The notes under the pieces are model-generated. The model saw only the letters and a list, made by a program, of their open reading frames with translations, ran no database searches and was not told the origin of the DNA. This document shows, piece after piece, positions 1-64,000 of a DNA stretch of 64,000 nt. A program made the translations under genes and the position numbers. Every line of letters begins with the position of its first letter. Position 1 is the first letter of the stretch. The DNA lies in contig NC_087245.1 in assembly GCF_037042905.1 (NCBI RefSeq), positions 35,838,001 to 35,902,000 on the forward strand, given 5' to 3'. Source of the DNA: Lytechinus pictus (Eukaryota).

Positions 1-87
1 ACAACCGATTTTGATGAAATTTTCAGTGTTGTGTTTGTTGGATTTTTCTCCTTTTATTCAAACCAGCTTCTTATTGGGGTGGACTTG
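1..87. mobile_element. Terminal fragment of a Kolobok-like non-autonomous DNA element (family also at ~5958-6520 and ~16760-17281)
   Basis: ccgattttgatgaaattttcagtgttgtgtttg matches 6430-6470 and the reverse complement of 16815-16850. Confidence 0.5.
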
Positions 88-347
88 TGTAGGGTTTTTG
101 CTACAGAAATGATGCGAGCGTGAAGCGCGAGCTGAAAATGTTTATATTCCAATTTGAAAAGCGAACATTTTGAGCACGAGTTTAAATAAAGAACGAGTTG
201 TGTATGTCAATCTCGCTTGCTGATTTCTGTGTAACATTACAATCTCATTTTATTTTTGCACATGCGGAATTATTGGGAGGGCAAAACGATATGTTTGCAC
301 CCCAATATTATCATTGGTGGGGCGATCGCCCCCCCCCCCCCCCCCTG
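88..347 (-). mobile_element. Fragment of the hAT-like element family seen intact at 51156-51966
   Basis: Reverse-complement similarity to ~51180-51420 (aaataaagaacgagttgtgtat, gcaaaacgatatgtttgc, ggtggggcgatcgcc, poly-C). Confidence 0.7.
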
Positions 348-659
348 CGCAGGAGGTGGGGGAATGTGCAGATCGATATATCTAATATAGGCCTATACAA
401 GTTGAGAGCAAAAAAAGAGGAAATACCCTGGCGCCGCTCTTTTCATATATTTGGCTCTTACGGGCCAGGTTTAACTCTATTTTTATTCGAGCAAAAATCA
501 TCGTGAAAGAGCAACTCTTAGTGACGTTGCAAGAATCGTAACGTATATTTTCGATCAAAAAATTTATTATGTCTTGCTTTTATTTTGTGGGAGCGTTATG
601 GTCTAGATGCAGTGACATACAGGTGGGGGGTTGAGGCGCTTGTCTCCATTTTTTTTTGT

Positions 660-928
660 GAAAATGATGAAAATCCATATTTTATTGTTCGAAATTAATA
701 CACATGAAATGAAATACTCCGAAAATTTGCTTTGCCCAATTGATCGTGGGCCCGGCAGCCGCTGTGTAGCGCCAGATCGACGAGGCTCTATCCCTTTAAT
801 CGTTGAACGCCAAACAGGGTAGCAGCAACTCCCATCTTTTAACGTCTTTTGGTCTGACGCGGCCGGGGTTTGAACCCCCGACCTCCCGGTTGTGAGACGG
901 ACGCTCTACCAACTGAGCCAACACACCA
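660..928 (-). mobile_element. tRNA-derived SINE with a Meta-domain-like centre
   Basis: Minus strand reads ggtgtgttggctcagttggtagagcg...gggggttcaaacccc (A and B boxes), then gtcagaccaaaagacgttaaaagatgggagttgctgctaccctgtttggcgttcaacg, which resembles the MetaSINE central domain as I recall it. Confidence 0.8.
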
Positions 929-1114
929 GTTTTTCGCGACCAAGAAAAGGAAAGAGAAAAGTGTTAAATATATCATTTTCTCTGAATGTTGTCAAAATCT
1001 ATCACAAAATTAGATTTTCATAATAAAAATGTCGAAATTTTTGCTCACTCGCAGTAGAGTATATAGGCCTACACATAGTAACTGCGCTATATAAAGAGAC
1101 CGTATGACATTCCA

Positions 1115-1285
1115 TTATTAGTATTATTAGTATTATTATTGATATTATTGTTATTGTTATTAATAGTATTATTATTATTGGTATTATTATTATTATTATT
1201 ATTATTATCATTATTATTATTGTTATTATTATTATCATTATTATCATTATTATTATTGTTATCATTATTATTATTATGATTATTA
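1115..1285. repeat. (ATT)n microsatellite, degenerate
   Basis: Direct inspection; explains the poly-I and poly-N ORFs. Confidence 0.95.
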
Positions 1286-1932
1286 ATTAATTGCAAATTT
1301 GAAATTTGTTGGTGACCTCCTTGCAACAAGAAGTGTAAACTAATTTGCTAATAAATCAATCTATTAGTTATAAAGTTACAACATAAATTTTGCAATGGAT
1401 TTCAAATATTTCTTACAACAACCCCCCCCCCCTTGAAGTTCCTTGCCACCTACCCCAAATCTATTAGTTGTGAGAAGATAAAAACGTTGCTGATACGAAA
1501 ACTAAACATCAATAACAAAAAGGGGACTATAATCTAATAAAGAAGATATATTTATATTGCTGTTGCAGTGGCAAAGGAGAGAGGAACTTTGCAAATAATC
1601 AAGGTCTCCAGGAATTAAATACGAAGGGAGGTCATTGAAAGAAAGATGGCTTTCTTAACACGATTGCCACTATGGAAAAGGGATAAAAATAATGTCAAGA
1701 AATATCACAAAGCTTCAAATATGAATGTACAGAAAGAGGATACAATGCAAGGTAAGCACTGTAACGCAAAAGAGGTGGACCATGTCTGGCTTTGTCATGT
1801 GCAATACTTCAGTTGTTGGATTTATGTCTTGGCTCTAATAATCATTCCTGCAATATATATTGAATCATAATTTTGTTATTAAATCTAATCTTGACTGATT
1901 ACTATTTTTTTCTCTTTTTTTTTCTTTCATAG

Positions 1933-2074
1933 ACTAGTCGGTCATCATGGTGATATGTCCATGTTCATCTTCTCTGTAAAGCCTTATGCTAATGCCACGC
2001 CATACTTGATCGGTATTGCCATGGGATATATTCTGCATATACTAAAGAACAAAAGAGTTCCAAGATTGCATGTG
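1933..2074 (+). CDS. NRF-6 (nose resistant to fluoxetine 6)/O-acyltransferase-like protein, internal exon
   Basis: Polypyrimidine tract + AG at 1931-1932, GTAAGT at 2075; translates LVGHHGDMSMFIFSVKPYANATPYLIGIAMGYILHILKNKRVPRLHV (KPY..PYLIG..GYIL motif of the acyltransferase-3/NRF-6 family). Confidence 0.85.
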
Positions 2075-2305
2075 GTAAGTAATATATATTGTCTCTCCCG
2101 TGTTTTTTTTTATTTTGGAATTTGAAGAGGAAAAATGGTCGAGATACGAAATGTTTGTTGCATTTATGACCTGAACAGTCGTTCAGAACTGTTTTCAAAC
2201 TATTTTTACCTGTGGAAGATTCTGTGTCGATTGTCCAAAAACCGTTCAGTACCTTACAAATTTACTTTGTTGAATGAGGTCAACATGGATGACATGAAAT
2301 AAAAT

Positions 2306-2493
<188 letters not shown>

Positions 2494-3201
2494 TCTATTA
2501 ATGTCTGCATATTGGGGAAATAATAATCTCATTGAATATGGAAGTATTAAATCAAGTGTCAAAGAAGGCATCGATATGAAAATATCTTGATCTTAGAATA
2601 GCTGAAAAAGCTATTCAAACTTGGCTCATGTATGAAATATGTACATGTATAGGAGGAATGATGGACTGGTTTGATTTGCGGGGAGGGAGCATGAGGTCAA
2701 AGGTTACAGAGGTCATTAAGACATTGGCATATCTCTTGTTTGATAACTTTAGAAACGTTTTAGGGTTAAACCTCAAACTTGGTTCATTTATGCTTAATAA
2801 TGTAAGTGATTTTAGTCTGTTACGATTTTGGGGTCATAATCAAAGAAATATCACGAGTTAGGTACAATGTATGAAACCTAATCTTGATTTCGCAAATTAT
2901 GCGGAATCATTACTTTCGATTGTACTGTTGAGAGTCCCTCAAGCAGCAATGAAATCAAGGCCGGCCATGGTCTTGACCTCAGGTCGCTTCATATGTACAA
3001 AGTCTATCAATGGGAAAAGATGATCTCTAGTGGCCTTGTGACTGGCAGAAGTATCGGCCTCGTCTATAACCCTTCACATCAGTAATTCATTATCAATCAG
3101 TCTAACATCATAGCGAGAAACAGTTCTATAGACCATTTCGGATTGTAAGGGGTAATAGAAAAAGTTGCAAAATATGTTTTTATGTTATTTTTTATATTCA
3201 G

Positions 3202-3403
3202 ATCATAGTTGTACTTGGTTGGTTGACATCCTTTGCCATTGGAATGTCCCTGGTGTATGGTCTGTATAGTATTTTCGATCACCCAGGGATGGAGCTCGTT
3301 CCTCTGGACAAGACTCTTAATGTTCTGTATGGCAGCATCGGCAAACTTGCCTGGACATTGGCTATGTCCTGGGTAGTCTTCTCCTGTCATCATGGCTACG
3401 GAG
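3202..3403 (+). CDS. NRF-6/O-acyltransferase-like protein, internal exon
   Basis: ttcag acceptor, G|gtaatt donor; IIVVLGWLTSFAIGMSLVYGLY...LAWTLAMSWVVFSCHHGYG; phases match both neighbouring exons. Confidence 0.9.
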
Positions 3404-3976
3404 GTAATTAACTAATCTCCTTAATGGTCACTCCTTAATCGGCGAATATGCAGTCAGTTAGGAATGGAAACGATTTCGTTCCACTTCCTAATTAGTGAAT
3501 TACGTGTGGAACAAGGTTTAGTTTCAATCCTTTATGAGTGGATTCATAGTGAATTTGGAGTGAAAGAAAAGGTTTGATTTCACTCCATAACCTGGAAAAG
3601 ATTAGCTATACTCCTTATTGACTGAATTAATAGCGAATAAAGAGCGTTAAAGAGTTTAGTTTAACTTCTTAATGAGTGAAATTACAGTAAGTAGTGTATG
3701 TAAAAAGTTTTGTGTCACAGCTTAAGGGAATTTATAGTGAAGTTATATTTTCACCACTTAATAAATGAAAAAAAAATGAGTGTAAGTGCATGTCGGACCC
3801 AAAATTGCTCAAAAAAAACATGATTTTGAATGCGTAGTCAATGCAAATTGTGTTTTTATTTTCAACCAAAAATTGTGATTGTATTGATGTTTTGCTAGTT
3901 GAAACAGATTTTTTTATTGATATTTATGATCGCAAAAGGGCCCCCAACATCTCATCTGTATTGTTCATTATTACAG

Positions 3977-4119
3977 GTGTGATAAATCGATTTCTTTCCT
4001 GGAGATTGTGGATCCCTTTGTCTCGATTGACGTTCTGTGCGTATCTACTACATCCTGCTATTATTTATCTCTTCACTGGAACCGTTACAACGAGCTACAA
4101 TGTAACCGTCATCGATCAG
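3977..4119 (+). CDS. NRF-6/O-acyltransferase-like protein, internal exon
   Basis: ttacag acceptor, CAG|gtaggc donor; (G)VINRFLSWRLWIPLSRLTFCAYLLHP is the characteristic NRF-6 family motif. Confidence 0.92.
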
Positions 4120-4667
4120 GTAGGCCAGTGTACAGCATGGTTTACCAAGTAAACTTACTGATTGAAAAGAAAATAATGAATTGTAATATATGGAACAACC
4201 TATTTTCATTTAACCATTGGTGTCGATGACTGACATGTATTTTGTTCTGTGAGGATTTTTAAAGTTAAGGTGTTTTTTTTTTGGGGGGGGGACGGGGTCA
4301 GTGTCGCAACAAGTCCAAGATTTTTAAGGAGCCAGACATGGTATAAAGGGCAGAATCTATATTTAAAAAAGACAGCGGACCGGGCGAGTAAAAATATTAC
4401 CTTTATACAAAAAATGCTGATTAAAAAAATACTCCATCCCTACCTGCATTATGTATTGAATGAGAAAAAATATATTTCACCTTTTTTTGTTTTCCTTTCC
4501 TTTCTTTCCTCCTATGTTGTGGGGAGGGGGTATTCTTTAAGACCGTAGTGTATGTGTTAGCTTATTTCTTCAACAAGACTACATGTAAAGACTAGACCAA
4601 TAATGCGAGCGCGAAGCGTGAGCTGAAACTTGGAAAAAATGACCATACCATTTTGAGGACTCTTGTC

Positions 4668-5090
4668 GTTTTTGTCTCACCTGCATAGCAGAGCGAGACT
4701 TTATGCGCCGCTTTTTTTACGACGGCGGCGGCGTCGTCAACATAAAATCTTTTGAAGTTTTTGAAATGACATCATGAAACTGGGACATATGGATTATCAA
4801 GTAATATTGAACATCCTGCCTTGGTTTCAGGTCACATGACCAAGGTCAAAGGTCATTTAGGGTCAATGAACTTAGACCATGTTAGGGGAATCAATATCGA
4901 AATCTAACCTAATGTTAAGTTTTTGAAATGTCATCATAACTTTAATAGAAAGTACGTGGACCTAGTTCATTAAACTGGGACATATGGATAATCAAGTATT
5001 ACTGAACATCCTGCTTGAGTTTCAGGTCACATGACTAAAGGTCAAAGGTAATTTAGGGTCATTGAACTTTGGGCATATTGGGGGTATTTG
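4668..5090 (+). mobile_element. Helentron/HINE-like non-autonomous element fragment with internal tandem units
   Basis: Starts ttttgtctcacctgc, has a (ggc)n/cgtc tract, then two copies of a unit containing caggtcacatgac..ggtcaaaggtca..tagggtca (~4757-4875, ~4918-5070). Confidence 0.5.
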
Positions 5091-5312
5091 CACAGCCGGC
5101 CCACCCCCCCCCCCCCCTTTGAAAGGCACAATTAAACTTTGTACTGTAAATATGCCGTTCAAACACAAGTGTCCCCCCTCCCCTTTGACTTTGAAAGTGA
5201 GGACCTTTTTTTTTTCTTCCTTTTTAGTGCTTGCTTGTCAAATTTTTTCGTGGACCAAATGTCCTTAATTTTGGGGTGAAAACCTTTTTTTTTTAATCCT
5301 GGATCCGCCCAT
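5090..5312. mobile_element. hAT-like poly-G/poly-C MITE, partial
   Basis: Ends atcctggatccgccc; same family as 23482-23693. Confidence 0.6.
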
Positions 5313-5957
5313 GCGACAGGTTTTTTTCCCGTTTGCGTTAAATATTGGTATGTTTTACATTCCAAGCTGTATTGATATTCTATTTCCAAGGCAGTGTGTG
5401 TACTTATGTTTCTAATGTGTTATTAAAATGTGGCGATAACACTGGTATTTCTTTTTTTTTATACAAATTCTATTTTGTTAATACTTTTTATATTAAAATG
5501 AAAATGTAACTAAATCCTGTCAACCATATTCCACTCATGTTTAATTCATGTTGTGTCTTGTCATACGTAAGTGATTATCTATTAATCTGAAATATTTATG
5601 CATCCTACTTTTTAGTACATTCTTTTAAAAGCTTGCATGTCTACGTATTAATCAATGTCTGGCACATGTGGGAATTTGGAGTAGTAATTGATTTATTGAA
5701 AATAGATCGATGAAATAACAGTTTTGAATTCATGGACGTCCATACATGTAATAACGTGTATACCATCAGTCAATAGATTATTTCCACATAAAATCAGAAA
5801 TGAAATACATGAAAATCAAGAATTATTTGCCATAGATACCTTCACTCCTAATAACGTGCATCCAAGTCTAATTTCATCTTCGAGAGCCCTTTGAAGATTA
5901 TAGCAGAACAAGATAGCCAATTTCAGTGACAATTACAAAATACAACTGTTCTCCAAT

Positions 5958-6520
5958 GGGGTATTTCAGGCTGGAAAGAAGTACATCTAAATAAATAGTG
6001 AAATTAACAAGAGCAAAACGCTGAAATTTTCATCTAAATCTGATAACAAAGAATGAGGTTATAGAATTTCGAAATTCATAAATATTTTAACAGTCACATG
6101 TTTATGCACACCGTCATGAATATGCAAAAAAGTGGGATGATGTCATGTCCCCACTTCCCTGTTTTCTGTCACTACATGATATAATTATTTCATATTTTCG
6201 TATACGTTTGTGTATGTAACAAAATAAGTTGCAGCAATCACCTCACACGTTAAATCAGTGGTTAATCAAAGTTTGCATTCTTCGAGGACATTTTTTTAAT
6301 AAACATAATTTCATATTGTAAAAAACAAAATAATATATAAGTGGTGATACATCATCAGTTTTCTAATTGCATAGAACGGTATCACCGAAATAATGCATAA
6401 CTGCAAAATGTCATAACTGTTATTCATCGTCCGAGTTTTGATGAAATATTCAGTGTTTTTCTTGTCCGATTCAACCTGTTTACCCATTCAAATTATTTTG
6501 TTTTCGGCCTGGATTACCAC
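5958..6520. mobile_element. Kolobok-like non-autonomous DNA element, degenerate
   Basis: Long imperfect inverted arms; similar to 16760-17281. Confidence 0.5.
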
Positions 6521-7369
6521 CCGAGTTTTTGCTTTAGGAACAATTCGTAATCATCGAAAATGGGTTTGTTCATGGCCGTTCGCAGCGGGGCAGTTGCCCC
6601 AAGAAAATTGGAAAAATTAACTCTTTTTTTTTTACTGAAAATTGTCACAAAATTCACTATAAGTATGCACAAAATCCTTCAGTTTCATGCAAAAGCTTCT
6701 CGCTTTCGAGTTTCTTTTTAAAAAGTTTACGCTTCCTGCCCCCCCCCCCCCATCCAGCATGGCCATAGTTTTGTTGAGTATCCCGGAGTAGGTTTTTATG
6801 AAATCATCTTATGTAAACGGAGTTGTGGTTAAAAGCGTTGTATGTATAAAAAATTGAAAACTTGCGGGGAGGGGGTGTTATTTTTCCCAGACTACAATTC
6901 GTATCTTAAAAACAATCTGTCCATGGTTGTATATTGTTGATTTACTTCTTATTTGGCTACAGCTGTTTCAGCAAAAACTGTTACATATTTTTGTAGCCAA
7001 AAATGAATAAAAGCATGAAATACTAGATGTTACTTTCTGTCTACCACGAAATTATTCTTAACTTATCCATATACCAACTTGTGAAAACTCTGCTCACAAA
7101 GATGAGGACATATAGGCTGGCGATAAGGACAATATAAAACCCTTTTTCGAGGCTTGCGGTTTTGAGTTTTACTGTACTTAAAAAGCAAAATATTAAGCTG
7201 GCAGGGTGTGAACATGAAAACTTTATTGTACTAGTATTCTGCTTCATATTTTTCCAATGATGTATAGTCCTGAGTGATTGGCCTAATTGTGATGGCTTCT
7301 GACATAGTCTTAAAAACAAATAGTTGGCTCACGCATATCGGGTCCATGAATATATCATGTTCTAGATCA

Positions 7370-10082
7370 TTTATTTATTTATTTATTTCGTTTTGTTTAC
7401 CCAGGGTAACCCCATCAGTGGACTAAGCACTGTTTTTCTTGGGGGCCCTGCATACAAGTAACAAATACATACATATAATAAATACAAACAATGAAAAACA
7501 AGGAAGAAAATATGTTCAAAGAGACAAGCAACCTGCAGGACATACAGACATACTGAAATACATGTGTGTATAAGTAGAACAAAAGTCAACATATTGTGCA
7601 TATGCAAATCCATATAACTATATATTCCCTATGATCATATGATTATTGATTAATTTTGTGTTTAAATATTTGTTTGCTTGTCCCTGGAACCAGCCAGATA
7701 GGGGTAGTTATTTTAATTCAGTAGTTTCTCGCTCTCCAATAAGATGTAGCGAAGGATTGCCTCGAGACTGCACTACGGGTACCACTATCCAGCTGGTTCC
7801 AGAGAATGGCAGCACTATGAGAAAAGGCCTTTTTTCCAGCCTGTGTGCGTACAAGCGGTACCACTACACCATTCTGGACTGAGTTTCTAGTTCTGTACAA
7901 GTGGACATTACTAGATCTTACTACGAGTTCAGAGAGATATATTGGCGCTTCCTCGTTAAGGATAATGTGTATTGTTTTACATCTATGGTATTTCCACCTT
8001 TCTTCAATCGACACCCATTTGAGTCTATGGAGCACCTGTTCAATAGGTGTAGAAAAATTAACTTTTAGGATTAGACGGGCCGTTTTCTTATGCTGTCTGA
8101 TTAAGCCATCCTTAAGATACTGTGCACACATGCTCCAAGAATTACTACAGTAATCAAAGTACGGTAATATAAGTGAATTAGCTAAGACTTTTGAACTGTC
8201 AATCGTGAGGTATTTTCTAAGCCTACTGAGAAGAGCTATCCGTGAGCCAATCTTCTTCATTGATTCTTCTACATTCTTTTGCCATGTCATGGTATCATCC
8301 ATCCATACACCTAGATATTTATAATTACTGACTCTTTCAAGCACATGGTTATTAACAACTAGGTTAATATCATCACAGGTTGGTAGTTTCCTGGGGGATC
8401 CAAAAATCATGTATTGCGTTTTAGATGAATTTAGCCTCAGATGGTTTTGTGTCAGCCATTTATTCACAAGTTCAAGTTCTTTGTTTAATACTAATTCAAT
8501 CTCATTGATATTTTCAGCACTATAATACAGTATAGTGTCATCAGCATACATCATAATGTGACAATTATCTAGAATGCTGGGTAATTCATTCACCATAAAA
8601 ACAACAGAGGTCCGATAATCGAACCTTGCGGAACGCCTGTCTTGACATTAGTAATGTCAGACAAGGTTCCTTTGACAAATGTACGTTGGGTTCTTCCAGA
8701 TAAGTATGATTGAATCCAGGTAAGCTCTCTGCCTTGAACACCATAGAAGGGAAGTTTCTTTAGCAACAATTCATGACTGACAGAATCAAAGGCCTTTTTA
8801 GGTCAAGATATACGACACCTGTTAGACGGCCATGGTCTATTTGCTTCAGAAGATAATCAGAGAAATAGGTAAGTACAGTATTCGTTGAATGGTTTTTCCT
8901 AAAACCGGATTGCTGTTTTACAAACAGATCATTATCACTAAAATGGGCATGGAGTTGATCATGAACCACTCTTTCAAGAACCTTCATTATGATGGGAATA
9001 ATAGATATCGGACGATAATTATTTGGATCCTGTTTATCACCATTTTTGTATATAGGTGTGACTTTAGCAGTCTTCCATTCATTTGGTATTAGCCCGGTCT
9101 GGAGAGAAACATTGAAAATCTGAGTCAATTGTTCAGATATTATTGGGGCGGCTTCTTTGAGCAATTTAGGGTCCAAACCATCTATCCCTGTTGCCTTTTT
9201 AATGTCCAGTGCTTTCAGAATCTCTAGTACACGCTGAGAGTTGATGTCCGTGAATGCAAAATTATGGTTACAAACAACTCGATGCAAGTTACCGTCATCA
9301 TAATGTTGTGGGGCACCCTCAGATATAACACCAAAATTTGCAAATGAATGGTTTAGGACGTTTGCTATCTCGAGTGGTTCATGAATGTACTCATCATTTA
9401 CTCTTAGACATTCAATGGAAGATTGGACATTACTGCCACTGAGACCTTTCAAGATTTTCCACAGTTGAGCGGGGTTTCGTTTATGCTCAATTATATTAGT
9501 TACATAGTAATCCTTCTTTAAGACATGTCTATAATTATTGATATGATTCCTACAAAAGCGATACTGTTGCCAATGGATACTCAGTCCACTAACTTCTGCC
9601 CTTCTTTTTAGCCTATCCCGTTCATATGATAATTTGATATACTCATCGTTTACCCAAGGTGTTTTTTGCCCTCTTACTCTCATAGTTACTACTGGAGCAT
9701 TTCTATCACAAGATTCTACAAACTCTTGTTTCCATGCATTCCACATTAAGTTAACATCTTGAGTTTGGAGTTGCCTCCCTAAGTCAGTCTTGGAAAGATC
9801 TTCCAAGAAACATTGTGTGTCGAATCTCTTGAAATTACGAAAGATTACAGTTTTGGGTTTAATCTTTGGTCTATGTAATTTCCTTACAAAATACACAAGA
9901 CTATGATCACTCAATCCTTCAGACAGAACACAACTTTCTACAATGTTATGAGAGGTATTTGTTAGAACAATATCAATCAAACTTACACTTGTTTCAGTAA
10001 TTCTGGTTGCACTTTGAATAACTTGTTTCAACTTATGGGTTCTACAGAGTGACAGAATTAACTGTGACTTTTTTAGAAGTCC
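7370..10082 (-). mobile_element. 5'-truncated non-LTR retrotransposon (L2/Crack group of the CR1 superclade)
   Basis: C-terminal part of an AP endonuclease (TRIT..SLID..SDH), RT motifs, 3'UTR with a terminal stem-loop (cagggccccc...ggggttaccctg) and an (AAAT)n tail at ~7370-7388; frame closes upstream at ~10083; no TSD seen. Confidence 0.93.
7718..10082 (-). pseudogene. LINE ORF2 (endonuclease + reverse transcriptase) with two frameshifts
   Basis: NYRPISI, QSGFR, DLK(KAFD), GVPQGSIIGPLLF, YADDT, YKYLGV; frameshifts at ~8795 (A-run) and ~8600 (T-run); the frame between them reads cleanly. Confidence 0.92.
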
Positions 10083-10273
10083 TTAATCATCATTAGCAGG
10101 TCCCTCGAAGATGACCTAGATCTGGAAGTCCTCAGGTTGATCGCATACGTTTCCACGCTAGTTTTTAGCAGTCCCGTCACATAACCATGCATGCAGGGGA
10201 AAATAATTCTCTTCATGAATTACAGAAAATTGTATTCACACATAAAAATAGATTTAGTCTGTGTGTGTGTATC

Positions 10274-11332
10274 TTAGACCTCATCTGATATTCTTCTGAG
10301 GTGATTATGGTGTTTTGTCAATGCCGCTGCAGCTGCTGCTGCTGCAGATGCCCTACGAGTGGTAAGTGGCGACCCGATGAGTCCCTGACGCGGTAAGGTC
10401 GGCGATCGCGGAGACGTCGGTGACATGTGTCCCGATAGTGCCTGAATCTGTAACGGCTTTGAACCTCTGCCATCTAACGGCGATGAAGGGACTGAAGAAC
10501 CCCTCCTTGAAGTCACTGAGGAGTTCACCACGCGTCCTCCTACATGCCCTATGAGATTCGGTTGAGTGTTTTGACGACGAAGTGGTGGTCTCTTCCGTCC
10601 GAGTCTTCCCTGTTGTATCGATTCTATGATATATTGCTTTTCTTCCCAGTCCCGTTTGGTGATCCATCCCAGGGAGTCTGCATCGATCATGTCCATAGTG
10701 CTCCGTCTCATCAGATATCGTGATCGATCACAGTGCTGCCGTGACGGATGATGGTACTCATTCGAATTTGGTAGACTAGTCGAATCGTCACTCGTAACGA
10801 TACTATCCGGTGTGTCGCGTTCGTAGGTCGTGTAATCGGTTTGATCCGGTTCGTCCTCTGCCATACTGGCAAGCCGTGGCGGTCGGCTGTCTTCGGGCGT
10901 CATAAATCCAGGCGAAACGATGCCGAAATCTGACCCGAATTGAATCGAAGCGCGAGTTGGGCTAGTTCGTCTTATAAGAAAATTTTCCGGCGGAGATGGT
11001 GATCCAAACTGTATGCTTTGTCGTCGCTGGAACGATGAAATCCCAACGTGTTCATCTAGATCTAATTCCACATCTTGGTGTTCGCCAAATAGAATGTCGT
11101 CATCCGAAAGAGGCTCCAGTATCGGTAGTTCACCACATATCGATTCCATATCGATATTTCTCGAGTACTCGGTTGGAAGTCGTATCATTGGATTGTGTTC
11201 GGTTAATTTTCTATTTGCTTTGCTATTTCCCTCGGGGTTTTGCTGACGATAAGATGCAATGAGTAGCTTCATGGCTCGTCGAATACCTTTGATTTCCTTT
11301 CTGACAAGATGATGAGCGTCTTTAATGTTATC
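10274..11332 (-). CDS. Terminal coding exon of an uncharacterised coiled-coil/disordered protein
   Basis: 352-codon open frame, GC-richer than its flanks; tcattgcag|GAT acceptor; ends RRISDEV-stop. Confidence 0.8.
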   Translation of the reverse strand, partial: DNIKDAHHLVRKEIKGIRRAMKLLIASYRQQNPEGNSKANRKLTEHNPMIRLPTEYSRNIDMESICGELPILEPLSDDDILFGEHQDVELDLDEHVGISSFQRRQSIQFGSPSPPENFLIRRTSPTRASIQFGSDFGIVSPGFMTPEDSRPPRLASMAEDEPDQTDYTTYERDTPDSIVTSDDSTSLPNSNEYHHPSRQHCDRSRYLMRRSTMDMIDADSLGWITKRDWEEKQYIIESIQQGRLGRKRPPLRRQNTQPNLIGHVGGRVVNSSVTSRRGSSVPSSPLDGRGSKPLQIQALSGHMSPTSPRSPTLPRQGLIGSPLTTRRASAAAAAAAALTKHHNHLRRISDEV

Positions 11333-12204
11333 CTGCAATGATAAAATTAATTTAGAATGATTAAAGAGTATGTGCGCGTGCATTATTTACATTTTCCAAA
11401 TTCATGACTTTGTTTCCATGCACAGGGTTGTAATTTTCTTCTGATAGTGAATCGGAGCTGACTCGGCTGAGAATATCTTTGTTTCTTTCTCAATTTCTTC
11501 CTAATTTCTGCCTTCCTTTCTTTTTTCCTCCCTTTCTTCGCCCCTTTCTTTAATTCTTCCTTTCTTCTCTCTTGTTTTTCCTCTCTTCCTTCCCTCTTTT
11601 CCATTTCTTCTTTCCTTCTTTCTTTCATTTTCCTTAAGTTTGTTTCTTTCATATATTTCATTCATTCATTTATCATGTTTATATTTTTATCTAATTTTGT
11701 TCACTTATTTTATTGAATATTTTTCTTCATTCTCGATTTCCTCCTCTCTATTACCCCCACCCGCTTCTCTTACTATGACTATATATATGTGTATATACAC
11801 ACATGGTATCATAATATCCAAATCGATACATGATTAAAGCGAACAGGTCATGATACCCCAGATCCTATTGAGATCTATTAACGATGTTGACGGGCCCCAA
11901 TCATCAGCGGAGTAGCTTTTGAATAAGACAAGAAAAAAGATATACGACCTCCACATGCGGCATATTGTCGCCATATTCTTTATATCATTGATTTTACACA
12001 GCTTTATGACTTCGGGGTGAGTTGAGAAAAGAACAATGTGAACGAGTAGACAGTATAACTGTAATGTTTCGAATGTTCCACCACTTGCCCGTCGGCTCTT
12101 TTGGTGTATCTAATTTTAAACTGGTAATTTGGCATTATAGGGCACAGCTCCCTGCTAATTGCTTTCCCGGGGTCGAACCACGTTTCTGTATTTTAATCCA
12201 TATA

Positions 12205-12475
12205 GGTTGTGGGTTCAAATCCAAGCCATGGTGTAATTTCCTTCAGCAAGAAATTGATCCACATTGTGATGCACCCAACCCAGGTGAGATAAAGGGGTAC
12301 CCGGCAAGAATTTATTCCTTGAAATGCGTGTGCCATGTAAATGATTACGGCCGCCAAGCTATTTTAACCGGGGTAATAATATCCAAGCCCTTTGGAAGCG
12401 AAGAGACGTTATAATCATAATGTGATATGCGATATGCAAGAACTGTCATTATTATTATCATCATCATCATTATTG
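12205..12475 (+). mobile_element. tRNA-derived SINE, 5'-truncated, CORE-like centre
   Basis: gggttcaaatcc B-box, cccaggtgag..ggggtacccgg centre, (att/atc)n tail; homologous to the reverse complement of 27990-28199. Confidence 0.75.
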
Positions 12476-13199
12476 TGATTAAAAACTTATTACCTAGATG
12501 ATATAAAGATTACTGAACTAAACATGCAAACGAGAAAGCGAGAAACACTTTGCTTTCGATTTTGTGATTGGTCAAACCATTTGTACTATGTACTTAGAAA
12601 AAAAAAGGTATTAGTGATAAGAGCTATAAGAAAATTGGGTATTACCATTAGCATTCGCAGAAATTAGCATTAATCATCTAATGGAATCGAAGTCGATTGG
12701 CTTGGGTAAACTATTGTTCTACAATGCGACCAGAATAACACATATTCTTTGTCCTCTCAGTAATAAATAGGTCTGAGTGTCTCATGTTGTGGGATAGATC
12801 GACCAGTAAGCAGCATCCGACAAATTTTGAATCAATAAGATCGAACAATCGTAACATTTCAGTATCGATTGGGGAAATTAGGCGGTATTAATGTAAGCAG
12901 GAAGAATGACAAAACTCTGAAGGGTTCGTTTTATTGCCAGGTGCATTCAATGCTGGCTTTTCGTATCAGTGAGGGTGAAATGAAGTGTTATATCTTCAAT
13001 GTGACAAGATGTCAAAAGGTTTGGGCCACTTGACGGTCAAATTATCGATTCATTGTTTGGGAAGAGTTGTCAAAGAATACAAAAATCAGAGTTACTTCGG
13101 AAGACTTAGCCAAAAGTTTCATACGTATATACCCAGCCGATATTTTCAGTAATTCCTAAATAGTATATAGAAATCAAATAAATAACCGTTATAACTTAC

Positions 13200-13301
13200 G
13201 AGATCTGATCGAAGCTCGGACACTTCCTGATGGAGAATAACTCGTCTTTCTTTGAAACCCATTTTAGATAAGGATTCCTTAGCCAGAGCTGAAAGCATAA
13301 T
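13200..13301 (-). CDS. Upstream coding exon of the same uncharacterised gene (probable ATG at 13298)
   Basis: ctttatctgacacag acceptor, GTAAGT donor, 102 nt, phase 0/0; IMLSALAKESLSKMGFKERRVILHQEVSELRSDL joins in frame to DNIKDAHHLVRKEIKG and extends a heptad pattern. Confidence 0.75.
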
Positions 13302-15272
13302 CTGTGTCAGATAAAGATAGCAAAAATGGCATCGTTTAAACAAGCTTTTTTTTCTCAAAATATATGATCAAGTTTATCACACAGTCTTAAAACAAAAAAC
13401 AAATCCGAAATTATATGTCCCAGAGATACCAGACTGCCCTGAAAAGAATACTGGTCAGATTAGCGTGTAAAAATCACGTTTTGATATATTGGGATTATTT
13501 GCTTTAGTGACATTCTTTTGTAAATTAAAGGGGAAAATAGAAAGTATCACTAAAGATGACCCACCAACATTCTGTATAGAGTAGACTGTGCACCAATCGC
13601 AAAATATTTTCTGCAAAAATATAGTTTATGGGCTAGAGGTAACACTTAATTTGGCAAAGTCAAGTTGGCTATTTTTATTGAACCAAATTTTATCTGTCAA
13701 ACGTGAATGAATGTGTTTTCTACTCCATAAACAGATATAAGTTTTCTACCCCATAAACAAGTAGGTCTACTAAATAAACATTTTACCAAACAAAGAATTA
13801 GCTCTAGTACATTTCCACCCAATGCATGAAATATTGATACAAGATTCGACCGATAAATGAGCAATGGATACAACTTTCAAACAGAGAGAAGTACAATTTT
13901 TTAGTCGTTCATACAAAATTTACCCGAAAAATGAATTGTTTCCAATTTTACCCGGCAATAAAGTAATCAGGGGCGGCGGAATGTAAAGCCATAAAATGCA
14001 CTTATAATTACGTCAAAGTTGGCATTTGGTGCAAACGGATATTTTCACCATGAGATTATCACTTGCAGAGAAGTTGTGCGTTTTGTATTGATTATTAAGT
14101 TCAGCAAAGTCGTTTTGATATGACTTCTGATTGATAAGATATAGGCTTCATTCTCTAACCTAAAATGTATTATGTTTTGCTTCAAATATGGTATTTCATT
14201 TTTATTTAAAAAGGAGGGCATTTTGCATTTTGAAAAAAAAGACAATTTTCCTACGGGGATTTTTTGGGGGATGGCAAGTGCCCCCCCCCCCTGCATGCCT
14301 CCCTGGAAGCAATTAAATCTTCCCGACAACAATGAATACTATATACTTGGGCACATTGCAGAAAAAGTTGTGTTTAACCCGAAATAGACTGGGCTACTAG
14401 TATTTGAGATGTAAACTTGAGGACGGGGGGGGGGGGGGGCGTGATGCCCTCTTCTGATCTCTCGGCCGCCGTTCTCGCGATCGCGCCGAAACCTTGCATT
14501 CGTATCATAAATTACAAGTCAGTTTATTTTCTTATCATTATGAATAAAATGAGAATAAGTGCAAATTTTACCAAATATGATTTATACCATTTTTCTAATG
14601 TAAGGGATGTTGAATTCTTCCCTAAAAAGGGGTTATTAATTCGAAGTTTATCTGATCAAAAAGGAAATTGTTTACCTCAATTGCTTGAGCACGATTTTTA
14701 CCAGAAAGTTAAAAACTTCACCATGCAAAGAAGTGATTTTTAAACATTTAATCTTGTGAAAATAAAATATTCATAAGAATGAAAATTCCACCCTGCCAGT
14801 GAAGGATTATTAGATGAATTATTCTATATATGTAAATTAATGGACAAAAGAGAAAATAGTAATATGATTATTACGATAATTTGTAAACGAAAATACAAAT
14901 AGTACAATATTAACATGATAATAGTTTTAGGCTATAAAACGATACCTGCTGGTATCCCCTTTTAATTCAAAGTCAGTCATTGTTTTATAAAAAAATAATT
15001 GTAAGTACAAGTTTTATTCTTGCAATATGAATACTTCTACAATAATTTTATTTATTTAACCTTTTATACATCAAAAGGGTAAATCATAATTAAAAACGAA
15101 AACAGGTTAAAAATCTGAAAAATAACTAGCTATGTGTTGAGTATTTAACACTTACCTCTCATTTAATACTATCCCCAAATAAGATATAGACGTACGCGGA
15201 TCAGAACAAACGACGAAAAAGAGATTTCGTACACATGTATTTTACGTCCATAGTGGTAAAAAGCAAACTTAC

Positions 15273-15329
15273 TTTCTCATCTCAGAAGATATGGAACTTT
15301 TCGATTATATGAGTTTTAAAATCTAGGAT
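15273..15329 (-). other. Candidate non-coding (5'UTR) exon of the uncharacterised gene
   Basis: tcacttacag acceptor and AAA|gtaagt donor 57 nt apart; stop codons in all three frames. Confidence 0.4.
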
Positions 15330-15954
15330 CTGTAAGTGATAAATAATTCCCACCATTCTCTCATTTAATTCTCTCCAAGAAACGAATATAATGATGTTAC
15401 AGAAATAATTTCAAAATGAAAATCTTCCCCTATCTTTCGGCGAGATGCCGTTCTAGTTGGCGGCTCTCTTTGACCGGGCTCTTTGAGTCGAGATCGTCTG
15501 TGAGGTACGGAATCACGAATGACAGTTCAGTTGGTACCTCTGCGTCAAACTAGATCTATTCACTGACAGCTTACTCCTTTTTATTTCGATTTTTATGTTG
15601 AGATGCATTATTCTGATCGCAGGTCCAAATGGACTAAAGTAGGGGGAAAGAAAGTAACGCTTTCACGTATCGATTAGAGATTGAGACATTAAGAAGTAGA
15701 CGGATAGAGTTTGTTCGATACTTCCATCTCAGAACCTGCCGAAGTTGATGATGTATAGAGGGAATAATGGTTGGTATTGCTACATGTATCTAGAATTGTT
15801 ACCAAACACGGTGAATATGTTGTGCATACAAATTTAAAACACTTGAGGTGATCCTATCTATGGTATTATCAAAATATATTTTGTTTATCGGACGACATGC
15901 TTGTACATGTATATAGGACTTAAGTATCTTCTAAATGTTGAGTGTAGAAAATAA

Positions 15955-16165
15955 CACAATGGTGGTGATCTTTTACATGATTGCTTAGAAAGCATGACTG
16001 CTTGTATGCAAGAAACCAGAGGACCGACGGCTTAAGGTCCTCTCCGATGGACCTGGTAATGAGGATGAATGCCTTACAAAAGGGCACTAGCGCACCACTT
16101 GGGAATCGAACCCGGGTCACCGGAATCCGAAACCCCCGCTCTACCGACTGAGCTATCGCGCCTCC
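15955..16165 (-). mobile_element. tRNA-derived SINE with a Deu-like segment
   Basis: gaggcgcgatagctcagtcggtagagcg...cgggttcgattccc head, followed by tcggagaggaccttaagccgtcggtcc...gtaaaagatc. Confidence 0.75.
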
Positions 16166-16759
16166 TCTCTCACATTGTTCGGCGAGTCCAGAAAAAAACA
16201 AAATTTATTGAATGTTATATTTTATCACCTTACTTCACAATCAAATATCTAATTACATGGCAGAACTTGAACACTTTAAATATGTTCATTTTCTAGCGGT
16301 TTTCACTAGGTTTTGAGCACTACTGTACTTGCAAGGAATAAAATAAGTGAGACGTGCGGTTCCAAATAATGTTTCCTTTTATTCGGGCAAGCTTCAAATC
16401 ATATCGACGGCCTTCACCGGGTATAACAATCAATAACGAAATAGCATGAACGTTATAATATCAGCAAAATTATAAGCAAAGTATCATTGAAAGTGTAATA
16501 ATTATCATCAGAGTATTTATTTATCTATCCAGGGGCGGATCTATCTATCCATCCATCCATCCATCTATCTATAAGCATCTTGGTTTTCCACGTATTGGTA
16601 ATTATTAGACATCAGAAATGCGAAAGAAGTGATTACACAAGTAATGCATGTTTGCATTGCCAACATGCTCTTCATTAGGGCATTGTAAAATGTACTTCTC
16701 TCATTTCACAATTCATCCCTGAAGAAAGCAGATGCCTATCGAAAATTTTGATTTCTCTA

Positions 16760-17281
16760 TTAAAAAGGTGCTCAAGGGTGAAAATAATATGATTTAAACA
16801 GATAGAGAGGAATCAGACAAACAAAACACTGAAACTTTGACCAAAATCGGTCGAGGAATAACAAAGTTTTGACATTCTAAACATTTGCATTATTTCGGTG
16901 AAACAGTTATATGCATCTCTTCATGAATATTCAATGAGCAAACTGATGATGTCATATCCCCACCTGTTCTTTTGTATTCTATTACATGAAATTATGTTAA
17001 TTCAATTTTTTTCTGCAAGAACTAAAAAAAACTGGATTGACAACTGATTTAATGCAATATAGATATTCATTGCTGCAACTTATTTATTATAAGGGAGACT
17101 ATCACTCACACATATATATAAATGAAATTATTCTGATTTCATGTAATAACATAAGAAAAAGGAAAATGGGGATGTGATATCATCAGCCCATCTAATGAAT
17201 ATTCATAAAGACGTGCATACAGCTGTTTTCACAAAATATTGTTAAACTTTATATTCAATAACTTTGTTATTTGTCAACCGA
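16760..17281. mobile_element. Kolobok-like non-autonomous element, right end truncated
   Basis: Begins near ttaa; inverted arms atgaatattca..ctgatgatgtcatatcccca / tggggatgtgatatcatcag..tgaatattcat. Confidence 0.6.
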
Positions 17282-17559
17282 ATTAGCAACAGAAGAAAAA
17301 AGAAGAAGTAAAAGAAGAAGAAGAAGAAGGAAAAGAAGAAGTAGACGACGAAAAAAACCCAAATTATGAAGAAGAGTAGGAAAAACAAGTAATAGTAAAA
17401 CAATTATTCATTAAAAAAATTAGCATGGTGGAAATGTCGAAAGATTTACTTACAAAGTAGTTGTTCTCTTCTACGCATGCGTTGCCTTTCAAAAAACATC
17501 CAACTATTCGTTCAGGTAGGTCTATTATCCATTTTCATTAACAGATCTTTAAAAAGATA

Positions 17560-17937
17560 TACACAAGGTGCCCAAATTTCTATATTAGTTAGTGATGTCC
17601 ATAAAGAAACTTGATTTTGAGCACCTCCTCTTCGAAACGAGTCGATTGAAGATGAGCATTTGAGGCCAATCCTTGATCTTTTTGCTCGGGTCCTTCCCCG
17701 GTCCTTCCAAGAAGGGCCTCGATCAATCACGCACCTCTTACTTCAAGTGTCTTCGGATTACAGTGTGTATTTGAGTTTTGTCAGACGTGTATCAATCAGA
17801 TATGATTATTTACGTCTGGGACCGACCTTTAACGTCACCATCCGAAAGACGTGACCAGGGCTCGAACCTCGAACCTCTGCATCAATTTGTAACTTCCCCA
17901 CAGCTTGGATTACAGGCGCACGCCACAACGCCCAGGC
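17560..17937 (-). mobile_element. Candidate 7SL-RNA-headed SINE (Alu-like head + B-box + Deu-like body)
   Basis: Minus strand starts GCCTGGGCGTTGTGGCGTGCGCCTGTAATCCAAGCTGTGGGGA (cf. human 7SL GCCGGGCGCGGTGGCGCGTGCCTGTAGTCCCAGCTACTCGGGA), then GGTTCGAGCC, then GTCTTTCGGATGGTGACGTTAAAGGTCGGTCC. Confidence 0.7.
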
Positions 17938-20324
17938 TTGGCGTGTTTCGCTTTCACTGATCAGCGCAAACAATTAGGAGAATTTAGTCGCTAGCTTAAC
18001 AACAGTCTCGACGTAAAGAGGTGACTCTCTCCATGCTCTCCCTCTTCTATTTTGCTACCAAAAGATCGATGATGACTGAATGAACGTCATTAGGAAGCAT
18101 TCGGCCTTCTTTCGGTTGTTTCTTTGTCCCAGTAGGGCGGAGCTAAAACATGAATATATCAAGGGTTTTTGATATAATACTCTCAATAAAACAACTGATA
18201 TCACGCGACGGAATATGAACATGATGAATATAAATGCCCTCCTGGGCGATACCATACGTGTCGTACGGGACATTTCTATAATTTCTAGTCTCTTAGCAGA
18301 CGGCTTGAGCAATACATTTTATTTTTTTGCCAATGATAAAGTTATAGTGGGTAGTCATGTAGAAAACTGATAACCAACGAAAGACAATTGATTATGGGCG
18401 AATTAAAGGTGAAAATGATGTGTGTCATACGGCACTCAGAAATGCCCCGTACGACACTCAACATTTTCACCTGTAATTCACCCATGGACAACATAATTTG
18501 GTTGTCATTTATTTACATGGCTACCCAGTGGTACGTCATTTTTACCACAAAACAAATTGAAGTTTCTCGTTTGTTTGGACAGCAGGTCGAAAAATATGAA
18601 AATGGCTGATTTTTCTAGCATGGAATCGCCGTTCCTCGATGGCATTCATGTAGTTTGTAAAACAAGCAATGCATCTTTTCAAGCATGCAGGTAAATGGCA
18701 TTCGAATAAAGAACCCACTGAAATTGTTCAAAGAATGACTGTGACTCTCATTGCACTATCACTGTACTCAGAGGCGGTTCTTTAGAGGGTTATAGGGACT
18801 TGTGACTTTTCGAGTGTTAAAAAGAAAGAAAAGTGTCAAAAAGAGGGGTCCAGTTATGTAACTGTACATTGCCCCTATTTATTCAATTGAAAAGCAAAGA
18901 TGGCGTCAACTTTTCTCTGGGAACACTGCCAGGGCTCTTGTGATGCACCCATCACAAATTCATAGGGAATTTTCCAAACTATGCACCTAGTTATTATAGG
19001 ATCTTTCCTGGTAATATTCTTAATTAGAATGATACTAATTATGTCACTTTTCATTTGAAAAAAAAAACATGTTTGGACTGTAGAGCATCGAATATAAATG
19101 TTGATGGACATAAGAATTACCATATTCTTCCTTCTTATATATTAATTTACTTTGAAATTATACCAATGTCACAATAATATTTCATTGTGATGTCATGATA
19201 ATTTAACAATAATGATTACTTTAAAGAGTTATGATCGTACCAGTTCGTTGGTGTTAATTACGCTCTAAATATTGAGATAATGAATACATGGGTTGCGGTG
19301 CAGTAAGACTATTTATTGGAGCAGTAAAAATATTGGTTAATGAACTCCCAATATTCAATATCGACAGCCGATTAAATAAAAAAAATGTTTGGACAGTTAC
19401 TAATATACACCGTGGGAGGTACTTTATTCTCATATTATATCCGTTTCATTTGAATGAGCGCGTTCTTCGGTAAACTGCAACTCTTAATTCGACAGACGAG
19501 TAGATTGCAATTATTCTTTGGAAATGGAGTATAAAGGGAATTGTTTGAATTTAACAATGATAAACTAACAATTACGCTTGAAAGGCCAATAGTCTCGCGA
19601 CAAGAATTATTTCTTTATGATTGGGTCTTGAAATGGTTCCATGACATTTGCTCCGGCGACAATTGCTCTGCTGCAAATTCCACACATTAATGGAGACCAA
19701 CCTTAACCCTGGATTTAACAATATAACATATCCACTCTCATATTTTGTGTACAGAAAACTGTATTGGTATAATGCTTAACGCTAAATAATATCCCAAAAT
19801 TATCATATTTTTTATTTCATCAAACAACTTATACATTAAAATCTATTCAAAGAGAAATTTTGATCGAAATTTGCCTTTCTTTTCCTATTTTTTCAAAGGA
19901 TTTGACTTGGGAGCCAGTTGAGAGCTCTTCTCCTGCCGATACCAGAGGCTCTTGGTAATTGTCAAATAAATTGATAGAAACGGTAAATATAAAAATCAAA
20001 CGATATGAATATAAGGATTTATAAATTATTCCAAAAAAATGTGTATGTTTTCTGGTGGTTTTAAGACATATAAACATTCTTTCACCCTTTCCCACCCCCA
20101 ACAAACTGATTGGGAAAAGGCAGATTAAAAGTCCACAAAGAATTTAATATAGGCGTATCATTTTATTTTTGATAGTTGGCAGACGTATACAGATTTGTTC
20201 ATGAACTAGACCTAAATATATTACTTAAAAATTTAGATTAAAATCAAGCCTGTTGTCGCCTAAGTATTCAGGAGACAGCCGCCTGTCACTTTATTCAACA
20301 TCATGAAATCATGGAGTGGCATAC

Positions 20325-21055
20325 ACCCTATCGTAGAACCCATCTACACCAGACACAGCACCATACAACCCATCGACACCAGACACGGCACCATACAACC
20401 CATCGACACCAGACAAAACACCATACAACCCATCAAAACGAGACACGGCACAATACGACCCATCTACACCAGACACAGCACCATACAGCCCATCTACACC
20501 AGACGCAACACCATACAACCCATCTCCACCAGACACAGCACCATACAACCCATCTACACCAGACACGGCACCATACAACCCACCTACACCATACAACCAA
20601 TCGACACGAGACACGGCACCATACAACCCATCGACACCAGACACAGCATTGTACAACTTATCTACACCAGACACAACACCATACAACCCATCTACACCAG
20701 ACACAGCACCATACAACCCGTCGACACCAGATACGGCACCATACAACCCATCGACACGAGACACAGCACCATACAGCCCATCTACACTAAACACAGCACC
20801 ATACAACCCATCTCCACCAGATACAGCACCATAAAACTCATCTCCACCAGATCAGACACAGTACTATTCAACCAATCTTCACCAGACAACAATAGCGTAC
20901 AACCCATCTACGCTAGGCACAGCACCATACAACCCATCGACACCAGACACGGTACCATAAAACCCGTCGACACCAGACACAGCACCTACAGCCCATCTAC
21001 ACCAAGCACATCATCTTATAACCTATCGACATCAGACACAGCCCCAGTTGACACC
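20325..21055. repeat. 30-bp minisatellite, roughly 23-24 units (ccatacaacccatc[tg]acaccagacac[ag]gca)
   Basis: Direct periodicity; the stop-poor unit produces ORFs on both strands. Confidence 0.95.
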
Positions 21056-22503
21056 GCGCAATTTCTTCTTGCGTTAGCATTACATTTGAATTACACTCTT
21101 ATAAATAAAAACAATTCTATAGAAATCAAACCAAACAACAACATAAATCAGATATTGATGTAACTAGAACAGGAAATTCGGTAATAACACTTTAATAGCT
21201 AGACCCTAATGTAAAAAAATGTCATTTTTACCTTCTGACCACGTTACTTGAAAATCATTTTTGTTATTTAGTAATAAATTAGCGTCCTGAGAACAAGGTG
21301 GATACGTGCGCTAAACAAATCATAACTAATCATATATCATTATTATTGTTATTTATTTATTTATTTATATCTTGTTTTTATTCACTTAATTTACTTACCA
21401 TAAACATTTTCATTTGTATTCATGTATTTCATTACTTTTCTCTTGCCTCCACTCATCCAAAAATATTCAAGTTATTCAAATTATTTAACGTGAAAATACT
21501 GCAAAATGCACTTCCACGAATTCCTATATAGAAAGTTAAAATATGCCGTTTTATTTACTTCCACCAATTCCCAGCAAAAAAACAAAAATGAAAAGAAAGA
21601 GAAAGAAAAATAAGGATAATGAGCCAAGTGTAAATATAGGGTGAGAACAGGTATCCAGGATTATTAGCCTTTTTAGGTTTTGTATTCGATACAAACAATC
21701 CTTATTTTGATCATCTCGTTTAAAATTATCATGAAGGCTTTCTCATAAAGCTAGCTACTGCGGCAAGCCGGCAACATTGCAATAAGCTACTGAAATCCTT
21801 GCATCTGATTGGCTCAGAGCAAATTTGCCTGCGAATCATTGTAAACAAGAGCCTCCATGAAACGACCCCTGCTGACCCTTGAGGAACACCTCGTTTAACG
21901 ACGTCGATTAGTGCAGACCCTTTTCATTATCTACAATAATTGAGGATTAAAAAAGCTTGATGAATGAAAGTGATTTCGATTTAGTGGAGACGGCTTTGGA
22001 TCAATAAGTAAACTTAAAGATTTGTTTTTCCACCACTTAACCTTTTGTTCCAATGCTTTTGAAGGAGTTAAAGAAGTTTTTATCGAATGGCTTTCTCAAT
22101 GGTAAGAAGGGGGAAAACGGGGGGGGGGGGGGTGAGTGAGAGTGAATGACAGACAGCACAGAGAGAGGCGAGTAGTCAGGGCGCTAGACCTTTTGGCCCC
22201 CCAAAACGAAGGGGGGGGGGTGTAAAAGGAGGAGAAAATATTTAGATTGCCCAAGCATTAATATCTCTTTTTATTATGATGATTTTTGCTTAATCAGACA
22301 TCGCAGAAATCTTGCAAAGAAATCAGAATCTGTATTGGGGTGAAATTGACAACTTCCGGGGCTCTCTCATGCTTCTTATGATGGTGAATTATGTTTCAAG
22401 GAGTGTAGGAGCTTTGTGTAATACCATGATCAGAGAGATTAAGCAAGCGTTCTTTGAATATGGTGGATATAGTAATGTAGGTTAGTTCTTTGATAATACA
22501 TTA

Positions 22504-22654
22504 CATTGGCGGCGGAATCCAAAAAATTTAGGGGGTCCACCTGAAATTTTGGGATGGACACAGGTAAACAATTTGACAAGCAAAAAAAAAAAAGAATTTA
22601 GGGGGGACAGGACCCCCCGCCCCCCCCCCCCCCCCCCCGCTTCCGCAGCCTATG
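22504..22654. mobile_element. hAT-like MITE with 8-bp TSD atacatta
   Basis: TSD at 22496-22503 and 22655-22662; termini cattggcggcggaa / ttccgcagcctatg. Confidence 0.8.
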
Positions 22655-22789
22655 ATACATTACAAATTATGTATAAAACATGGCCCTGTGAAACGGAGGT
22701 GCATGCAGGGTGCTATGATTCATACTGTTGAAATGCTCACTCGATTTTGATTTTGATTCGTTTTGAATTTCTGACATCGAGAGTGTATC

Positions 22790-24470
22790 GGTCCCGTAAC
22801 CAGGGGGGGGGGGGGTTCCTCTATCGAATCCCTGCAGCTTGGCAGCAGCCAAAAAAAAAAGAGCAGAGGAGTAAAGATATTTACAAAAAAGATAAGAAAA
22901 GTGAATTAAACACGGGCTTAAAATATCACGTTTTTAAGTCAATATGTACAAATCAATTATACCGAGTTTCATTATTTTGTTCCAGCGAGATACGCATCCT
23001 GTTTACAAGAAGGGCTAAATATGTTCTATTGGCGCTACGCGCTCACATTCTTGATCAGCAATATAGATATCCCATTCCTGAATTTTAACTAACAAATCCA
23101 CTTTTCAGGTCGGTAGGCCTATATCAATTATTTCTAGCCTTTTCATTCGCATTAATTGTTTAGTTAGATACTCATCCCGTTCATGATTTCATGAGGTGCT
23201 TAGAATGTCCCGTACATCTCAATCCCCCACCAAAATTCAGCTCGCACTTCACGCTTGCCCCATTTATTTAAAAAGTCCTCTACATGATATAAGGTCTTAC
23301 ATTTTAAACAGTGCTTAATACCTTGGTCACATTTGCTCTACGGCGCCAGTTCGGCGAGTCGAAAGCATCCGTTTTATTAATTTTAATTCAAACCACCTAT
23401 ATGTAGTTGGACAAAAAATATTAAAACGGCTGTTATGTGACCAAGGTATAACTTGAGCAACTCGATCATCACGCTCGCATTCACTGGCAGATCCGGGGGG
23501 GGGGGGGGGGCACAGCCGGCCCGTGCCCCCCCCCCCTTTGAGAAGCAAAATTAAAATTTTAAATGTAAAAATGCCGTTGAAACAGAAGTGTGCCCCCCCC
23601 CCCCCTTTGGAAAGTGAAGACTATTTTTTTACTTGTCAAATTTTCCTCGGAAAAATGTGCCCTCCCTTTTGGAAAATCCTGGATCCGCCCCTGCTCGCAT
23701 TGATTTCTTTAATTAGTTACACAGCTCGCTCTTTCTTTGCTTTTAAAGCGTGCTTAAAATGTTTGGTTTAGAGATTGGAATATCAACAAATCTTCAGCTC
23801 GCACATCCTGATCTTGTTAGCTTATTTAAATTTATTTGAATGAATAAAGATTTTTTTAGCACGACACCCAACCTTTTCATGGCAAAAAGTGAATAGAATG
23901 CCTTTTTCAGGTCTATAAACCTCAAAAAGCTCACACTTCAAAAATATTTTTTTTGGATGTATATCTTGTTCTTTATTAAATCGTCCACCAACTGTCAAAT
24001 TTTCCAGATCAAATACCAAAAATTTCAGTGCGCTCTTCGCGATCGCATAAATTGTTGATTTGAATACCCATCCTGATTATCGGTGCGTAAAGTGCTTAGA
24101 ATGTCAAGCTTTCAGGTCAGAAGATCAACTTATTTCAGCTCGCACTTCGCGCTCGCATTATTTGGTAGGTGAGGTATGTATCCTCATGAGTCACTAAAAA
24201 CACTCCAAAACAGGTTCATTTTCATGTCTTCAGGTCAGTATATTACAAAATTCAGCTCGCACTTCGCGTTCGCATTAATTGATACTTAGATACGCATCTT
24301 GATCACCATTACAAAAATTTGTCTTAGAGTTCATTTTTTCATGTCTGAATACATAAAATAAAACAAAATGGAGTTTTTCCTTAAATTATTTATTGAAACT
24401 GTCAATTGGGAAAAAATGTGGATGACCCCCCCCCCCCCCCGCATTGGCGAAAGCTGGGTCCACCCCGGGG
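22790..24470. mobile_element. Degenerate hAT-like element(s) built of repeated aaaattttcagctcgcgcttcgcgctcgcatt modules
   Basis: Module recurs at ~23030, 23235, 23470, 23795, 24020, 24135 and 24250; poly-G and poly-C ends; boundaries approximate. Confidence 0.5.
23482..23693. mobile_element. hAT-like MITE with 8-bp TSD ctcgcatt, nested in a larger repeat
   Basis: TSD at 23474-23481 and 23694-23701; termini cactggcagatcc / ggatccgcccctg. Confidence 0.85.
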
Positions 24471-25762
24471 AGTAACGGAACTGATCATATACTAGAAAGA
24501 TTCACTCTTCATAATTTGGAACCCCCTCATAGATGTCCGGGTTACGGTCCTGTGTATGAAAATGAAACATTTTGAAAACGCCTTGAGCTTACCACGATTT
24601 TGTTTTTTTAATTTTTTATTACAATCTACAGAATTCGTGCAAAATAAAATGTGATATGAAATAATGATTTTTTTTTTATACATCACCCCTACACCACCGC
24701 ACGTATACCCTTATACACAGAATGATAGGTACATTCAAAATGAAGCAGAGAAACACGTTTTCGTCATCGTTTTCTTATCAAATTGTTTCTTTAATAATTC
24801 ACCATCACGCATTTTGTCAGTAAATAATACACCAATATGAAACCGCATTTGTATAAATTAATGAATAATAAAATTTCAATTGCAATAAATTTGGCAAAAT
24901 CAATAACATGTATAACAACCGATTGAGCATTAACCAACCAACGATTACTTTCCCGTATTCTCACCAGCGAAATGATATTAAGATCACAGTGATTACTTTC
25001 CCGTACTCTCACCAACGAAATATTAAGATCATAGTATAAACGGTGCGAGGGGTGGCCATAAAATGGCGGATATTGCTTTATCAAGCGCTGTAAAGACTAG
25101 ATCTATTCGTTGCGCTAAAGATCTGTCACACCCCGATCAATTTGAATTGAGTTTATGTAACATTTTAGTTTCAAAGAAAGCCTCTAAAGTAGAAGTATAC
25201 ACTGAGAAATTAATATCACAATTATTATTGCAAGTGTCCACAAAAACAAGCGCTAAACTAATCTGAGAAATATGAAAATCTCAGAAATCTCAATATTTTC
25301 TTAAGATCGATGATCACTTTTAAAAAGCCACTTATGATACGTCAGGCAGTGTTTACATAGATTAAGATAAGTTAAATGATCAAAACCACTTTTTACGGAG
25401 GCTATAGTATGTGTACAAAAATGGGTTTCATGGTTGTTGTATGTTTGTATGTATGTTTTATTTATTTAAATACGGGATAAAAAAAACCTACTATCAGCCG
25501 CAAGGCTGTTTTTCAGCAAGTCCGTACATAAAAGTTGAAAAACATAAAACAATAAATTATAAATCATGAACAAATTGTCAAATAAAACTGTTTGCCATTT
25601 TTTTAGGGGGGTACATAAACTGTGTATTTTTATATGATTTCTTCCCTACAACTTCTTCTCTAAAAACCTTTCTCTTAGTCGCTAAATGAACATGATTTCG
25701 GAAAGATCATAAACGTTCTGAGTAAGTTGTGAGCACATATCGAAGATTTTCAGACCTTTTAA

Positions 25763-26346
25763 AGGAGATTGAAACCCTTGAAACCAGCTGAATCCATATC
25801 AAAGAGAAAAATCAAAGAAACATATTGTTGAAAGTTTGAGGAAGATTGAATGAATAATAAGAAAGTTATGAGCATTTGAGTATTGAGATCACTAGTGCCA
25901 TGTAGATCCTCCCATCGGCAATGCGACCAAGATCTGTGATATCACACACGTACAACTCCCTCATTACTTTAGTACTTATTTCACGTATATTCTCACTTTT
26001 ATAGAGTCTATAAACAAGGTGAGGTGTTCTCTTTATGAGATGACAAGTACAGAGGTTTCACAACATTATATCATTGATGAATCGTTTGTCATATGATTAT
26101 AATGAGCAAAAAGAGATGTTTTGGGGTATATTTTCAGTGTCCAAATGGGAGAGTTGTACGTGTGTGACATCACAGATCTTGGTCGCATTGCCGATGGGAG
26201 GATCTCCATAGCATTAGTGATCTCGACATTCAAATGCTCATAACTCTTTTATTGCTAGTCCTATTTTACTCAAAGTTTTGTTGATCTTATTCTTTGATTT
26301 TTCTGCTTTCACAAAAGCTAACTTGCTCCAAGAGTTTCATTCTCCT
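25763..26346. mobile_element. Kolobok-like non-autonomous element, TTAA-flanked, long palindromic arms
   Basis: ttaa|aggaga ... tctcct|ttaa; near-perfect internal inverted repeat gatcctcccatcggcaatgcgaccaagatctgtga / tcacagatcttggtcgcattgccgatgggaggatc. Confidence 0.8.
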
Positions 26347-26546
26347 TTAAAGTCTTTCAAGAATAAAGCACAGCACGAAATATTCTGGCAAATTCGTCTG
26401 GAATCGTTCCCAAATCAAATCAAATATTTTCGTATTGTTTGTTTGTTTGTTTTTATTTTCATATAAAAAATAAACATAAATGAAATACATGAAAATCAAG
26501 AAAATATTTGTAATGGAGAATGGCCCATTTCAGCGACATATACAAG

Positions 26547-27036
26547 GGTTACACTTCGTAATTCCGAAGGTTCTTTATTCCGAAGGTTCGTAATTCCGAA
26601 ACACGTAAATTGCCTATACCTCGATGTTCGTTAATCCGAAAAATTAAAAGGGTTCGTTAATCCGAACATTTGTGGCGTTATTCCGAAGGTTCGTTATTCC
26701 GAAGGTTCTATAATCCGAAAACGAAATAAAGTTCGTTGTTCCGAAGGTTCTTTAATCCGAAAACAAAATAAGGTTCGTTGTTCCGAAGGTTCATAAGTCC
26801 GAAAACGAAATAAGGTTCGTTAATCATTTCGTTTTCGGACTAACGATCCTTCGGAATTTCGAACGTCATTTCGTTTTCGGATTAACGAAACTTCGGAATT
26901 ACGAACCTCACTTCGTTTTCGGACTAACGAACCTTCGGAATTACGAACCTTCGGAAATACGAACCTTCGGAATAACGAACCTTCGGAATATCCGAACCTT
27001 CGGAATAACGAAGCTTCGGAATTACGAATGTATGCG
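26547..27036. mobile_element. Foldback/MULE-like element with tandem-repeat inverted arms and a 9-bp TSD
   Basis: Left arm of ttccgaaggttcgt units, right arm of acgaaccttcggaa units; atatacaag at 26538-26546 and 27037-27045. Confidence 0.8.
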
Positions 27037-27200
27037 ATATACAAGACACCAGTTGTTCCCTTTTTCCCCTCAAACTAAAAATAGAGCTAAAGACAAGCTA
27101 CATTGCATCCTTTGCGAATTATTTTCATGACTCATTCAACCAGATGGAATTACAGTAATTATGATTTAATGCAATTCTTAGCCATACTAAATAGACTTAA

Positions 27201-27457
27201 CCCGTTTTCAGTAACTCGTGATTTTTTGGTCCGCACCAGGCCTGCACTATAATAGTCCGCACCACAATCGTTCAGTAACTGTAGCAGATCCGCGCTACTT
27301 TTTACGCTACTTTTACGATGGTACTGGCCTGGTGCGGATAAAAGCAGCAGTGAACCCGGACATGGAGCAGGTTATTTTAGCCCGCGGCAATTATAAACTC
27401 AACATTTTACGACTTAACCCAGGTCTGGTCTGGACCAGCGAGTTACCGAAATCGGTA
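27201..27457. mobile_element. Small MITE
   Basis: Inverted termini ccgttttcagtaactcg / cgagttaccgaaatcgg; internal ggtccgcaccagg / cctggtgcgga. Confidence 0.55.
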
Positions 27458-27621
27458 TAATTTTACAACTTAGCCCGGGACTGGTCCGGATCATTCTGGA
27501 AGCGGTATTAATCGTCTTAATGGCCTTGGAAAGAAGAATTGTCAATTTCTGCTAATGTATAATATAGACGGAAGGCATTTAACATAAATGCTTGAATCTA
27601 TCAAAATTTCATTATTTAGTA

Positions 27622-27885
27622 GAGGTGTTGTGGATAAGTCTCCGGACTTTGAGCTACAAGGTCGGGGATTTGAATCCCACCGCAACACTTGCGTCCATAG
27701 GCAAGGCGTTTGTCTACATTTGCCACTCTCCACCCAGGTGTAGTAAATGTGTACGCGGTAGGAAGAAATTCCTTGAATGCTAGAGCATCTAGTAATGGCA
27801 GCCGTGCTAAAACCAGGTAGTAATATGCAGCGCTTAGAAACACAGTATTAAGTGGTATATAAATGCTGCATTTTATTATTAATAA
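27622..27885 (+). mobile_element. tRNA-derived SINE, CORE-like centre, L2-type tail
   Basis: ggatttgaatccc B-box variant; ccacccaggtgtagtaaatg; tail gcgcttagaaac..gtattaagtggtatataaatgc..ttattatt. Confidence 0.75.
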
Positions 27886-28199
27886 TAATGATAATAATAA
27901 TGAAAATAAATGATATGTCTATTTATACAACGCATGCAGTTACTTTGTGCATATACTCAACTGCGCTTTGATATTTGGTATCAAAATCATTACCCCGGCT
28001 GTAGCTGAGCCGCCATATCAATATGCGCTGAAGCGTTCAAGAAATAAATCCCACCGGGTACCCATTTACCTCACTTGGGTCGAGTGCGGCACAAAGTGGA
28101 TAATTTTCTTGCCGAAGGAATTTACGCCATGGCTGGGATTCGAACCCACGAGCCTCTGTTTCAAAGTCCGCAGACTAATCCACTGGGCTACAACGCTCC
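27885..28199 (-). mobile_element. tRNA-derived SINE, tail-to-tail with the previous one
   Basis: Minus strand ggagcgttgtagcccagtggattagtctgcggactttgaaac..gggttcgaatccc, then gacccaagtgaggtaaatgggtacccgg. Confidence 0.8.
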
Positions 28200-28584
28200 A
28201 TTGATTTGATTTTCTAGTTGAAGGTTTCTATTCTTGATTCGATTACCTATTTTTCCAAAAGCTCTATTATCATCTAATAATAAACGCAATATATTTCTAA
28301 AAATGATTTTGATAGAAAACTCTGATTCTTGACCTTGTTTCTTAGTGAATATGATATAATAATTTCAATCACGTTCCTTCTGTGCCGTGTGTCAAAATGT
28401 ACTGAAGGAGATACCATGTAATATGACTAGCCTACATAATGTATTCATATAGCTATCCATAATTTCATAATCAGTCATAAATAGCCACTTTATTCATAAC
28501 GTTCAACAATTTGGTTATTTTTTCTCATCAAACACCATGTTTATGTTGGGGTCGACGATTTTAGCCATTGCCACTGATTGACGA

Positions 28585-28722
28585 GGGGCATTTCATGAAG
28601 CATTTGTGGGCGATTTTCCATTGACGACTTCGCTCTCAGCCAATTAGATTACAAGATTTCAGTAACTTTTAACAAGTGTCAGAGGAAATCAGTGACAAGG
28701 CATGCTCATGAAATGCATCCCG
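28585..28722. mobile_element. Harbinger-like MITE
   Basis: ggggcatttcatgaagcat / atgctcatgaaatgcatccc termini; central ctcagccaat. Confidence 0.55.
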
Positions 28723-30088
28723 AGTTCTATTGATGAAAGTGGTGTTAGGGATTCAACCTTATTCCCTATGCTATCCCCTATTGTTATGCACAATTAAGGC
28801 CTGGGTCTGAATAAACCACTGTTAGGCTCCAGTGCACTCTTCCTGGCTTAACAGGTGGAACATTTTTGCATTGGGTCGGTTGCCCAAGCACTTAGGCTTC
28901 ACTATCTGCTCAGAAGTCAAACAGGGAGGACCTATGGCATGTATGGGTCAATTATTGGTTCAGAAATGCTGTTGGAAAATTAAAGTTTTTAGACTTGAAT
29001 TTAGGGCAGATAGCGCTGCATTTTCCATGTCAAAGCATCAAGAACATTACTGCTGAGAATTGAGGCCTTCCTGATGATTTCCTGCCTTTAGTCACAGATG
29101 TCAAACTGTAAGTGAAAATGATTTTGATTACTGTTCATTTTGTATTTTGATTGAGTCATTGAGAAAGTCAATGTCATTAAACGGACCATTGAATTTTATA
29201 TAAAAGACAAGAGTGTTAGTTTATAAACTATCTCCAATTTAATTAATGAAGAAGTTGAGTTGTTCCAGGACACATATTTATTAACTTTTTTTATCTCAGA
29301 AATGGGAAAGGATTTTCTAAAAGAAATGCCTTTTAGGAAGAAGTTATTTTTTTGTTATATGTGAAACATTTTTAGGACTGATCATGCTTATTAATCAGTT
29401 GTGAAATTACATATGAGTATTTTGAAGATTGGAAGATATTATTCCTTTGAATACAGGAATTAATCTAGGGGATTACATATATGAATATTGTGAAGATTTA
29501 AAGATATTATTCCTTAGATTATTTATAGTTTGGGTATAATGTTTGTTTTTTAGATGGGTTCCAATTCTGGTTCTGAGTTTGGTTCCAAGTCTGGTTCCAA
29601 CTGCCGTTCCAATTGCCGTTCCAGTAGCCGTTCCGGTCCCATTCCCGACTCCGGCTTTACCATGATTATGACTGTCAAATCCCACCATGGACAAGACTTC
29701 TAAAGAGAGTCAGAGAGGGAAGACAGATTCGTCGTCGATTCGTCAGTATCAATGAACATTGAACTGGAGTGATTTTTCACCGCATATTAGTGGGCTACTT
29801 TGTATGTTATTTCAAAGAATTGTATATGTTATTTGTACTCTGAAACAAAGCCATTGAATTATCGTTCTAGCCTGAATACAGCTAGTTTTAATAAATTCTT
29901 TAAACTGTATTTTAATGTTCATGTAATTATTTCATTTAATGTCCTCTTGAGTTACTTGGGTGTGACAATTGGTTGCGAGAAATGATTGTGTGTCCTCTTC
30001 GGTTGACTTGGGTGTGACAAGTGTTTTTTTTGTTCATTTTTGTTCGTTGTTCGAAAACATGAATTAATTGCTATGACGTAATCGTTAC

Positions 30089-30316
30089 ACACTTAAAATG
30101 TTGGGCAACATACTGTCCACTGTGTTGGGTAATGTATGTTGGTTAAAAAATAGAGGCCTATATTCTGGGCAATTATCCAATTGAGCAAATGTATTACCCA
30201 ATTATTAGTCTATTATTGCACAATTTGGACAGATTTTAACCAATAGTTGTGTGGACAGTATGTTGCCGAGTGATGGTTAAAAATTGGGCCCTTTTTGCAC
30301 AACCTTTTTAAGAGTG
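30089..30316. mobile_element. EnSpm-like (CAC...GTG) MITE, family B
   Basis: ta|cacacttaaaatgttgggcaacatactgtccac ... gtggacagtatgttgcc ... ttaagagtg|ta; further copies at ~41270-41466 and ~61467-61664. Confidence 0.65.
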
Positions 30317-31364
30317 TAAATGAAAGTAATAATGTCACATTCACACCAGTAAGCTGACCGCAGACCGATCAAATCTATTACATTATTTCAAATAGCATAC
30401 GATCGATCGGTGTGGAGTCTGCTTTGTTGATGTGACTGAAGCCTTGGACTCATTCTAGAGCTAACAGTAAATACATAGGCATCGCACACAACCTGAGTCC
30501 CTTTGCTTTGAAAATTTGCAATCAACCACTGGTCCAACGTCAACCATGATAACTCGACTTCCAATGAATAAAAACTCACATTTTGGAACGCATGGTGGAT
30601 CTTTTTGCAACGGGCTTCTGGGCTATGAACAGTTACCCAGACGACGCCATTTTTTTCAGAAAAGTGATAATCATGACTTATGGAGTGACGTCAGACTGTC
30701 TTGAAAATTGGAAAAAGGAACGGCGTTTAAGATAATTATGAGCAAGGCATTATTTAAAAAAAAATCTTAGAAAACAAGACAACTGAACTTTCGTCTACCT
30801 TGTATGTGGGGACAGTTTGACTTTTACCTATACTAAAGTCTTTCGTGGTATTTAGAATTCTCTGGAACATTTCCGTGATGTAAGTCCCTATTATTGCGTT
30901 TAGCTCTCTTTCTTTCTCTGGGTTGATTAAACCAGAAACTGAAGACACCGTTTAAAGGAAAACAAATAAATATTGTTCCTATCCCACGATAACTGATCTA
31001 TATGAAACGAATTCGGAGATTAGTAACCATTGCCTATAATTCCCCGTCATTGGATTAATAGGGAGTTTTTGTTACTGGATGGTATTAAGCTTGGAGAACG
31101 GTGGAGCACAGAAATGCGAGCTTTGTGAATTCATGAGAATAATCCAGCGCGTAAGGGAACACGGTACACTCCTGGTAACCTTCTGCAGACCCCCCCCCCC
31201 CCTTAAAGAAGAAGAAGTTAATTCAGGAACCTGGTTGAACGCTGCGATCGATGCACTATGCATGATGTTGGCAGGTGCGATTATAGCATTTGACCATCTG
31301 AACATGGACTTTGGTGTTCACTCAGCTCCCGTCCGATCCCAAGCATGAAAAAGCTTCCGTCCAG

Positions 31365-31613
31365 GGGAGCGTTTCATGAAAGGACTTGTCGGACGTTTTA
31401 TCCGACAAGTCCCATTTTATCTGACAGTTACCATAGTAACAGTACCTCTCAGCCAATCAACATCAGAGAAAGATGTCAGATCTGACAACTAGTCGGATGA
31501 AAATGTTGATGAAACACTCCCCAGTGGGTGTTTCTTAAAGCTGTTCATTAAGTTACGCACAACGTTACGTTAAGTTTGGCGTAACTTTACAAACAGCTTT
31601 GAGAAACACCCAC
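31365..31613. mobile_element. Two adjacent Harbinger-like MITEs (31365-31521, 31525-31613) just downstream of the K2P stop codon
   Basis: cag|gggagcgtttcatgaa...gatgaaacactccc|cag and tgggtgtttcttaaagctgtt / aacagctttgagaaacaccca; 3-bp cag flanks. Confidence 0.7.
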
Positions 31614-31651
31614 CAGGAACTAAAACTCCATGTGCGCTATAACTTATTGGA

Positions 31652-33204
31652 TCAATCCTTGATGATGCCGATTCTTCGTCCAAAACCTTTAACTATGAAT
31701 ATAAACTTTTTAATGATGAGAGCAATACACATCGACGTCACTGCCATACCGATCATTGTATACACACAGCAAGCGATTAAGCTAGTCAAATTTGTGTCAG
31801 GTACTAGATCACCAAAACCAATGGTAGTTAGTGTGATAAAACAGAAATAGAATGCGTCGAAGAAATCCCAGTTGTTCTCTAACATAGAGAATAAAATGGC
31901 ACCGGAGGTTATGTAGCTAAATAGAAGGAGTAAGACGGGCCACATTGGGATATCAGCTACCTCAAGGCTCCTTGTACCCCGTCCTTCGCTAGTGTCTGAT
32001 TCACTACCTTCATAGATTGTTCCTAATTCATCATCGAGCTGATCCCCTCGACGACCTTTCTTTTTCCGTTTACCCTTTCCCTTTCGGCCACCTTCACGTA
32101 CGACCTCAGCCTCTGGTTGAACAGGAAGTGGACGAGGATCGAAACCTTTATTTGCGATGTCGTGAAGGAGTTTGGTGTTTTCCCCACAAGATAACTCGGG
32201 TAGAGCAAAAGCCAAGTCTTCGCGACTACTACCAAGAATCTTGTCATAAGTGGCTAAACGTATTGCAAGAGTAGAGTCTATAAGCTTTAGCTTTCTATGA
32301 TGGTGTAATGAATAAAGACTTGGTGGTTTCATTAGAATCTTTTTCCGCGCTCTCCGCTTCCTTGGAAAAGTGTTACCATGTCTATGATTGACTCCAAGAT
32401 TGGAGCGATCAAGAGAAGCATTACCTTCACTCTGAGCATAGTCCCTTCGTCGTTTCCGACGTTTTTCTGCTCTAGGATAGGTCTGCGACCCTGACTGATT
32501 ATACCTTGACGCTGATGAGCTTTGTCTTGATATACTCTTCTGTTCTGAAGGTGGTCGACTTGAATCACCTTCACTTCCGTCTCCTTCCTTCCTCTCCTCC
32601 CCCTCGCTGCTTCCTTTATCAAACTGACGGAATTCAATGCACGACTGCTGTCGAGGGAAAGACGAACGATTTTGTTTCCCGCTACCCAACTCAACACTCG
32701 ACTCTGCGCGACTGGTTGTCGGGAATGGCTGCGAGCTGGCGGAATCATAACTGTCACTCTTTGCAAGCGATGGCGATCGCCTGTCCGTCTCTGACGCGGT
32801 GCAGAGTGAAGCTGTATCACTCTTAGTATCGTCGACTGATCCTTGACCAATCTCTTCACTGATGGGACGAGGAAGATTGATCAAGGATTGTTGACGTGGT
32901 GTACTACCAAGACTACGACGAGAGCTCTGTGTGTCCGAAAACACATCCTCCTCTTCATCATTGCCTTCTGCTAATCTATCGGCCATCTCATTCGATTCTG
33001 CGTAAGGGGGTGGTAATCTAGGATCACTTGAGGATACTATATCCATGTTGAGAGATAAAGGACGTTGGTTGGTTAGTTTGGTCTGATTGTCCATGTTAAC
33101 GATTGTTTGGCGATGAGACTGAGAATTCTTCTTGTTCCCCCTTTTTGATCCCTTTCGAACTTTCTTCTGGCTTGAAGGAGCCCCCTTGGCTGATTTGGTG
33201 CTAC
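31652..33204 (-). CDS. Two-pore-domain K+ channel (TRESK/KCNK18- or TWK-like), terminal exon: long M2-M3 loop, M3, P2, M4
   Basis: Polypyrimidine tract..acatag acceptor at 33205-33206; WDFFDAFYFCFITLTTIGFGDLVP second pore motif; hydrophobic M3 and M4; very short C-terminus. Confidence 0.95.
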
Positions 33205-33802
33205 CTATGTGTTTTGAAAAAAGGAGAGAAATCAGTTTATAATAAGCATGTCTGCAAGAATAGTTGTGGGTATTTTTTGTTTATTTATTTATTACGTCTT
33301 ATTTTATCACGGTACATGACTCTGTCAGTGGGTCAAACACTGTTATACTTAGAGGCCCTGAAATACAATAACGAAAATACATTAGAAAAACAACAACAAC
33401 ATGTACATGAAACTTATTGTCAACTACAAATAGTTCTAAGAGTGGAGTCAGCAACCTCATGGTGTCTGGCATGTGAATTTGTTTATTGTTATTGATATTT
33501 AAATATATATATGATGTATTTTACTGTATTTGTCGTATTGTATACTGTATTTTGTATTGTCGTTGTCCAGAGTCAAGAGATTTTGATGCTGTCCCGGTCC
33601 ACCAACTTTCGACAAAAACGTCTCTCCATTGTGATTTGACTTTCATTCATAAAGGAATTTGTGCGTTGTAGAGAGATTCTCCGTAGTTAAAGCGAAATGT
33701 CCGAAATGACGAGAAATGGAGAGGTAGGCGGGAAAGTGGGAGGTAGAGAGAAAGGGGTATAGGGAAGGGAAATTGAGTCAGTCAATAAATGTAAACCTGT
33801 AC

Positions 33803-34048
33803 CTTTTCGCTGTAATGTTTTCTTTGCTTGTTTTTTCCTCTTCTTTTTCTTTTTGGTTTTGTTCCTCTTTCCGCACCGAAGTCTCTTGCAGAGTCGACTG
33901 GTGTACATTCTGTAGAGTAGCCGAGCTGATGTCGCCATCACTCGGCCAACATTGGTCAGGACTAATAACATGAGAGGAATACCGAGCAATGCGTAGAACA
34001 TGCAGAATAGCTTGCCTATTATCGTCAGCGGTGAGACATGTCCGTATC
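33803..34048 (-). CDS. K2P channel internal exon: end of P1 and M2
   Basis: ctccgcag acceptor; (G)YGHVSPLTIIGKLFCMFYALLGIPLMLLVLTNVG; AAAG|gtacag donor, phase 1, joins in frame to the terminal exon. Confidence 0.93.
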
Positions 34049-36971
34049 CTGCGGAGAATAAAAAAATAAAAAAAGAGAACAGTCAATTAACAGTTATTAT
34101 ACCAATGAAATATAATCACGAATGTGACTATATTATAAGGACTTTAATCGTGATTATGTTAACTTAGTGATAAGAAAGTGCAGATTGTCATATTCAGGTA
34201 GGTAGTTATTACTATACCGTGTGATTAAAATAAAATACCTCAAAATCTCCAATTAAAAGGGGGAAATGTGTCATGAACATACCTTTATTGTATATGGCCT
34301 GAAAGAATGATTTCTCCCAAATAATTTGATACCATATTCATGTGGAATGAGTTAACGCTTGTATGATAATGAAGTATTTATCGCAGTGATGTAAATTTTG
34401 ATTTGCGCCAAAGCAAGGCATGGCTGCAAAAAATGAGAATGAATCAAGATTTCAATGATGTCATAATACTACAAGGATTGCGTTAAGATCCATTTCAAAA
34501 AATCGTTTTAGTGATTTACGTTATAATTGTTTAATAAACACTTTTTAGTATCAATTCTCAAGTTAATCTTCATTGAAAAGGGATTTGCAAATATGTTTAC
34601 CAACTCATGTAGATTTATTGCATCATTCGCATCTGGGCTTCATTCATTCATTGCAGTCATGCCTTGCTTTGGCGCAAATAAAAATTTACATCACTGCCAA
34701 GAATACAGTGCCTACTGTTATCCAAGCGTGAAGACATTTGTGTGAGTTGAAATTTTTTTAAACTCTCATGGTAGAATAATTTGATTAAATTCATGCTCAT
34801 TTTCATCTTGTTTTTTGTTGGATATTTATTGATTATCTTTAGGTCGGATGATTATGACACTAGACTCAAAACAATCATTGAAAAATGATTGTTTTGTCTT
34901 CAGATAAGATTTTGTCATTTCTTTCTTTTCAAGAAAAAAAAGTTAATTCTAAGCAGTGGTCAATGAACCCAAGTAATTGTTGCGGGTGCCAAACATTGTA
35001 AAATGAGCAAAACTTCAAGAATGTTGTGAGCGGGCGAAGCGAGCGAGCAAATATGTTGACCCTCTTAGTATGAATAGCTAATGTTGTGATATATTTCGAC
35101 AATTATATTAGAGAACGATATCATATTTCAACAATCCCCTTCCCTTTTCTGTCTTTTTACATTTTCTTGGTGGTTAAACCTTTTTTTTTTTTGGGGGGGG
35201 GGCGAGGGGCTGGTCCCACCTCCTCCCATTGATACGCCAGTGATTTGAAGGATATATGACTGCACCCCTTGTCATTGTCTCTTCAAAACGTGAGGTCGCT
35301 CGTGTAATGAAAAAAAACGAAGAGGTAAAAAGTAAATATATCAACACGAAACTCAACAATTAAAGAAATCTGGATTGCAGCATTCGAATGTCTTTGGAAT
35401 TAGATTAATTTGAATCATTTTTAAATAAGACGCATCAGTCTTCTATTTTTTTAGGGGGGGGGGGGGTGTGGTTAAAACGGTCATACGTTAGAAGGGTAAC
35501 TTTCAAATATACAATAAGATAGGATCATGTGAACAAGACTAGCATCAATGATCACGCAAAGGAATATTGCTTTTGAGAATATCCAGATGTACTATTATTT
35601 ACTATTCAAATTGCCTCATAAAGTTCGTGCTAATCGTAAATAAAACGAAGCTTTGTTATAACCATAAGCTCTCCCTCATGCAATGGTGAATTGATCGGTT
35701 GCTCTGTTTTTATTCCAGTCCATGTTGCCAATTTAATGTTGATCCGTACCAGACATTAGCGAACAGTCAACTATATAAATCATTGTAAATTCTAAGTTTG
35801 AAGTAATGCCTTTACCACACAATGGCATACCTTAATTGGAAGCCTCGTCAGAAGGAGCAAACATTTTTGAAGAGCCAAAAAAAAAAAAGAATAACAAATA
35901 AAAATAAATGAAATTGGGGAGAGGGTACAAAAAGAAAGAAAATAATCAACAGTTTTTCTAGAGGTGCATCATTAAGCCACCACCCCCGTGCGCTAGTGCT
36001 CCCATGTTTGAAATATTCATCAGAATATTTCCTCATTTATTGGAGTGATTCTCATCTTACAAATTTATTTCAGCATCCCAACGCACATGTATTTATTTTT
36101 TATTTTATTCATTTATTTTTTTTACATAGAAATATGACTCTTTAACCCTCCATCCATCCGAGGAGAGGGGGGGGGGTATTTTGACAAGTGCCTCGATTGC
36201 ATTGTGAAACACAACCGTTCCCTTTTAATAAGTGCGGACTCAAAAACACGATAAAGGAAAGTCGTTCCCTTCAGGTAAATGCACATTCAGGATATACGAT
36301 GTATTCTGATCATTGGAAAGGAGATAAAAGCAACCGCGTATGCTTTATACATTCATAGCATCAAAATCAGAAATGCGAATACCCGATAACAAGGCATAAA
36401 TGTACTAACATTTAGCCAATGTAAACAATCGACGTAAAAATTCATCACCGTAATTTCTAGAGGGTATTTTTCAAAATCAGAGACGATAAAGATTATAATT
36501 ATGTGGTTATCTGCAGGCTGGGGTTTGGACTCAAGACTACGGCTGCAGGGACGTGACGTGTTGATTTCCGCCAGTCTTATATTTCATATCAGCGAACATA
36601 ATAAAGATTCCCGCTCGTAATAAATAAAAGGATCATACCGTTCTTTTGCTATTCTCTTCCACCAAAATGTCAGACACATTACCCTTATTCCAGGGACATC
36701 CTTATTAAGGTATTTACGCCGCAAACTTCAAAATGCATTCCTAAGCAGTTAAATGGAGTAATGTGCCTGCCTGGACCAGTAACCTATAGGCCTCTATTCG
36801 CATTCTCTGTCCTGTTTCAATTTTATACACACCTCTCTACCCATCCAGTGTATCCCCACAGGGAGAAAATTGATTGTAATACAGCCGGTAAGAGCGAGGG
36901 AGTGTTAAAGAAGGAAAGATGAAAAAGAAAGAAATGAAATGAGTGTGATATAACATCCAGAGTCAATAAAC

Positions 36972-37225
36972 GGGTCGTGTGGTCCAGTGGTTAGAGCATT
37001 GGACTCATAATCGCAAGGTTGTGAGTTCGAATCCCAACTCTGCCATTGTCTCCACTTTGATAATAAAGGCCTACGAGTGATATCTGTCGTCTATTACGTC
37101 AGCCACTATGACTGATTAACCTAGACGTAAACATGTTTCCAAGGTAATTGGTTATATACCAGCTTGGCGTTTACCAGCAAAATGCTGTCCTGCCGAGTTC
37201 CTACGGGAGTTACCACAAACAGAAA
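36972..37225 (+). mobile_element. tRNA-derived SINE
   Basis: gggtcgtgtggtccagtggttagagc..gagttcgaatccc head; acceptor stem does not pair and a non-tRNA body follows. Confidence 0.7.
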
Positions 37226-38504
37226 CATAATAAACAATGGATGGATACATATAAATAGATAGAGAGTGTGAGAGAGAAATAGAAAACGAGAAAGATAAAG
37301 AGATAACGATGAGAGAAAAATGATGGATGAAAATTAGAGGGAGAGGTACGTAAGACCGCCTTTCGTATCTTTCTTACCAAGAATCTTCAAATATACCTAC
37401 GCTTTTTTTATTTGTTAAAGGGGATCTAAAAAAAAGTTGCGTAAGAAAATGATAACGTAAAAATTAGATTTATCCCAATAACTTTTACAAAATCTAATGA
37501 AAACGAAGTTAGTCGACTAGTCTACCAAATTCTTTGGACGATAAAAAAAGAGCAATGATGAAGTGAGACGTAGAAAAAGGCTTCCTCGTACATGTACATG
37601 TATGTATGTTCCTGAAAGTTCCTCCAAGATATTAGGCTTATGACAATTTGAAAAGGATGAATTACATGGATAAGTATACTCCCTGCTGTAATTTCATCAT
37701 TTTTTTATCTTGCTTGTGTAGCAGAGCGCTATGAACAGGTTGCGCTTACACAATCATGATATAACCTGTGAAACAATTTTCTCATGGTATAGCAGCTATC
37801 ATTCACATTTTCACCATTCAAAAGGTGATGCGTACATGGGTGTTGAGCATCTTACAGTGGCACCCTCGCATCCAGCTTTCTTGGGGCGTCCCCGTTTGTC
37901 ATCGCCTCGTAATGTCACGGTAAGTTCGTTTGGTTTGGAGGTTGCTCTTACAATCATGTTCATTATTCACCTTTCTCTACACACTACATGATCACATTCA
38001 CCCCCCTCCCCCCGATATACACTCACACTCTCTCACCATTCCATTGTTCCCATGTCATATTCAATTATCATCAAATTCATTTGAAATTAATTTCATGAGG
38101 AATTAAAAGTTGCTTCATGAAATGGGAGGAGGAAGCTACGATAAAACATTGAACAAAATTGGATAAACCTTAAAAAAGTTATTTATGTTTTACAAAACTT
38201 TTGTGTACAGTTTAAATCTGTATTACACACACACACACACATAGGGAAGTCAAATTTGACGCATAGGTTATGTTTTATCATGAAGGGGATAAAGTCAATT
38301 ATACCCTACTTAATCTATAACGTAAATAGCCGAAACCCCTCCCCCCCCCGCTTTTCAATATTTTTTTAAAATTTAATCATATTTGTATTTATGAAGATAT
38401 ATAATGATGTGTTGTATGTTATATCTTGGTTACCACCCCAAGGTATACTTCGGAGAAAATCACAATTTTTTTTATAATAAAGGAGATAACAATTGGAGAA
38501 CATA

Positions 38505-38748
38505 CACTGCAAAAACTCCGGTGTTGATTTAACACCAGCCCGGAATCTATATATATGTCCACACCAGAGAAGTATTGAAACAACACCAGTTTGGAATCAA
38601 ACCGATGCTGTTTTAATTCTAATTGGTGTTGTATAAACACCTATTTGGTGTTAGACCAAAACGAAACTGGTGTTGTTTAACACTTCTCTGGTTTGGACAT
38701 ATATAGATTCTGGGCTGGTGTTAAATCAACATCAGAGATTTGGCAGTG
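38505..38748. mobile_element. EnSpm-like palindromic MITE, family A
   Basis: ta|cactgcaaaaactccggtgttgatttaacaccag ... ctggtgttaaatcaacatcagagatttggcagtg|ta. Confidence 0.8.
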
Positions 38749-38908
38749 TACATGTTTGATATATCGGATCAGTGTAACAACTTAAACACGAGGTTGCCAA
38801 GTCAAGCTTAACATAGGTGTGTAATTGACCACCCGCCCCCGTTAAGGTAACTCATCAACTTACAGTGAAGGCGAGACGACCAAGGATCTTTAAAATGATT
38901 TGCTGGTG

Positions 38909-39152
38909 CACTGCAGAAACGCCGGTGTTAATTCAACACCAACCTGGTATATCTATCTCGGAAAACACCAGAGAAGTGTTGAAACAACACCAGTTTAGAA
39001 TCAAACCGATATTGTTTTAACACTATTGGTGTTGCTTAAATGTCTATCTGGTGTTAGCCTAACGCCAAACCGGTGTTGCTTTAACACCTCTCTGGTGTTT
39101 ACCGGGATAGATACCAGACTGGTGTTAAATTAACACCGGCGTTTTTGCAGTG
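38909..39152. mobile_element. EnSpm-like palindromic MITE, family A, second copy
   Basis: cactgcagaaacgccggtgttaattcaacacca ... tggtgttaaattaacaccggcgtttttgcagtg. Confidence 0.8.
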
Positions 39153-39204
39153 TAGTATTGATGGAGTATAATAATTGAGTATTCTTATTCTCCACATGTC
39201 AGTC

Positions 39205-39475
39205 AATAAGTAAGGAAGTAGGTAAGTAATTAGGTAGTAAGTTAGTATATAGTAAGTACGTAAGTAACTAGTGGTTGAGTAAGTAATGAAATAGGTTAGT
39301 GCGTGAACAGGTTATTAAGTAAGCAAGTATAAGTCAGTAGGCCTACGTAAGTAAATAGATAAATACGTAAACAGGTAAGTAGGCAAGTGAGTAAGGACGT
39401 AAAAAAGCAAGTAGGTGAGCACTACCTTACTCAGTAATACAGTAATATAGTAATACTAATAAAATAAGTAAGTCA
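39205..39475. repeat. Degenerate (GTAA/GTAG)n simple repeat
   Basis: Direct inspection. Confidence 0.7.
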
Positions 39476-42400
39476 TAACACCACGTCTTTTAACTTCCAT
39501 TATTATCAATCCAAAAGAGAAGAGACCACTGTTGTGCCTTTCATTATTATTTAGTTTCATGAAGCATACAAGTATTCGAAATGTTTACGCATTGTCCACG
39601 CATCTTAGACGTGTGAAAAGGAGGAAAGTTTGTATACCGAGAGCCTTGAACCGAGGATGTTCGGTACATCTCATGGAATGTTCATATCTAACCGAGATAG
39701 TACAGCACAAATCACATGACTTATGACGTCATTACATCTGTCGACAGTACATATTCGATCCCATTTCTCTTCCAACAACCTCCTCATTCCCATTTATGTG
39801 CCCCACCCTCCCTCCGTCCACTTCATCGCACACGCACACACACAAAGCCATAACATAATCGCACATATCTTTCTCGAAATTTCTGCCACTTACTCTACCT
39901 CACCTCTCCTCTCCTCCTCTTTTCCTCTCTTAATCATTTTTTTTTAGATCTCTCTCTCCCACCCCTGCCCCCTTTCGCCATATCGGAGAGCAGCCCATGT
40001 GCAATACATTCGACATTCATTATACACTTTGGTCTCTTCCAACCGGCTCAATGCCTCGATAAATCTATGCCCAGCTCAGGCGAAATATTTGCCCCCATGG
40101 GTATGTGCTTAAAACACCACCACCACTTTTTCTTCCGTCAACAAGCTCCGAGATCGCAGGATGGTTTGCGTCTAGGATATCTCCCCCCAAATCCCCCAAG
40201 GGACCAACAGAGGTGGGGATTCTTGGCATGTTTGGCGTCTTGCCTTTCTCTCTCACACATGTTTTCAGTCACATATTCCCGGATTAGTCCAACATAGTAC
40301 ACAAAACTTGAAAAATAAAAAGAAAGGGGATAACACATGATGTCATCGCCGGCCTAGAGAATCGGATGAATGTGTACTCACCCGACGTCTATTCACGAAC
40401 ATTGTTTTATTTTGCCAGACAAAGGAAGAGTCAAAGTATTCAACAAAGTACAATCAGACATCCCTGTCATGACCATTGTTAATCGGAATATAATTAGATT
40501 TAAAAAAAATCTTATATAAAAGTATATTTTTAAGAGCACAAACATGATCCTGCCAATGCCTTTTTTGTTTACAAAATAAGGATATGGTGACAGGTAAAAT
40601 TTTCACGGTTACATGTCGAAATATGCATGATGGTGATGATGATAATTATTACAGTTGGTCTTTTTACTACGACAGCTCTGATGCTGTCATTTTTTATCAC
40701 CTTTTGACTATTTAATATTCCTTAGATGGAACGTGGTAAGTTTAAAATACAATTAAGAAAATGGCAAAAAATCAGAGAAAGACAGTAAGAAAAAACGATG
40801 AAAACGTGTATAAATAAAGGGAGGGGAACGTTTTTTTTTTAAATATCGGGTCGGGGCTCAGGTATGGCCGAAAGATGGACCTTTAATCAACTTGACAACA
40901 TTGAATGTATATGGGTACCATTTTAGCTGTAAAGAAAGGGCAATATACGCGATCCTATATACAGCAAAGATGAAAACATGGCGGTAACCAAATCCATTTT
41001 TTCGAGATAACGATGAACGAGCTCGTGGGGGCAAGTTTAATACCTTTTCGATAAACCGGGCAATGATTTTAAGCGGCTGTACATATCGGCGTTCAGTACA
41101 CATACTTTAATACCAGTCGTTGTCCTCAAGGGTGGCGGACAGGGTGGTCTATACACTCTAATTATATATTACATACTAATTTTGGTCTTCATTGTGTACC
41201 CATAGTATTCCTATATCGATTATACACGGGTGAGATCGAGGAAATTTCGGGAGTAATGACGCAGTCACATTTTACCCAACCCTGGGCAACATACTGTCCA
41301 CACAACCATTGGTTAAAATCTGCCCAAATTGGGTAATAAAAACTAATAATTGGGTAATAAATTTGCTCCATTGGATAATAATTGCCCAGAATATTAATAT
41401 ATATTTTACGAACGTACATTACTCAACACAGTGGACAGTATGTTGCCCAACATTATATGTGTGTACGGTGAGTCGAAAACAGGAGTTTAACATTTATATT
41501 TTGTTTTGTTACCAGCTACATATAGGTGGTTTGAATAAACATGAACAAAACACGGACTGTTTTCGACTCGCCGTACGGCCGCAGTAGGGGAAATGTGACT
41601 GCAGCATAAAGCACACAGAACATGTTTAACTTCAGTTTTTGTTGTTTTGTTGTTCACAAATTCACCTTGAAAGAAGGAGGGTAGAGATGATTTCATATGG
41701 CATTGCAAGAAACTTCAATTCCTTGTACCAAAGTCAGGCACATGTGCCAAAGTCAAGCCTAATCCTTTAATTAAACGCATTTTTATTGTTGATTTATGCT
41801 TAACTGAACTCTCTTGCAACGGCCCTTTACGCCCAGTGACTTTATAGGACTTCCGCTATATTCGCAATCGAATGCAAGTTTTATTGCAACATCGCATTGG
41901 GTGCCTTTAAGACAAGGGTAACAGTTGCAAGCTGTCACCATGATAAAGGGGTGTAAGTTTAAGTGGTGCTTTTTATGACACGTCATAAATGGGATGTCTT
42001 TGAATCAAACAGCTGTTGACATCAAGCTGAATGGGCATGTACATTGTTTTTTTTTTATTCATCTAGTACGAATTCCAATTTTAAAACGTTTGGTCCAATT
42101 TGTACAGTTTTTTGGTACAAAATGTGAATTCATTACTAATTATCAAAGAACAATAAGGCGAGTGTCTGCATGACATCTACGAGTGATATAAAAATTGTCC
42201 TCTCGTCTTAACTTCGAGGCTAATAGAGGGAACGATCGATGATGACCGGCAAGCTTCATCAAGATAGCCCAGGTCATGATCGAAATTGTAGTAGGCCTAA
42301 CATTCTGTTTAAATCACGATGTTATGCAATTGGTATACGATTGTAAGGAATATAAATACATCAAATCAAATATTGGATTGAATTAAGTGTAATTTAAGGT

Positions 42401-42560
42401 TTAAGATCATGGTGTTATGTAATAGCAAGCTAGCGAAAGCAAAGCAGCTTTAAAACACAGATTAATTCAAAATGTGTGCCTGTATCCCTATGCGTGGCGC
42501 CGCGGCGCGTCGGGTGAATGATACGATGCGTGTATCTTTATACTAATATGTCATGACCAG

Positions 42561-42717
42561 AGGCCCGTTTCATAAAGAGTTACAACTGTCGTAACTTTGC
42601 CATTGTGGCAACTACCATGGCAACACGGCTCAGCAGCCAATCAAAATCAAGGTTACCATGGTAGTTGCCATAATGGCAAAGTTACAACAGTTGTAACTCT
42701 TTATGAAACGGGGCCCC
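42561..42717. mobile_element. Harbinger-like palindromic MITE with central AGCCAATCA
   Basis: ggcccgtttcataaagagttacaactg / cagttgtaactctttatgaaacggggcc. Confidence 0.8.
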
Positions 42718-44020
42718 TGGAATGGCGCCTTTCTTGTTATTGGTAGAGGTTGAACCTTGGTATTTATTCTATAGAGTGATATCGTAAAACAGTTATTTCT
42801 TATTTTGTTCAGTTGATAGTTTGAACCATGAAAATTTCAAAAACAGTTATTGATAACAAACCTAACAAGTATGGGGGTATACCCGGATAAAAGGGGATTC
42901 TGTATGTACATGGACAGAAAGTGGGCACATGCCCTTCTGCCCCCCCCCCCCGATTCGCATCTGCCTATATATAATGTTACATTAATTCTTCGGATAGGCA
43001 TGGTAGGGCAAAACAACAGGTTATCATGATTACGAATTCGATTCAATTCAATTTTATTTTCCACATATTGAGTAAAAAACATGCAATATCATTACAATCG
43101 AATACATACATAGATAATAACAATACAAGTATAAATAGTTACAATATATTACATAAAAAAGACATAGAAGATCAAAATGTGGAGGGGATTGACAAAGGCC
43201 ATATTGATCTATCAAGGTCAATCCCCAGTGAAAGAAAAAAAAATGGAATACATAAATTACAAATGAAAAAAAAGATAATTGACCTCAAAACCCCAGACAA
43301 AGCAAAAGAAAGTAAAAGACGAATAAAGGGAAGAGAGAGGCAAATATAAAACTACCTTAAGGACTTCAGTTGTATATATAAAAAAGTCCTGGAATCCAAT
43401 AATAGTAATAATTTTTCGATATCAGATAAAAAGGAAACAATGATTTTATTCAAGCTCGAAGGAGTATACCCCTTCGTTCAATTAGAAAGTATGCGACTCA
43501 TATATATTCGACTTTCTACAACTGTTTCTAAAACATTATTCATGATGAACCCATGAACGCATACCGAACACTGTCGCGACGTTGTTCGGTATGCCTTCAT
43601 GGGCCAAATGAAAGGGTTGCCGCCTTTTCTTCACTTTATTGAGTGACGGGGTATATTACTGTATAGTTCGTAAATGAATAGCTGAGCACACTCTCTATAT
43701 CTAGGAAATTCATGTTCTTAAATTGACAGAGTTTTGACTAAAAACCATGAAGATCTGGATATTCCTTTTGCATTTTGTAAGGATCTGATGTTTAACTATA
43801 TCAGGTGTTATAATGGATGGGTTCGCTCCGCCCTCCTACGGTGTTTGAGACAAGTGCAAAGTCGTCACCTCAGACGTGTCTGGATAAATGGAACCAAATC
43901 GAAGTTGACAGCTATCATGGGGTGGTTGGTATATGTATTGACAAGAGTATAATCTTTACTAAACTAATGGGACGGCAAAGCACAATATAAACGCTATGAT
44001 TCACAACATGAACTGATCAG

Positions 44021-44174
44021 GGGCCCGTTTCATAAAGGACTTGCAACTGCCGTAACTTTGCCATTATGGCAACTACCATGGTAACCTTGATTTTGATTGG
44101 CTGCTGAGCCCTGTTACCATGGTAGTTGCCATTATGGCAAAGTTACAACAGTTACAAGTCCTTTATGAAACAGG
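44021..44174. mobile_element. Second copy of the same MITE, opposite orientation
   Basis: gggcccgtttcataaaggacttg / caagtcctttatgaaacagg; central tgattggct. Confidence 0.8.
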
Positions 44175-45867
44175 TGTGGTTTAAGCCAAAATTAAACAAA
44201 ATTTCAAAAACAAAAATTGTGTTCAACCATGTTAAATTCATTTGTTGCTTAAAAATTGAACATTGATGCTTTACTTTTTATTCAAACATCTGTTCAAGTA
44301 CTTAAAAGTGATAGTGTACATTAAAGAGTAAAATATTCAAGACGTATCGGTGACACTAAACATAAAGTTGAAACTTTTGGTCTCAACACAAAGATAAAAA
44401 TTCGAAGAATTACCTCGAAATTTTCGGCTGCTAGACTTTACGTAACATCACATTACTTTGTATTTTATCTTATAACACTGCAATGTATTATACTACATTA
44501 GGGCCTATACGTTAATCCTTCAATTATTATTCTGTTAGTCACTAAAATATACTGTTAGGAGCTTGCAATCGCCCGGTGATCATATCGAATTTTGTGATAC
44601 TAGGTCTAGGAGGTGTTGTCCCTCTGATTGCCCCCTCGCATTCTCTCTCTCTCTCTCTCTCTCTCTCTGGTGACGATGATAAGTGATAAATGTAAAGGGA
44701 TGATGTACGAGATCGGGGTGTTATAACACATCCATTCCAACATTATGTCTCATTGTTTAGACGTACCTCAGCGCAATTCTTTATTTATTTATATTCAGAG
44801 TTTACTTCTAATATAAGTGCGTTATGTTGGATGTTTATACCCCGGATTCATGTCCCTCTGTTCTGGCGTCACACATGACCAAGCATTTCTTTTGCAATCG
44901 TGGGGGCAGCTCAGGACGAAAATGTCGAGGAATATGAGTGTGGTGGATACTCACCGACCCCCCCCCCCCCGCACACACACCCCCTCACACAAGCTAGCTA
45001 ACGATGGGGGCTTGGGGCACTGGACCCCCAACAGTTCCACGACCGAGAAAAGAAAATGAAAAATGGAAAGCAGAAAGAAAATGAAAGAAGAGAAGAATAT
45101 TGTGTCAAAATTTATCAAATTTATCATTATCAAGAGGTCATGAAAATTTGCCTGCTCGCTTTGCTCTCTCGTGCGTCATGACCTGTGTGATTAAAATGTA
45201 GAGGATAGATGACCGATTCGCGATTATTTGTTGTCTGATTATTTAACCTTTCAATAAAGCGGTGAGAAGGTCACATACTCCACAATCAAATCCTAAGGAC
45301 TCCCCGTGGGGATGTGGATCGGTGTGACCGGGTACCCCCGCTGTGTTTCATATCATTAACTACTGTGTGTTCGTGTCGGGAGATAAGCCGGTGGGCCTCC
45401 GGTAATGTACACATGCCATGGAGTGGTATGCGTGGATGGTGTATGCCTAATGTTATACAGTCATATCCACAAACCTGACTCCAAACCGATCGATGGTATG
45501 TCATTGAAAATAACGTAAGAGCTTTGATCGTTCTGGAGTTCGTTTCACTGGTGTGACTGAATAGCATTAGACTGTAGCTTAAAAGCAATACTATAAATGG
45601 AACACTGCTTGGTTTGAGATGACAGTCATCATTTTTGTGTAGCAACAGAAGCTTGCAATGGACGACATGTTATCATTCGCTACACAACATTCTCACATCG
45701 TTTTAAAGCACACTTTTCCTGTTTGTTAGAACATAAACCTAACCATGCTTACTGTTCACACTAAACAAAGTAAAGGTTGAAGTGTGCACCCACTCACCCA
45801 CCGACAATAAGACACTGGTTGCACCTTTTTATGTGTAACGTTGCGCCCAAAATGAAACACTGTTGCA

Positions 45868-46002
45868 CAGTGGCGTACCTGGGATTTTTCACAGGGGGTG
45901 GGGGCAAAACCGTCCGCCAAAAAATTTGACAAGCCAAAAAAAAAAAAAAAAAAAGGTCTTCAATCACAAATGAAGGATTTCGTACCAGACAAAAATTTGA
46001 CA

Positions 46003-46040
<38 letters not shown>

Positions 46041-46149
46041 CAAGCTCGTCAGGGGGGGGGAGGGGCAGGGATACGTGTTTTGCATGGGTTGTGGCTCGTC
46101 AGGGGGGGGGGCAGACTGCCCCCTCTGCCCCCCCGTAGGTACGCTAGTG
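45868..46149. mobile_element. hAT-like MITE with 8-bp TSD ctgttgca, inserted in a ~47-bp tandem repeat
   Basis: TSD at 45860-45867 and 46150-46157; termini cagtggcgtacc / ggtacgctagtg. Confidence 0.85.
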
Positions 46150-48290
46150 CTGTTGCACCTCCAAATGTGTAATTTTGCACCCAAAATGAAACACTGCATG
46201 GTGCACCTCTTTATGTGTAATTTTGCGCCCATAAAGAAACACTGGTTGCACCTAGTTTTGTGAAAATCTTGCACCGTTATCGAAAAGAAAAGTGTTGTTT
46301 GCACCCAGAAATGCTTTTTTGCACGATATAAAAGACTATAAATTTCAGCAGTCAGAGGATGCATAATATTTCAATTTAAAAAGTTCAAATTTGCACCTCC
46401 CTTAAAGGAATCAATTCTGCACCATTGTTCGGTGCATAATGTGTTTAACCGCACTATTAGAGGTGAAGAGATGCGCATAATAGCACCCATTACTTCCCCT
46501 GTATTGTTACTGCTAAGTGTTCACGTTTGATTCATAGTTGTATATAAATGTGTCTGCTAAAGGAATCCAATTCATATTACATATAATTTTATTTCATAAA
46601 AAAGCAGATATGTAGATAATTTCAACGAAACATTTGGTCCGAAGTCGAAGTTGGCAGCCCCCTGTATGTGACTCCAGTCGAACAAAGCGGACAAAGAGTT
46701 AAAATGATTTTTCTGAGTACATTTGCATTCATATCCACATTAGAACTGAGAAAGGATCCCTTACAAAACAATATTTCAACTGGGTTGAACTTCCTTCTTG
46801 TGCTCTTCTTACTAGTCGCCAAATCAACTGACTTTGAAAAAATTAAGACACCCAAACGCCCAAAACAACGAGTAAATAAGAAATTAATGTAGGATATGTA
46901 GACCTATTACTCTTTTTAGAATAAATTGCATAAATAATGATTTGCCGGTGTTATTCTTCTTTTGTTGAACATATTATATGCATCTGGTCGTATTCTTTTT
47001 TTAGTTTTGATTTCTGATGTAAGCTCTCAACCTTTTCGGGACCTTGATGTAAAACAGTGTTTTTATACTGATCTTGTGTTCTCCTGAATATATATTTCAA
47101 TAAATAAAAATAAATTTTACATGACCAGTTTGCTCATAAGTTAGTGAAGCACATCACAAAATGCACCCCTTCATGCCGATTGTTGAATGTATAGACAGAA
47201 AAACAAACTTTATTTAATGTAATATTTTATCACCTGATTTCACAAAGAAATATCCAAAGCCTGGCAGAATCTGAACACTTTAAACTATGTTTATTTTCTT
47301 GTGGGGTTTATTAATTTTTGAGCGCCACTGTATGTTGGCTTAGATTTTAACCCCCCCCCCACCCCCCCCCCCCGACCCGGTTCTGTTTCATAACACTCAC
47401 TCTGTTAGTCAATGGTAACTAACAGAAGGGATCCAAAGTAACATACCGTACGTCAGCAGCGAAAATCAAGGTATTTTAAGTTACGATTAAACGCGAAGTT
47501 GTCATTGATCGTTGTGTTATATGTCAGTGGTACCCCCCCCCCCCCCCCACACAAACACTCCAATGTCGAGTTCACATCTAGCAAGTAGTTCTACTCTAAC
47601 GTGGTTCAGAGTTGTGTGGAGGGCGAACATTTGCATATCATCAGAATTTAATCGTCTATCAGCTGCAGTCTTGGCTATGAAGTCTTTCCTAGCACTTCAT
47701 GATACAACGCCCTGTGCGCGATGAGTCGTATCGTTGTATCAATATGACCAAGCGATGTTATTAAAGACAACAAGTTGGGTGAAAGCTAGCGCTGATGGGA
47801 AATGATGCGACCCAGGCAGTATATAGGCCTACCTACTATCACACCCACCTTGGATAGTCGTCAGGAGGGATGAGGGAAGTAGATTCCACCCCATCCCTAA
47901 TCTAGGGTGGTGGATTAGCGCCGTGAAGAGTTGTCAGGATGTATCAGGCGAATATTTTGTATGGGCTTATTTTGGGATACGGACCACTATCCCGAAAAAT
48001 CTTGAGCGAACGAAACAAGCGAAAACGAATATTATATAGAGTTTTTTTTACATAGATAATAAATTCTGCCATATTGACATGTAAGAATGCCAAGCAGGCA
48101 GGATAATCAACGAACCCATGATGTTGACTAGTACAATATACAAACACTATCACTGACTATACTGCCTTGATTAACATGATTAAACCGGGGAAAAGGGAGC
48201 TATTTCCCTGATTTCATTGTAGATTCACTTGTATGTGTGTATGTTTTGGGTAAGGTGCGTATGTGGTGAGGAGAGCAACATTGGCGCCGT

Positions 48291-48505
48291 CAGGGGCGGA
48301 TCCAGGATTCAAGAGGGGGGGGGGGGCATTTTGTACAAGAAAGGTTTGACAAGCAAAAAATAAGGGTCTTCAGTACCAAATCGAGGTCATTTTGTTCCAG
48401 GAAAAAAGTCCTCTCTTGGGTATGCATGGCATATCAACCTAAAAAATATTTTTGTGATTCTCAAAAGGGAGGGGGAGGCAAGGGCCCCTTCCACGATCCG
48501 CCCTT
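48291..48505. mobile_element. hAT-like poly-G MITE, degenerate
   Basis: caggggcggatccagga ... gatccgcccct. Confidence 0.6.
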
Positions 48506-49497
48506 TCCAAATCCCAACCGGTGAACAAGTGGAACAGGGGATAAAAATAATACAGAAGTTATTCTGGCGGCGAGTGGTTAAAATGTTATTTTATTCGTTA
48601 TCTTGAATGTGAGATATCGATGCCTTTACATTTTATTTTGCCACCGCCTCCCTTAACATTGTGCATCTCATTTACCCAATAATGGTCAAATCAGTGGTCA
48701 GTATCTAGGCACCCTAGCTTACCAGGTGTGTCTTCCGTCTGTATTGATTATACCTTATTCCACCTGGGTGAAGAGTGGCAAATAGAAACGTCTTGCCAAT
48801 GGACATAGTTTTGGCTTAGCTATTTTCCCCATCTCGACTCGCGACCGGGGAAGGTGTTCTCGGGACGGCGACACGCCCATCCAAGACGCCATTGCCTTAG
48901 TATGTGTAAGACGACGTCGGATTGGAAAAGGGAGGGAATGATGGGAGAAAGCGGGTCGAGATGATTTTGTGGAACGATGAAAACAACCTCAATTTGCGAT
49001 GCCCCATCGCGAATTCAGCCATAAGCTTAACCAAAGCTGAAGGGAGAAGCCCCAAATTGGTTTGGCCTGGACGTTGGGCGCGATTGTCTTTCACGGGTAA
49101 TTCATTAGGGCGTTATGGTTCCTCCTACCCCATCAGTCACTACCTCCTCATCAGGACCACTTGGGAAATACACTAACCCGGGTCAAGAGTCAAGGAGGGC
49201 TTGGTTACCCCCCCCCCCACCCCCTCCACTTCGATTCGACACCCCATCAATTACACGGGCTCTCCTGCACGAGTGTTGTGTTCTTGATGGCATGACTCGA
49301 TACTGTAGCTGTCTGCAGTGCATGTGTGGTATCTGCGAGCAAATAAGATGTAAGTTTACCACTTAACCCTTGGTCAATGTCATGTCTGACTAGAGGAAGA
49401 TGTTCTCAGTTACTGAATGGTCTCACTGCCTCAGTCCCACTAAACCGAAATAACGTAATAGAATTGCTTGCTCTGGAGTCGATTCCATTGTTGTGAC

Positions 49498-49707
49498 AAG
49501 GGGCGGATCCAGGATTGTCCAAATGGGAGGGGGGCAAATTTTTCCGGTAAAGATTTGACAAGCAAAAAAAAGGGGGTCCTCACTTTCAAAGGGGGGGGGG
49601 GGTCCAATTGTGTAAAAGCGGTATATTTACATTACAAATTTTAATGATCCTCTCAAAGGGGGGGGGGTACGGGCCGGCTGTGCCCCCTCCCCCTGGATGC
49701 GCCAGTG
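49498..49707. mobile_element. hAT-like MITE with 8-bp TSD gttgtgac (same family as 23482-23693, inverted)
   Basis: TSD at 49490-49497 and 49708-49715. Confidence 0.85.
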
Positions 49708-50061
49708 GTTGTGACTACAACACGAGGCGGATCCAGAATTTTAGATGGATATACTCAACAAGGAATCGAACGCAGTAATATCCTCTTGAGCTTAGCCAGT
49801 TAACCGATATCTCATTTGTGGACACTATACCGCAATGCAAACTCATGACTTCTTGTATCATAGGAATTCAATGTGTTGATATCTACCAAAGATTCTAGTC
49901 ACACCGACTTCAAACAGACCGATTGTATGTGTCATTGGGGATGACGTCATAACGTTTGTTGGTCTGGAGTTGTCTTGGACGGTATGACTGAAGCCTCCAT
50001 GTGGTTCTTATCGAGTTGACTGATTATACGACCCCCAAATATACAACAAAACAGAACAAAA

Positions 50062-50128
50062 ACTACTTCTACTACTACTACTACTGCTGCTGCTACTACT
50101 ACTACTAGTACTAGTAGTAGTATAGTAG

Positions 50129-50162
<34 letters not shown>

Positions 50163-50238
50163 GCTGCTACTACTACTACTACTACTACTACTTTTACTAC
50201 TACTACTACTACTACTACTGCTACTACTACTGCTACTA

Positions 50239-50298
<60 letters not shown>

Positions 50299-50322
50299 TT
50301 ACTACTACCACTACTACTACTT

Positions 50323-50361
<39 letters not shown>

Positions 50362-50463
50362 TACTACTACTACTACTACTACTACTACTATACTACTACT
50401 ACTACTACTGTTACTTCTACTTGCTGATGCTGCTACGACTACTAATACTACAACTACTACTAC
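50062..50463. repeat. (CTA)n microsatellite
   Basis: Direct inspection; explains the poly-V ORFs. Confidence 0.95.
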
Positions 50464-51155
50464 CACGACAATCACTTCTTCTGTACTCTTACTACTATTT
50501 TGTACTGCACTCTCGACATGCTCAATGATGCAAATCTGGCGCTGCACGTGACTATACAGAGTAGATTTAGCGTTTTACGTTATTATTGTTAACGTATAAC
50601 GTAATAATATTATTATTGTTGTTATTGTTATTATTATCATCATCATTTTTTTTATTATGATCATTATTATCATGATGATGAGGGTGACTACACCAAAGAT
50701 GTTTCTGTTACTTTCACAGTTTTTCCACATCCACGTCTCTTTTGATGGATATAGAGCACGCTCTCTTCGGAGTGTCTGACAAGCCTATTGCCGATCACAC
50801 AAAAGCCGAATATCCATCCACTCTCAAAAAAACCGTCCTTATATGACCTTGATACGAGATATCACGCCTTCTCATTAAAAGACACCCTTCCTTCCCCAGT
50901 AACTCCCTATTATCAGATTACGAATGACTTGCTACCGTGTTTTACGCCGTGAATGAGGGGACCCACTTTATGAAAATGAGAAATTCTGGAATTGAAATAA
51001 AATCCATCTGATGTCTAGCAATAAAATAATAATAATGGTTTTCTGGTCTCCCATTATATTACTTGAAATCAATGTCATTGTTCTCGGTGGGAGTTAAACG
51101 TTGTCATTATGACGCAAAATTAGAATCTGTAGCCTCAGTTATATACTCTTACTGA

Positions 51156-51966
51156 CAGAGGCGTCGATCCGGGGGGGGGGGGCGATCGCCCCACCAATGA
51201 AACTATTGGGGGGCAAACATATCGTTTTGCCCCCCCCCCCAATAATTCCGGATGTGCAAAATTAAATAAGATTGTAATGTTACACAGAAATCAGCAATCG
51301 AGATTGAGATACACAACTCGTTCTTTATTTAAAATCGTGCTCGAAATGTCCGCTATTCAGATTGAAATATAAAAATTTTCAGCTCGCGCTTCGCGCTCGC
51401 ATCATTTCTGTAGCAAAAACCCATTCTTTTCATGATTAAATAGGTGAATAGAATGTCCCGTTTTCAGTTCTAAACCTCAAAAGAACTCCGGCTTCGATTT
51501 GCAATAATCTTTTGTTGGATATATATATTGTTCTTTATCAAAAACGTCCATTAAACTGTCAATTTTTTCAGATCAAAATATCAAAATTTTCAGCTCGCGC
51601 TTCGCATCTATTGTTCTTTTAGATACCCATCTTGAATCATTGGTACCAAAAAATCTCGGCACTTGCATTATCTGTGTAGTGGGATATGTATCCTCCTTAT
51701 GAGTTACTACAAACAGTCCTAAACAGGTACCTCTTTCCTGTTTTCAGATCCGTCAGTATACTAAAAAATTTCAGCTCGCACTTCGCGCTCGCATTAATTT
51801 GTTGGTGAGATATGTGTCTCTGTCTCATGAGTCATATATATATATAGGCATATGTGTGTGTGTGTGGGTGAGTTTGTTTGTTTTGTGTGATCGAGCGCCT
51901 TTGGAACGTTGATTCATTTTTGCCCTCCCCCCCCCCCCCAATCTGAAAAATTGATCGACGCCCCTG
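51156..51966. mobile_element. Intact 811-bp non-autonomous hAT-like element with 8-bp TSD cttactga
   Basis: TSD at 51148-51155 and 51967-51974; TIR cagaggcgtcgatc / gatcgacgcccctg; three internal aaattttcagctcgc modules. Confidence 0.88.
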
Positions 51967-53043
51967 CTTACTGAGTGTCAATTCAAAATCGTCTTTTTGT
52001 TGAAAAGTACAAACGGTCTGATTTGGAAATTTGTATCAAATTCAATATGAAATAAAAGTGAGTATATGAAAGTACATTTTACATCAGTCTGTCAAGCACT
52101 CGCAGTCACGGCAGACGGAATGTACTGCGAGAGATGTCTTCACAAATTGGCGCCAAAATGCGTGAATCAACGCGAAATCGTCATGCTGCACGTACATTGA
52201 AAAGTGATAGCAAATATATAGGTATGTGCACATCATTCAATATTGTTTGAACATCTGTGGGGAGCGTTTAATATGAAACTGAAAACATACTTATTAATTT
52301 ATTTCCATTGCACTGGTTTAATTGCGAAGACATTCACTTAAGCACATCTTATCCACCGTGTTCAAGTGTAATGGCATACAGAGATCCATGCAATCCAAGA
52401 GTGTTTTGTGTTACATTTCTTACCTCACATTTAAACATCCCTTTTCTTTTGTCTTATGAGTACAATGCAGATATTGCAATCCGTTTTCAGTTTGATCTGT
52501 TAGAACCACTAAAGAATACAACGAAGCAAAAATAGAACGAATTGAAGATGAAAATATAAAGAAAAGGAAGGAGCATTTGCATTCGATCGATTTCCTTAAT
52601 AAATTACTTCATATTTTATCAAAAACTGCCTGTTCCAAAATCTTGGATCTTTTATGTATGTGTAATTGCAGAATCATGCTATTTTGTCAATTTGACGAGC
52701 TCTCCAACCTTGCCAGCATGGTTTCGTTTACACCAATATCAACATGTTTTGCGTCAACAAAATCGCCTGACATTAAAAAATTAATCGTGTCTGGTAAACA
52801 ACTTTAAGAGGAAGAGTAGTAAACCTTGATCAGTGTTGATTACATTTTGAAGACCAACGCATATTACCTATATATCCCGACCAATACCTGAAAATGGACA
52901 ATACGTAAATATGGACAGGTACGTATCAAGCTAATGCAAAACTTGAAAACCAAAATATTCAAATTTATGCCAATGTTATTCATAGGCCTTCAATAATCAT
53001 TTATCGTAGTTTCCGATTTAAAAGGAGAAAAAATTGAAGACAT

Positions 53044-53333
53044 GGGCCCGTATTCTGAACTCGGGTTTAAATTAAACCATGGTTTAAAGTTATGGTTTAA
53101 CTATGGAGAGCCAATTGGAGCATAAATCCCTAACAGTAAACATTCAATTTATTAACTCATGTGACATCCAAATTGTTCATAATATTGTTTGGGAATGATA
53201 ACTGATGTATTTTTCTTCATTATGAAAGCAAGGGGAAACAAAATAGTTTACATATTAATAGATAAACAACATATACATATTTTTTTATTTTTTGGTTCGC
53301 TATAATTTTAGCACCCGACTTCAGAATACGGGC
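53044..53333. mobile_element. Harbinger-like MITE, partly deleted
   Basis: gggcccgtattctgaactcggg / cccgacttcagaatacgggc. Confidence 0.65.
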
Positions 53334-53469
53334 GTCGGGCCCAACTGCTCTGGAAATTCATCGATATTTAAAGGACACTGTTACGTGGTTCTAGGTCATT
53401 TCAAATTTTGATTGTCGTCAAGTTGTCCTTCGAAATGACTCTTCAATAATTTATCACCATTGACTGGAC

Positions 53470-53670
53470 ATGGTGGTTCAATGGTAGAGATCCCGCCTTG
53501 TCCTGAAAGGGGTTCGATCCCCGGCCGAGCTATACTAAAGACTTAAGAACGAGACCTTCTGCCTTCTTATCAAGTGCTCGACTGTATTATAGCATTATGT
53601 TATGTTGGGCCCGAGTAGAACAATTAATAAGAGATGAAGAGTAAACACGAATTATTATTGTTATCATTTA
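53470..53670 (+). mobile_element. Degenerate tRNA-derived SINE (Meta-like)
   Basis: ggtggttcaatggtagag..gggttcgatccccggccgagctatactaaagacttaagaa. Confidence 0.55.
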
Positions 53671-56600
53671 TTACTCTCATTGTATTACCTGTTAAGTACC
53701 TCAAAAACCTCGACCGGTATGGTACGAAATTCTTTATAGAAATTGATATTGTTTTAATTTGTCATCACCACACTTATTCCATCATAAAAACGTAAACAAG
53801 GGGCAAACGACATAATTGCAATTTTTCGTCATCTCAAAATCTTACGACGATCAGCAGCTGTCCTGGTTCACCAATTTTCGACAAAGGTCTCTCAGCTGTT
53901 CATTGTAATTTGACAGGTATTTTCAATAGATTTAATATGTTGTAGAATCCGTCCCCGTTGCGATTGCGAAAACTTGCTATTGTCAATTGCAAACAACTTT
54001 CAATCAAGTAAATAGTCTGCCAACAGCGCTATACAAAATCAAGGCCTAGTTTCCTTAACATAGAGTTTGAGTCATCACCTTTTCAAAACAAAGCCGTGAT
54101 TCTCCTCATGGTATTAAAAATGTAAAGGTTATATATATACAGCGTTTAGAAACAATGCGTATTAAGCGCTTTATAAAATGTTGTATATTCATTTATTGTA
54201 TGTATTTATATGTTTCTCGCGTCATAGTGGCAAAAATCGCAAGTAGAAAAGGGTGATGAACTTTTTATAATGCATTGCGCCATCACGTGTACGACTAGAG
54301 CATAACCGAATGATTCCGCTAGCTGTCGATGCTTTTTCTTTATTACGCTGCACACCTCATTCATGTTCAGGAAATTCGATATCACCTCTTCTAAATGAAA
54401 ATGGGGGAATAATTTTGTAATCCTTCCTGTAAAGGCGTGAAATCTCATTTATCGCTCGATGTTCCATGCACCTTAGAAATTCAAGTCATGCAACATATTA
54501 ACTTTTGGATTGTACCCCCTACATAGAACAAACAAACAAAACACCAATGGTATCGCAGCGAATTACCTCTGTTCTTTTTATCGAACCATGTCCCACCTTT
54601 TTTTTTTTTTAGATATATATATATTTTTTTATTCAAGACCCTATTTTCGATTATCTACTTATTTGTATTTTTGTTTCTCTAAACCTGATCATGTTAGTTG
54701 ATAATGTACTCATGTACGATTAAGATAGATATGACTGCATGATAGCGAGCAAATGGTTACTAAGTCTGGGATAAATAAGATAAGACATCAACCGGGTATA
54801 TTTTTTTCCAAGCCTGGACCAAAATGTCCGACCAATACGTCGACGGTTTCTTATTGTCTGGCGGGGGAGGGGGTATAGATTGCAGTTTTTCCCTTCTCCA
54901 TCTGTGTCATTTTGCATTATGATTTATTTTTCTTTACGATTTATATTCTTTATTATATATATATTGTGATCAATTGTGTAATTCAACCGCCAAACTCTGT
55001 ATAACGGGTCCCAAATGATTGTGGGATGGAAGGCGATCATTCTTTTTGATTTCCCTTGAAATTGATTTCCTTCCATGAATCCTGGCGAAATTAGTGTGTT
55101 TTTGTCCAAGAGGAACGCAATGTAAGGTCGGGTCCCACTGTCCGACAGACACAAGACGTACTCAACAGCGGACAAGCAACATTTCGGGATGGCTTCATCC
55201 ATTTTCATCCGCCCCAGACAATGGACAAAATGGGCGAACAATGAAATCACATTGGACAGATGCTCGATGGATATAGAGCGTATGAATCGCGTATGCAACG
55301 AGTACACAACGGATACATAACGTTTCCCAAACGGATGGCAAGATTCTTTTTCGTTTTACATACTCTCTGCATCCGTAAGTGCAGTAGGACCGACCAAACC
55401 TTAACGGTCAAACTCAGCCATAAGCTCAGATAAAGTCACAAAACCTTTCCGTTATTCGGATAGATCGGTTTCTTATTGTTTTTACGCTGTGTGCTGGCAA
55501 TTGAACTCACGTAGACGATGCCGTCGTCAAGAGAGAATTTTTTTTTCGAAGTGGCAGCCTTTTTCTAATAAAATATTCTTAAATAAACTATATATAATAT
55601 AATATAGTATGTAATTTAATATTATGAACCGAATTTCATTCCAGCTTACAAAGTACTTCATAACCAAAGCTATACCTCCCCATACCAGTTGTCCCGTTCG
55701 AATTGATCACACCATTACCATCAGTGAGTGACGTTTGTATTTAACATACCTTGAACATGGCAATATGTGTGATGCATTGGACCCCGCAATTGGCACCGTC
55801 TTCGTCACTTTCTTGAACAGAGCTATTCAATATTGACGGACGCAAGACGAAAATGATTTTACCCAGGCTTACTTATCGATTTTAACACGAATTCAGCTGC
55901 CCATGCTTGCTGAATTAGGTTTGTTACATTAATGTAGAGAAAACAGTGCCATCACTTCACGTGCGTAATTTCACACCACAACGTAGTATAGAGCTGGAAG
56001 GCCCCTTCTCTATCTTCCCCATACCCTTTGTTCGACACTTTTCCATTTTTAAGTCCGACCCACGTCTAACAACAGTACATCATCCAATGTTTAAGAGAAA
56101 AGAACAAAATGTAAATGATCACCCAAAACATGAACCTACCAAAGACGGACTATTATGACACATTTTTCAAACATGACTAAAATGGGGGAAAAAACGTAGT
56201 GACGAATAAAGTTTTCCTTCTTGGTCCTATAGCCCCCCCCCTAACTCTCTCTATCATTTTACTAATGGTTACTATTGACTGATCTGATATATTCACCCCC
56301 CGAAAAAAAAAAAAAAAGACCGATGGTTTGGGACCGACTCCGGACCGACAAAATTTATAACGCTATTTTCAACGTTATATCATCGGTCGGTTTGAAGCTG
56401 GCCTCGCTGAGGTGCCGATAGCATCAGCGTAGATAACTGGCCATGGTGACCCACAGCTATTTGTGCTGTTTCCCATATTATGCATTCGAAACAGGTATCT
56501 TTTATCTTTTATTTCTTCCTATTTTTGGTGGAGGGGGGGGGGGCAGTGGGTGTGGCAATAACATGGGGATCAGTCTGTCTCTTTTACACCCATCTCATAT

Positions 56601-59600
56601 TTTTTTTGACGGTTCTTTGACCAAGATATCCGTCTTGAGGGCCGAAATCCGCTACCGTCTACGCCTTCTTCAGGTGGACTTCTTTGGAAAACTAAACTCC
56701 TCGAAAGGGAGGCAAGTATTGTTGATGATTAATCAAAGTATGCTAGTCATTGTGACACTATAAAAACAGTATATTTCTCAACGTTTTACAAGGTTTTCTT
56801 GTGAAAAGTCACTGTCGTACAGATGGGGGTTCGGGGCATTGGACACCCCGCCCCACCCCCCCCCCCAAAAAAAAAACACATCACGACGAAAAAAAAGAGA
56901 AATAAAGAAAAAGGATAGAAGATTATGAATATGATAGTAATTTCTGAGTATTATGTCAAAAAAAGTTTTATATTAAAAAAGTTTAAACAGACGTTTTGCT
57001 TGCTCGCAGCTTTTTAGCAAATTTCCACCATAATAATGTTCAGTCTGACCCCCTCAAATTTCTGGCTCATTACGTACCACATACTTCCTATTGCAGCTAT
57101 CATGTCAAACATTCAAATTCGCACCGGGGAAACTAACTCCACCGTGTCCACACCGAGCCATTTCAGTTTTTTTTCGCTGGTTGTTTTTCTATGCCCCCTC
57201 ACACCATTGTAACTCTGCGCATCTCACTGCTATAGATCACATTGAAAGCAATATTCTACCACGGGTCCGTTTAAACGCAAGTCAAAAAATCAATCGCAAG
57301 TCCCAAATGCACGCTGTTGATTGGTTGAAAATCAAGTGGCGCATGACTTTTAGAGTTGCAAAATGATTGCAACACTTTCTGCAACGGGCTCCTGATGCGA
57401 TCTTTTGTCAAATTGATTAAGACTTAGAGCATTTATCTTAGATTGTAAAACTCGAGAGATATTCCTTAAAAAAACAGATCCTTCATGGTCCAGCGGTAGT
57501 ATATGAACAGTTGGAAAGTTTCTACTGAAAAAGACATCAATCACGGTCTTGGCGATGGCATGTCGTCACGAATGGACACCATTGCAAAAACAAGCTACTA
57601 TAAGTAGAGTGACCAAGCGAAAATAAATTCAAGGCACCGACCTTCATCTTGGCCGCATATAACCCTCTCTTTAATGTTTCCTTCCATCGCTTCCAGAATC
57701 TATCGTTTGTCTATTTTAGATTTATGCTCATACATCGCAACTGTCTAAACAGTAAACACATTGCTTATATCAATGAACAGGGGCGCCAATATTTGTTGGA
57801 GGGGCAGTGGACGACCGTCCCCTATTTTTCAAGTAGAGAAAACAAAAATAGGAAGAATTTGGTAGAGGGGAGAAAGAAAAGCATCTAAATGAAATATAAT
57901 GGTTGTAAGACTATATATCACTCGTGTAATTCAATTAAAAAAGAATTAGGTCGTATCCCCCCATTATCATGTCCTGGTGACACCCCCTGCCGACGGACTG
58001 AGTATCTCACCGTCATATCATTCATAAACCGTTCTGAAAGTGAATGACCACCAATGAAGGTTATATGACTCTTATAAATTATATGCATGGAATCAATACT
58101 TTTTGTCCATCTATCCTGCTATGATATATATCAGGAAAATAGGCCCTATCAAAATATTTTACGAGAAAAGCGGGTTTTCGCTCAGCAACGTGGAATGAAT
58201 CCTACAACGCAGCAAATGCATTGAAAATGCAAGTCACAATGAAGGTTTTGTCGATGGGATGGTGAATCGGAGTGGGAGTTTCGTCCGACGTTTCAGAGCT
58301 AACGAAAAATCGCAAATATGTCGTTTGTCCGGAGTCTTGAACGAAACTGCTGTTTTTTATTCACCCGCCCTTCGACAAAGACTTCATTGTCATGAATGGC
58401 ATTTGACAATAGATTCTCTACGTTCAGAACGCGTCTGCATAGATGTTGCGAACACTCCCTAAGGATTGATTTTACGGCTAGCAAGATACAGTAGTCAAGA
58501 TTGATATATTTTTTTTCTGAAATGAAAATGAAAAGAGTTTAAGATCTACCTTGTCCTCTCGTGAGGACCTTGCAATCTAAATCTTGTTTAACACCAAATT
58601 TATTAGGTAGGATTTAAAATCAGGTGGCCATGAAGCATATAAGATATAAAATCAAGCATTGATAGTACTTTACTTGAAATTGTGATTGATTTTAAAAGGT
58701 ACACATGAGATATAAAGAAATTTTAAGATATTTTTCATCCGAAAAATAGATGCATGTCAACGATACAGCACACAATGTATGAACATACAAACGTCGCAGT
58801 TTCACAAGAGAGATTACTCTTCTAGTCAAGCGTATTAATTTCATGCTATTTCAACAATGGAAGGAAATCCAATTTTTTATCATCACCTTAAGCGATACCA
58901 ATAATCAGATCAACAGTACCGATATACACCTCGAAGGCATGAGTGCTCCATCGTCGGTATAATGACGTCATTGCCGAAAGGGACAGATTTGCACCGTCCC
59001 GCCTTTGATTTAACACGAAGCTGAACCTCAAATTCGGCACTCATTTTCCTGGACAATGCTTAAAATCGGTCGAAAAGTCAATAAAGAGTCAACGACTTTC
59101 AATGACTATAGAGATGCAGGGTCATGCCTCAAAGCATCGGAATTCCGAAACGAGTTTTTGAAAAAAATAAAAGGGTAGCTGTCCCGTGGTATTCGGAAGG
59201 GGGGGGGGTGTGGTGTCCTAAATGTGCCTTATTCAGCAATGTATACATAAAAGTTTTGTCGACACTGCCAAAAACTAATTGGGGTACTAGTAGTACAACT
59301 GTAGGGCCCCTACGAGACATATTGTGTTGGACCTCGATTTGGACCTGCATATTCTGGACACGCTTAATTTCTATTTTCTCAAGTTATCGGCAGCTCGCAA
59401 GAGTCTTTAGGACTGTGGTACTAGCAAACTGAATCTGTAGGACTTATCATTCCTGCCGGTTAATGAATGTTGCAATGATCAGGACCCCGTTACTCATAGC
59501 TTAGCGATCGATCGTAAAATTGATTTGTACGATTGATTGTATACAATCAATCAATGAAATCAATCTTAAAAATTAATGCTATATACAATAAGAGGTGGCG

Positions 59601-59918
59601 GACCTGTTTGGTTAAATAATTGATGCAATTTTTGTCGAAAATTATATCATGTTATTCGCGTAGAACAGTATTATAGTCCATCTTAATGCGACTATTTGTT
59701 GTTGTTGTTTTTCTGCTTGGGGGTGGAGGAGGGGGTCAAGTTGCCCCCCTGACCCGCTCCTTATCCAATCCCCCTCCTCATAACAATGTCATGTACTTGT
59801 TCTATTTATACCACGGTGCGATCGCTTCATCCCAGGGACGGGAGATGGACAGCATTTCCATGGCGCCCACGGCAAACTAGGAGTGGATAGGCTCTCAGCT
59901 TCATCATGAGTACGACAA

Positions 59919-60244
59919 CGATCTCTACCTTGTCAGTCACGAATTATGCACTCTGATCGCCAGCATATCGGAGTCACTCACACCTACGAGAAGGACCCGA
60001 AACCGATCGAAATAATGTCATTGAAAATAACGTTACAGCTGCGATCGGTTCTGGAGACGGTGTCGATGATGTGACAAACAGCGATCTCTATCCTGTCAGT
60101 CACGAATTATGCACCCTGATCGCCAGCATGTCGGAGTCACTCACACCTACGAGAAGGACCCGAAACCGATCGAAATAATGTCATTGAAAATAACGTTACA
60201 GCTGCGATCGGTTCTGGAGACGGTATCGATGATGTGACAAACAG
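59919..60244. repeat. Recent tandem duplication, two 163-bp units
   Basis: 59919-60081 and 60082-60244 are nearly identical. Confidence 0.92.
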
Positions 60245-61466
60245 CCTGTCATTAAAAGATGACGAGGCCTGCGCGAGATGATACGCCAGTCCTCACTGCC
60301 TCACAGCCCTTCATGAGGATTGACCAGTCCAGTTCTAAAAGTGACTATAATATAGTTTATGTTTTATTACCTACAACACAACAAACACTCCCAAAATAGT
60401 TTGTTCATTGTAAATGGCAAATACTTTATTTTCCCTGAAATTCAATATATATTTTAATCATACGGGTTTTAAGTTACTTTATTATTGCGATAAGTAACAA
60501 AAACAACTAATTTCGTAATTAGGTTTGTACAATACTGTACTTGCAATTATCTTGGAAACAGTATGATAATTTACAAAGAAATACAATTTAGAATTTCGCA
60601 TTTGTTGAGCTGACTGTCCCGTAACATTATAAGCATTCATATAGCCTCACTCGTACCTTTAATCAGTAATCATCTGACCCCCTTTCAACAGCCACAATGC
60701 TCTATTTGTCAATTAGCACAATTATTATGATTAAGTCACCTCTACAATACATGCTCACTAATCATCACTACGAGGCCCTTGCACAAACTGAAAAGGGGAG
60801 TTCTCATGGGCGCTCAAGGTGTGAATTTGATGTTCATGTATACTGCGAAATGTTTCAAGGCTTGATCCCGTAAAAAAAAAAAACTTTTAAGAACATTCTT
60901 CTAAGATAATTTATTAGGACTTGAAAATGTTTGATCCGAAATGAAATGATGAGAAGAAAATAATCCTTGATGCCTACATTATGCAGATGAAAGCAAAGTC
61001 TCTGATGATTTCTTTTTACACTAACACTTTGATGATTTATTCCTAAAAACGCCTAATATAATAGTATAAAGTGCTATCATTTACTAAAATACACTAAGAA
61101 ATATACATTATGCACATGTGTTAATGTGTTTAGATGTCTAAAGAAACCTGAATTCCCCCTGCACACCAAACGTGTTTAATGGGTTTTTTTCATGAGTTTT
61201 CATTTGCAATTCACATTTTAACGAAGATATCTCCGAAACAAATATAAGATTCTTTTACATTCATATAAACAAACACCTTGATTGATTGAGGTAATATGCA
61301 ACATATATCAATCAAAACAAAAAATATATCAAACGTGTTTACTTTAATGTTTATGAAGTGTTGCCGTCATGTCTACCATGTCAATAGTATGATTATTAAT
61401 ATCGGATGTAATGATATTAATAAATTGTCGAGAAATACATCAGTGACTTTCTGTCTCGTGCATGCA

Positions 61467-61664
61467 CACTCTTGAAAATGTTGGGCAACATATACTGTCC
61501 CCACAACAATTGGTTAAAACTTTATCAAATTCTGAGTAGTTTTAAACCAATAATGTGTGCTTCGGGTGAAAACTACACAGTATTGGTTTAAAAATACCCA
61601 GAGTTGGATAAACTTGTTAACCAATTGTTGTGTGGACAGTATGTTGCCCAACATTTTAAGAGTG
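61467..61664. mobile_element. EnSpm-like palindromic MITE, family B
   Basis: cactcttgaaaatgttgggcaacata..ctgtcc / ggacagtatgttgcccaacattttaagagtg. Confidence 0.75.
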
Positions 61665-64000
61665 CAGGAAATATATAAATATAAGTAGTTTATTACTAGC
61701 ACATAAGAATTTCCAACTAAAGTGTCAAAGAAAATTGTTAATAGAAATCTCATAGAAATTACACTCTAACAACTACTTTTTAAAAAAAATGTTTAAACTT
61801 TTGAAACAAGTTGTTTAAAAAGTTTAAACAATTACAAAAAAGTTGTTTGTTAAGAGTGACAGGCTTAATCAACGTTTTTTTTTTACTGAGTAATCCCGCT
61901 TTATCCTCCGTGTACTATTATGTGTTGTTTTTTTTTCAACGCACTTTATCCGTGTTTTCCTAAAGTAAAAAGCATGTCAATTGCCTATCAATTATTTCTA
62001 ATAGCCCGTCCTGTTCGGCCTTGATCACCGCTGCTCTCGACCCACATCTTGCTCTATTATCACTGTCAACAAAGATTATGATTCGCTCTTAATGTGACTC
62101 CTATAAATTGCATCGCTACAATTACAATATTACTTTTCTATCGACATGATCGACAAGAGGATTTTCATTTTGTCCAATATCATTATTAACAATGAATCGT
62201 TTGAAATTGCTAAAGGCGCTTTTCAAGAAATTTAGGCGAATTGATCAGAAATGTTTTAGGTGTTTATTTGTAAAAGGTTTCAGAAGTTAAACAATCTTTA
62301 ACGTCTTCAGGAAGGGTGTTCTATATTTCTTGGAGGATGAATGGACAAATGATCTCCCCCGGGTTTTGGAAACTTTGGGGTTACCATGGTAACGGGATGA
62401 CGGGAAGTGGATGAATGTAAGGATCTTGAAGGGTGTAGGTTTTAATTAATGATATGAGGTACAGACAAGAACCAGGTACACTGTGGAAAATTAACAACGA
62501 AATCTTAAAAAGTGAACAAATGTTTTTCAGGATGCCAGATTGAGTATTATATAGGAGCAATGCAAATGAGCTTCTTGTATAGAAAATGGTGCAAATGGCA
62601 GCATTTTAACGTTTTGGAAGTTTGAATAATTGATTCTGGGGAAGACAATGATTAAACGAGAGAGATTTACCAAAATCGAGTTAGGAAGAACGAAAGCAAA
62701 TATCGATTTTCTGTGGCTGGTATAGAGAGAGTATTTCCTAATTAACCCGTTATATTGCTGTTGGTAGGGGAATAATCTATACATGTATAACATAAATGAG
62801 ATGTAATTGGCTATTGTAATGATGTGAAAATCAATCTTCGGTTTAGACTAGGATTGCCACAAGAAGTTCACAAATTAACAATGAGATGGAGTCGATGTGT
62901 TTTTTATGACTAAATTAAGATATACTTTTGAGCCCAGAAGAAGAATGATTATTATTATCTGAATGAATATCGTTGTTAATATTATTTAATTCATATTTGC
63001 TTTGTTTTTTGTACAGTATGTAATTCGTTTCTGTTTTTCCAATTTTTCCAGTTTATTTCATTTATTTCATTTATTTATTCATAAATTAATTCATACATTC
63101 AGCATTTTTTTATTAATATATCCATTATGAATTTATTGAAGGGGATTCGTAAACACACATTTTGTGATACCATCACCTCTCTCGACCTATATTACGCTTC
63201 GTTATGAATGTCAACATGTTTGTTTACATGATTTACTCTGATAATACATGAACCTTCCATGCGATCTTGGTTGCATATTTCCAATTGGCACTGGTCTATA
63301 TTTTGGATCGAAAAGATGCATATTGGGAGCAAAGGGATGGGAAACAGTCATGAAATAAAGAAAAACAAGTGTTACAGAATTAGAATAAAGAAGAGTTAGC
63401 GTACATGGCAATGTATATGAAGGAGTGGGGGAAGAGAATTAGGGAGCGTCATTTTGGCTTTTACCATAGAGATCAAACATCAGCCATTTTACTCCGTTGT
63501 TAAATTCAAAATGTTATAGTTTAACACCAGTTTGCGTTATTACAACACATTTGGTTTGTGTATGTAAGACACTCTTTTGTGTTAGCTTTATTTTCGAGGT
63601 GTATTTTAATGTGTGGTCAATGTGTGGTCCTCTATAGGGATGCCAACTAATGTCGGTTTTAACACAACAGTTTAAGCAGTGCAATATCTCCTTTAGATAT
63701 GAACTCATCGCATCGCAAAACAGTGGTCATCTGGGATGACCATGCACTACCCTAAAGTGTATGATTTAAAATTTAATGCCAACGTTTAATCTCACCAGCC
63801 AAGTACCTATACTGTATTAGCCACTAGATAAGTGATTTCGAGCCAATGTAATGTTTATACCAGAACTTAATACCCCCGATGCCCTTTTCACCCACGACCC
63901 CTCCCTCCTCCGGCTGGCATTGTTTACGCGTCATGCACGATGACGTCAATTTTGGGACTGGTGCTCTTTTTTGCGGCACCTGGTATAATAAACACCGGCA

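What the first reader, a model, noticed from the sequence alone, without database searches (positions are those of the whole stretch)
17560..17937. Candidate Alu-like (7SL-headed) SINE with a Deu-domain body in an invertebrate genome
Seen: the minus strand begins GCCTGGGCGTTGTGGCGTGCGCCTGTAATCCAAGCTGTGGGGA, closely matching the first ~43 nt of SRP/7SL RNA (the Alu-domain 5' hairpins). It then leaves 7SL, carries a Pol III B-box (GGTTCGAGCC), a segment GTCTTTCGGATGGTGACGTTAAAGGTCGGTCC...GACACTTGAAGTAAGAG, and ends with a hairpin (AGGTGCTCAAA/TTTGGGCACCT). Established, from memory: the middle segment resembles the Deu domain of AmnSINE1/DeuSINEs, and 7SL-derived SINEs are known mainly from Euarchontoglires (Alu, B1) with isolated reports in hagfish and amphioxus. 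Inference: an independent origin of an Alu-like SINE by head swapping onto a DeuSINE, possibly binding SRP9/14 as Alu does. I cannot confirm that it is undescribed.
Basis: partly seen in the sequence, partly recalled or inferred. Interest (0 to 1): 0.75.

Follow-up and report, generated by a model that had tools for sequence, protein, structure and literature searches.

The report
Sea urchin SINE with 7SL head
This is a 175-base jumping element in a sea urchin genome whose front end looks copied from the signal-recognition-particle (7SL) RNA, as in human Alu, and grafted onto the rest of an ordinary tRNA-type element, an origin so far described only in a few vertebrates.

Summary
The head is real: 43 bases on the minus strand match Rfam Metazoa_SRP positions 2-43 of 299 (25.8 bits, E 1e-4); no SRP match lies in the other 63 kb. 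The window is Lytechinus-like sea urchin. The element is about 175 bases (17937-17763), not 378. Its 85-base body is 87-98% identical to three metagenome contigs with other flanks and no SRP head; all four carry the B box at the same place. So the 7SL 5' domain replaced the front of a tRNA-type SINE, which kept its B box. Only the 5' block of the Deu domain is present. The 3' hairpin lies outside the element and is ordinary. The retained piece matches the 46-base Alu domain that binds SRP9/14 and suffices for retrotransposition (PMC11760393). Papers read list 7SL SINEs only from supraprimates, hagfish and shrew mole. Copy number, the host's 7SL, expression and partner LINE were not tested here. 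This scan noted the same family before at many other places in this genome (about 1,300-1,600 copies; unchecked notes). Repbase, Dfam and one amphioxus paper could not be checked.

The parts
17893..17937 (-). 7SL (SRP RNA) 5' Alu-domain-like head: the two 5' hairpins and their closing helix; holds the presumed Pol III A box (7SL positions 6-15 by PMC7245038)
   Evidence: Rfam Metazoa_SRP positions 2-43 of 299 at 17935-17893, 25.8 bits, E 1e-4; the 5' end at 17937 is inferred from the model start, not from other copies
17869..17892 (-). 24-base linker, probably the 3' part of the parent's tRNA-derived head; its last bases are the first copy of a 7-base tandem duplication that runs into the B box
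   Evidence: 9 of 10 bases match the head of L003 at nearly the same distance from the B box (39 of 2000 shuffles reach the score); no such match to L001 or L002
17858..17868 (-). Pol III B box in a tRNA T-arm-like setting, inherited from the tRNA-type parent
   Evidence: The B-box-like 11-mer starts 13 bases before the body in the window and in L001, L002 and L003 alike (alignment)
17819..17855 (-). 5' block of the body, Deu/Nin/Inv-like
   Evidence: 28 of 37 columns match AmnSINE1_HS as printed in Fig. S4 of PMC7245038 (compared by eye); nearly invariant in L001-L003
17771..17818 (-). 3' part of the body with a predicted stem-loop (7-pair outer stem, 5-6-pair inner stem); candidate recognition site for the partner LINE
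   Evidence: Shared with L001-L003; consensus fold, with no change on both sides of any pair of this stem-loop, so the fold is predicted only
17763..17770 (-). Short CA-type simple-repeat tail; 3' end of the element
   Evidence: BLAST homology ends at 17763 (L002), 17766 (L001), 17771 (L003); L002 continues in (CA)n, L003 in (CCAA)n
17560..17762 (-).
   Evidence: No BLAST match to L001-L003 better than E 0.09; hairpin at chance level; no T run of 4 or more until 17555

Best explanation
One copy of a sea urchin SINE family that arose when the first ~45 bases of a 7SL transcript replaced the front half of the tRNA head of an existing SINE (template switch or recombination; inferred). The new element has a hybrid Pol III promoter, A box from 7SL and B box from the tRNA-type parent (positions shown; activity inferred). 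Its RNA should fold the 5' Alu domain, bind SRP9/14 and be carried to ribosomes, where it can capture the reverse transcriptase of a LINE that recognises the 3' stem-loop and simple-repeat tail (inferred from Alu and from other SINE-LINE pairs). Odds by step: chimeric structure 0.9; amplified family in this genome 0.85; SRP9/14 binding aids its spread about 0.55.
For: Shown: SRP match starting at the model's 5' end, directly in the head position, with no SRP match elsewhere in the window. Body 74/85, 80/85 and 83/85 identical to L001, L002, L003, whose flanks are unrelated to each other and whose heads give no SRP match. Same B-box register in all four. The L003-like linker starts 2 bases after the SRP match ends. 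12 of 13 model pairs hold. L002 shares a second repeat with this window (79-85% to 55124-55391), so the non-SRP-headed form occurs in a genome with a related repeat set. From papers: nucleotides 1-46 of the Alu domain bind SRP9/14 and give ~86% of Alu retrotransposition, but lack a B box and so cannot amplify on their own (PMC11760393); this element supplies a B box from another source. Head swaps are known for hagfish SINE1, SINE3 and SINEU. Earlier notes of this scan report ~1,300-1,600 copies in this genome (unchecked, not counted as a test).
Against: Only 1 copy in the 64-kb window; none of the 3 relatives found has the 7SL head, so I saw no second 7SL-headed copy myself. No target-site duplication: best flank match 5 bases. 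The head does not fold better than shuffles (194 of 200 fold as well), and the three loop positions before the last helix differ from the SRP consensus in this copy. The heads of L001-L003 are tRNA-like only by A/B-box motifs read by eye: ARAGORN finds 0 tRNAs in 3 loci and Rfam lists no tRNA at E up to 10. The 7SL match (43 bases) is shorter than SINEBase's 60-base rule. No partner LINE found: the tail has no match above chance in the window, including its LINE copy. The Alu result is from human cells with L1 and a poly(A) tail, which this element lacks.
Confidence: 0.62

Rival explanations
1. Same chimeric SINE family, but the 7SL piece serves only as a donor of a strong A box and start site; SRP9/14 binding plays no part in its spread.
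For: The piece holds the 7SL A box (positions 6-15). This copy departs from the SRP consensus at three loop positions and one pair. 5S and snRNA heads were added to SINEs with no SRP link. The tail is not poly(A), so the Alu model of competing with L1's tail does not carry over directly.
Against: An A box needs ~15 bases, yet the match runs to the end of the 5' domain (position 43) and stops there, the same unit that binds SRP9/14.
Confidence: 0.24
2. A one-off chimera: a 7SL 5' fragment joined to a single SINE copy during one insertion, or lying next to it by chance, and never amplified.
For: One copy in 64 kb; 0 of 3 relatives carry the head; no target-site duplication; such chimeric retrocopies are known.
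Against: The join is clean and leaves a plausible A-B spacing of about 50 bases. Earlier notes describe the same 170-190-base structure at many other places in this genome, some windows with 2-3 copies (unchecked).
Confidence: 0.07
3. The stretch is a 7SL pseudogene or divergent SRP RNA gene, or a locus exapted as a host non-coding RNA of ~380 bases running to the first T run.
Against: Only 42 of 299 SRP positions match, far below the gathering score; what follows is a SINE body shared with L001-L003 and ending in a simple repeat; the downstream hairpin is at chance level.
Confidence: 0.04
4. The head is an artefact: a chance match, a decayed tRNA head that resembles 7SL, or a human Alu fragment mis-assembled into the contig.
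For: Score is below Rfam's gathering threshold; scaled to the whole window E would be about 0.01 (my scaling).
Against: 34 of 42 identities at the very start of the model and exactly in the head position; tRNA not listed; an Alu would continue beyond position 43, whereas this runs into a body shared with L001-L003; neighbouring gene is 98% Lytechinus.
Confidence: 0.03

Closest known systems
SINE1-1_EBu (Ebu1-1), hagfish Eptatretus burgeri (Kojima 2020, PMC7245038; parts 1-3 of 4 and supplement 1 read)
   Same: 7SL head put on an older tRNA-type SINE; non-L1 type of 3' end with a simple-repeat tail; 26 of 27 letters equal in the core of the head (by eye).
   Different: Hagfish keeps 96 bases of the 7SL 5' end with its own box B plus the 7SL 3' end (whole Alu domain) and a bipartite RTE tail. 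Here only ~45 bases of 7SL, B box from the tRNA-type parent, a Deu-like 5' block, partner unknown.
Alu, B1, Tu (Euarchontoglires) and Urop of the shrew mole (Kosushkin et al. 2026, PMC13023118; parts 1 and 3 of 5 and passages read)
   Same: 5' Alu domain at the start of the RNA; Pol III A and B boxes.
   Different: These all come from a central ~183-base deletion that keeps both ends of 7SL, end in poly(A) and use L1. None of that is seen here. The paper notes that the leftmost unit of tree shrew Tu II/III may be of dual 7SL and tRNA origin, the nearest precedent for a hybrid head.
Minimal Alu domain SA46 (Moldovan et al. 2024, PMC11760393; part 1 of 8 and passages read)
   Same: Same extent of 7SL (about positions 1-46).
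   Different: SA46 is an engineered RNA driven by an outside promoter in human cells; this is a natural element with a borrowed B box. Binding here is untested.
DeuSINEs / Nin / Inv superfamily (AmnSINE1, EbuSINE1, sea urchin SINE2-3_SP)
   Same: 28 of 37 columns match the 5' block of the Deu domain (by eye); Inv is described as the 5' part of Nin, itself part of Deu, and occurs in echinoderms.
   Different: The other ~95 bases of the Deu domain are missing from the element; known members have tRNA or 5S heads.
5S-headed Deu SINEs (SINE3, AmnSINE1) and SINEU
   Same: A small-RNA 5' piece added to or replacing a tRNA head.
   Different: The donor here is 7SL and the promoter stays of the A-B type, split between two donors.

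Membership tests
SINE (SINEBase definition, PMC3531059) | Short (<1 kb) element with head, body and simple-repeat tail | tested here: met
   About 175 bases; boundaries
SINE (SINEBase definition, PMC3531059) | [quoted passage not shown] | not testable with these tools
   No genome held; 1 copy in 64 kb; body in 3 other contigs with unrelated flanks; earlier notes say ~1,300-1,600 (unchecked)
SINE (SINEBase definition, PMC3531059) | At least 60% identity to tRNA, 5S or 7SL over at least 60 bases | tested here: not met
   7SL match is 43 bases at 34 of 42; no 60-base tRNA match listed; the head is split between two donors
SINE (general) | Target-site duplication | tested here: not met
   Best match between 63 bases upstream and 86 downstream is 5 bases; some LINE clades leave none
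SINE (general) | 3' end shared with a partner LINE | tested here: inconclusive
   No match above chance within the window; no LINE library available
SINE1 (7SL-derived head) | 5' part derived from 7SL RNA | tested here: met
   Rfam Metazoa_SRP 2-43, E 1e-4, tRNA not listed; controls
SINE1 (7SL-derived head) | Head closest to the host's own 7SL gene | not testable with these tools
   No genome held
Alu/B1/Urop/Ebu1-1 type | Both ends of 7SL kept around a central deletion (whole Alu domain) | tested here: not met
   Match stops at position 43 of 299; no 3' 7SL match in 17400-18100; feature
Alu/B1/Urop/Ebu1-1 type | Box B from 7SL positions 76-86 | tested here: not met
   B box sits in the register of the non-SRP-headed relatives
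Alu/B1/Urop type | Poly(A) tail, L1 mobilisation | tested here: not met
   Tail is a short CA-type repeat
Alu-domain RNAs | Binds SRP9/14 | not testable with these tools
   12 of 13 model pairs hold; needs a binding assay
DeuSINE | Central Deu domain of about 130-140 bases | tested here: not met
   Only the first ~37 columns match (28 of 37 by eye against Fig. S4); the element ends ~55 bases later
Inv / Nin 5' sub-domain | Match to the Inv or Nin consensus | not testable with these tools
   Consensus not available; relation of the domains
SRP RNA gene (Rfam RF00017) | Full-length match at 70 bits or more | tested here: not met
   25.8 bits, 42 of 299 positions

The most novel reading that the evidence does not exclude
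A fourth independent origin of a 7SL-derived SINE, the first outside chordates, built by a new route: not central deletion of 7SL but capture of only the 46-base SRP9/14-binding module, which completes a hybrid promoter with the B box of a tRNA-type SINE and gives the RNA ribosome access that lets it exploit a stringent, non-L1 LINE. It would be nature's version of the engineered minimal Alu domain.
Probability: 0.45. Interest if true: 0.78.

Novelty: new variant of a known kind. Interest (0 to 1): 0.62.

Why it matters
7SL-derived SINEs are called exceptional: three origins are in the papers read, all vertebrate, all by nearly the same central deletion. A sea urchin family would show that the deletion is not the only route and that the 5' domain alone is what recurs. 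It also offers a natural paired test of an open question: whether SRP9/14 binding is a general aid to retrotransposition or a special feature of Alu, L1 and poly(A). The same body exists with non-SRP heads (L001-L003), so head type can be compared on one body.

Tried and rejected
No genome was held and no read-level data were obtained, so copy number, start site, strand and expression stay open. The body motif found 0 matches in genome contigs and 0 in viral contigs. L001-L003 lie in no held record, so their organisms are unknown. Sequence and place look-ups of earlier findings were blank although word look-ups found the family, so those blanks say nothing. A profile of the 4 bodies found only the element itself in the window (next best E 0.58). 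The tRNA-Arg-headed copy at 16161-15960 is only weakly like the body (22 of 500 shuffles reach the score) and the tRNA-Val-headed copy not at all (69 of 500). 0 of 52 open frames scanned in 11.4-31.6 kb hit Pfam (52 of 64 listed; repeat-derived frames left out, frames over the element's head not listed), so intron or intergenic position is undetermined. The 3' hairpin was rejected as a terminal feature. The body motif occurs in 0 papers' main text and not in the one supplement searched. SINEBase supplements, Kojima's supplement 2, Repbase, Dfam and the amphioxus paper were not seen and may bear on novelty.

Full report
Setting. The window is 64 kb of repeat-rich animal DNA at 33-46% GC. A two-pore potassium channel exon at 31652-33277 (minus) is 98% identical to Lytechinus variegatus LOC121406483, with Diadema, Patiria and Asterias proteins next, so this is a Lytechinus-type sea urchin. 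No whole genome was held, and no read data were obtained.

The head. At Rfam's gathering thresholds the window gives 1 match, a tRNA at 855-927. In 17400-18100 the best of 3 matches at E up to 10 is Metazoa_SRP, positions 2-43 of 299, at 17935-17893 on the minus strand: 25.8 bits, E 1e-4. tRNA is not listed. Counting on that alignment, 34 of 42 positions equal the consensus, one base is inserted, 12 of 13 model pairs hold, one pair has changed on both sides, and the short junction between the two hairpins is intact; three positions of the second loop differ. That this junction and the loop-loop pairs are the SRP9/14 contact is recalled, not from a call. As control, the other 63.3 kb give 12 Rfam matches at E up to 1 and none is SRP. 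By eye the core of the head equals hagfish SINE1-1_EBu copies at 26 of 27 letters. Folded alone the head is no more stable than shuffles (194 of 200), so structure rests on the model alignment.

The body and true extent. One 21-base body motif found 3 metagenome contigs, L001-L003, and none in two other collections. Over 17855-17771 they are 74/85, 80/85 and 83/85 identical to the window and 73-80/85 to each other. Homology ends at 17763-17771, where L002 runs into (CA)n and L003 into (CCAA)n; L001 ends with its contig. Flanks are unrelated. The element is therefore about 175 bases, 17937-17763. Its hairpin has an 11-pair stem, as do 18 of 149 random stretches. The first T run of 4 or more is at 17555, so a Pol III transcript of this copy would read through about 380 bases. 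No target-site duplication was found.

The swap. L001-L003 give no SRP match (0 Rfam matches at E up to 1; heads alone, no SRP or tRNA at E up to 10; ARAGORN 0 of 3). Their heads are tRNA-like only by A- and B-box motifs read by eye; L002's best-placed match is the tRNA-like mascRNA model at E 1.9. In all four sequences the B box starts 13 bases before the body. Ten bases of the linker match L003's head at 9 of 10, at nearly the same distance from the B box (39 of 2000 shuffles; none for L001, L002), starting 2 bases after the SRP match ends. The simplest reading is that the 7SL 5' domain replaced the front half of a tRNA-derived head, leaving a promoter with the A box from 7SL and the B box from the parent, about 50 bases apart. 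Direction of the swap is inferred from 3 non-SRP heads against 1 SRP head and from the rarity of 7SL heads. The organisms of L001-L003 are unknown; L002 shares another repeat with this window at 79-85%.

Deu domain. Against AmnSINE1_HS in Fig. S4 of PMC7245038 the first 37 columns of the body match at 28, by eye. The printed domain is 131-142 bases; the rest is absent from the element. Inv is described as the 5' part of Nin, and Nin as part of Deu (PMC5804259, passages; PMC5786205, passages), so 'Deu/Nin/Inv-like 5' block' is the defensible label. An 18-of-24 match to the second Deu block lies just past the tail (17758-17735) and is undecided. The 3' part of the body folds into a stem-loop in the consensus, with no change on both sides of any of its pairs among 4 close sequences.

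Mechanism. Shown: the chimeric layout and the boundaries. Inferred: Pol III transcription from the hybrid promoter; folding of the 5' Alu domain; SRP9/14 binding; ribosome access; capture by a LINE through the 3' stem-loop and repeat tail. The main outside support is PMC11760393 (part 1 of 8 and passages): bases 1-46 bind SRP9/14 in extracts and give about 86% of Alu retrotransposition, against 7-12% for the 3' part or the first 20 bases, but lack a B box and so cannot amplify. This element keeps that unit and has a B box from elsewhere. The caveat is that those assays used L1 and poly(A). The chief rival is that the 7SL piece only supplies an A box.

Copy number. I saw 1 copy in 64 kb. Earlier notes of this scan describe 170-200-base 7SL-headed copies at many other places in the same genome, with estimates of about 1,000-1,600 copies and a head of 44-47 bases matching the host 7SL (17 different notes shown; 42 fit the first look-up). 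They are unchecked AI notes. They agree with my independent length and head extent and raised my odds for a family, but I could not test them. At that number and a genome near 0.9 Gb (size recalled), about 0.1 copy per window is expected, so one copy is no argument against.

Literature. PMC7245038 (parts 1-3 of 4, supplement 1) calls the hagfish family the first evident SINE1 outside Euarchontoglires. PMC13023118 of 2026 (parts 1 and 3 of 5, passages) adds Urop, names hagfish as the sole earlier exception, and never mentions urchins, amphioxus or invertebrates. PMC10886601 and PMC8466645 (passages) say the same. Sea urchin SINEs tabulated in PMC3747384 (passages) all have tRNA heads. Passages of PMC4758252, PMC3531059, PMC4494074, PMC9191728 and PMC11481361 report no invertebrate 7SL family. 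Ten searches listed no paper on a 7SL-headed echinoderm SINE; most listed papers were seen as titles and abstract starts only. Kosushkin and Vassetzky 2020 on amphioxus SINEs was seen only as a reference and was not retrieved; I recall that it may report a tRNA-plus-7SL dimer, which would remove 'first invertebrate' but not 'first non-chordate' or the layout. Repbase, Dfam and SINEBase sequences were not searchable.

Verdict. A real 7SL-headed chimeric SINE copy, shorter than first described. It works like the 5' half of Alu mounted on a tRNA-type SINE; it is not a member of the Alu/B1/Urop/Ebu1-1 type, nor a full DeuSINE. New variant of a known kind; interest 0.62.

Noticed in passing
window 929-~670 (-): tRNA-Val-like head (Rfam 36.7 bits; ARAGORN) followed by a body that resembles the Meta-domain consensus printed (by eye): probably a Meta-SINE copy.
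   Followed up: partly
window 16161-~15960 (-): tRNA-Arg-like head followed by a block weakly like the finding's body (22 of 500 shuffles): probably another Deu-type SINE.
   Followed up: partly
window 36973-37045 (+): tRNA-like match at 29 bits; likely a third tRNA-headed SINE.
   Followed up: no
window 7718-10082 (-): LINE copy with the reverse-transcriptase domain split over two frames; its 3' region shows no match above chance to the element's tail.
   Followed up: partly
window 31655-34001 (-): Two-pore potassium channel gene with a long intracellular loop, 98% to Lytechinus variegatus LOC121406483.
   Followed up: yes
window 10274-11386 (-): 370-codon open frame that looks like a real exon, no Pfam match.
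   Followed up: no
window 3106-4152 (+): Exons of an acyltransferase-3 family gene (weak Pfam match on one of two frames).
   Followed up: no
window 55124-55391 and L002 182-534: A shared repeat with inverted ends, 79-85% identical; in L002 it abuts the SINE head and seems to have cut its 5' end.
   Followed up: partly
L001, L002, L003: The 85-base body is 86-98% identical across four records whose heads differ markedly: either a very conserved domain or repeated head exchange on one young body. L003 has a 9-base insertion in the tail stem-loop.
   Followed up: partly
window 17758-17735 (-): 18-of-24 match by eye to the second block of the Deu domain, directly after the element's tail; chance or a remnant of an older Deu SINE.
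   Followed up: partly
window 20337-21046; 26550-27032; 38503-39154; 61467-61664: A 30-base tandem array and several palindromic MITE-like repeats; three of the latter score as plant miRNA hairpins below threshold.
   Followed up: no
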